NCBI GenBank assembly: GCA_045612825.1
Contig: JAZKZU010000029.1
Location: 1-29,094, forward strand
Length of the DNA: 29,094 nt
Reading direction: 5' to 3'
Source of the DNA: Eubacteriales bacterium
GTDB taxonomy: Bacteria > Bacillota > Clostridia > Oscillospirales > UMGS1783
Position numbers and translations under genes: made by a program. Every line of letters begins with the position of its first letter. Positions within the stretch are counted from its first letter, which is position 1. Of the stretch, positions 1 to 29,094 are shown piece by piece. A model generated the notes under the pieces. The model was not told where the DNA came from. It saw only the letters and a list, made by a program, of their open reading frames with translations, and made no database searches.

Positions 1-687
1 GCTATCGTAACTCTCGCCTTCGGTGAGATCATCAAGCAGATCATCAACTGCATCTATCTGGGCCGCAGCGATGCCGGCTGGCACTTCTCCTTTATTCAGA
101 ATAAACTGCCCGAGGATGCAACCAAGATCATTAACGGTGCCATGGGCGCAACCGGCCATCCCAAGGTTTCCACCTACGTTATTGGCTTTTCGCTGATCCT
201 CTTTGCCTTGACTGTTGCGCTCAACCTGATGCGTTCCAAGCACGGCCGCGCCATCATGGCCATTCGTGACAACCGCATCGCCGCTGAAAGCATCGGTTTG
301 TCGGCCTTCAAATTCAAGCTCACCGCCTTCACCGTATCGGCCATTCTGACCGGTATGGCAGGCTCGCTCTATTCGATGAACATTGCCAGCGTTCAGGCCA
401 CCAAGTTCGACTTTAATACCTCCATCGACCTGCTGGTCTTTGTGGTATTGGGCGGCATGGGTAACATGCGCGGCTCGATCATCGCCGCCATCATTCTCAC
501 CCTGCTCCCCGAAACGCCGATGTTGCGTGGGCTGGGCGAGGCGAGAATGCTCATCTACGCCATCCTGCTTATCGGCATGATGCTGCTGACCCAGTCCAAG
601 GGCGGTAAGCGCATTGTGGCTTGGGTAGAGGACAAGACGGCGGTTGTACTGAAGAAAACCAAGAAGGAGGGCGCTGACAATGAGTAA
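1..687 (+). CDS. livM: Branched-chain amino acid ABC transporter permease (5' truncated by window edge)
   Basis: Frame is open from base 1 (AIVTLAFGEII...) and continues into ORF 142..687. LivM motifs SKHGRAIMAIRDNRIAAESIG and VVLGGMGNMRGSIIAA. Directly upstream of livG/livF. Confidence 0.93.
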   Translation, partial: AIVTLAFGEIIKQIINCIYLGRSDAGWHFSFIQNKLPEDATKIINGAMGATGHPKVSTYVIGFSLILFALTVALNLMRSKHGRAIMAIRDNRIAAESIGLSAFKFKLTAFTVSAILTGMAGSLYSMNIASVQATKFDFNTSIDLLVFVVLGGMGNMRGSIIAAIILTLLPETPMLRGLGEARMLIYAILLIGMMLLTQSKGGKRIVAWVEDKTAVVLKKTKKEGADNE

Positions 688-1510
688 TCTGATTCGTGTA
701 GACAAGAATGCTCCGCTTCTCACTCCCGATGACGCCGATCGCCAGCCCGTCCTTGAAACCCATCACTTGGGTATTGATTTTGGCGGCCTGCGTGCCGTGG
801 ACGATTTCAACATCGCCATTGGCCCGACCGAGATTGCCGGTCTGATCGGCCCGAACGGCGCCGGTAAGACCACCATCTTCAACCTGCTGACTAAGGTTTA
901 TCAGCCGACCCGAGGCACGATCCTGCTCAATCACGTGAATATCAATAACTTCTCCACCACTCAGGTCAACCAATCGGGCATTGCCCGTACCTTCCAGAAC
1001 ATCCGTCTGTTTGATAAGCTGACGGTGCTGGACAACGTACTGGTCGGCCTGTATCGGGAGCAGAAGACCTCTTTGGGCGCTTCCATCCTGCGTCTGCCTT
1101 CCTTCTGGAAGAGTGAAAGAATTGCCAAGCAGCGCGCGATGGAACTGCTCTCCATCTTCCACATGGAGGATCTGGCCGATCATCAGGCCGGCTCTCTCCC
1201 CTACGGTGCACAGCGCCGTCTGGAGATTGTCCGTGCTTTGGCCACCAATCCCTGCCTGTTGCTGTTGGATGAGCCGGCCGCCGGTATGAACCCCTCCGAA
1301 ACGGCTGAATTGATGGATAACATCCGTCAGATCCGTGACACCTTTAAGATTGCCATTCTGCTCATTGAGCATGATATGAATTTGGTCATGGGCATCTGCG
1401 ATACCATTGCCGTCTTAAACTTCGGCAAGATCATTGCCAAGGGCACGCCGGAACAGATCAAGAACGATCCGGCCGTTATTGAAGCCTATCTCGGCAAGAA
1501 GGGAGAATAA
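680..1510 (+). CDS. livG: Branched-chain amino acid ABC transporter ATP-binding protein
   Basis: Walker A GPNGAGKT, SGIARTFQNIRLF, LPYGAQRRLEIVRALA, LLLDEPAAG, LLIEHDM, C-terminal DPAVIEAYLG. Confidence 0.95.
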   Translation: MSNLIRVDKNAPLLTPDDADRQPVLETHHLGIDFGGLRAVDDFNIAIGPTEIAGLIGPNGAGKTTIFNLLTKVYQPTRGTILLNHVNINNFSTTQVNQSGIARTFQNIRLFDKLTVLDNVLVGLYREQKTSLGASILRLPSFWKSERIAKQRAMELLSIFHMEDLADHQAGSLPYGAQRRLEIVRALATNPCLLLLDEPAAGMNPSETAELMDNIRQIRDTFKIAILLIEHDMNLVMGICDTIAVLNFGKIIAKGTPEQIKNDPAVIEAYLGKKGE

Positions 1511-1512
1511 CC

Positions 1513-2220
1513 ATGAGCCTTCTCAAAGTTGAAGATATCAATGTTTATTACGGTGCGATTCACGCCATCAAGGGGGTATCCTTTGAGGTAAACGAAGGCG
1601 AGATCGTAACCTTGATTGGTGCAAACGGTGCCGGCAAATCGACGACACTGAACACCGTTTCGGGTCTGCTCCGTCCCAAGACGGGCGACATTTTGTTTGA
1701 AGGGCAGTCCATTCTCAAGAAAGCCCCCCATGTTATTGTGCGGGACGGACTGGCTCATTGCCCCGAAGGCCGCCGTGTCTTTGCGGGACTTTCGGTAGAG
1801 GAAAACCTGCAGATGGGCGCTTATACCAGACCCAACAAGGAAGAAGCCGATGCGCTGGCGTTGGTGTATGACTCCTTCCCCCGCTTAAAAGAACGCCGCC
1901 GTCAAAGCGCCGGCACCCTTTCGGGCGGTGAACAGCAGATGCTGGCCATGGGTCGTGCCATGATGTCTAAGCCTAAACTGCTCATGCTGGACGAGCCTTC
2001 GATGGGCTTAGCTCCCATTCTGGTGCAACAGATCTTTGATATGATCGTGGAGATGCACAAACAGGGCATTACCATTCTGCTGGTTGAGCAGAACGCTTCC
2101 ATGGCGCTGTCGATTGCCGACCGTGGTTACGTACTGGAAACGGGCAAGGTGGTACTGACCGATAAGGCCTCGGCCCTGCTTTCGAATGATGCGGTAAAGA
2201 ACGCCTACTTAGGCGGTTAA
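1513..2220 (+). CDS. livF: Branched-chain amino acid ABC transporter ATP-binding protein
   Basis: GANGAGKST, PEGRRVF, LSGGEQQMLAMGRA, DEPSMGLAP, LLVEQNA, ends AYLGG. Confidence 0.95.
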   Translation: MSLLKVEDINVYYGAIHAIKGVSFEVNEGEIVTLIGANGAGKSTTLNTVSGLLRPKTGDILFEGQSILKKAPHVIVRDGLAHCPEGRRVFAGLSVEENLQMGAYTRPNKEEADALALVYDSFPRLKERRRQSAGTLSGGEQQMLAMGRAMMSKPKLLMLDEPSMGLAPILVQQIFDMIVEMHKQGITILLVEQNASMALSIADRGYVLETGKVVLTDKASALLSNDAVKNAYLGG

Positions 2221-2222
2221 GT

Positions 2223-2257
2223 AAAAACGGATTTCCTATACGGGAAATCCGTTTTTT
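2223..2257 (+). terminator. Intrinsic terminator after livF (A/T tracts on both sides, so possibly bidirectional)
   Basis: AAAAACGGATTTCC-tatacg-GGAAATCCGTTTTT perfect inverted repeat 2 nt after the livF stop. Confidence 0.85.
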
Positions 2258-2332
2258 ACTTAAAAAGAAATAGTGGAAATTTGCGGAAAACTATGGTATA
2301 CTAAAAATACTAATATAAAGGCGGTAGTGATT

Positions 2333-2836
2333 TTGGGTATAGCAGAGTGGTTTATCTCCTTGGGAGAAAACTCAACGGACTTTGTAAAAGGGTTGATTAC
2401 CTTTTTTGTATCGATCCTTCCGGTAATTGAATTACGAGGAGCGATTCCCGTTGGTGTGGCGTTGGGCCTGCCCCATTTGGTCACCTTTATCATATCCTAT
2501 TTGGGCAATCTCCTGCCTGCGCCCTTTATCGTACTGTTTATCCGAAGAATTTTTGAATGGATGAAGCGCAAAAGCGGGCGGCTGGGTCGCATTGCCGAAA
2601 AATTAGAAAAACGGGCCGAAAACAAAAAAGGCACGGTGGAAAAATACAAGTTTTGGGGGCTTTTGCTCTTTGTGGCCATTCCCCTGCCCGGTACGGGGGC
2701 TTGGACGGGCGCCCTGATTGCCGGCATGATGAATATGCGCTTAAAGGACGCCATGCCCGCCATCGCCGTTGGCGTGCTCATCGCCGGCATTCTCATGACC
2801 GGCATTACGCTCGGTTTTGAGTTCTTTGTTTCGTAA
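2333..2836 (+). CDS. COG2426-type small multidrug export / membrane protein
   Basis: Family motifs SILPVIELRGAIPVG and FVAIPLPGTGAWTGALIA. Start moved from 2273 to TTG 2333 (AAGGCGG RBS 8 nt upstream); GTG 2327 is an alternative. Confidence 0.8.
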   Translation: MGIAEWFISLGENSTDFVKGLITFFVSILPVIELRGAIPVGVALGLPHLVTFIISYLGNLLPAPFIVLFIRRIFEWMKRKSGRLGRIAEKLEKRAENKKGTVEKYKFWGLLLFVAIPLPGTGAWTGALIAGMMNMRLKDAMPAIAVGVLIAGILMTGITLGFEFFVS

Positions 2837-2859
2837 TTTTTTATAGGAGTGTGATCCTT

Positions 2860-3249
2860 GTGTTTTGTAAACAATGTGGCGCAACATTAGAAGAAAATCT
2901 GAAGTTCTGTCCTGCCTGTGGCACGTCCACGGAAGAAGCTCCCGCTGAGGTTGCGGTAGCGGCGCCAGTAACGCCGACTCCCTTGCCCCGCAAAAAGACG
3001 GTAACGGCCGATCAAATTCCCGAGGAGTATCAGCCGATCTCCCCCTGGGCCTACTTTGGGTTACAGATTCTCTTTTCCATTCCCATTGTCGGGTTTATCT
3101 TCCTGATTATCTTTTCCATTAACGGCTCAAATCTCAACCGCCGTAATTTTGCCCGCTCCTACTGGTGCGGTTTGATCATCGTTGGCAGTATTCTGCTGAT
3201 TGTCCTGCTCTTTGCTCTTATCTTTACAACCGGTAAACGGGTATTCTGA
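2860..3249 (+). CDS. Zinc-ribbon domain membrane protein
   Basis: N-terminal CKQCG-x8-FCPACG ribbon, Pro/Ala-rich linker, two hydrophobic segments (WAYFGLQILFSIPIVGFIFLIIFS; YWCGLIIVGSILLIVLLFALIF). AGGAG RBS favours GTG 2860. Confidence 0.75.
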   Translation: MFCKQCGATLEENLKFCPACGTSTEEAPAEVAVAAPVTPTPLPRKKTVTADQIPEEYQPISPWAYFGLQILFSIPIVGFIFLIIFSINGSNLNRRNFARSYWCGLIIVGSILLIVLLFALIFTTGKRVF

Positions 3250-3260
3250 TTCCTACATAG

Positions 3261-3294
3261 AAAAAGGTGTTGCAGTTTCTGCAACACCTTTTTT
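3261..3294. terminator. Bidirectional intrinsic terminator between convergent genes
   Basis: AAAAAGGTGTTGCAG-ttt-CTGCAACACCTTTTT perfect inverted repeat. Confidence 0.88.
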
Positions 3295-3295
3295 A

Positions 3296-4189
3296 TTACG
3301 AAATCTCTTTCACGCCGTCGAGCGTTTGGATCTGCCACGTTTGGCGAATAACGGTTGTCCCGTCAAACCGTAACCGTCCCGTTCTGCCTTCGATCTCCTT
3401 GGGTTCTCCGCCCATGATGGCCAAAGCCACCAAATAGCCGTCATACCCGACCGACTTAGCACCGCCCTCGGCATAGATGGGATGGTACACTGCATCGGAG
3501 GTGCTGATATCCCCGCCTAAAATCGGCAACTCGGTCATTCCCGCCGCCGCATCGGCCATGGACGGGATAAACAAAACGTCGGCCTGCTCCTGCTCCATCG
3601 CCGCTACACAATCGGCCAGATTTTCCGTTGTGCCGTGGGCTTCGGCGCATATACTCTCTTTTCCGCCCGGCTCAATGAAGGCTTGGCGCATGGCCATATC
3701 ATAAGAACTGTTGCGATCACTCACCATGGCCACCCGAGTCCAGCCCTGCTCGGCAATCAAGGCCGTTAACGCCTGCGCCTGCTGGGCAATGCTCAACTCC
3801 AGAGAAAAACAGGAAACATTATCAACTTTTCCCGCCGTGGTTGTTACCATGGGGATTTGCTTTTTGGCCAGCACTTCGGCGGCGACTTGGGAAAGAGAGC
3901 TGCCCCAACTGCCAATGACGATCTGCACGCCTTGGTCGACCAAGGATTTTGCCGCCTCACGAGCGCCGTCTTCGGTGGAAAGATTATCGGCTACCACCAG
4001 TTCCACACGGGCATCGCCGAGCATGGGGTTGGCCTCCAGCGCTTCTTGGATGCCCAGATATTCCGACTGGCCGGCGGCGGCATATTCCCCGCTGAGCGGT
4101 TCGAGCACGCCGATTTTCACCGTTGGTTTCTTGGCACAGCCGGCGCACACAAGCAGCAATGTCAGTACCAGTGCCACAATCCGTTTCAT
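3296..4189 (-). CDS. LivK-like ABC substrate-binding lipoprotein (unusually short)
   Basis: Lipoprotein signal MKRIVALVLTLLLVCAGC. N-terminal KIGVLEPLSGEYAAAG and VELVVADN...IVIGSWGSS motifs typical of Peripla_BP_6/LivK. Confidence 0.75.
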   Translation of the reverse strand: MKRIVALVLTLLLVCAGCAKKPTVKIGVLEPLSGEYAAAGQSEYLGIQEALEANPMLGDARVELVVADNLSTEDGAREAAKSLVDQGVQIVIGSWGSSLSQVAAEVLAKKQIPMVTTTAGKVDNVSCFSLELSIAQQAQALTALIAEQGWTRVAMVSDRNSSYDMAMRQAFIEPGGKESICAEAHGTTENLADCVAAMEQEQADVLFIPSMADAAAGMTELPILGGDISTSDAVYHPIYAEGGAKSVGYDGYLVALAIMGGEPKEIEGRTGRLRFDGTTVIRQTWQIQTLDGVKEIS

Positions 4190-4584
4190 GCTTCCATCTC
4201 CTTTATCGCCAGAGCGATATAGTCGTTCATGGTTAATTCTTTCACCCCGACCACCCGAATCTCACAACGGTTCATGGGAATGAGGATCTTTCGGGCTGAG
4301 GCTGCGCCCACGGCCGCCGCCATGGCGGGCGTGATCTCACCCAAGAGGGCATCGGCCGTTACGATCCCGATAGGGCCTAAGATGACATCAGCCTTGCGGC
4401 AGGCAACGATGACGGGGTTTTCCCCCGTTGCGCCCTGTGCAGCGCCGGCTTTAAGCATGGCGGCGGTGGCGATGGCATTGGTGCCTACGACGGTCACGGT
4501 CGCCTGCGGGTAGTTTTCTTTTACGGCAGTCACCAAGCCGGCACCCAGCTTGCCACCCTGCCCGTCAATAATCAAAATGTCCAT
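4186..4584 (-). CDS. DUF3842 family protein
   Basis: MDILIIDGQGG...GTNAIATAAMLKAGA..GATGENPV...GPIGIV...GEITPAMA matches the DUF3842 pattern. GGAGGA RBS upstream of ATG 4584. Confidence 0.82.
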   Translation of the reverse strand: MDILIIDGQGGKLGAGLVTAVKENYPQATVTVVGTNAIATAAMLKAGAAQGATGENPVIVACRKADVILGPIGIVTADALLGEITPAMAAAVGAASARKILIPMNRCEIRVVGVKELTMNDYIALAIKEMEA

Positions 4585-4605
4585 AGTATATCCTCCGTTT
4601 CTTCT

Positions 4606-4635
4606 ATTATAAAAGGAACCGTCCCCTCTTGTCAA
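4606..4635 (-). promoter_or_regulatory. sigmaA promoter for DUF3842-LivK-like operon
   Basis: Minus strand TTGACA (4635-4630), 18-nt spacer, TATAAT (4611-4606); both hexamers are perfect consensus. Confidence 0.75.
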
Positions 4636-4657
4636 TACCTCATGCTTGTGTTACAAT
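4629..4657 (+). promoter_or_regulatory. sigmaA promoter for CDF transporter
   Basis: TTGTCA (4629-4634), 17-nt spacer, TACAAT (4652-4657) with extended -10 TG. Confidence 0.65.
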
Positions 4658-4684
4658 GGACTCAAACAAAAAGGCGGTAAAATT

Positions 4685-5857
4685 ATGGTTAATCTTTTGG
4701 CTAGATGGTTCATTCCGGATCACAAAAACTATACAGCTCCTCCCGTGCGCACGGCCTACGGCACCTTGTGCAGCGGGCTGGGCATTGCCCTGAATCTCCT
4801 GCTTTTTGCCGGAAAGTTTCTGGCGGGTACGCTATCCGGCTCGATTGCCGTGACGGCCGATGCTTTTAACAACCTGTCCGATGCCGGCTCGTCCATTATC
4901 ACCCTGATTGGTTTCAAGCTTTCTGCGCAAAAGCCCGACCGTGAGCATCCTTACGGGCATGGCCGCATTGAATATCTTACGGGGCTTGCCGTGTCCTTGC
5001 TGATTCTGCTGGCCGGATTTGAACTGCTTACCGGTTCAATTGAGAAGATTTTCCACCCCTCAACAGCCTCTCTGGATCTGCTCTCCCTTATCATTTTGTG
5101 CGCTTCCATTCTGATTAAGTTATATATGTTCTTCTATAACCGCCGGATCGCCTTACAGATTCACAGTGATGCCATGATGGCCACGGCGACCGACTGCATC
5201 AGCGATTGTCTGTCCACCGCCGTTGTGCTGGCGGCCACCGTTGTCGGCGCATTTTCAGGTCTGCCCTTAGACGGTTGGGCGGGCGCTTTGGTTTCGCTCT
5301 TTATCCTCTTTAGCGGGTTTAAGGCGGCCAAGGAAACGATTGCCCCGTTGCTGGGTCAGCCGCCCGAGCCTGAGCTTGTTTCTCAAATTGAGGAACTGGT
5401 CATGGCGCACGACGAGGTGCTGGGCATTCACGATCTGATTGTTCACAATTACGGCCCCGGACGTTGCATGGCCTCCCTGCACGCTGAGGTGGATGCCAAG
5501 GGGGACATTCTTTTACTGCACGATGCCATTGATAATATTGAAAAGCAACTGGGTCAGGAGCTTAACATCGAAGCTGTCATTCACATGGACCCCATCACTA
5601 CCGACGATGAGCAGACCGATGCCCTGCGCCGCATGGTGTCCGATATTCTCAATACGCTCAATATGCCCTTGTCCTTTCACGATTTTCGTGTGGTGCAGGG
5701 CCCGACGCATACGAATCTCATCTTTGATATTGTTGTTCCCTTTTCGGTTAAGGTCTCCGATGCCGAGATTCGCAATCACGTCTGCCAAGCCGTATCCGAG
5801 CAAGACCCCACTTTGTTCTGCGTGATTCATATTGACCGTGATTATTCCGGTCATTAA
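4685..5857 (+). CDS. Cation diffusion facilitator (FieF-like) family transporter
   Basis: SIAVTADAFNNLSD, PDREHPYGHGRIEY, AMMATATDCISD, IHDLIVHNYGPG, IHMDP. Start moved to ATG 4685 (AAGGCGG RBS). Confidence 0.92.
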   Translation: MVNLLARWFIPDHKNYTAPPVRTAYGTLCSGLGIALNLLLFAGKFLAGTLSGSIAVTADAFNNLSDAGSSIITLIGFKLSAQKPDREHPYGHGRIEYLTGLAVSLLILLAGFELLTGSIEKIFHPSTASLDLLSLIILCASILIKLYMFFYNRRIALQIHSDAMMATATDCISDCLSTAVVLAATVVGAFSGLPLDGWAGALVSLFILFSGFKAAKETIAPLLGQPPEPELVSQIEELVMAHDEVLGIHDLIVHNYGPGRCMASLHAEVDAKGDILLLHDAIDNIEKQLGQELNIEAVIHMDPITTDDEQTDALRRMVSDILNTLNMPLSFHDFRVVQGPTHTNLIFDIVVPFSVKVSDAEIRNHVCQAVSEQDPTLFCVIHIDRDYSGH

Positions 5858-5915
5858 TCAAAAACAGGAACGGTTCTTAGTTTAATCCTATCCGGCCTGT
5901 TTCTTGGCATTCTGC

Positions 5916-5947
5916 AAAAAACCACCGAGAATACTCTCGGTGGTTTT
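5916..5947. terminator. Intrinsic terminator between convergent CDF and AEC genes
   Basis: AAAACCACCGAGA-atac-TCTCGGTGGTTTT inverted repeat. Confidence 0.8.
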
Positions 5948-5982
5948 CTTAATGATAGAAACGAGTACACATATCATTCAAA

Positions 5983-6927
5983 TTACAGCACCCAATTCAT
6001 CATCAGGTAAAACATCAAGGGGATGGTTGCGCAAGAGATAATATGCGAAATAATCGAGATGCCGGCCGCTACCGAGGTGTCCTTGCCATAGGCCGCCGGC
6101 ACAACAACGGCGTTGAGCCCCAGCGGCATCGCCATCGCACAGGTACAGCAAATAACCAAAGAACGGTCGCTCGGTACCAGCATGAAAATCCCAAGGAAAA
6201 CCAAGGGAATGACAATCAACCGAATAAAGGTCACCACATACACGCTCCACATGGAGAGATTTTTCTTAATATTCATGCCTGCGACTGTAATGCCGGTCAA
6301 CAACATGGCCACGGGCGACATCCAATCCTTTACCGTCGCCACCGTCTTGTCCAGAAATCCGGGCATCTGCCACCCCGTAAGACCAATGACCATACCCACA
6401 ATCATGCAAATCATCATGGGATTGATCAGCGCCTTTATGCTGCTGCCCACCGTGCGCTTACCCTCCTGCCGAGGCACCAGCACATAGGGCACACCCCACA
6501 CATAAATCATAATCCACATCGGCAGGGTAAAAATCAGATAATCCAAGAAAAATTCGGGGAATGCGGCCGCCGCCACGGCATTTCCCATATAGCTGAAGTT
6601 GGCAAAAGCCAAACCGTAGGTATATGCCGCCCGCACCGTTTCATCCTTATCAAACAAGCGTGCCAGCGCCCAGCCCACCGCACACATCACCATGGAAATG
6701 CCAAGCCCCAGCAGGAACAACTTGCCGGCTGAAGCCAGTTTTGCGGGGGTAAAATTGGTGGCAAAGGTATAAAGCACCAATGCCGGAATGAGCAAATTGT
6801 TCTCCAACTTACCCAGCACCGCCGCCGTACCCGTCGGGATCGCCTTAACCTTGGCCAGAATTACACCAAGCGCAATCAAGCAAAACAAGAAGGCCATCTG
6901 TTCAATTGTCGCTGTTAAAATTTCCAT
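5983..6927 (-). CDS. AEC (auxin efflux carrier / membrane transport) family transporter
   Basis: About 10 hydrophobic segments with FANFSYMG, NPMMIC, SPVAMLLTG, AMPLG motifs. Start moved to ATG 6927 (AAGGAAGG RBS) because the longer ORF runs through the ppa terminator. Confidence 0.88.
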   Translation of the reverse strand: MEILTATIEQMAFLFCLIALGVILAKVKAIPTGTAAVLGKLENNLLIPALVLYTFATNFTPAKLASAGKLFLLGLGISMVMCAVGWALARLFDKDETVRAAYTYGLAFANFSYMGNAVAAAAFPEFFLDYLIFTLPMWIMIYVWGVPYVLVPRQEGKRTVGSSIKALINPMMICMIVGMVIGLTGWQMPGFLDKTVATVKDWMSPVAMLLTGITVAGMNIKKNLSMWSVYVVTFIRLIVIPLVFLGIFMLVPSDRSLVICCTCAMAMPLGLNAVVVPAAYGKDTSVAAGISIISHIISCATIPLMFYLMMNWVL

Positions 6928-6957
6928 GTGTTTTCCTTCCTTGAACGTTCTTTCTAC

Positions 6958-6986
6958 ACTATACTCCTTTTTTACCGAAAAATCAA
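6958..6986 (-). promoter_or_regulatory. sigmaA promoter for AEC transporter
   Basis: Minus strand TTGATT, 17-nt spacer, TATAGT. Confidence 0.5.
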
Positions 6987-7016
6987 TGAGGAACTGCGCT
7001 TTTTGCAGTTCCTCAT
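6986..7016 (-). terminator. Terminator hairpin after ppa
   Basis: ATGAGGAACTGC-N7-GCAGTTCCTCAT 12-bp inverted repeat 5 nt after the ppa stop. Confidence 0.7.
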
Positions 7017-7021
7017 CTTCA

Positions 7022-7552
7022 TTATTTGCAGTAATTTTCAATATAACTGTTGATAGCGGCCGCTATGATCTTCTTGGCCTCCAATGCTCCGTGGATCTCA
7101 TCCACCGTCGTTTCCTTATCCTCCAGCGTCTTGTATACGCTGAAGAAGTGGCGCATCTCCTCGAAGATATGCGAGGGCAACTCGGAAATATCGTTGTAGG
7201 TATTATAAGACGGATCATTGAAAGGAATGGCAATGATCTTCTCATCACTGCGCCCGTTATCCAGCATTGAGATCACTCCGATCGGATAACACCGCACCTC
7301 GGTGTGCGGCAAAATCGCCTCCGAACTCAAGATCAATACGTCCAGCGGATCCAAATCATCCGCATAGGTGCGAGGAATCAGACCGTAGTTGGCCGGATAA
7401 TGGGTGGAGGTGTACAGGATGCGATCCAACATCAGCATGCCCGTTTCCTTGTCCAGCTCATACTTGCACTTGCTGCCCTTCTCGATTTCCACGATAGCAA
7501 TGAAATCATCAGGCGTAATACGCTTAGGGCTCATATCATGCCAAATATTCAT
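7022..7552 (-). CDS. ppa: Soluble inorganic pyrophosphatase, family I
   Basis: EIEKGSKCKYELDK, DRIL, YPANYGLIPRT, DDLDPLDVL, DEKIIA, HFFSVYK. Confidence 0.95.
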   Translation of the reverse strand: MNIWHDMSPKRITPDDFIAIVEIEKGSKCKYELDKETGMLMLDRILYTSTHYPANYGLIPRTYADDLDPLDVLILSSEAILPHTEVRCYPIGVISMLDNGRSDEKIIAIPFNDPSYNTYNDISELPSHIFEEMRHFFSVYKTLEDKETTVDEIHGALEAKKIIAAAINSYIENYCK

Positions 7553-7582
7553 ATCGTTTCTCCTTATTCTGTTTGTGTTTCC

Positions 7583-7610
7583 AGTATATCACATCTGCCC
7601 CAAATTGCAA
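7583..7610 (-). promoter_or_regulatory. sigmaA promoter for ppa
   Basis: Minus strand TTGCAA, 16-nt spacer, TATACT with extended TG. Confidence 0.55.
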
Positions 7611-7631
7611 GCCTTCCTTCAGCGGTTTTCC

Positions 7632-8351
7632 TTATCCCAGCATCTTCTCCAACGCCGCCGTCGAGGCTTGGGGATTGCGCTGTATCAGGATCTGCATCAG
7701 CCGCTCCTTGGCCTGCTCTCGAGATAAGGCATATTCACTTTTAATAAAATCTTCACCAAAACAAGCCTCGGGCCGAGCCAAGTGCGCCACCGACCAGCCG
7801 TAGGGCTGGCCCAGCTTGTTGAGGCGCTGCTGAAATTTGCGAATGATCAGATAGGTCTTGTCCTGCAACCGAACCGTGATATTCTCATACCCCTTGTATC
7901 CGTTCTTGCCGAATCCCGCCCGCTTGCGGATCTCGGCATTGTGCCGCACCTCCCAGCCGATCGCATCCATAACGGCTCGCTCTCGCTGGGAAATCCGACC
8001 CATCTCATACAAGGTCTCAAAATCATACCCGTCCCGCCGATAGGCGCACAGCAACGGGAACAAATCGATATCCATAAATCCGGCCTTGCCGCTAAAAAAC
8101 TTGCCGTATACCACACGTGCCTCATTGGCCAGCACCTTGCGCCATTCCCACGGATCCCGTATCGGATCTTCACACCACCAGTCGTCCCGATAGGTGTTCT
8201 CCTCAATCGATAATCCCGCTACGTCCCCCGTGAAAAAGGGCACCATGCCGTGCGAAACAACATACTCGGTCGCCTGCTCGGCGGTGGATAACGCTTGCGT
8301 GGCCGTACGGGGCAGGCCGTCCATGTAGAAGATGCCCTGCTCGTAGTGCAT
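7632..8351 (-). CDS. Conserved hypothetical protein, AlkZ-related / winged-helix type
   Basis: GMVPFF...SIEE...DPWEWR...YGKFFSGKAGF...YRRDGYDF pattern recalled for the 'AlkZ-related' family. TAATG overlap with the dCMP deaminase stop. Confidence 0.6.
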   Translation of the reverse strand: MHYEQGIFYMDGLPRTATQALSTAEQATEYVVSHGMVPFFTGDVAGLSIEENTYRDDWWCEDPIRDPWEWRKVLANEARVVYGKFFSGKAGFMDIDLFPLLCAYRRDGYDFETLYEMGRISQRERAVMDAIGWEVRHNAEIRKRAGFGKNGYKGYENITVRLQDKTYLIIRKFQQRLNKLGQPYGWSVAHLARPEACFGEDFIKSEYALSREQAKERLMQILIQRNPQASTAALEKMLG

Positions 8352-8839
8352 TATTCTACCTCGAAGGAAAGAACGATCTCTTTATGCTCCGATCTAAAGG
8401 GGGTCAGCCTCACGCCAGCCGCCTCCAGCATCCGCTTGGACGCCATGGTGGAATCGGTCGTGGCATACTTATCCGACAGATAGATAACCTCCCGAATCCC
8501 CGACTGAATGATGGCCTTGGCACACTCATTACAAGGGAAAAGCGCAACATAGATGCGAGCCCCTCTCAGAGAGCGCCCCTGCGCATTGAGAATGGCGTTG
8601 AGCTCGGCATGCACCACGTAAGGATACTTGGTATCGTTAATTTCACCCGTGCGCCCCCACGGGAAGGTATCATCCGAACAACCGTAGGGAAATCCGTTGT
8701 ATCCGGTCGAGAGAATGATGTTATTTTGATCAACAATGCAGGCCCCCACCTGCGTACTGGGATCCTTGGAACGACGGGCGGCTAAAAGCGCCACTCCCAT
8801 AAAATATTCATCCCAATTCATGTAATCCGTTCGCTTCAT
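8351..8839 (-). CDS. Deoxycytidylate (dCMP) deaminase family protein
   Basis: WDEYFM, RSKDPSTQVGACI, TGYNG, Zn ligands HAE and PCNECAK. AGGAGG RBS places the start at ATG 8839. Confidence 0.92.
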   Translation of the reverse strand: MKRTDYMNWDEYFMGVALLAARRSKDPSTQVGACIVDQNNIILSTGYNGFPYGCSDDTFPWGRTGEINDTKYPYVVHAELNAILNAQGRSLRGARIYVALFPCNECAKAIIQSGIREVIYLSDKYATTDSTMASKRMLEAAGVRLTPFRSEHKEIVLSFEVE

Positions 8840-9054
8840 TGCGTCAGATCCTCCTGCAACTTTTTTAATGTTTCTATACATACCATACCATATTCTTCAT
8901 TGCATTACAAGCCATTCTCTGTTAAAATATCAATAGGAACTATTCCGATTTTTCCCACACTTTCCACTGAGTTTTGCACAGAAAAGTGACAATTCTGTTA
9001 CCTTTTCCCCATTTTAAGGAATGTTTCTTGATTTTTAGACCGAGGAAAACCATC

Positions 9055-9852
9055 ATGCTTTATCTCTTTATCAGCACCGAAAGTGAGTCCAATCGCATAC
9101 AATTATTGCAAACGCTGGCCGATCCCGAGGGTGAGATCTGTCGGTATTTTTACACCGTTGCCGGCCCGTCCAAACTCCTCTCCCGCCACGCTTCCGCCCT
9201 CAACACCATTGCCGGCGGCAACCACGAACCCTGCCTGCTGATGCTTTTTGACCGCACAAGTCACACCATCTTCCCCCTGCGTGTCGGCTCTTTGGTCGGC
9301 ATCCACGGTCACAGGGACGGACAGGATCTTCCCATGCGCCAAATGGCCGCACAAATCAAAAAGGGGAAACTGGATCTGGCCGTTAAGGTTAAACTCGGCC
9401 ATCGGGTATGCACCCCCAACCCCCTCATTTTCCGCACCGCTCTCAAAACTACGCTGAAAACCGCCCTGCCCGACGAAGCGGGCGGCAGTTTTCTGATCCG
9501 TCACCATGCCGACCTTACTCCCTCTTTGCTGGCGGGCGATGTTTGGATAAAACTGGCCCACGATATGAACGCCCTTTCCTCTTTCCAGAACTCAACCCAT
9601 CGGGTATTTTTACATAGCGAGATCGTGGCTATCCCTGCCGCCGGCAAACGCTTACTGCAAGTGCAAGGGCATAATTACGATACGCAGTTGCGTACCGTTG
9701 CCGCCGTAACGGGACAGGTCATCACCCACATTCAATCAATGGCGCCCGATAGCGATTTCTCCTTTTTCGCCGAACTTCCGCCCGTGCCCAACGGGCAAAG
9801 CACCGCCATCATCGAAATGGACACCCGCCTGCCCCTCTGTCAAACCCAATAG
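9055..9852 (+). CDS. Hypothetical protein (no recognisable family)
   Basis: 265-aa ORF fills the gap between neighbouring genes; GAGGA RBS upstream of ATG 9055. Confidence 0.65.
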   Translation: MLYLFISTESESNRIQLLQTLADPEGEICRYFYTVAGPSKLLSRHASALNTIAGGNHEPCLLMLFDRTSHTIFPLRVGSLVGIHGHRDGQDLPMRQMAAQIKKGKLDLAVKVKLGHRVCTPNPLIFRTALKTTLKTALPDEAGGSFLIRHHADLTPSLLAGDVWIKLAHDMNALSSFQNSTHRVFLHSEIVAIPAAGKRLLQVQGHNYDTQLRTVAAVTGQVITHIQSMAPDSDFSFFAELPPVPNGQSTAIIEMDTRLPLCQTQ

Positions 9853-9858
9853 CTCTAC

Positions 9859-9887
9859 TTGACAGATTTTCCCTTTTGTGCTATATT
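9859..9887 (+). promoter_or_regulatory. sigmaA promoter for lipoprotein-PstS-like pair
   Basis: TTGACA (9859-9864), 17-nt spacer, TATATT with extended TG. Confidence 0.7.
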
Positions 9888-9916
9888 GGAATTATAAAGA
9901 CCAAAGGAGGAATACG

Positions 9917-11020
9917 ATGAAACGGTTAATTGTGGCCCTTCTTGCTGTGCTATTGCTTACATCCTGTGCCCCAAAACCCTTTTCAGTACCCGAAATCAAG
10001 GATATTGGGCCGTATGTCGATAATTCTGAGAGTTATTATCGATTTTATCCGGACTATGTGGATGCTTTTATTCCTTCCGATGCTTACGGCGAGGTTTATC
10101 CCTTTATTGGCAATTCGTTGGATTTCGGCTCTTATGCCGGTAACACTTATTTGTACGGGCTATGCACGGCTGACGGCGGCATTGTCTGTGATCCCGTCTA
10201 CCATTACTACGGATGCGTTACGCTGGGCGACTATCTGTTTTATATTATGGTTGAATCGGATATCTACCCCGACCCTGAAATCTCATACAACGGACTGGGA
10301 AAAGAAAACTATGTTCTGATCCGCAACGACGGACGGTTTTGCCGTGTTCTTGACGGCACGCCTGCCATCCGCGTAAACGGCGAATATCTGCAGTTAAATA
10401 TTTCTACCATGAATTTTGAATTTTTGGATAAGGAACTCCAAACTTATCACGGCTTTGTCTTGCCGCAATGGTCATCCCGCTATCCTTCGGGGAATTTTTA
10501 CGGCAAATGTCCCGGTTGCGGCAAAAATGCAACCGTTAAATCCAAGATTCGTACCGGGTTGGCGGACCACCCGTATGTGTTTGTTCATAATTCCCGCCTG
10601 CAAAACACAGCCTGCTTCTTTACGTTAGATGGCGAGCCGATCACCACCATCACCTTTCCCGATGGTGTTACCCTGTCACCGACGTTACTGACCGAATCGT
10701 ATATCTGCGGATGGTTCCACCCTACCGATCCCGATATGCCTTCTCAACCGTTCCTCTACCTGCGGCAAACCGATCAATATGCAAAACTTCCTGAAGATAC
10801 GAGCATTAACTGGCTTTATGATGACATCTTCACCTTATCCCGTTATGACGAGGAAGGCCTTAATGCCAAATACATCTATGATGCTTCGGAAGATACGACC
10901 ACCGAGTTTGATGATGTGGCGCTCTGCGGCGCAACTACCGTTGCTACGATAAAAGACGGCATCAGCAGCACCTTACACAAGGGAGAAGAAATGATTCGTA
11001 TTCGTCTGAATGTGGATTAA
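9917..11020 (+). CDS. Secreted lipoprotein, possibly WG-repeat-like beta protein
   Basis: AAGGAGG RBS; lipobox MKRLIVALLAVLLLTSC; YGLCTADGGIVCDPVY resembles a WG/KWG-type repeat. Confidence 0.72.
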   Translation: MKRLIVALLAVLLLTSCAPKPFSVPEIKDIGPYVDNSESYYRFYPDYVDAFIPSDAYGEVYPFIGNSLDFGSYAGNTYLYGLCTADGGIVCDPVYHYYGCVTLGDYLFYIMVESDIYPDPEISYNGLGKENYVLIRNDGRFCRVLDGTPAIRVNGEYLQLNISTMNFEFLDKELQTYHGFVLPQWSSRYPSGNFYGKCPGCGKNATVKSKIRTGLADHPYVFVHNSRLQNTACFFTLDGEPITTITFPDGVTLSPTLLTESYICGWFHPTDPDMPSQPFLYLRQTDQYAKLPEDTSINWLYDDIFTLSRYDEEGLNAKYIYDASEDTTTEFDDVALCGATTVATIKDGISSTLHKGEEMIRIRLNVD

Positions 11021-11034
11021 GAAAGGAGTTTCCC

Positions 11035-11907
11035 ATGAAAAAGATTACCGCTCTTACCCTCTGTCTGGTTCTTCTCGTATCTCTTGGCGCTTGCGCCAAA
11101 CCAAGCTTCACCGTTGAGACCTATCCCAAGATGGGCGGCTCCTTGGCGGCCTTGCCGCTGGGCGAGGCGCTTACCGCACACGCCCTTGATATCGACCGTG
11201 ATACCGCCTCCTCTCTGCTGACCTTTGAAGGCTCCACTACCGATAATTATAATGCCTTGGTGGACGAGACTTTTGATATTATTCTGGCCTACGAGCCGTC
11301 CGAACAAGCCAAAGCCTATGCCGAGGAAAAAGGGGTAACGTGGGAAATGGTTCCCATCGGCATTGATGCGTTGGTCTTCATCACCGGCAAGAATAATCCG
11401 ACCCAAGGGCTGACCAGCGAGCAAATCCCCGCCATCTATAACGGTGAGATCACCAACTGGTCACAAGTCGGCGGTCCCGACAAGAAGATTGCCGCCTATG
11501 TGCGCAATACCGACAGCGGCTCCCACACCCTCTTTGATCTCTTCTTTGATCTGAAAAATTATGATGCTATTAAAAAGGAATACATCGTTGGATCCATGAT
11601 CGGCCTGCTCGATGCTATTGCCACCTATCAAGGCACCGATGAAGCGCTGGGTTACACCGTCTATTACTACCTGACGAATATGGAAGCCTCCACCTTGGAA
11701 ACCAGCAAGCTACTGGCGGTTGACGGGGTAATGCCCTCCAATGATACCATAGCTTCGGGTGAGTATCCCCTCTCCAATGCCTTCTATGCCGTGATTCGAT
11801 CCGATACCCCGAGAAATTCCCGCACACGCATCCTATATGATTGGATCGCTTCTGCACAAGGGCGGGAGATCGCCGAAAAAGAAAACTATGTTGTGCCTAA
11901 CCAATAA
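11035..11907 (+). CDS. PstS-family (PBP-like) phosphate-binding lipoprotein
   Basis: Lipobox LVSLGAC; GGS, GST, PIGIDALVFI, LTSEQIPAIYNGEITNWSQVGG, RNTDSGSHT, SGEYPLS. Confidence 0.85.
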   Translation: MKKITALTLCLVLLVSLGACAKPSFTVETYPKMGGSLAALPLGEALTAHALDIDRDTASSLLTFEGSTTDNYNALVDETFDIILAYEPSEQAKAYAEEKGVTWEMVPIGIDALVFITGKNNPTQGLTSEQIPAIYNGEITNWSQVGGPDKKIAAYVRNTDSGSHTLFDLFFDLKNYDAIKKEYIVGSMIGLLDAIATYQGTDEALGYTVYYYLTNMEASTLETSKLLAVDGVMPSNDTIASGEYPLSNAFYAVIRSDTPRNSRTRILYDWIASAQGREIAEKENYVVPNQ

Positions 11908-13195
11908 AAGAACCCGCATCCGTTTGGATGCGGGTTTTCTTTATCTGCCCAAGCCGTTTTATCTTTTTCAATAAGGTATAAATCGGATAGAATCGGCCGA
12001 TCGGCAATTCAAATTGCCCTACATATTCGGTCACGTTCCCCTTAAAGCCTTTCTTGAATTCAAAAACGCCGTAGAGCGGGTTTTCGGGACGAAAGTCACC
12101 GGTAATACCGTAGAAATTACAGTAATCAAACCCCTCTTTATAGGCTTCCTGAATATGATGCTCATACATTAAATATTTCGGGTTAAAACTGCGATAGTCC
12201 TGCAGGACACCGCTTAGGAAGGTCAGGTATTCTCGCCCGCTTCTCAGCGACAGCAGGCATCCCACATTCTTCCCGTTGGGATACTCCCGAGCAAATGCTT
12301 CTGCCTTTTCTACCTCATATCGATATTTTTCGATCTGTTCGGTTGCCTCTTTGAGCATACGCTCTAACTTATCGGTCTGCCCATGTTTTTCTATCTTTTC
12401 CTGTGTTGCCGTGTGATTCTTTTGGGCATCATCCAGCAACTGTTTGGCATGGGAGAGATAGGCGGATGGCTCCAGATAGGCAATGTAGATGGTCATGAGA
12501 TCGCTCATGTGCCGATACATGCGCTGATAATAGTCCAGCCCCCGACACAGGAAGTCACGCCGACGGGCGGTATCATCGAAAATCTCGGCCATCACGGCCA
12601 CGTCTTCCATCGTGCCCTCCCGCACCATCAATCCCTTTTTGATACAGGTATTGATATTCTTGCGGGTCTGCTTGGAAAAGGCCGCCTTTTTCTCCTCATA
12701 CGGAGCATCGAGCGGCAGGCGGCAGCACCAGCGCACCTGCATGGCATCCAGATAAGTGTTAAAGCCGTGATGCACAAAGCCCAGTTCCTGCAGGTTTTGC
12801 ACCGTTTGATCGTCGGTCGGCTCATCAGCAATGATCTCACCCTCCGAGGTGCGTACCCGATATACCACATTGGGATCGATAATCAACATCAGGCCGCCCT
12901 GCTTGCGGATATACCGCTTCAGGTTTTCCACAAAAAAGGCAAGCAATTGCTTATCGTGATAATCCACCAGCAAGCCACGAGGCGCATAAAAGCGGCGCAA
13001 CCCCATCTGGATGCGTTCTTCCTGTATCATAGCGCCCGCCACGACCTGCTCGCCCTGCTTAACGCCTACAAAATGGATACGGCTTCCCGTTTCCTCTTTC
13101 ATCTGCGCCATCTGCACCGACTGCATAAAGGATGCCTGCGGGCACGCATTATAAAAGGTGCGATATTCTTCTTTTGTTAATCGACAAAATTCCAT
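11897..13195 (-). CDS. FemABX/MurM-family peptidoglycan cross-bridge aminoacyl transferase
   Basis: SFMQS, FYAPRGLLVDYHD, central coiled-coil insertion, YCNFYGITG, GVFEFKKGF.G.V.EYVGQF. The C-terminus runs through the terminator (see findings). Confidence 0.9.
   Translation of the reverse strand: MEFCRLTKEEYRTFYNACPQASFMQSVQMAQMKEETGSRIHFVGVKQGEQVVAGAMIQEERIQMGLRRFYAPRGLLVDYHDKQLLAFFVENLKRYIRKQGGLMLIIDPNVVYRVRTSEGEIIADEPTDDQTVQNLQELGFVHHGFNTYLDAMQVRWCCRLPLDAPYEEKKAAFSKQTRKNINTCIKKGLMVREGTMEDVAVMAEIFDDTARRRDFLCRGLDYYQRMYRHMSDLMTIYIAYLEPSAYLSHAKQLLDDAQKNHTATQEKIEKHGQTDKLERMLKEATEQIEKYRYEVEKAEAFAREYPNGKNVGCLLSLRSGREYLTFLSGVLQDYRSFNPKYLMYEHHIQEAYKEGFDYCNFYGITGDFRPENPLYGVFEFKKGFKGNVTEYVGQFELPIGRFYPIYTLLKKIKRLGQIKKTRIQTDAGSFIG
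11906..11943. terminator. Bidirectional intrinsic terminator
   Basis: AACCCGCATCC-gttt-GGATGCGGGTT flanked by A and T tracts, between convergent genes. Confidence 0.82.
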
Positions 13196-13219
13196 GCTAT
13201 CCTCTTTATATCGATTCCG

Positions 13220-14020
13220 TTACGGACGAAGACCCAAGCCACCCTCAAAGGCCAGGGTTTCACCCGTCATATACTTAAAGTCGGGATGCGCTAAGCTGAC
13301 GCAGGCACGGCCGATATCGGTTTCGGGATCACCGAAATAGCCCATCGGCGGGGTGTGCACGTTCTTATCAAAGGCTTCGGGATAAGCGTTCTTGAAGTTC
13401 TCCAGCTGTGCCGTCCAGGCCAGCGGGCAAATCACATTAACATTGATACCGTCCTTGCTCCATTCGGAAGCGGCGACACGGGTCATGCCACGGATGCCCT
13501 CCTTTGCAGCAGCATAGGAGCACTGGCCGTAGTTGCCGAACAGGCCTGCGCCCGAGGCGAAGTTAATCACCGTACCCTTGCTCTCCTTTAAGTAGGGATA
13601 GCAAGCCTGCATATAATGGAAGGTGGCATACAGGCCCGAATAGATGGCCAGATCAAACTGCTCCACCGTCTGGTCAGCAATGGTCACGCCCGAAGCCGAG
13701 GCCTGCGCATTGTTGATCAGCACATCCACACCGCCGAAAGCTTCTACCGTTTTTGCCACTACATCGGCGGCAATGGCCGCATTGTCGGCACCGGCAGAGA
13801 TATCGGCCTGCACCGGCAATACCTTCACTCCGTACAAACGCTCCAGTTCTTCCTTGGCTTCCTCTAACTTCTTAACGTTACGGCCGGTAATGACGATGTT
13901 TGCGCCCTCTTTGGCATAGGCCGTTGCAATGCCGTAACCGATACTGCCCGCTTTGCCGTTGGCCAGCACGGCACGGCCGCCACCGGTAATGATAACCGTC
14001 TTTCCGCTTAAAAATCCCAT
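13220..14020 (-). CDS. SDR oxidoreductase, probable NADP-dependent 12alpha-hydroxysteroid dehydrogenase
   Basis: TGGG-[insert RAVLANGKAGS]-IGYG Rossmann loop, TGRN, NNAQ, catalytic S (FAS) and YAAAK, C-terminal EGGLGLRP. Closely resembles clostridial 12alpha-HSDH sequences as recalled (not searched). Confidence 0.8.
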   Translation of the reverse strand: MGFLSGKTVIITGGGRAVLANGKAGSIGYGIATAYAKEGANIVITGRNVKKLEEAKEELERLYGVKVLPVQADISAGADNAAIAADVVAKTVEAFGGVDVLINNAQASASGVTIADQTVEQFDLAIYSGLYATFHYMQACYPYLKESKGTVINFASGAGLFGNYGQCSYAAAKEGIRGMTRVAASEWSKDGINVNVICPLAWTAQLENFKNAYPEAFDKNVHTPPMGYFGDPETDIGRACVSLAHPDFKYMTGETLAFEGGLGLRP

Positions 14021-14035
14021 CTTGCTTTCTCCTTT

Positions 14036-15058
14036 TTATAATAATTTTGCTAATTCATCGATATCCGATTCGAGGGTGGCCCAGCTGGTGGCAAAGCGCA
14101 CAACCGAGTGGGTTTCTCCCCGTTTTTCCCAAAAACTAAAGCGTACAAAGGGGCGTAATTGCTCCATTTTTTCATTTTCCAGCACCACAAACAGTTGATT
14201 TGTGGGCGAATTCAGATGAAATTCGTACCCTTTTTGCTCAAAAATGCCCCGTAATTTGATTGCCATGGCGATGGCGTGAGCCCCTAACTTCTCATACAGC
14301 CCATCGGTAAACAGCGCATCAAACTGGATGCCCAGCAGACGACCCTTGGCCAACAACCCCCCTTGCTGCTTGACTCTCGCCAAAAAGTGAGAAGGAGTAT
14401 TATTTTTGGTAAAGACCAGCGCCTCGCCGCACAGGGCGCCCACCTTGGTGCCGCCGATGTAAAACACGTCGCAAAGCTCGGCAATTTCGGGCAGGGTCAG
14501 GTCGGAGTCGGGGCAGGCAAGGGCGTAGCCCAGCCGCGCGCCGTCCATATACAGGGGCATATCGTATTCCCGACAGACCTCGGCCAGCGCCGTCAACTCC
14601 GCTTTGGAATAGAGGGTGCCGTACTCGGTGGGATGGGATATGTATACCATGCCGGGGAAGGGGCAATGGTCGTGATGATCGTCGGCATAAAAGTCGACCA
14701 GCATTCGTTTCAGGATTTCGGCCTGCAGTTTTCCGTCCACATGGGGCAACAACTGCACCTTGCGGCCGGCGCTTTCGATGGCCGCCGCCTCATGCACATT
14801 GATATGACCCGTATCGGCCGCTACTACCGATTGGTACGCATCGATCATATTCGATATGACAATGCGGTTGGTTTGCGTGCCGCCCGACAGGAACCACACG
14901 TCCACGTCTTTTTGGCAGGCGGCGGCGATTTTTTCTTTGGCCGAGTCGCAATACTCGTCAAACCCATAGCCGACCTGCTTATCAAAATTAGTTTGCACCA
15001 GCCGCTCCAGGATGCGGGGATGGCAACCTTCCGAATAATCGTTTTCAAATACCAGCAT
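14036..15058 (-). CDS. ltaE: Low-specificity L-threonine aldolase
   Basis: FENDYSEGCHP, GYGFDEYC, FLSGGTQTN, HINVHEAAAIE, TEYGTLY, MDGARLGY, IGGTK (PLP lysine), RFATSW. AAGGAG RBS places the start at 15058. Confidence 0.92.
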   Translation of the reverse strand: MLVFENDYSEGCHPRILERLVQTNFDKQVGYGFDEYCDSAKEKIAAACQKDVDVWFLSGGTQTNRIVISNMIDAYQSVVAADTGHINVHEAAAIESAGRKVQLLPHVDGKLQAEILKRMLVDFYADDHHDHCPFPGMVYISHPTEYGTLYSKAELTALAEVCREYDMPLYMDGARLGYALACPDSDLTLPEIAELCDVFYIGGTKVGALCGEALVFTKNNTPSHFLARVKQQGGLLAKGRLLGIQFDALFTDGLYEKLGAHAIAMAIKLRGIFEQKGYEFHLNSPTNQLFVVLENEKMEQLRPFVRFSFWEKRGETHSVVRFATSWATLESDIDELAKLL

Positions 15059-16217
15059 AGTTGTTCTCCTTGTCACGATAAAATGCCGTCAGTGCCTTGA
15101 CCATCTGCTCGGTGGCCTGTGCGCCCGAGGTTTCCAGACAGGAGTGCATGGCCAACTGGGGGCAACCGATATCCACCATCGGCACCGATACCTGATTGGA
15201 CAGGATCGCGCCTAAGGTTGAGCCGCCCGCCTGATCGGGGCGGTTATAATAATGCTGAACGGGCACGCCCGCTTTGTTGCAAATCTCCTCGAAGATAGCC
15301 GAGGTGACGCCTTCGGTGGTATACTTGCGGTTGGCGTTATGTTTGATGACCACGCCGCCGTTGAGGGTAACGGGACGGCCATCGTCCACCTTTTCCTTAT
15401 GATTGGGGTGGGTGGCATGGGCATTATCGCAACTGACCAGAAAACTCTTGGCCAATTTACGAAAGCGGTCGCCCAGACGATCCAGTACGCTTGCCAGAAA
15501 GTCGGAAGCGGCGCCCTGCCGTGTCATGCTTCCTACCTCTTCGTTATCAAACAGGGCATAGACATTGCCCGCATGAGGCTCGGCCAAAAAGGCGGTAAGG
15601 GAAGCGAAGGCGCACTGCAGATCATCGAGTCTGGGCGCAGTGATCATATCCCCGATCACCTGCCCGTCCTGCGGGTTATACAAAATCAAATCGACATCGA
15701 CCACATCGCCCTCGATGCGCTCGGCAAGCGAAGCGCCCAGCGGCTGCAGATCGACAGACGGATTGATCTTTTCCCCCTCATTCACGCCACGATCCAGATG
15801 GATGGCCACATGAGGGATGACGGCTACCGACTCCTGCAGATCAACCAGACGGGTTTCCAATCCCTGCTCGGTGCGCAGGGTAACCTGACCGGCGCAAGAC
15901 AGGGGGCGATCCATCCAACTGTTCATGATCATCCCTCCGTACACCTCGACGGCCAAATTCTCTTTGTGCCATTTGACGGCTAAGGCCGGACTATCACCAT
16001 GCGATGCGGTAATCCGATACCCGTCGCCCCCTGCCACAAAGGCAATCAGCGCCGAACCGCCACGCATGACAAAATACCGCCCGCCTTGTTCTATCTTCCA
16101 TTCCTCAGCCTCATGCAGTTGGGCAAACCCTGCCGCAAGCAACGCTTTACGGGCAAAGGCGGCCGCATGATAGGCAGTGGGGCAAGCCTTAATATAGGAA
16201 AATAACTCTTGATTCAT
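15045..16217 (-). CDS. apeB: M18 family (aspartyl) aminopeptidase
   Basis: Metal/catalytic motifs SHGDSP, RLDD, DNEEVGS, SCDNAHATHPN, GGSTLG, LAMHS. Start at ATG 16217 or 16220. Confidence 0.9.
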   Translation of the reverse strand: MNQELFSYIKACPTAYHAAAFARKALLAAGFAQLHEAEEWKIEQGGRYFVMRGGSALIAFVAGGDGYRITASHGDSPALAVKWHKENLAVEVYGGMIMNSWMDRPLSCAGQVTLRTEQGLETRLVDLQESVAVIPHVAIHLDRGVNEGEKINPSVDLQPLGASLAERIEGDVVDVDLILYNPQDGQVIGDMITAPRLDDLQCAFASLTAFLAEPHAGNVYALFDNEEVGSMTRQGAASDFLASVLDRLGDRFRKLAKSFLVSCDNAHATHPNHKEKVDDGRPVTLNGGVVIKHNANRKYTTEGVTSAIFEEICNKAGVPVQHYYNRPDQAGGSTLGAILSNQVSVPMVDIGCPQLAMHSCLETSGAQATEQMVKALTAFYRDKENNYAGI

Positions 16218-16244
16218 CATAACTCCAAAACAGTAATTATTATC

Positions 16245-16277
16245 AAAAATCCCCAAAAGCCATACTTTCGGGGATTT
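16245..16277 (-). terminator. Terminator after CofE-like gene
   Basis: Minus strand AAATCCCCGAAAG-tatgg-CTTTTGGGGATTTT (one G-U pair) followed by a T-tract. Confidence 0.6.
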
Positions 16278-16285
16278 GATAGGGT

Positions 16286-17485
16286 TTAGTTGGTATAGTT
16301 GTCGAAATAGCCTTGTACGAGGACAACGGGAGTACCCTTATCGCCCGAACCGCTGGTGAGGTCGCACAGAGAACCGATCAGATCGGTCAGCTGACGGGGG
16401 GTGGTACCCTGCGCCGCCATGTTGCCTTTGAGGTTGCCGTCCTTAGCCTTGATGGATTCGGAAATGGCTTTTTTAAGTTCCTCGCCCGACAGATCCTTGA
16501 AATCGTTATCGGCCAAGTACTTGAGTTTCAACTCGTTGGGTGTACCGATCAGGCCATCGGTAAAGGCGGCAGAAACGACCGGATCGGCCAATTCCCAAAT
16601 CTTACCCTGCGGATCTTTGAAGGCGCCGTCGCCATACACCATGACTTCGACGTGCTTGCCGGTGGCGTCGTAAATCTTCTTCTGAATGTCGAGCACCAGA
16701 CCCTTACACTCACGGGGGAAGAGTTTCACCTTATCTTCGGTGGATTTATTCGAGCCGAGCAGACCGTATTTCTCGTTGCAACCCGAACCGTTGACGGGAG
16801 CATTGAGAATTTCATCCAGACCGTAAACGACCTTGGCGCCGGCTTCCTTGAGCAGACGCTTGGTGCGGACACGGGTATGGATATCGCAGGTGAGCACGGT
16901 ATCGGTATAATCGAGGATGGCCTTAGGCTGGTTGGCAAAGATGATCTCTACCTCGGCGCCCATTTCCCGAATGAGGTTGCCGTAGTACTCGACATAATCC
17001 ACGCCGGTGAACTCCAGTTTCTGCACGCCGAAAACTTCACGGTAGCGCTCGAGCGAGAGGACATCGGTATAGGGATTGATACCGGCAGCATCGATCAGAT
17101 CATAGGTGGCCAGCGAGTTGCCCACTTCATCGGACGGGTAGCTCAGTTGCAACACGATCTTGGATGCGCCCTTAGCAATACCGCGCAGACAGATGGCAAA
17201 ACGGTTGCGGGACAAAATGGGGAACAGCACACCAACGGTGCCTCCGCCGAGTTTGTTTTTCACATCGGTAGCAATATCGTCCACGCCGGCATAGTTGCCC
17301 TGCGCACGGGCGACGATGGATTCGGTAATGGAGATGACATCACGGTCACGCATAGCGAAGCCTTCGCTCTCGGCGGCGGCCAACACGCTATCGGCCACGA
17401 TAGCCGCCAGATCGTCACCCTCACGGATGATCGGGCAGCGGATGCCACGGGACACGGTGCCTACTCTTCTCATTTTTTCTTCCAT
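16286..17485 (-). CDS. F420-0:gamma-glutamyl ligase (CofE)-like family protein, clostridial type
   Basis: GIRCPIIREGDDLA..IV, DRDVISITESIVARAQG, VMVYGDGAFKD, DLIGSLCDLTSGSGDKGTPVVLVQGYF; GAGGG RBS. Confidence 0.8.
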   Translation of the reverse strand: MEEKMRRVGTVSRGIRCPIIREGDDLAAIVADSVLAAAESEGFAMRDRDVISITESIVARAQGNYAGVDDIATDVKNKLGGGTVGVLFPILSRNRFAICLRGIAKGASKIVLQLSYPSDEVGNSLATYDLIDAAGINPYTDVLSLERYREVFGVQKLEFTGVDYVEYYGNLIREMGAEVEIIFANQPKAILDYTDTVLTCDIHTRVRTKRLLKEAGAKVVYGLDEILNAPVNGSGCNEKYGLLGSNKSTEDKVKLFPRECKGLVLDIQKKIYDATGKHVEVMVYGDGAFKDPQGKIWELADPVVSAAFTDGLIGTPNELKLKYLADNDFKDLSGEELKKAISESIKAKDGNLKGNMAAQGTTPRQLTDLIGSLCDLTSGSGDKGTPVVLVQGYFDNYTN

Positions 17486-17534
17486 ACAGATCCCTCGATT
17501 TCTTTGGAATATATGTGTTATCTAAGAACACTTT

Positions 17535-17563
17535 ATTATACATCATAGTCTTTCCCGTTGCAA
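17535..17563 (-). promoter_or_regulatory. sigmaA promoter for CofE-like gene
   Basis: Minus strand TTGCAA, 17-nt spacer, TATAAT. Confidence 0.65.
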
Positions 17564-17666
17564 CCTTTTCTTGCAAGCTTGATTAAATTTTTTCCAATCG
17601 TTCATAATCTGTTGATTTACTCAACCCTTTTCTTATATTATAATAGTAGCAGAAAGGATGAATGGT

Positions 17667-20666
17667 ATGTTACAGTTAAAAAACATTAAGAAAGTATACG
17701 AGGCGGGCGAAAATTCGGTTCATGCCCTCAAAGGGATTTCCCTCTCGTTTCGTAAAAATGAATTTGTTTCCATTCTCGGTCCGTCGGGGTGCGGCAAGAC
17801 GACGATGCTCAACATTATCGGCGGTTTGGACGGATACACCGACGGCGATCTGATCATCAACGGTACCTCTACCAAGGACTATAAGGATCGGGATTGGGAC
17901 GCTTATCGCAACCATTCCATTGGTTTTGTTTTTCAGTCCTACAACCTCATCCCCCATCAGACGGTGCTCAAAAACGTGGAGCTGGCGCTGACGTTATCGG
18001 GTGTTAAGGCGAGTGAGCGCCGTGCCCGTGCCACCAAGGCGTTGATTGCGGTAGGTTTGGGCGATCAACTTAAAAAGAAGCCGGGCGAAATGTCGGGCGG
18101 GCAGATGCAGCGTGTGGCCATTGCCCGTGCGCTGGTTAACGACCCCGATATTATTCTGGCCGATGAGCCGACGGGTGCGCTGGACACCGAGACGAGCGTG
18201 CAGGTGATGGAACTGCTCAAAGAGATTGCCAAAGAAAAGCTGGTGATCATGGTCACCCACAATCCTGAGTTGGCGCAAGCCTATTCGACCCGTATCATCC
18301 GTATGCTGGACGGCGTGATCACGGCCGACTCGAACCCCCTTTCCGCCGACGAGGAGCAACCGAGCGCTCCCATGCCTCGACGCAAAAAGAGTCAAAAGAA
18401 GCCGTCGATGTCCTTCTTTACTTCGTTCGGATTATCGCTGACCAACCTGTTTACCAAAAAGGGACGGACGGTGCTGACCTCGTTTGCCGGCAGCATCGGC
18501 ATTATCGGGATTGCGCTCATTTATGCCGTATCCCAAGGCATGACCGCCTACATCAATCAGATCCAGGAGGACACCCTTTCTTCCTACCCGCTTACCATTG
18601 AGGCGACGACGGTGGATCTGGGTACGCTTATGCAGACCTTTATGGGGGCGGCCACCTCGGCGCAGGAGCATGACAAGGACGCCATATACTCCCAGCCGGT
18701 ACTTTTCGATATGATCAACGCCCTTAACAACATGGAGGCTACCGAGAACGATCTGGAATCTTTTAAGGCGTTTATTGATGCCGAGTTGGCTTTGCCCGAC
18801 AGTGAACTGCAAGGGGCGTTGACGGGTGTGCAGTACACTTATGATCCTGAACTTTTGGTTTACACCAAGTGTCCGGACGGTACGATTGTGTATTCCGACA
18901 CCCAGCAGTTATTAACCGATGCCCTTTACGAGCATTTTGGTATGGACCTGACCAACATGATGAGTTTTGGTGAGGAGACGGGCATGATGAGTGAATCGAT
19001 GATGTCGCTCAATCCTGCCATGAGTTCCACCATTCTTTGGACGGAGATGCTGTCCGCCAAGAATGGTGACTTGATTAACCCCGTACTCAAAAATCAGTAC
19101 GAGGTGGTGTACGGCGAGTGGCCGACCAGTTACAACGAGATTGTGCTGGTGCTGGATGAGAACAATGAACTGGATGACATGACCCTTTACGCCTTAGGGC
19201 TTATGACCAAGGAAGAGGTGGATTCGGTTTTTGATTCGGTGCTCAACAAGAAGCCGCTGACCTCCACCCTGCAAAAGTGGCCATATGAGAAGATTCGGGA
19301 GATGGATTTCCGTGTGGTGCTCAATTCCGACTGCTACACCTTGGATGAGGGCACGGGGTTATACACCGATTTACGGCAGACCGATGCCGGCTTGCGTTAT
19401 CTCTATGATAATGCGCTGACCCTTAAGATTTCGGGCATTATTCGTCCTACTGAGGATGCCTCCTCGACCATGCTGAGCGGTTCGATTGCCTATACTAAGG
19501 CGCTGACCGAGTACATTATGAATCACGCCTCTGACTCCCCTGCCGTGCAGGCGCAGTTGGCCGATACCCGCACCGATGTCTTTTCGGGGCTGCCCTTCAA
19601 TGAAAACACGGGCACGCTGGATGATGCGACCAAGGAGGCGGCGTTGCGGGAGCATTTGGCCGGACTGGACACGGCAGGCAAGGCCAAGGCCTTTATTGAC
19701 ATTATGAGCGTTCCCTCTGCCGAGCAGTTGCAGGCGTCCGTTGATCAATCGCTCTCGGCCATGGACCGTGCCGCCCGTGAGCAGGCGATTCAGTCGGCGC
19801 TGACTTCCCAGATGGGCATGAAGGAATCGGAGCTGGAAGAGTACATTACCGACATGAGCGACGAGGATTTGGAAGAACTGATGCGGGAAATGATCGAAGC
19901 GCAGGTGCGCATGCAGATGGCGGCGCAGGTACAGGCGCAGATGGCCAACGTTCCTGCACCCATGCTGGCGGCTCAGCTGGATGCGGCTCTTCCGAACTAT
20001 ACGACCGAGCAATGCGCTCTCTACTACGATGAGATTCTGGAATTTTCCGAGTCCTCGTTAGAGGCCAATCTGATTGAACTGGGTTACGTTGATCTCAATT
20101 CGCCGGCCACAGTCAATCTTTACGCCTCCTCCTTTGAGAACAAAGATACGGTGGAAGCGGTAATTGCCCGCTATAACGAGAGTCGTGAGGAGTTGCAGCA
20201 GGTACACTACACCGACTACGTGGGCATTATGATGAGTTCGATCACCACCATTATTGATGCCATCACCTATATTCTCATTGCGTTTGTGGCCATTTCGCTG
20301 GTGGTATCCTCCATTATGATTGGGGTAATCACCTTGATTTCGGTACAGGAGCGCACCAAGGAGATCGGTATTCTGCGGGCCATTGGCGCCAGCAAGCGTA
20401 ACGTATCGAGCATGTTCAATGCGGAGACCATGATCATCGGCTTTACTTCGGGGCTGGTTGGCGTGGGGTTGACCTATCTGCTGTGCCTACCCATCAATGC
20501 CATCATCCAAGCGCTGACGGGTATTCCCAATTTGCGAGCCGCTCTGCCGATTCCGGTGGCGGCTGTTCTGATCCTGATCAGCATGGGGCTGACCCTGCTA
20601 TCGGGCATCATTCCCTCCCGCAGTGCCGCCCGCAAAGACCCTGTTGTGGCGCTACGAACCGAGTAA
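17667..20666 (+). CDS. MacB-like fused ABC transporter (ATPase + FtsX permease with large extracellular domain)
   Basis: [87 protein letters not shown] favours ATG 17667. Confidence 0.93.
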
Positions 20667-20701
20667 CAAAATAAGGAGCAAGCATTACGCTTGCTCCTTT
20701 T
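20662..20701 (+). repeat. Boundary repeat copy 1 (hairpin AAGGAGCAAGC-ATTAC-GCTTGCTCCTT); contains the ABC gene stop codon
   Basis: 39/40 identical to 23469-23508; the hairpin core recurs at 24084-24110. Confidence 0.9.
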
Positions 20702-20702
20702 G

Positions 20703-21512
20703 CTATATCTTCTTCTTCCCACAACTATGGCAAACATTTTCATATCTTGTGTTGATGTTGCCGCAATATATGCAATGCCATTGTCCTCGATAATCTTTTC
20801 TTCTCCCGTCATTTAGCGGATATTTTTTTATTGCTTCCTTATCCGGTATCTCCTTCTGCATCTGATCTATTTCCCTATAAATTTGCTCTAATTCCTCTCT
20901 CTTCTTCTTATGCAATTCTCCAATTGTTAAAAATTCAATATTCCTTTGGGCTCCACAATCAAAACAAAGCATTCTTGTTGCTTCATTTATTTGTCCGCAC
21001 GACTCACAGTGCCAATCAAAGCGAGCATTAACTGCAGGAACAAGTTTATCCTCACCTTGACTAATCATTTCTTCTTGTATCTTTTGATATTCTTCTTCCT
21101 TTTCTGCCTTTTTTTCTTTCAACTGCATATATGCCATTATGACCTCAATGGGAATCTGCAATTGAGAATTATTATCTTCTTGATTTAATAGAGAAATTTC
21201 TCGCACCACATAGTGTTTCCATTGTTCCTTCTCGGAAATGTCTTCAACCATTTTCCCTATCTGCGCCGTTTTTTCCAAAAACTCTTTTAACAGCTCTCTA
21301 TATGTAGTTTCATTCTCATCTTGCTGGTTGTTTATTCTCTCTCTATATAGAAGTTCTACTATCTCATCACAACAAAGTTGATTTCTCAACCATATGCGAT
21401 ATAATGCCTGCAATTTAATAATGTCCTCTCTATCCTCTGGAAAAACAGAGTCTACACTTATGTTTGCCAGCACTCCAATAGCTGTTTCCTTCCACGCATT
21501 TTTTGGTAACAT
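20703..21512 (-). CDS. Hypothetical coiled-coil protein with two RanBP2-type zinc fingers
   Basis: WHCESCGQINEATRMLCFDC and WHCIYCGNINTRYENVCHSC both fit W-x-C-x2-C-x3-N-x6-C-x2-C. GAGGG RBS places the start at 21512. Confidence 0.78.
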   Translation of the reverse strand: MLPKNAWKETAIGVLANISVDSVFPEDREDIIKLQALYRIWLRNQLCCDEIVELLYRERINNQQDENETTYRELLKEFLEKTAQIGKMVEDISEKEQWKHYVVREISLLNQEDNNSQLQIPIEVIMAYMQLKEKKAEKEEEYQKIQEEMISQGEDKLVPAVNARFDWHCESCGQINEATRMLCFDCGAQRNIEFLTIGELHKKKREELEQIYREIDQMQKEIPDKEAIKKYPLNDGRRKDYRGQWHCIYCGNINTRYENVCHSCGKKKI

Positions 21513-21523
21513 GTTTTTCCCTC

Positions 21524-22123
21524 TCATTTCATTATGTTTCGTCCACACTTCTGGCAATATAAACTGTCTGCTGGGATTTTCTCTCCACAAAACCGACAAT
21601 ATATCTCTTCTTTTCTAGTCTGGAGTTGTTCCACTTTTGCTGTTTCATTTTTGAAATATTCTCTTGCCCCTAAATCGCCTTTTATTCGAAGCTTTTTTAC
21701 CTTCCTGCCATTTAGTCTATAAATTGTAAAAATTGTCGCTATTTGTGTCATAATTATGAGAAAAATAAACAGGCCTATCTTATTTTCCTTGTTTTCAATA
21801 AAAACTATAATTCCTACAATAAACACTGTAGTTAGATATCCGCCCGTCATTCCTATGAAAAACTTTAGAATATCGCCTTGTTCCCATGTCTTCCATGTTG
21901 CTCTTATATAAATAAATATTGTCACTAAAAATGATAGCACAGATGAAATTATAAAGTCGCGCCACTCCCCATTTTCATACAAACTTGCTATTCCGCCAAG
22001 AAAGTAAATCACAGAAGCTATTCCGAAAAAAAGAATTACTACTGATATAATATTCCAAAAATTTGCTTTCTCTCGCGCTATTTCTGGGTCTTGATTTGTT
22101 ATGTCATACCATATTCTTCCCAT
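21524..22123 (-). CDS. Membrane protein (about 4 TM) with C-terminal zinc ribbon
   Basis: Four hydrophobic segments; C-terminal YCRFCGEKIPADSLYCQKCG; AAGGAAGG RBS. Confidence 0.8.
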   Translation of the reverse strand: MGRIWYDITNQDPEIAREKANFWNIISVVILFFGIASVIYFLGGIASLYENGEWRDFIISSVLSFLVTIFIYIRATWKTWEQGDILKFFIGMTGGYLTTVFIVGIIVFIENKENKIGLFIFLIIMTQIATIFTIYRLNGRKVKKLRIKGDLGAREYFKNETAKVEQLQTRKEEIYCRFCGEKIPADSLYCQKCGRNIMK

Positions 22124-22125
22124 TA

Positions 22126-23133
22126 TTATCCCTTCCTTATTTCAGTTCCACACTTATTACAGAATCTGCTATCTCCAGGTAATTTTTCTCCGCATTTTCT
22201 ACAGAAAATGCTCTGCTTCTCTTCATTAAGTTGTTTTTCTTTCTCATTTTCTTCTTGTTCATCCTGCTTTGCATTTCTCTTTTTCCCTAAATCCTTGTTG
22301 TGTTCGATTTGAATAATCGCTTGATCACGGTATGTCTCTAGGTCTTCATTTATAATTTCGTATTCTTCTGGGAAAAATGCCCTTATATTGTTTTTCTCTT
22401 TGTATTGTATTGCACCTGTACAGCCATACGCAATATATTTTGCATCAAATAACTCTATTTCCTTTTGCAATATTTTCTTTGATATTTCCTTTTTTTCCTT
22501 GTCGTATGCGAGCCCTGCTTCATCTTTTTTCTTTTTTATTTCTTGAATACGCCGATCCGCTTCCTTTTTTGCTTTAAAGTCGAATATGCCTAATTGTTCT
22601 CGCATATTTAATAATTGATTATATTCTTCTGTTAGTTTCTGAAACAATATATTGTTTTTGCTTTTTTTTAAATCATGCTGTAGTTGATCTATGTCTATAT
22701 TGTTTTTTGTCAATGCCTTTTTTGCCGCCAATACAAGTTCTGGATGTTTGCGTATTTCATTTATATTATCTATTATTTCATCAATGCATACTTCGCTCCA
22801 TGCAAGGGCTTCATCAGAAGAAAAAAAATATTGCACTCTGTGTTTTTTCATGCCATTTTCTTTTTCCCATTTTTCCTTTTGTTTGCACAATGGACAATAC
22901 TCGTAATAACTATCAAAAATCCGCATTGCCTTTATTTGCGTAGGTTGCTTGCAAAAATCTTGTAATTTGTCAATTGTGTTTTTTTGCGCTTTTTCTTCTG
23001 CCTCTCTTTCTGTTCTCCCCACTCCTTTACCTGTAACTTCAACCATCCTAACCATAGGATATTCACAAGAAGAACACGTATATCCAATATATGCTCTTGT
23101 TTTGCTTGTTACCGAATAATATGTGCCTGTCAT
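22126..23133 (-). CDS. Hypothetical protein with N-terminal Cys pairs, coiled coil and C-terminal zinc ribbon
   Basis: CSSC...CPLC near the N-terminus; K/E-rich helical middle; FCRKCGEKLPGDSRFCNKCG at the C-terminus. GGGAGAG RBS places the start at 23133. Confidence 0.8.
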   Translation of the reverse strand: MTGTYYSVTSKTRAYIGYTCSSCEYPMVRMVEVTGKGVGRTEREAEEKAQKNTIDKLQDFCKQPTQIKAMRIFDSYYEYCPLCKQKEKWEKENGMKKHRVQYFFSSDEALAWSEVCIDEIIDNINEIRKHPELVLAAKKALTKNNIDIDQLQHDLKKSKNNILFQKLTEEYNQLLNMREQLGIFDFKAKKEADRRIQEIKKKKDEAGLAYDKEKKEISKKILQKEIELFDAKYIAYGCTGAIQYKEKNNIRAFFPEEYEIINEDLETYRDQAIIQIEHNKDLGKKRNAKQDEQEENEKEKQLNEEKQSIFCRKCGEKLPGDSRFCNKCGTEIRKG

Positions 23134-23169
23134 TATACTCTCTCCCTTTTTTCTCATACAAGCTACTTT

Positions 23170-23206
23170 TTACCCCATTTGAGTTTATTTTAACTTAAAG
23201 GGGTAA
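23170..23206. promoter_or_regulatory. Imperfect palindrome in divergent intergenic region (candidate operator)
   Basis: TTACCCC-ATTTGAGTT-tatttt-AACTTAAA-GGGGTAA, between the zinc-ribbon operon and the XRE gene. Confidence 0.4.
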
Positions 23207-23256
23207 GTTTTGCAAGAGGAAATGGGTATTCTTTTATTAGAAAAGAGGTGATACCC

Positions 23257-23376
23257 ATGACCATAGGTGAAGCGGTCAGAGATCGGATCTTGGAATTATG
23301 CGATCAACACGATCTTTCGATCAATAAATTATGCACGCTCAGTGGCGTAACACAGTCATACCCACAGAAGGCATAA
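23257..23376 (+). pseudogene. Truncated XRE-family HTH regulator (not in the ORF track)
   Basis: GAGGTG RBS; MTIGEAVRDRILELCDQHDLSINKLCTLSGVTQS matches the small clostridial XRE family. The frame then enters the repeat (YPQKA*) where the recognition helix should continue. Confidence 0.82.
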
Positions 23377-23438
23377 ACGCCAAAGCATACGTTTTTACCA
23401 AAAGTATGCCATCTGTGAGTCATATTAAACCGTGTAGC
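23350..23438 (-). ncRNA. Candidate structured ncRNA, copy A (3' end lost by fusion to the XRE gene)
   Basis: 86/89 identical to copy B; the differences are structure-neutral; lies downstream of a matching promoter. Confidence 0.45.
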
Positions 23439-23444
23439 ATGGTT

Positions 23445-23473
23445 ATTATATCACATTTCTTTTTATTTAGTAA
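23445..23473 (-). promoter_or_regulatory. sigmaA promoter, repeat copy A
   Basis: TTACTA, 17-nt spacer, TATAAT with extended TG. Confidence 0.6.
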
Positions 23474-23508
23474 CAAAAAAAGGAGCAAGCATTACGCTTG
23501 CTCCTTTT
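23469..23508 (+). repeat. Boundary repeat copy 2 (hairpin; also a plausible bidirectional terminator)
   Basis: AGTAACAAAAAAAGGAGCAAGC-ATTAC-GCTTGCTCCTTTT. Confidence 0.9.
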
Positions 23509-23509
23509 T

Positions 23510-23884
23510 TTATCGACACTTGGAACAGGGACGGTACCCCATCTGTTCCAGCTGTTCCACATTATAGCCCCAAAAGAAAGTATCGTCAAAATCCTCGCAC
23601 CCATACGCATGATACCGCTTATCCGATTCGTCTATCAATCCTATACAGTCTTCGTAGAACTGCAACTGTCTTTGCGCTTGCAGTTGATCGGCGAAAATCT
23701 TTATCTTTGATTCGTGTTCCATTTGCCGTTGTGCCTTTTCAAACTGCAAATCTGAGGACAACTCCTTGATCTGTTGTTCTTGTCTTTGGCATACTTGGCT
23801 CCCATATCCTATGGCAACGAATAACAACAAGATCAGGACGACAAGAATACAATCCCACCAACGCCATCCGTGTTTCTTTTTCAT
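23510..23884 (-). CDS. Small membrane-anchored protein with coiled coil and C-terminal His/Cys metal-binding motif (Ada-metal-binding-like)
   Basis: AGGAG RBS with ATG 23884; N-terminal TM segment (WWDCILVVLILLLFVAIG); YHAYGC...GYRPCSKC. Confidence 0.75.
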   Translation of the reverse strand: MKKKHGWRWWDCILVVLILLLFVAIGYGSQVCQRQEQQIKELSSDLQFEKAQRQMEHESKIKIFADQLQAQRQLQFYEDCIGLIDESDKRYHAYGCEDFDDTFFWGYNVEQLEQMGYRPCSKCR

Positions 23885-23897
23885 GCTGTGTGCTCCT

Positions 23898-23929
23898 AAA
23901 TAAAAAGTGTGCAGCCAAAGACTGCACAC
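23898..23929 (-). terminator. Intrinsic terminator ending the candidate ncRNA, just upstream of the RBS of 23510..23884
   Basis: Minus strand GTGTGCAGTC-ttt-GGCTGCACAC followed by TTTTTATTT. Confidence 0.75.
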
Positions 23930-24045
23930 CGAAAAATGCAGCCCGGCTCCGTTGCTACACAGTCATACCCACAGAAGGCATAATCGCCAAAGCATACATT
24001 TTTACCAAAAGTATGCCATCTGTGAGTCATATTAAACTGTGTAGC
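23900..24045 (-). ncRNA. Candidate structured ncRNA or attenuator leader, intact copy B (~146 nt; 92-nt rod at 24045-23954)
   Basis: Has its own promoter, with predicted +1 at the first base of a 10-bp terminal stem GCTACACAGT/ACTGTGTAGC. Inner stems ACTCACAGA/TCTGTGGGT and GGCATA/TATGCC; own terminator; duplicated in the window. Confidence 0.55.
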
Positions 24046-24051
24046 GTGATT

Positions 24052-24080
24052 ATTATATCACATTTCTTTTTATTTAGCAA
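24052..24080 (-). promoter_or_regulatory. sigmaA promoter, repeat copy B
   Basis: TTGCTA (24080-24075), 17-nt spacer, TATAAT (24057-24052) with extended TG. Confidence 0.7.
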
Positions 24081-24083
24081 CAA

Positions 24084-24110
24084 AAAGAGCAAGCATTACG
24101 CTTGCTCTTT
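24084..24110 (+). repeat. Boundary repeat copy 3 (hairpin AAAGAGCAAGC-ATTAC-GCTTGCTCTTT); the MFS stop codon lies in its loop
   Basis: Same core and loop as copies 1 and 2, with a compensatory G-C to A-T change in both arms. Confidence 0.88.
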
Positions 24111-25340
24111 GTTCTTTTTGAAGTATCGCATCAAAATCAATAGCACAATAACGCCCAATATGGGGAAGACGGCACTGGTCAACATTCCGGCTTTCATGCC
24201 GATCTGGTCGACCGTCATGCCTGTGGATTGGCTGAGTGTTTGCGCCATGGGGGAAGCCGCCACCGTATCGATCACCACGCCCATCATCTGCGGGGCGACC
24301 GAGGCGCCCAAGTCGCCGCCGACGGCCATCAGGGCAAAGGCGACCACGCCTGCGCCTTCCACGTTTTCTTCCATGGCGATCAACATACCGGGCCAGAGCA
24401 TAGAAGTAAAGACGCCGGTGAGGATGCAGGCCACGAAGGAGATGGCGACGTTTCCTATCAGCCCTACCGTCAGATAGCAGGCGACCGCTCCGATCATGCC
24501 GACAAGCAGAGTCGGCAAAATTTTCTTGCCGAATTTGGCGTAGGCGATACGGGACAGGCCCAAGAGAATGGCAAACATGGCCAGACCCAGCACATCGCCC
24601 AAGGCCTTATCGATGCCAAGGGCCGTTTCCATAAAGCCCGACACCCAACTGGTCATGGCGTTTTCGGCGCAACTGCCAAAGAAGATGCCGCCAAAGCATA
24701 GCGCCAAGCCGATTACACGGCGTTTGATAGTGCTTTGGCGTTTTGTTGTTTCGGGTGCGGTCATATCCGGCATCGGCGAACGGGCAAACAACAGGGCGGC
24801 CACGATCGGCCAAGCGGCCAGAATCAAGGTTAAAATCTGCCAATGCTCCTTGCCGAATACTTTGAGAAACAGCGTACTGAACACCACAACGGTAAAGACA
24901 CCAAAGGCGTAAAGCGAATGGAGCAAACTCATATCCCGTTGAGGGTTATCGGACGGGATGGCGGCAATGGTGGGGCTGAGCAACACCTCAGACAGTCCTG
25001 CCGACACCGAAAAAATGACCGTACCAATCACCAGTCCCGCATAGACCTGATCGGGAAACCACATCGGCAACAGGGCATACAGGGCCAGACCTGCCGTGGT
25101 GATCAGCGGCATCAGCCACAGAATCCGATCGACCCGCCAGCGTTTACCGAACAGGGTAAAGGCCAGATCGACAGCCATTTGGGTGAAGAAATTGACCAGC
25201 ACCAACGTGCCGAGCAAGGTGTAGGATATGCCGTACATTTCGTGCAAGGGCACCAGCAACACCGGCGGCAAGCCAAAAATAGATGCCATGGTAAAATAGG
25301 CCGAATAGCAGGCCAGCTTTGTTCTTTTATACTTAGGCAT
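24096..25340 (-). CDS. MFS transporter
   Basis: About 12 hydrophobic segments; SPTIAAIPSDNPQRDMSLLHSLYAFG; GDLGASVAP. AAGGAAG RBS places the start at 25340. Confidence 0.88.
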   Translation of the reverse strand: MPKYKRTKLACYSAYFTMASIFGLPPVLLVPLHEMYGISYTLLGTLVLVNFFTQMAVDLAFTLFGKRWRVDRILWLMPLITTAGLALYALLPMWFPDQVYAGLVIGTVIFSVSAGLSEVLLSPTIAAIPSDNPQRDMSLLHSLYAFGVFTVVVFSTLFLKVFGKEHWQILTLILAAWPIVAALLFARSPMPDMTAPETTKRQSTIKRRVIGLALCFGGIFFGSCAENAMTSWVSGFMETALGIDKALGDVLGLAMFAILLGLSRIAYAKFGKKILPTLLVGMIGAVACYLTVGLIGNVAISFVACILTGVFTSMLWPGMLIAMEENVEGAGVVAFALMAVGGDLGASVAPQMMGVVIDTVAASPMAQTLSQSTGMTVDQIGMKAGMLTSAVFPILGVIVLLILMRYFKKNKEQA

Positions 25341-25369
25341 TTTCTTTCTTCCTTTTTTATACTGCCCGA

Positions 25370-25398
25370 ATTGTACCACAAGGCACGAAAAAAAGCAA
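25370..25398 (-). promoter_or_regulatory. sigmaA promoter for MFS gene
   Basis: TTGCTT, 17-nt spacer, TACAAT with extended TG; the -35 lies inside the 25390-25416 hairpin arm. Confidence 0.55.
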
Positions 25399-25416
25399 GC
25401 ACAAGGCTTGCTTTTT
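25390..25416. terminator. Terminator hairpin AAAAAGCAAGC-ACAAG-GCTTGCTTTTT (shares core with the boundary repeats)
   Basis: Perfect 11-bp inverted repeat downstream of the 25439..25675 gene. Confidence 0.75.
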
Positions 25417-25438
25417 AATTTAGGAATAGTTCTTAGTT

Positions 25439-25675
25439 TTACAGATTACGGGATTGTTTCCACTCATCGGCCTTGGCTTGGCTCATTCTCTTGATGTTTT
25501 CCTGCGGATAGGGAGAATTCTCGCCGCCGTTGACATAGAGGAACAGCTTGCCATCCTGCATTTGATAGAGGGTTTCCTCAAAGCCGTTCGGCTCGCCAAA
25601 GGCGCCCTCGGTGTATTTAGCTACGGGAGTAGCGGTAGCCGTATCATATTCCACTTTGCAGATAATTTTTTTCAT
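25439..25675 (-). CDS. Small conserved hypothetical protein (78 aa)
   Basis: AAGGAG RBS; MKKII..VEYDT.TA...EETLY....GK.FLY..GG..SPY pattern recalled from small clostridial/phage hypothetical proteins. Confidence 0.75.
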   Translation of the reverse strand: MKKIICKVEYDTATATPVAKYTEGAFGEPNGFEETLYQMQDGKLFLYVNGGENSPYPQENIKRMSQAKADEWKQSRNL

Positions 25676-25765
25676 GATCGTTTCTCCTTCGTTTGATTTC
25701 GCTTATAGTATACCATATTTTTGAGAAAGAATAAAGTCGGTTTTGGTCTTTTTTTTGCTGTAATG

Positions 25766-25794
25766 TTGCCGATATGCAAAAAAGAAGGTATAAT
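25766..25794 (+). promoter_or_regulatory. sigmaA promoter for rsmE-rsmF
   Basis: TTGCCG, 17-nt spacer, TATAAT. Confidence 0.6.
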
Positions 25795-25824
25795 ATAGGA
25801 AAAGAATGAGTAAGGCGGTAGATT

Positions 25825-26565
25825 ATGTATAATTTTTTTGTGGAGGAATCGGCGCAGCAAGAGGGTCGGTTTGTGATTACGGGAGATGATTACAACCACA
25901 TTTGTCACGTGTTGCGGATGCAGGCGGGCGACACTTTTTTAGTGAGCTGCGCCGGATTTTCCCATTTGTGCCAACTGGAGACGGTGGAGGGGGATGCGGT
26001 TATTGCCCGCATGATTGAAGAAAACGTGCAGAACACCGAACTACCCGTTCACTTTTACCTGTTCCAAGGCTTGCCCAAGGGGGATAAGCTGGAGTTGATT
26101 ATTCAAAAGACGGTGGAATTGGGTGTGGCCGGCATCATTCCGGTAGAAATGAGCCGCTGTGTGGTAAAGCTGGACGAAAAGAAGAAGCGTTCCAAGCAGG
26201 CGCGCTGGCAGGCCATTGCCGAGAGTGCGGCCAAGCAGAGCAAGCGCAATCGGATTCCTACCGTTTCCGAGGTGTTGTCATACTCGCAGGCCTTAGCGAA
26301 GGCCAAGGAAATGGATTTGTTTTTTGTCCCTTACGAGAACGAACGGGGCATGGAGGCGACCATGGAGGCGCTGGCGCAGATTCGGTCGGGGATGTCGGTG
26401 GGCATCCTGATTGGGCCGGAGGGCGGCTTTGATGAGCGTGAGATTTTACAAGCCAAAGAGGTTGGCGGGCAAATCCTATCTTTAGGCAAGAGGATTCTGC
26501 GTGCCGAGACGGCGGCGGTGACGGCCGTTGGCATGGGCATGTTGCACGTGGAGATGAATCTATGA
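25825..26565 (+). CDS. rsmE: 16S rRNA m3U1498 methyltransferase
   Basis: HICHVLRM, QGLPKGDKLELIIQKTVELGV, AESAAKQSKR, IGPEGGF, LGKRILRAETA. Confidence 0.95.
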   Translation: MYNFFVEESAQQEGRFVITGDDYNHICHVLRMQAGDTFLVSCAGFSHLCQLETVEGDAVIARMIEENVQNTELPVHFYLFQGLPKGDKLELIIQKTVELGVAGIIPVEMSRCVVKLDEKKKRSKQARWQAIAESAAKQSKRNRIPTVSEVLSYSQALAKAKEMDLFFVPYENERGMEATMEALAQIRSGMSVGILIGPEGGFDEREILQAKEVGGQILSLGKRILRAETAAVTAVGMGMLHVEMNL

Positions 26566-27914
26566 GAGAGTTGCCGACCGCTTTTACCGAGCGCATGAAG
26601 CATTTGCTCGGTGCGGAATTTGATGAGTACTTAGCCTGCTACGACAAAGCGGCCGAGAGAGCCTTTCGGGTAAACACCGACAAAATCTCGGTTGCCGATT
26701 TTCTTGCGGTAGATCCTTTTGGTTCTACCCCTGTTCCCTATGTGGCCAATGGGTTTTATCTGCATACTGACGGCATCGGCCATCATCCCTTTCATCATGC
26801 GGGGGCGATCTACGCGCAGGATCCCGGTGCAATGGCGGCCGTTGAATGTTTAACGGTACAGCCCGACTGGTGGGTATTGGATCTGTGCGCCGCACCCGGT
26901 GGTAAGTCGGGACAAATTAAAAACAAACTGGGGCCCGATGGCCTGTTGATTTCCAATGAAATTATTCCGTCCCGTTGCAAAATTCTGACGGGGAACGTGG
27001 AGCGGTTGGGGCTGACCCGCACGGCGACCACCTGTTTAGAGCCGGCGGCCATGGCCCAGCGGTTTCCGAAAACCTTTGATTGCATTATCGTGGATGCGCC
27101 CTGTTCGGGCGAGGGGATGTTCCGCAAGGACAACCCTGCCATAGAACAATGGAGTGAGGAGAACGTGACCCGTTGTGCCGAGCGGCAAAAGGAGATTTTG
27201 GAGCAGGCGGCGTTGGCCCTGCGGGCGGGCGGCACGATCCTCTATGCGACCTGCACCTTTTCCTTGGAAGAAAATGAAATGGTTGTGGATGATTTTCTTC
27301 AAAAGCACCCAACCTTTACCCTTGTTCCCGTGCCCGATGCCGTTATCGCTCACACATCAGACGGCATTGCTTTTGACGGCTGCCATTGCCAGACCCTTTC
27401 CCATGCGCGGCGGTTCTATCCGCACAAGAGTCGGGGCGAGGGGCAGTTCATGGCGGTACTGAAGGACACCGCTCCTTCTCTGCCCCGCCCGACCATTTCC
27501 CGCACAACGGGCAAGGCGGATGCGGTGGTTGTGGATTTTCTGAAAGACACATTGAAGAATATCGATATGTCGCTCTTGGGGGTGCATAAGGGGAATGCGG
27601 TATATGCGCCGCCGAGCCTGCCGTTGGAGCATTGCACGGCCTTTTCTTGCGGCGTAGCCATTGGAGAGGTGCGCAAAAATTATCTGCTGCCCCATCACCA
27701 GTTTTTCATGGCGTTAGGACAGCAGTTTAACCGACGTATTGAATTATCGCTTGATCATCCTGACCTGCTTCGCTATTTGCGGGGTGAGGAGATTGCGGCC
27801 GATTGCGGCAACGGCTGGGCGGTTGTTACCGTTTGCGGCTGTGCCGTAGGTGGCGCTAAGGTCAGCGGGGGTCGGGCCAAGAATCATTATCCCAAAGGGC
27901 TTAGGGAGTGGTGA
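26562..27914 (+). CDS. rsmF: RsmF/NOL1/NOP2-family 16S rRNA m5C methyltransferase
   Basis: DLCAAPGGKS, DAPCSGEGMFRK, YATCTF, GEGQFMA, C-terminal YLRGE and KNHYPKGLR; ATGA overlap with rsmE. Confidence 0.9.
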   Translation: MRELPTAFTERMKHLLGAEFDEYLACYDKAAERAFRVNTDKISVADFLAVDPFGSTPVPYVANGFYLHTDGIGHHPFHHAGAIYAQDPGAMAAVECLTVQPDWWVLDLCAAPGGKSGQIKNKLGPDGLLISNEIIPSRCKILTGNVERLGLTRTATTCLEPAAMAQRFPKTFDCIIVDAPCSGEGMFRKDNPAIEQWSEENVTRCAERQKEILEQAALALRAGGTILYATCTFSLEENEMVVDDFLQKHPTFTLVPVPDAVIAHTSDGIAFDGCHCQTLSHARRFYPHKSRGEGQFMAVLKDTAPSLPRPTISRTTGKADAVVVDFLKDTLKNIDMSLLGVHKGNAVYAPPSLPLEHCTAFSCGVAIGEVRKNYLLPHHQFFMALGQQFNRRIELSLDHPDLLRYLRGEEIAADCGNGWAVVTVCGCAVGGAKVSGGRAKNHYPKGLREW

Positions 27915-28686
27915 CATCCACATCAATATCGCCCGTGCCGGTGTGAATTTCACACAGACCGCCCTCGGTGCTTTGAGGAACGGACACATCACCGGTATTG
28001 GTTTGGGCAACAAAGACTTTCGGGGACAACAGCAGGCCGACGACATCGCCGGTTGTGGTTCTTATCTTGAGCCGTTCGGCGTCGCACCCCTCTAAGAAAA
28101 TATCGCCCGTGCCCGTTTGAGCCGAAAACTCTTGGGCGGCAATCACGTTTTTCAGATGGATGTCGCCCGTAGTGGCGGTAGCGTTGATATTCTTGACTTG
28201 TATATCGGTCAAGTTCATATCGCCCGTAGACAGGGTAAGATCACATACCTTGGCCGAGAGGGTTTCGACCTGTATATCGGCGGTACTCGCCGTAACCGAT
28301 ACCGTTTCGTACGTGGCCTTGGGAAGATAGACGGTTATTTGCGGAGATTGGAAGGAAAAACGGATGTGTTCGTACCATGCTCGGGTATCGATTACCTGAA
28401 TGGTCAGCGTATTGTCCTTAACCTCAACGGTATGTTTGACCTTTTCCTGCTCAAAGCAGACCACGGCTGTGGCGCTTTCTTCGGTAGGAAGAATGGTTAG
28501 GTTTGTCGTATCGACATTTATCGATATATTATGGTAAGGGCCTTGGATTTGGTGGGTGTTGGTTTCAAATTTCGTGGTTTGCAGATTAAGGAAATCCCAT
28601 TTTTGTGACATCATGACACCTACGAACAGCATTCCGCCGACTACGATCAGCACAGCGGCCAGTATCAACCATTGTTTTCTATTCAT
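27901..28686 (-). CDS. DUF4097 family beta-strand repeat protein
   Basis: N-terminal TM segment; repeated T-T-G-D-[IVM] motifs; GGAGGG RBS and ATGA overlap place the start at 28686. Confidence 0.85.
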   Translation of the reverse strand: MNRKQWLILAAVLIVVGGMLFVGVMMSQKWDFLNLQTTKFETNTHQIQGPYHNISINVDTTNLTILPTEESATAVVCFEQEKVKHTVEVKDNTLTIQVIDTRAWYEHIRFSFQSPQITVYLPKATYETVSVTASTADIQVETLSAKVCDLTLSTGDMNLTDIQVKNINATATTGDIHLKNVIAAQEFSAQTGTGDIFLEGCDAERLKIRTTTGDVVGLLLSPKVFVAQTNTGDVSVPQSTEGGLCEIHTGTGDIDVDVTTP

Positions 28687-29094
28687 TTCTCCGCCCTCCG
28701 TACCAGCTTTTTGGTTAGCCTTAGCGTACCGACCGTAGCGGCTTTGCATCCGTAAAAGAGGAAGATGCCAAGACCGGCACAGACAAGGCCGGCGCCGATC
28801 AGCGCAAGCCCTGCGGGCACATTTCCGCTGCAGGACAGGATGATGCCGCCAACGATCCCGCCCAAGGCACTGCCGAGAAGAGCGGCAAAGACGGCCCAGA
28901 AGGAAATCAGAACGGTCCACAGCGACAAGTATAAAGCGAAAACTACGGCAGCGGCGGCAATCAGCAGCGAACCCCAAACGGGAAGGCCGAGAATCAGCAG
29001 GACGATGACGCCTGCATTTTTCTTTTTCTTGGGGGTTGCAGCTTTGATCTGGGCAATAATCCCGTCGATATTGCCAATTTCGGCCACGGCCGCT
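28683..29094 (-). CDS. DUF1700-type membrane protein (5' truncated by window edge)
   Basis: Hydrophobic C-terminal half coupled to DUF4097; DUF1700-DUF4097 is a common gene pair (usually after padR). Confidence 0.7.
   Translation of the reverse strand, partial: AAVAEIGNIDGIIAQIKAATPKKKKNAGVIVLLILGLPVWGSLLIAAAAVVFALYLSLWTVLISFWAVFAALLGSALGGIVGGIILSCSGNVPAGLALIGAGLVCAGLGIFLFYGCKAATVGTLRLTKKLVRRAEK

What the first reader, a model, noticed from the sequence alone, without database searches (positions are those of the whole stretch)
20662..24110. Integrase-less modular cassette array bounded by three copies of one hairpin, between two convergent stop codons
Seen: the core GAGCAAGC-ATTAC-GCTTGCTC occurs at 20662-20701, 23469-23508 (39/40 identical to the first) and 24084-24110. 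The ABC gene's TAA lies in the left copy and the MFS gene's TAA lies in the loop of the right copy. The repeats delimit a ~2.8-kb AT-rich module and a ~0.6-kb module. Both have the same polarity: hairpin, promoter, structured RNA, then minus-strand cargo genes. Established: integrative elements often target gene 3' ends and duplicate the att core, and tandem accretion gives such arrays. Inference: either a site-specific cassette-capture site (11-bp arms, 5-nt asymmetric spacer, recombinase in trans) or a recombination hotspot anchored on the conserved terminator-promoter-RNA unit. The compensatory change in both arms of copy 3 shows selection on the hairpin and fits a simple attL/attR hybrid less well.
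Basis: partly seen in the sequence, partly recalled or inferred. Interest (0 to 1): 0.75.

Follow-up and report, generated by a model that had tools for sequence, protein, structure and literature searches.

The report
Swappable gene modules between terminator hairpins
The terminator hairpin shared by two tail-to-tail transporter genes in an uncultured ruminant-gut bacterium marks a slot where small self-regulated gene modules are gained, lost and swapped between strains and species, most likely by ordinary recombination at the hairpin rather than by a dedicated cassette-capture enzyme.

Summary
The hairpin occurs three times (20676-20696, 23483-23503, 24087-24107; none expected by chance). 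The ABC stop codon lies in the left 40-bp repeat and the MFS stop codon lies in the loop of the right copy.

- Three related species have ABC-one hairpin-MFS.
- At least four species carry only the 0.6-kb module.
- Near-identical strains in three independent metagenomes skip exactly 20666/20697 to 23475/23506.
- A strain of a sister species carries different cargo between three hairpins.

Both modules are far more alike across species (93-100%) than their flanks (77-90%).

The details favour ordinary recombination over an integron-like system:
- The right joint of module 1 is a 9-nt microhomology that cuts an XRE repressor gene.
- Its left joint lies in the hairpin's T-tract.
- The exchanged tract of module 2 ends about 80 nt beyond the hairpin.
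- Loops differ between copies.
- No integron integrase, serine recombinase or Y1 transposase was found in this 85.6%-complete MAG.

The hairpin is the only perfectly conserved stretch in DNA that is about 80% identical. A trans-acting recombinase is not excluded (about 15%).

The "structured RNA" is a real, multi-copy leader family absent from Rfam. The scan had already noted it on this window and in another genome.

The parts
17658..20666 (+). ABC ATPase-FtsX permease fusion gene (1002 aa), the left conserved flank
   Evidence: Pfam ABC_tran 4.5e-33 and FtsX 1.3e-18. It is syntenic in all relatives.
20662..20701 (.). Hairpin copy H1 (stem-loop 20673-20699) with the ABC stop codon in its left flank
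   Evidence: terminator-like on the minus strand. Identity to L093 switches from about 80% to 93-99% exactly here.
20703..21599 (-). Module 1 cargo gene 3: protein with two RanBP-type zinc fingers. Likely start at 21512, giving 269 aa. Its stop lies 5 nt from H1.
   Evidence: Pfam Zn_ribbon_RanBP 3.5e-09. Homologues of 270 aa sit at the same place in L093 and L094.
21524..22123 (-). Module 1 cargo gene 2: 199-aa membrane protein with a C-terminal zinc ribbon
   Evidence: Pfam Zn_Ribbon_1 1.2e-05. The translation shows hydrophobic segments.
22126..23157 (-). Module 1 cargo gene 1: 343-aa coiled-coil protein with a C-terminal zinc ribbon. Homologues are called as 263-266 aa.
   Evidence: Pfam Zn_Ribbon_1 3.2e-07. 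Only two homologous clusters were found among 5.8 billion proteins, both at this same locus. No PADLOC match.
23158..23256 (.). Divergent promoter region with a palindromic operator-like repeat, between the cargo operon and the XRE gene
   Evidence: Promoter-like TTGCAA-17-TAAAAT at 23187-23215 on the minus strand. The same palindrome lies in front of XRE genes in L042 and L093.
23257..23358 (+). Truncated XRE-family HTH repressor gene (first 34 codons). The break is at the microhomology ACACAGTCA (23350-23358).
   Evidence: Full-length 80-aa homologues are in L093 (HTH_26 1.5e-10) and L042. Joint read.
23350..23468 (-). Second copy of the promoter plus the 5' two-thirds of the leader RNA. It lacks the RNA's own terminator.
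   Evidence: 95% identical to 23957-24089. Covariance model R1 scores 78 bits, E 2e-17.
23469..23508 (.). Hairpin copy H2. Its left flank AGTAACAAAAAAAGG duplicates the species' native ABC stop region.
   Evidence: Compared with the module-1-free strain L098.
23510..23884 (-). Module 2 cargo: 124-aa protein with an N-terminal membrane anchor and a C-terminal Cys motif. No known family.
   Evidence: three homologous clusters only.
23902..24045 (-). Leader RNA: long covarying hairpin followed by an intrinsic terminator (23906-23930)
   Evidence: Folding z-score -5.3. 15 of 39 pairs show compensatory changes across 5 sequences. R1 matches 22 of 61 genomes, 6 matches in this genome. No Rfam family.
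24052..24080 (-). Promoter of module 2: TTGCTA-17-TATAAT with an extended -10 TG
24084..24110 (.). Hairpin copy H3, a bidirectional terminator. Its right arm and loop encode the last MFS residues (EQA) and the stop codon.
   Evidence: Terminator-like on both strands. MFS ORF end. The right arm is kept as coding sequence in G003, which lacks the left arm.
24096..25340 (-). MFS transporter gene (414 aa as in the homologues), the right conserved flank
   Evidence: Pfam MFS_1 6.4e-18. Orthologues.

Best explanation
The space between the convergent ABC and MFS genes is a hypervariable cargo slot.

**The hairpin.** It is the shared bidirectional intrinsic terminator. Its right arm and loop also encode the MFS C-terminus and stop codon. 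It therefore stays identical over 23-28 bp while the flanks diverge to about 80%.

**The modules.** Self-contained units sit in the slot. Each has its own promoter, its own regulator (either the leader RNA with an attenuator, or an XRE repressor with an operator) and its cargo. Each is closed by a hairpin copy that terminates and insulates it.

**How modules move.** Incoming DNA from related strains or species recombines at this island of identity, or in the adjacent conserved MFS end. This is inferred to be RecA-type recombination on short homology. The other end is often sealed by microhomology, that is, homology-facilitated illegitimate recombination. Unequal recombination between hairpin copies stacks modules. 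Recombination between direct copies deletes them and leaves one hairpin.

**History of this window.** Module 2 is old and mostly vertical. Module 1 came recently from another species, lost the 3' end of its repressor gene at the joint, and was stacked beside module 2.

**Shown:** the alleles, the identity tracts and the joints.

**Inferred:** the enzymes, the route of DNA entry and the order of steps.
For: **Alleles.**
- Empty sites in three species.
- Module 2 alone in G001, L095-97, L098, L104/105, L111 and L113.
- Contigs from three independent runs skip 2806-2811 nt between H1 and H2.
- L093 groups with G001 on the locus tree. It carries module 1 plus a YpsA/SLOG-like XRE module between three hairpins and has no module 2.

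**Identity tracts.**
- Module 1 is mostly 93-99% identical to L093, against 76-87% in the flanks. The switch falls at H1.
- Module 2 is 95-100% identical to L111, against 77-90% in the flanks. The tract ends about 80 nt beyond H3.

**Joints.**
- A 9-nt microhomology at 23350-23358 truncates the XRE gene.
- Module 1's left joint is in the hairpin's T-tract.
- H2's left flank equals the native ABC stop region.
- The XRE gene in L093's first module has an internal deletion at a GGGTATT microhomology.

**Enzymes.**
- No serine recombinase and no Y1 transposase were found.
- The tyrosine recombinases are XerD, a XerC-like protein and two divergent ones on other contigs. None reaches the integron-integrase cut-off.
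- ComEC and DprA are present.
Against: - Every module boundary seen in this genus carries the same hairpin in the same orientation.
- A 48%-identical homologue of the module 2 gene sits in a different genomic context (L103) and is still followed by a hairpin with the same stem.
- A second locus per genome has the same 9-bp stem. Chance is unlikely to give this, so the hairpin seems to travel with modules, as a cassette-borne recombination site would.
- 25-40 bp is at the lower limit for RecA-dependent exchange.
- The origin of the first hairpin duplication is not explained.
- The genome is 85.6% complete, so a recombinase could be missed.
- ComEC and DprA are common genes and are weak evidence for competence.
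Confidence: 0.6

Rival explanations
1. The hairpin is a true site-specific recombination site: 9-11-bp inverted arms around a 5-nt asymmetric spacer. A recombinase encoded elsewhere acts on it, for example XerC/XerD or one of the two orphan tyrosine recombinases. Modules excise as circles carrying one hairpin and re-integrate at another hairpin, as with integron cassettes or Acinetobacter pdif modules.
For: - Hairpin copies lie in direct orientation at all module boundaries.
- Strain alleles lack module 1 precisely between H1 and H2.
- The identity switch falls at H1.
- The hairpin accompanies the module 2 homologue in another context and occurs at a second variable locus.
- XerD and a XerC-like gene are present.
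Against: - The right joint of module 1 is a microhomology joint inside a gene.
- H2's left flank shows a crossover about 14 nt outside the stem.
- Module 2's exchanged tract ends about 80 nt beyond H3.
- Loops differ between copies in one array: ATTAG, CTTAC and ATTAC in L093, and GTTAT and ATTAC in L111. A tyrosine recombinase needs matching spacers.
- The 5-nt spacer is shorter than the 6-8 nt of known tyrosine-recombinase sites (own knowledge).
- The insertion at the second locus does not duplicate the hairpin.
- No recombinase is linked.
Confidence: 0.15
2. There were no insertions. An ancestral large array at this locus has been inherited vertically and trimmed differently in each lineage by deletion between the direct hairpin repeats. 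The window simply kept more of it.
For: - Module 1 sits at the same locus in a distant species, L094.
- Module 2 diverges with, or faster than, its flanks between the window and G001/L095. ORF124 is 65-69% identical against flanks of about 80%.
- Direct repeats of 28-40 bp promote deletion.
Against: - Module 1 is mostly 93-99% identical between two species whose flanks are 76-87% identical.
- Module 2 is 95-100% identical between the window and L111, against flanks of 77-90%.
- Conspecific strains carry non-overlapping cargo: L093 against G001/L095.
- The promoter-RNA copy in module 1 is 95% identical to the window's own module 2 but only 82% identical to G001's. It is therefore a recent, within-species addition.
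Confidence: 0.1
3. The hairpin itself causes the rearrangements. It would stall replication or be cut as a cruciform, and repair would capture or duplicate DNA at its base. Homology would play no special role.
For: Three independent illegitimate joints lie in the T-tract directly after a hairpin: the left end of module 1, the end of ORF124, and the insertion at the second locus.
Against: - This does not explain why exchanged tracts between species begin at the hairpin and end in conserved MFS sequence.
- It does not explain why whole hairpins are retained on both sides.
Confidence: 0.1
4. The three-hairpin arrangement in the window is a metagenomic assembly chimera of two strain alleles.
For: - The genome is a fragmented MAG of 288 contigs.
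- Contigs of other samples break at the hairpin (L099, L100).
- No independent contig was seen to bridge the module 1 joints.
Against: - The XRE-RNA joint shares only 9 nt with either parental form.
- H2's flank is a hybrid found in neither parent.
- The two promoter-RNA copies differ at 5% of positions. These features cannot arise from a k-mer mis-join.
- A comparable three-hairpin array was assembled independently in L093.
Confidence: 0.05

Closest known systems
Minimal mobile elements of Neisseria: strain-specific cassettes between conserved flanking genes, exchanged by transformation and homologous recombination (discussed in PMC3082526 and PMC1538595)
   Same: - One chromosomal slot between two conserved genes holds different, unrelated gene sets in different strains.
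- There are no mobility genes in the cargo.
- Exchange crosses species boundaries.
   Different: - Here the crossover is concentrated on a 25-40-bp terminator hairpin at each module border, not somewhere in the flanking genes.
- Modules can be stacked in tandem, each with its own hairpin copy.
Homology-facilitated illegitimate recombination and sequential displacement arrays, for example the Vibrio cholerae T6SS effector-immunity arrays (PMC5361080; mechanism in PMC3240628)
   Same: One end of the incoming DNA is anchored by homology and the other is sealed at a few bases of microhomology. Repeated rounds leave arrays with truncated remnants. Here the remnants are a cut XRE gene and a cut leader RNA.
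   Different: The anchor here can be as short as a terminator hairpin. The cargo is not effector-immunity pairs. Neither competence nor the mechanism was demonstrated.
Acinetobacter pdif modules: modules bounded by XerC/XerD sites, with the recombinase in trans (PMC6449649, PMC7399989, PMC13141974)
   Same: Integrase-less modules are bounded by short palindromic sites and are shuffled between replicons or genomes. The recombinase is not linked.
   Different: - pdif sites have a 6-nt spacer and alternate in orientation. They are plasmid-borne.
- Here the spacer is 5 nt, the arms are a perfect palindrome, all copies are direct, and the locus is chromosomal.
- Several joints fall outside the site.
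Integron gene cassettes (attC hairpins recombined by IntI)
   Same: Hairpin-forming sites separate cassettes arranged in one orientation. Empty and differently filled arrays occur.
   Different: - There is no IntI.
- The cassettes carry their own promoters and regulators.
- The hairpin is a 27-nt perfect terminator that overlaps a stop codon. It is not a 57-141-nt imperfect attC.
- The joints are imprecise.
Phage morons (promoter-gene-terminator units inserted between genes; own knowledge)
   Same: Module 2 is a complete transcription unit of promoter, leader, one gene and terminator, placed between two unrelated genes.
   Different: The setting is chromosomal rather than a prophage. The terminator is a copy of the resident one.

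Membership tests
Integron | An integron integrase gene (intI) with attI next to the array | tested here: not met
   No tyrosine recombinase lies on the 29-kb contig. The four found elsewhere score 28-138 bits against the integron-integrase models, whose cut-offs are 265 and 435 bits. The genome is 85.6% complete.
Integron | attC sites: imperfect 57-141-nt palindromes with extrahelical bases | tested here: not met
   The site is a perfect 9-11-bp stem with a 5-nt loop, 27 nt in all. The attC definition is from my own knowledge.
Integron | Promoterless cassettes expressed from a common promoter | tested here: not met
   Each module has its own promoter-like site and regulator.
Xer-dependent (pdif-type) modules | 28-nt site with two 11-nt arms and a 6-nt spacer, in alternating orientation around modules | tested here: not met
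   The spacer is 5 nt and all three copies are in direct orientation. The organism's own dif site was not determined.
Xer-dependent (pdif-type) modules | XerC and XerD present in the host | tested here: met
   XerD equivalog at 341.8 bits (cut-off 329.6). A XerC-like neighbour scores 218 bits, below its cut-off.
Recombination hotspot / minimal mobile element | The same conserved flanking genes hold different gene content among strains and species | tested here: met
   Five allele types were found: empty; module 2 alone; module 1 plus module 2; module 1 plus a SLOG module; module 1 alone.
Recombination hotspot / minimal mobile element | No mobility genes in the variable segment | tested here: met
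   Pfam and PADLOC scans of all cargo ORFs gave only zinc ribbons and an HTH.
Recombination hotspot / minimal mobile element | Transfer by homologous recombination: high-identity tracts with variable ends in conserved sequence | tested here: met
   Module 2's tract ends about 80 nt inside MFS. Module 1's tract begins in H1. The enzyme was not tested.
Bidirectional intrinsic terminator | G+C-rich stem-loop followed by a T-run on both strands, between convergent genes | tested here: met
   H3 scores on both strands and H1 on the minus strand. In the empty sites the single hairpin lies between the two stop codons. Termination itself was not assayed.

The most novel reading that the evidence does not exclude
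The hairpin is a true, module-borne recombination site. An unlinked host recombinase would use it to move promoter-equipped gene modules between terminator positions in gut Clostridia. That would be a chromosomal, integrase-less cassette system in which one element serves as terminator, insulator and recombination site.
Probability: 0.13. Interest if true: 0.8.

Novelty: new variant of a known kind. Interest (0 to 1): 0.5.

Why it matters
**Cassette exchange without a mobility gene.** A functional element kept identical by double constraint (terminator plus stop-codon overlap) can act as portable homology. It lets species that differ by about 20% in sequence swap small accessory modules without any mobility gene. 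It also lets such modules stack into arrays that look like integron arrays.

**Genome mining.** Hairpin-bounded arrays should not be read as site-specific systems without inspecting the joints.

**Accessory gene flow in uncultured gut Firmicutes.** The locus shows how such flow can happen.

**Material for further work.** The locus offers natural allele series for testing short-homology recombination. It also links two portable regulatory units, an XRE-operator unit and a new multi-copy leader RNA, to orphan zinc-ribbon cargo of unknown function.

Tried and rejected
- **Rfam.** Gathering thresholds on the whole window and E-value 10 or lower on 23150-24150 gave no credible family. The hits only reflect the terminator hairpin.
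- **Genome-wide repeat.** Rejected: there are two loci per genome in the genus.
- **The exact 21-mer in public genomes and metagenomes.** It gave 13 + 2 stretches. Apart from this genus they are unrelated contexts (Aminipila, a Burkholderiales MAG and other Clostridia) with no leader RNA. By my own rough estimate, that number is what chance would give among hundreds of millions of terminators.
- **Inverted-repeat element next to the hairpin in one Clostridiales MAG (L051).** It is not present in this genome.
- **PADLOC** found nothing for the cargo.
- **Wider allele sampling.** The family search was limited to 12 held genomes.
- **One contig in run X5.** It joins 23336 to 20668 and 20700 to 23902, but the matching sides are only 30-33 nt. 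I could not interpret it.
- **Not attempted.** Structure prediction of the cargo proteins, and any complex prediction.

Full report
**1. Observation**

- The core GAGCAAGC-ATTAC-GCTTGCTC is exact at 20676-20696, 23483-23503 and 24087-24107. None was found in 100 dinucleotide-preserving shuffles.
- Copies 1 and 2 share a 40-45-nt register. Copy 3 is shorter and more diverged.
- The ABC-FtsX gene (17658-20666, +) ends with its TAA inside the left repeat.
- The MFS gene (minus strand, ending at 24096) has its stop codon in the loop of copy 3. Its last codons (EQA) form the right arm.
- Segment 20702-23350 has 32-38% GC, against about 50-57% around it.
- A consensus scan calls copy 3 terminator-like on both strands and copy 1 on the minus strand.
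- The window is a whole contig of a 1.33-Mb, 288-contig, 85.6%-complete MAG.
- Its relatives are uncultured Eubacteriales MAGs. Close strains occur in goat and bovine gut metagenomes.

**2.

Module 2 (23509-24083) is a complete minus-strand transcription unit:
- a promoter, TTGCTA-17-TATAAT with an extended -10 TG (24052-24080);
- a leader RNA (23902-24045) that ends in an intrinsic terminator (23906-23930);
- a ribosome-binding site;
- a 124-aa membrane-anchored orphan protein (23510-23884), whose stop lies a few bases from hairpin copy 2.

Module 1 carries three minus-strand genes for zinc-ribbon proteins. They have their own promoter and a palindromic operator. A divergent plus-strand XRE repressor gene follows, but it stops being homologous after codon 34.

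Full-length 80-aa versions of that repressor exist in L093 and L042. At 23350-23358 the XRE gene and the leader RNA share ACACAGTCA. From there to copy 2 the sequence is a 95% copy of the promoter and the 5' two-thirds of module 2's leader. The right end of module 1 is therefore a microhomology joint, not a clean cassette end.

The left flank of copy 2, AGTAACAAAAAAAGG, is the native ABC stop region of this species, as seen in strain L098, which lacks module 1. It is not the sequence that precedes copy 3.

**3. Related genomes: the alleles**

| Allele | Where found |
|---|---|
| ABC-one hairpin-MFS, with the MFS stop in the loop | G007, G005, G002 |
| Module 2 only | G001; 24 contigs of one JGI/ENA lineage; L098, L104 and L105 of the window's own species; two further species, L111 and L113 |
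| Strains lacking module 1: contigs jump from 20666, 20668 or 20697 to 23478, 23475 or 23506 | Three independent runs, X2, X5 and X8 |
| Three hairpins, two modules, no module 2 | L093 |
| Module 1 with an intact XRE gene and only one hairpin, at the MFS end. ABC has a different terminator. | L094, a more distant species |
| MFS keeps the right arm as coding sequence but there is no left arm | G003 |

L093 falls within the G001 species on a tree built from the ABC 3' end plus MFS. Its full order is:
- ABC;
- hairpin;
- module 1, with an internally deleted XRE gene;
- hairpin;
- a YpsA/SLOG-like gene with an intact XRE gene;
- hairpin;
- MFS.

**4. Direction and mode of change**

- *Module 1.* Between the window and L093 the flanks are 76-87% identical. 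Module 1 is mostly 93-99% identical (range 84-99% in 300-nt bins). The switch falls at copy 1.
- *Module 2, exchanged.* Between the window and L111 the flanks are 77-90% identical and module 2 is 95-100% identical. That tract starts at copy 2 and ends about 80 nt beyond copy 3, inside MFS.
- *Module 2, vertical.* Against G001 and L095, module 2 diverges like its flanks or faster. It is therefore old and mostly vertical, with occasional exchange and loss.
- *Module 1's left joint.* It lies in the T-tract after the hairpin. Only TTTT is shared with the corresponding end in L094.
- *L093's first XRE gene.* It has an internal deletion at a GGGTATT microhomology.
- *Loops.* They differ between copies: ATTAG, CTTAC and ATTAC in L093, and GTTAT and ATTAC in L111.

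The breakpoints cluster at the hairpin but are not fixed within it, and they are mixed with microhomology joints. This pattern fits recombination on the only perfectly conserved stretch in otherwise diverged DNA, combined with illegitimate end-joining.

A workable path to the window's arrangement has three steps:
1. A module 1 allele recombined with a module 2 allele at ACACAGTCA.
2. The product recombined unequally with a module 2 strain, at or just left of the hairpin. This stacked both modules.
3. The 5% difference between the two promoter-RNA copies fits two strain origins.

The order of these steps is inferred.

**5. Recombinases**

- No serine recombinase and no Y1 transposase were found.
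- Four tyrosine recombinases lie on other contigs: XerD, a XerC-like neighbour and two divergent ones. None approaches the integron-integrase cut-offs.
- ComEC and DprA are present. Both are common genes.

**6. What keeps the site-specific reading alive**

- The same stem occurs at a second locus in five genomes of the genus.
- At that locus the window's genome has an 860-bp insertion directly after the hairpin: a DUF5067 lipoprotein gene and an XRE gene with their own terminator. G001 has other cargo there. G005, G003 and G007 are empty. That insertion does not duplicate the hairpin.
- In L103, a 48%-identical homologue of ORF124 with the same leader RNA sits in a different context. It is still followed by AGAGCAAGC-GGAAT-GCTTGCTCT.

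The hairpin can therefore move with a module. I cannot explain how the first duplicate arose.

**7. The RNA**

- Five homologues from four families of the order give a consensus with 15 of 39 pairs supported by compensatory changes.
- A covariance model finds it in 22 of 61 related genomes, with six matches in this genome and up to eight in another, sometimes in tandem.
- It lies ahead of very diverse genes: zinc-ribbon proteins, small membrane proteins, lipoproteins and AMP-ligase-like enzymes.
- It always has a sequence-conserved terminator.
- It is not in Rfam 15.
- The scan had already noted it on this window and on another genome.
- Elsewhere it follows other terminators. The hairpin is therefore a feature of this locus, not of the RNA unit.

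**8. Verdict**

The joints argue for a recombination hotspot on a doubly constrained terminator, not a dedicated cassette-capture machine.

My probabilities:
- short-homology plus illegitimate recombination: about 0.6;
- trans-acting site-specific recombinase: 0.15;
- vertical inheritance with loss only: 0.1;
- hairpin-induced breakage: 0.1;
- assembly artefact: 0.05.

This is a new variant of the minimal-mobile-element or hotspot kind, of moderate interest.

Noticed in passing
window 23902-24045 (-), partial copy 23350-23438 (-); also G000 contigs C238, C260, C80, C121: A leader RNA family absent from Rfam. It has an outer helix GCUACACAG/CUGUGUAGC, a variable covarying middle helix and a conserved apex (GGCAUAC...GGUAAAAAUGUAUGCC). 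CAACAG and a sequence-conserved intrinsic terminator follow. It has six matches in this genome, occurs in 22 of 61 related genomes and is sometimes in tandem. The downstream genes are very diverse.
   Followed up: partly
G000:C204 (L036 1501-2400): A second locus has a hairpin with the same stem (loop GAAAT) between convergent genes. Here an 860-bp unit is inserted in the T-tract after the hairpin: a DUF5067 lipoprotein gene, a divergent XRE gene and their own terminator. The site is empty in G005, G003 and G007, and G001 has other cargo there.
   Followed up: partly
L103 1230-1415 and 1986-2012: In another species the leader RNA plus an ORF124 homologue lies downstream of an AraC gene. A partial second copy of the AraC terminator hairpin lies just upstream of the module's promoter. 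The module ends in the GAGCAAGC-stem hairpin.
   Followed up: no
L051 5560-6760 (Clostridiales MAG JAAVHQ010000020.1): The identical 21-nt hairpin abuts a small unit made of a zinc-finger ORF and a divergent XRE gene. The unit is flanked by inverted repeats of about 130 nt. One arm recurs next to the hairpin on another contig of that MAG (L055). It looks like a MITE-like or transposon-like carrier. It is not present in the window's genome.
   Followed up: partly
window 23158-23256; L042 2990-3030; L093 (two copies): A conserved palindrome (CCCTTTTGAGTT...AACTCAAAAGGG type) lies between XRE genes and divergent cargo in several families of the order. This suggests a portable repressor-operator unit that regulates varied cargo.
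   Followed up: no
L099 and L100 (contig ends): Two independent metagenome contigs stop 44 nt past the MFS stop codon, at the hairpin. This is expected if strains with different content coexist in those samples.
   Followed up: no
window 23336/20668 and 20700/23902 (run X5): One contig, at a depth of 28.5, joins the XRE gene, a hairpin and the leader-terminator region in an order not seen in any assembled allele. The matching sides are only 30-33 nt, so it may come from another organism.
   Followed up: no

Follow-up and report, generated by a model that had tools for sequence, protein, structure and literature searches.

An uncatalogued family of probable attenuator-type leader RNAs in Clostridia, with one full and one truncated copy at a single locus

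The window (the whole 29,094-nt stretch of DNA analysed here) contains on its minus strand, in this order, an MFS transporter gene, a hairpin (T1), a promoter, a rod-shaped RNA domain, a linker with a segment termed X, a terminator, a ribosome binding site (RBS) and a gene encoding a 124-aa protein. The MFS transporter gene (25379-24096, minus strand) ends inside T1 (AAAGAGCAAGCGUAAUGCUUGCUCUUU, 24084-24110), a perfect hairpin which carries the TAA codon of the MFS gene in its loop and was scored as terminator-like on both strands. T1 is the terminator of the MFS gene and an insulator of the RNA unit, and is included in the segment that has been duplicated at this locus. The σ70-type promoter (24052-24080) has a −35 sequence TTGCTA (24080-24075), a 17-nt spacer and an extended −10 sequence TGaTATAAT (24060-24052, reading TGATATAAT in this copy), representing 10/12 matches to the consensus together with the TG. 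Transcription is predicted to start at 24047-24045, with the G of the terminal stem located at 24045 and the rod beginning six bases past the −10. Behind the terminator, an AGGAG RBS (23897-23893) precedes the ATG (23884) of the 124-aa gene (23510-23897 including the RBS), the product of which has an N-terminal membrane helix and a C-terminal YH..C...PC..C motif, and matched no Pfam family.

The 5′ domain of this RNA (copy 1) is a sensor-like rod (23954-24045) consisting of the helices P1, P2 and P3, as found by folding, with a covariance model and from covariation within the family. The outermost helix P1 is formed by GCUACACAGU (24045-24036) and ACUGUGUAGC (23963-23954), and is separated by an internal loop (UUAAUAUG, 24035-24028) from P2, formed by ACUCACAGA (24027-24019) and UCUGUGGGU (23975-23967). 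At the apex, segment 1 (GGCAUAC, 24017-24011) is followed by a loop (UUUUGGUAAAAAU, 24010-23998), segment 2 (GUAUGC, 23997-23992), a bulge (23991-23983) and a distal UAUGCC (23982-23977). Segment 1 can pair either with the proximal GUAUGC or with the distal UAUGCC, in agreement with the bistable apex suggested by the original prediction. A linker (AACGGAGCCG, 23953-23944) connects P1 to segment X (GGCUGCAUUUUU, 23943-23932), which is complementary to the A run plus segment 2 and also to the 5′ half of the terminator. This intrinsic terminator (23902-23930) comprises strand Y (GGUGUGCAGUC, 23930-23920), a UUU loop, strand Z (GGCUGCACAC, 23916-23907) and a run of five U residues (23906-23902). 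The 153-nt stretch folds with −62.5 kcal/mol (z = −7.1 compared with shuffled sequences). The promoter, P1, P2, apex and terminator were all present at the places where they had been noted, and together the promoter, fold and terminator support the idea of a self-contained unit producing a structured RNA of ~146 nt. An AUG in loop L1 of the window copy opens a frame of 49 codons, but a coding role was rejected since neither this AUG nor the frame is conserved and variation in P2 is compensatory. The relative G002 has the same order of MFS gene, hairpin, promoter, RNA and an ortholog of the 124-aa gene, and control of the gene for this membrane protein by copy 1 would be the best explanation of the arrangement.

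The RNA had been described as present twice, and a second copy was indeed found on the minus strand (23350-23511) with the three differences listed at the time, namely an A to G change giving a G-U pair in P1, a U to C change past the A run and an A to U change in the bulge, but its truncated 5′ domain means that it is not a second working unit. Copy 2 consists of a hairpin (T1′, 23511-23475), a promoter with a −35 sequence TTACTA (23473-23468) that is weaker than that of copy 1 and a −10 sequence TGaTATAAT (23453-23445), and the 5′ domain only (23438-23350). The repeat between the two copies is 133 nt long with 95% identity, and copy 2 scored 69.7 bits with the covariance model. It stops at 23350, within the 3′ strand of P1 and 3 nt short of the end of that helix, and linker, X and terminator are all missing, so that hairpin, promoter and 5′ domain have been duplicated and not the entire RNA. 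Downstream of copy 2 there was no convincing terminator, and the only hairpin seen was a weak one of 5 bp that lacks a U run.

A truncated XRE-type helix-turn-helix ORF of 39 aa on the plus strand (23257-23376, ATG at 23257) is convergent with copy 2, tail to tail. Its homology to full-length genes ends at residue 34, which is the repeat border at 23350, and in relatives the homologous frames are 83-106 aa long, with alignments starting at residue 1. Three zinc-ribbon protein genes (20703-23157, minus strand) lie behind copy 2 and are oriented like it, and have a promoter-like site of their own at 23215-23187. The core of the T1 hairpin (GAGCAAGCGUAAUGCUUGCUC) is present in three copies (20676-20696, 23475-23511 and 24084-24110), which border modules of 0.6 kb and 2.8 kb between the convergent MFS and ABC/FtsX genes, and the GC content of the 2.8-kb module is 31-38%, compared with 50-60% in the flanks. 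As G002 contains the first module alone, and its T1′ directly adjoins the convergent ABC/FtsX gene, the 2.8-kb segment that reaches from copy 2 to the third T1 copy can be considered an added module. Copy 2 is best read as a truncated remnant of a rearrangement, located where an acquired AT-rich module is joined, rather than as a working second switch, and at most supplies a promoter and 5′ hairpin to the zinc-ribbon genes.

BLASTN detected homologues of the RNA in many families of the order, and nine of these, with the structure set by hand, were used for the covariance model R1. This model matched 49/151 genomes and 35/96 genera of the order, 31/150 genomes of the class, and one of ~147 genomes from the rest of the phylum, that one also belonging to the same class. 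The metagenome-assembled genome (MAG) from which the window derives (G000, 1.33 Mb) contained seven matches (contig C29 twice, C238, C260, C121, C80 and C49), and up to 13 copies were present per genome. A strict sequence pattern matched >120 contigs, mostly gut or rumen MAGs, with contig titles including Ruminococcaceae, Acutalibacteraceae, Oscillospiraceae, Faecousia, Congzhengia and the isolate Pseudoflavonifractor sp. MSJ-30. The member in the cultured Pseudoflavonifractor sp. MSJ-30 is located on NZ_JAHLPU010000059.1 (L193:813-891). One member is located on a 3.8-kb contig (L210, NZ_JAZQIJ010000163.1) binned as Methanobrevibacter sp., which is most likely a binning error since the family is otherwise restricted to Clostridia.

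The original prediction had not recognised the signature of SRP, 6S, T-box, tRNA or the common riboswitches, and this was upheld in the searches of Rfam 15, where the whole window gave no match at the gathering score. At the same score, tRNAs were the only matches at 20 loci with divergent members, and in E-value searches with the window and further loci (34 loci across all Rfam searches) no family recurred on the element. No published description was found using conserved strings, the topic, or those parts of the supplements of the human-microbiome structured-RNA catalogue that were covered. The homologues with covarying stems, the absence of which was to count against the original prediction, were found in large numbers by BLASTN, with the covariance model and in an alignment of 107 members, and the RNA is thus part of a large family of the class Clostridia, mostly from Oscillospirales-type gut and rumen genomes, which is missing from Rfam 15.

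Conservation of the structure was assessed in a model-guided alignment of the 107 members, in which 96% of cells represented standard pairs and 35 of the 36 pairs had changed on both sides, in counts that lean towards the model to which the alignment was fitted. The covariation score was 0.737 for these members, compared with 0.214 for shuffled sequences and 0.03-0.07 for slid partners, and compensatory pairs in P1, P3 and the terminator were already visible in a MAFFT-only alignment of 22 sequences. Compensatory changes were present in 8/9 pairs of the terminator (helix 10), and many G-U pairs are compatible with RNA from the minus strand only. A −10 sequence with at least 5/6 matches was found in 95/107 members, with an extended TG in 80, and in 78 it occupied a single fixed register with P1, which places the transcript start at the foot of P1. 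Unpaired conserved motifs included UUAAUAU and GCAaCAa past P1, GGUAAAAA in the P3 loop and U5-C before the terminator, and ~25 unpaired positions were at least 80% conserved where aligned. The sequence of P1 (GC-N-ACACA/UGUGU-N-GC, model positions 3-12 and 84-93) is kept apart from one freely covarying pair, and this conservation exceeds the needs of a plain helix.

No alternative co-varying partner was found for P1. Pairing of its 3′ strand with the 3′ half of the terminator was rejected, as the excess was weak (z = −3.5) and the variable P1 position did not co-vary, and there was no signal for pairing of loop L1 with bulge J. A K-turn in L1 was likewise rejected because the bases needed are not conserved. 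A T-box-like UGGN loop was also dismissed, with the base 5′ of the GG being U, A, C or G instead of a conserved U, and the T-box tests gave neither an Rfam T-box match nor a specifier domain.

The multiple copies per genome, together with a duplication in the window at the border of an acquired 2.8-kb module framed by copies of one hairpin, would also suit a mobile element or cassette, in which the RNA could serve as a site of recombination, as a guide or bridge RNA, or as an antitoxin of type III. The order of promoter, RNA, terminator and gene is indeed like that of type III toxin-antitoxin loci, and members were present on 11 IMG/VR contigs representing about four distinct loci, where they precede genes for a lipoprotein, a sigma-factor fusion and small proteins, although a stricter pattern had no match in IMG/VR. 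This explanation is nevertheless highly improbable, and has already been largely refuted by context, as the units examined have no adjoining recombinase, transposase, reverse transcriptase or ToxN-like gene and no short tandem repeats, orthologous loci are stable across the genus, BLAST gave no match in phage or plasmid records, and the G-U pairs, promoter and terminator denote an RNA of one strand. The neighbours in the window are the MFS transporter, the small membrane protein, the zinc-ribbon proteins and the ABC/FtsX protein, and an IS110 bridge RNA or IS200/605 omega RNA was rejected since no recombinase or TnpB/IscB gene adjoins the element in the window or at the other loci. Of the roles first put forward, the guide-like one therefore lacks a recombinase or nuclease partner, and the antitoxin-like one is contradicted by the absence of short tandem repeats and by downstream genes that are unrelated to each other and not ToxN-like.

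The family contains four mutually exclusive helices that co-vary, which are P3 (segments 1:2), a long-range helix 2:X as putative anti-antiterminator, an antiterminator X:Y and the terminator Y:Z. Helix 2:X is formed by the A run plus segment 2 with X, and consists of 10-15 bp, frequently with one bulge. Compensatory examples are AAAAAUACAU/AUGUAUUUUU, AAAAAGUG/GCGCUUUUU and AAAAAUGCAU/AUGCAUUUUU, and in a gapless comparison the five positions past A5:U5 were paired in 92, 80, 83, 74 and 62% of members, compared with 66, 66, 69, 60 and 47% after shuffling, the A5 alignment being fitted to the model and its 2:X pair counts leaning towards it. The first pair past A5:U5 was CG in 31, UG in 30, UA in 24 and GC in 12 members. 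Similarly, X:Y changes from AGCUGCG/CGCAGCU to AGCUACG/CGUAGCU, with GAGGGA/UCCCUC as a further version.

When the partners from each sequence were compared with those from all other members, a test which does not fully remove relatedness, the mean duplex energy of own and cross pairs was −11.2 and −6.5 kcal/mol for 1:2, −14.3 and −9.5 kcal/mol for 2:X, −11.1 and −8.7 kcal/mol for X:Y, and −16.6 and −11.5 kcal/mol for Y:Z, and for each of the four helices the observed own mean was reached in 0/2000 permutations. Pairings used as negative controls gave no signal. Folding of the RNA up to the terminator loop, when Z is absent, gave P1 in 104/105 and X:Y in 104/105 members, and the nested minimum free energy fold of the full-length RNA contained the terminator in 65 and the antiterminator in 40 members. 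This split suggests that terminator and antiterminator are nearly balanced. With P1 and P2 intact, 2:X is a pseudoknot that lies beyond nested folding, and its energetics are estimates.

An intrinsic terminator is thus located between the promoter and the RBS of the first gene, and the antiterminator that shares one of its strands has been maintained in evolution. Since the four mutually exclusive helices co-vary, we consider it probable that the element is a cis-acting transcription-attenuation leader of a Clostridia-wide family absent from Rfam 15. In the mechanism proposed, transcription would start at the foot of P1, and the rod of P1, P2 and P3 would fold first. Segment X would then emerge and pair with Y, and this antiterminator would prevent nucleation of Y:Z, allowing RNA polymerase to read into the gene. 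Alternatively, the A run of the P3 loop and segment 2 may capture X, which would leave Y free to form the terminator and stop transcription ~20 nt before the RBS. Segment 1 and X would be rivals for segment 2, with the distal bulge partner (UAUGCC) also involved in some members, including that of the window, and the apex of the rod would be the decision point and the place where a signal acts. We infer that 2:X corresponds to the OFF state and 1:2 together with X:Y to the ON state, and that a trans factor, which may be a small molecule, an ion, a protein or the kinetics of transcription, biases the apex.

In most members, an RBS and an ORF are located within ~15-30 nt downstream of the U run, and ~10% of the units have no ORF behind them. 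The original prediction allowed for either an sRNA or a regulatory leader, and it is the leader that is favoured by the RBS and gene past the U run and by the co-varying antiterminator and anti-antiterminator, with the evidence mostly speaking against the sRNA. A stand-alone trans-acting sRNA of ~146 nt, pairing with targets or titrating a protein with only incidental read-through into the gene, would be consistent with the unit having its own promoter and a strong terminator, with the conserved single-stranded motifs UUAAUAU and GGUAAAAA, with the units that lack a downstream ORF and with tandem complete units in G079, G292, G432, G024 and G467. It is unlikely, as a co-varying antiterminator that competes with the terminator would be superfluous in a pure sRNA, the RBS of a gene directly follows the U run in most members, and leaders are conserved together with orthologous genes.

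The tandem arrays are head-to-tail and consist of two or three complete units, each with its own promoter (L095, G079:C186:197-1732; L014, G292:C55; L120, G432:C14; L091, G024:C8; L013, G079:C1; and also in G467). In G079:C1, where a convergent gene lies opposite the array, no ORF follows.

The 84 downstream proteins were mutually unrelated, and no single ligand or pathway emerged from the association with genes. Among them were BspA-type LRR surface proteins, N-terminal zinc-ribbon proteins, a conserved AMP-binding enzyme (AMP-ligase), SPFH proteins, peptidases, a sigma factor and recurrent microprotein families without Pfam models, and 30/84 were complete proteins of ≤100 aa. An N-terminal hydrophobic stretch was present in 46-55% of the cargo proteins of at least 100 aa, compared with 14-16% of crude background ORFs from the source genome, and the cargo is thus enriched for putative exported or membrane proteins. 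At least two CxxC motifs were found in 12% of the cargo and in 1-6% of the background, which is only suggestive of zinc binding. The leader stays with its gene in some cases, as the same 145-aa membrane protein was found with it in G000, G001, G002 and G005, and is stable across the genus.

Several of the small proteins recur. The commonest single cargo is an acidic microprotein of 42-65 aa starting with M-x-D-Y-K/E-K-L/M-Y-F-x-L-F-N, for which there was no Pfam model, and its ORF usually starts 60-90 nt past the terminator (L099:706-831, L101:301-429, L120:463-597, L130:693-872, L117:680-874, L030:1259-1387 and others). Other recurrent cargoes were a family of 77-96 aa ending in ...IFEKYKI and cysteine-rich proteins of 70-85 aa. 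The recurrent microproteins were rejected as a universal regulator, since they are essentially absent from G000. On predicted viral contigs (L276:11563-13224, L269 and L272), the leader was located before a protein of 533-554 aa with an N-terminal ECF-type sigma-70 domain and a long C-terminal part of no known kind.

The DNA downstream of the leaders was on average 5.5 points lower in GC than the upstream DNA (42/53 loci, Wilcoxon p ~1e-6), and the cargo therefore looks accessory or acquired. The expectation that the RNA travels with variable cargo genes was thus confirmed by downstream genes that are unrelated and AT-rich. The same lower GC content, and cargo that is unrelated and often without known function, may also be expected from a constitutive damper or insulator acting without a signal, in which the mRNA would be protected by the 5′ hairpin and leakage through the terminator would fix a low expression of acquired AT-rich genes, and the nearly isoenergetic antiterminator and terminator would allow for partial termination unaided. 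This alternative is unlikely, as the three extra helices (1:2, 2:X and X:Y) and ~25 unpaired positions kept throughout the class would be excessive for a fixed leak.

A structured domain with conserved unpaired nucleotides is also a property of riboswitches, and attenuation by the leader could tentatively be ascribed to a riboswitch of a new class, or to some other RNA that senses a global signal directly, acting via a four-helix relay on a scattered regulon. Candidates for such a signal would be a nucleotide messenger other than c-di-GMP, an ion or an envelope-derived metabolite. GGDEF domains were not found in G000, nor in G002, G006, G001 and G003, four 93-98% complete genomes of the genus that also carry the RNA, and c-di-GMP is therefore unlikely to be the effector, although GGDEF domains were present in four more distant carriers. 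The c-di-AMP cyclase was universal among the genomes checked, and hence uninformative. If such a sensor were to operate, the switched regulon, to a large extent acquired horizontally, would comprise surface proteins together with cell-wall enzymes and microproteins that are uncharacterised.

Two read-length contigs from public runs cover parts of the unit, neither of which shows transcript ends. The first, a 151-nt contig from a bovine gut metatranscriptome, derives from a related G002-like strain and spans 23878-24009, thus including the terminator and the first codons, and may represent carry-over of DNA. The second, also 151 nt and with a library type that is not labelled, covers 23905-24055.

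Few bacteria of the gut and rumen are as abundant, or as hard to work with, as the Oscillospirales-type Clostridia, and to our knowledge almost nothing is known about the regulation of their accessory genes. As one RNA design is present in about one-third of the genomes sampled from the order, the genes behind it would form a regulon under a shared signal. Identification of the effector would make the function of dozens of small proteins annotated as hypothetical testable. Among natural examples of co-transcriptional switches with several layers, the family would also be an unusually clear one, with four co-varying rival helices and a near-isoenergetic antiterminator and terminator.

The element belongs to an uncatalogued family of attenuator-type leader RNAs, which shares individual features with several known systems. 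The order of promoter, structured RNA, terminator and protein gene is also that of the ToxIN and CptIN loci, but the family is without the tandem repeats of 34-36 nt and the ToxN/AbiQ-type toxin, and its downstream proteins are mutually unrelated. The c-di-GMP-I, c-di-GMP-II and c-di-AMP (ydaO) riboswitches likewise have many copies per genome in Clostridia, occur in tandem, and precede genes for surface proteins, cell-wall enzymes and proteins of no known function, but the family did not match their Rfam models. In the preQ1-I, SAM-II/V, ZTP and fluoride riboswitches of the OFF type, a loop of the 5′ domain also pairs just upstream of the terminator and favours termination, as such pairing would in the family, and a further likeness is the helix of an A run with a U run at the core. 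In contrast to these pseudoknot riboswitches, the aptamer-like part of the family is a long rod with two asymmetric loops, the genes are unrelated, as many as 13 copies occur in one genome and the promoter keeps a fixed register. Finally, among the terminator/antiterminator/anti-antiterminator leaders of Firmicutes, the S-box/SAM-I leaders and the PyrR-dependent pyr leaders of B. subtilis also lie between promoter and gene. In these, too, an intrinsic terminator immediately precedes the RBS, an antiterminator uses the 5′ half of the terminator, and an upstream helix sequesters the antiterminator strand. The family matched neither the sequence nor the structure of the SAM-I, PyrR-binding-site and T-box models of Rfam, and differs from the S-box and pyr leaders in that its regulon is not a pathway, in having one extra layer (1:2 versus 2:X), and in that the terminator and the U5 tract preceding it are conserved in sequence.
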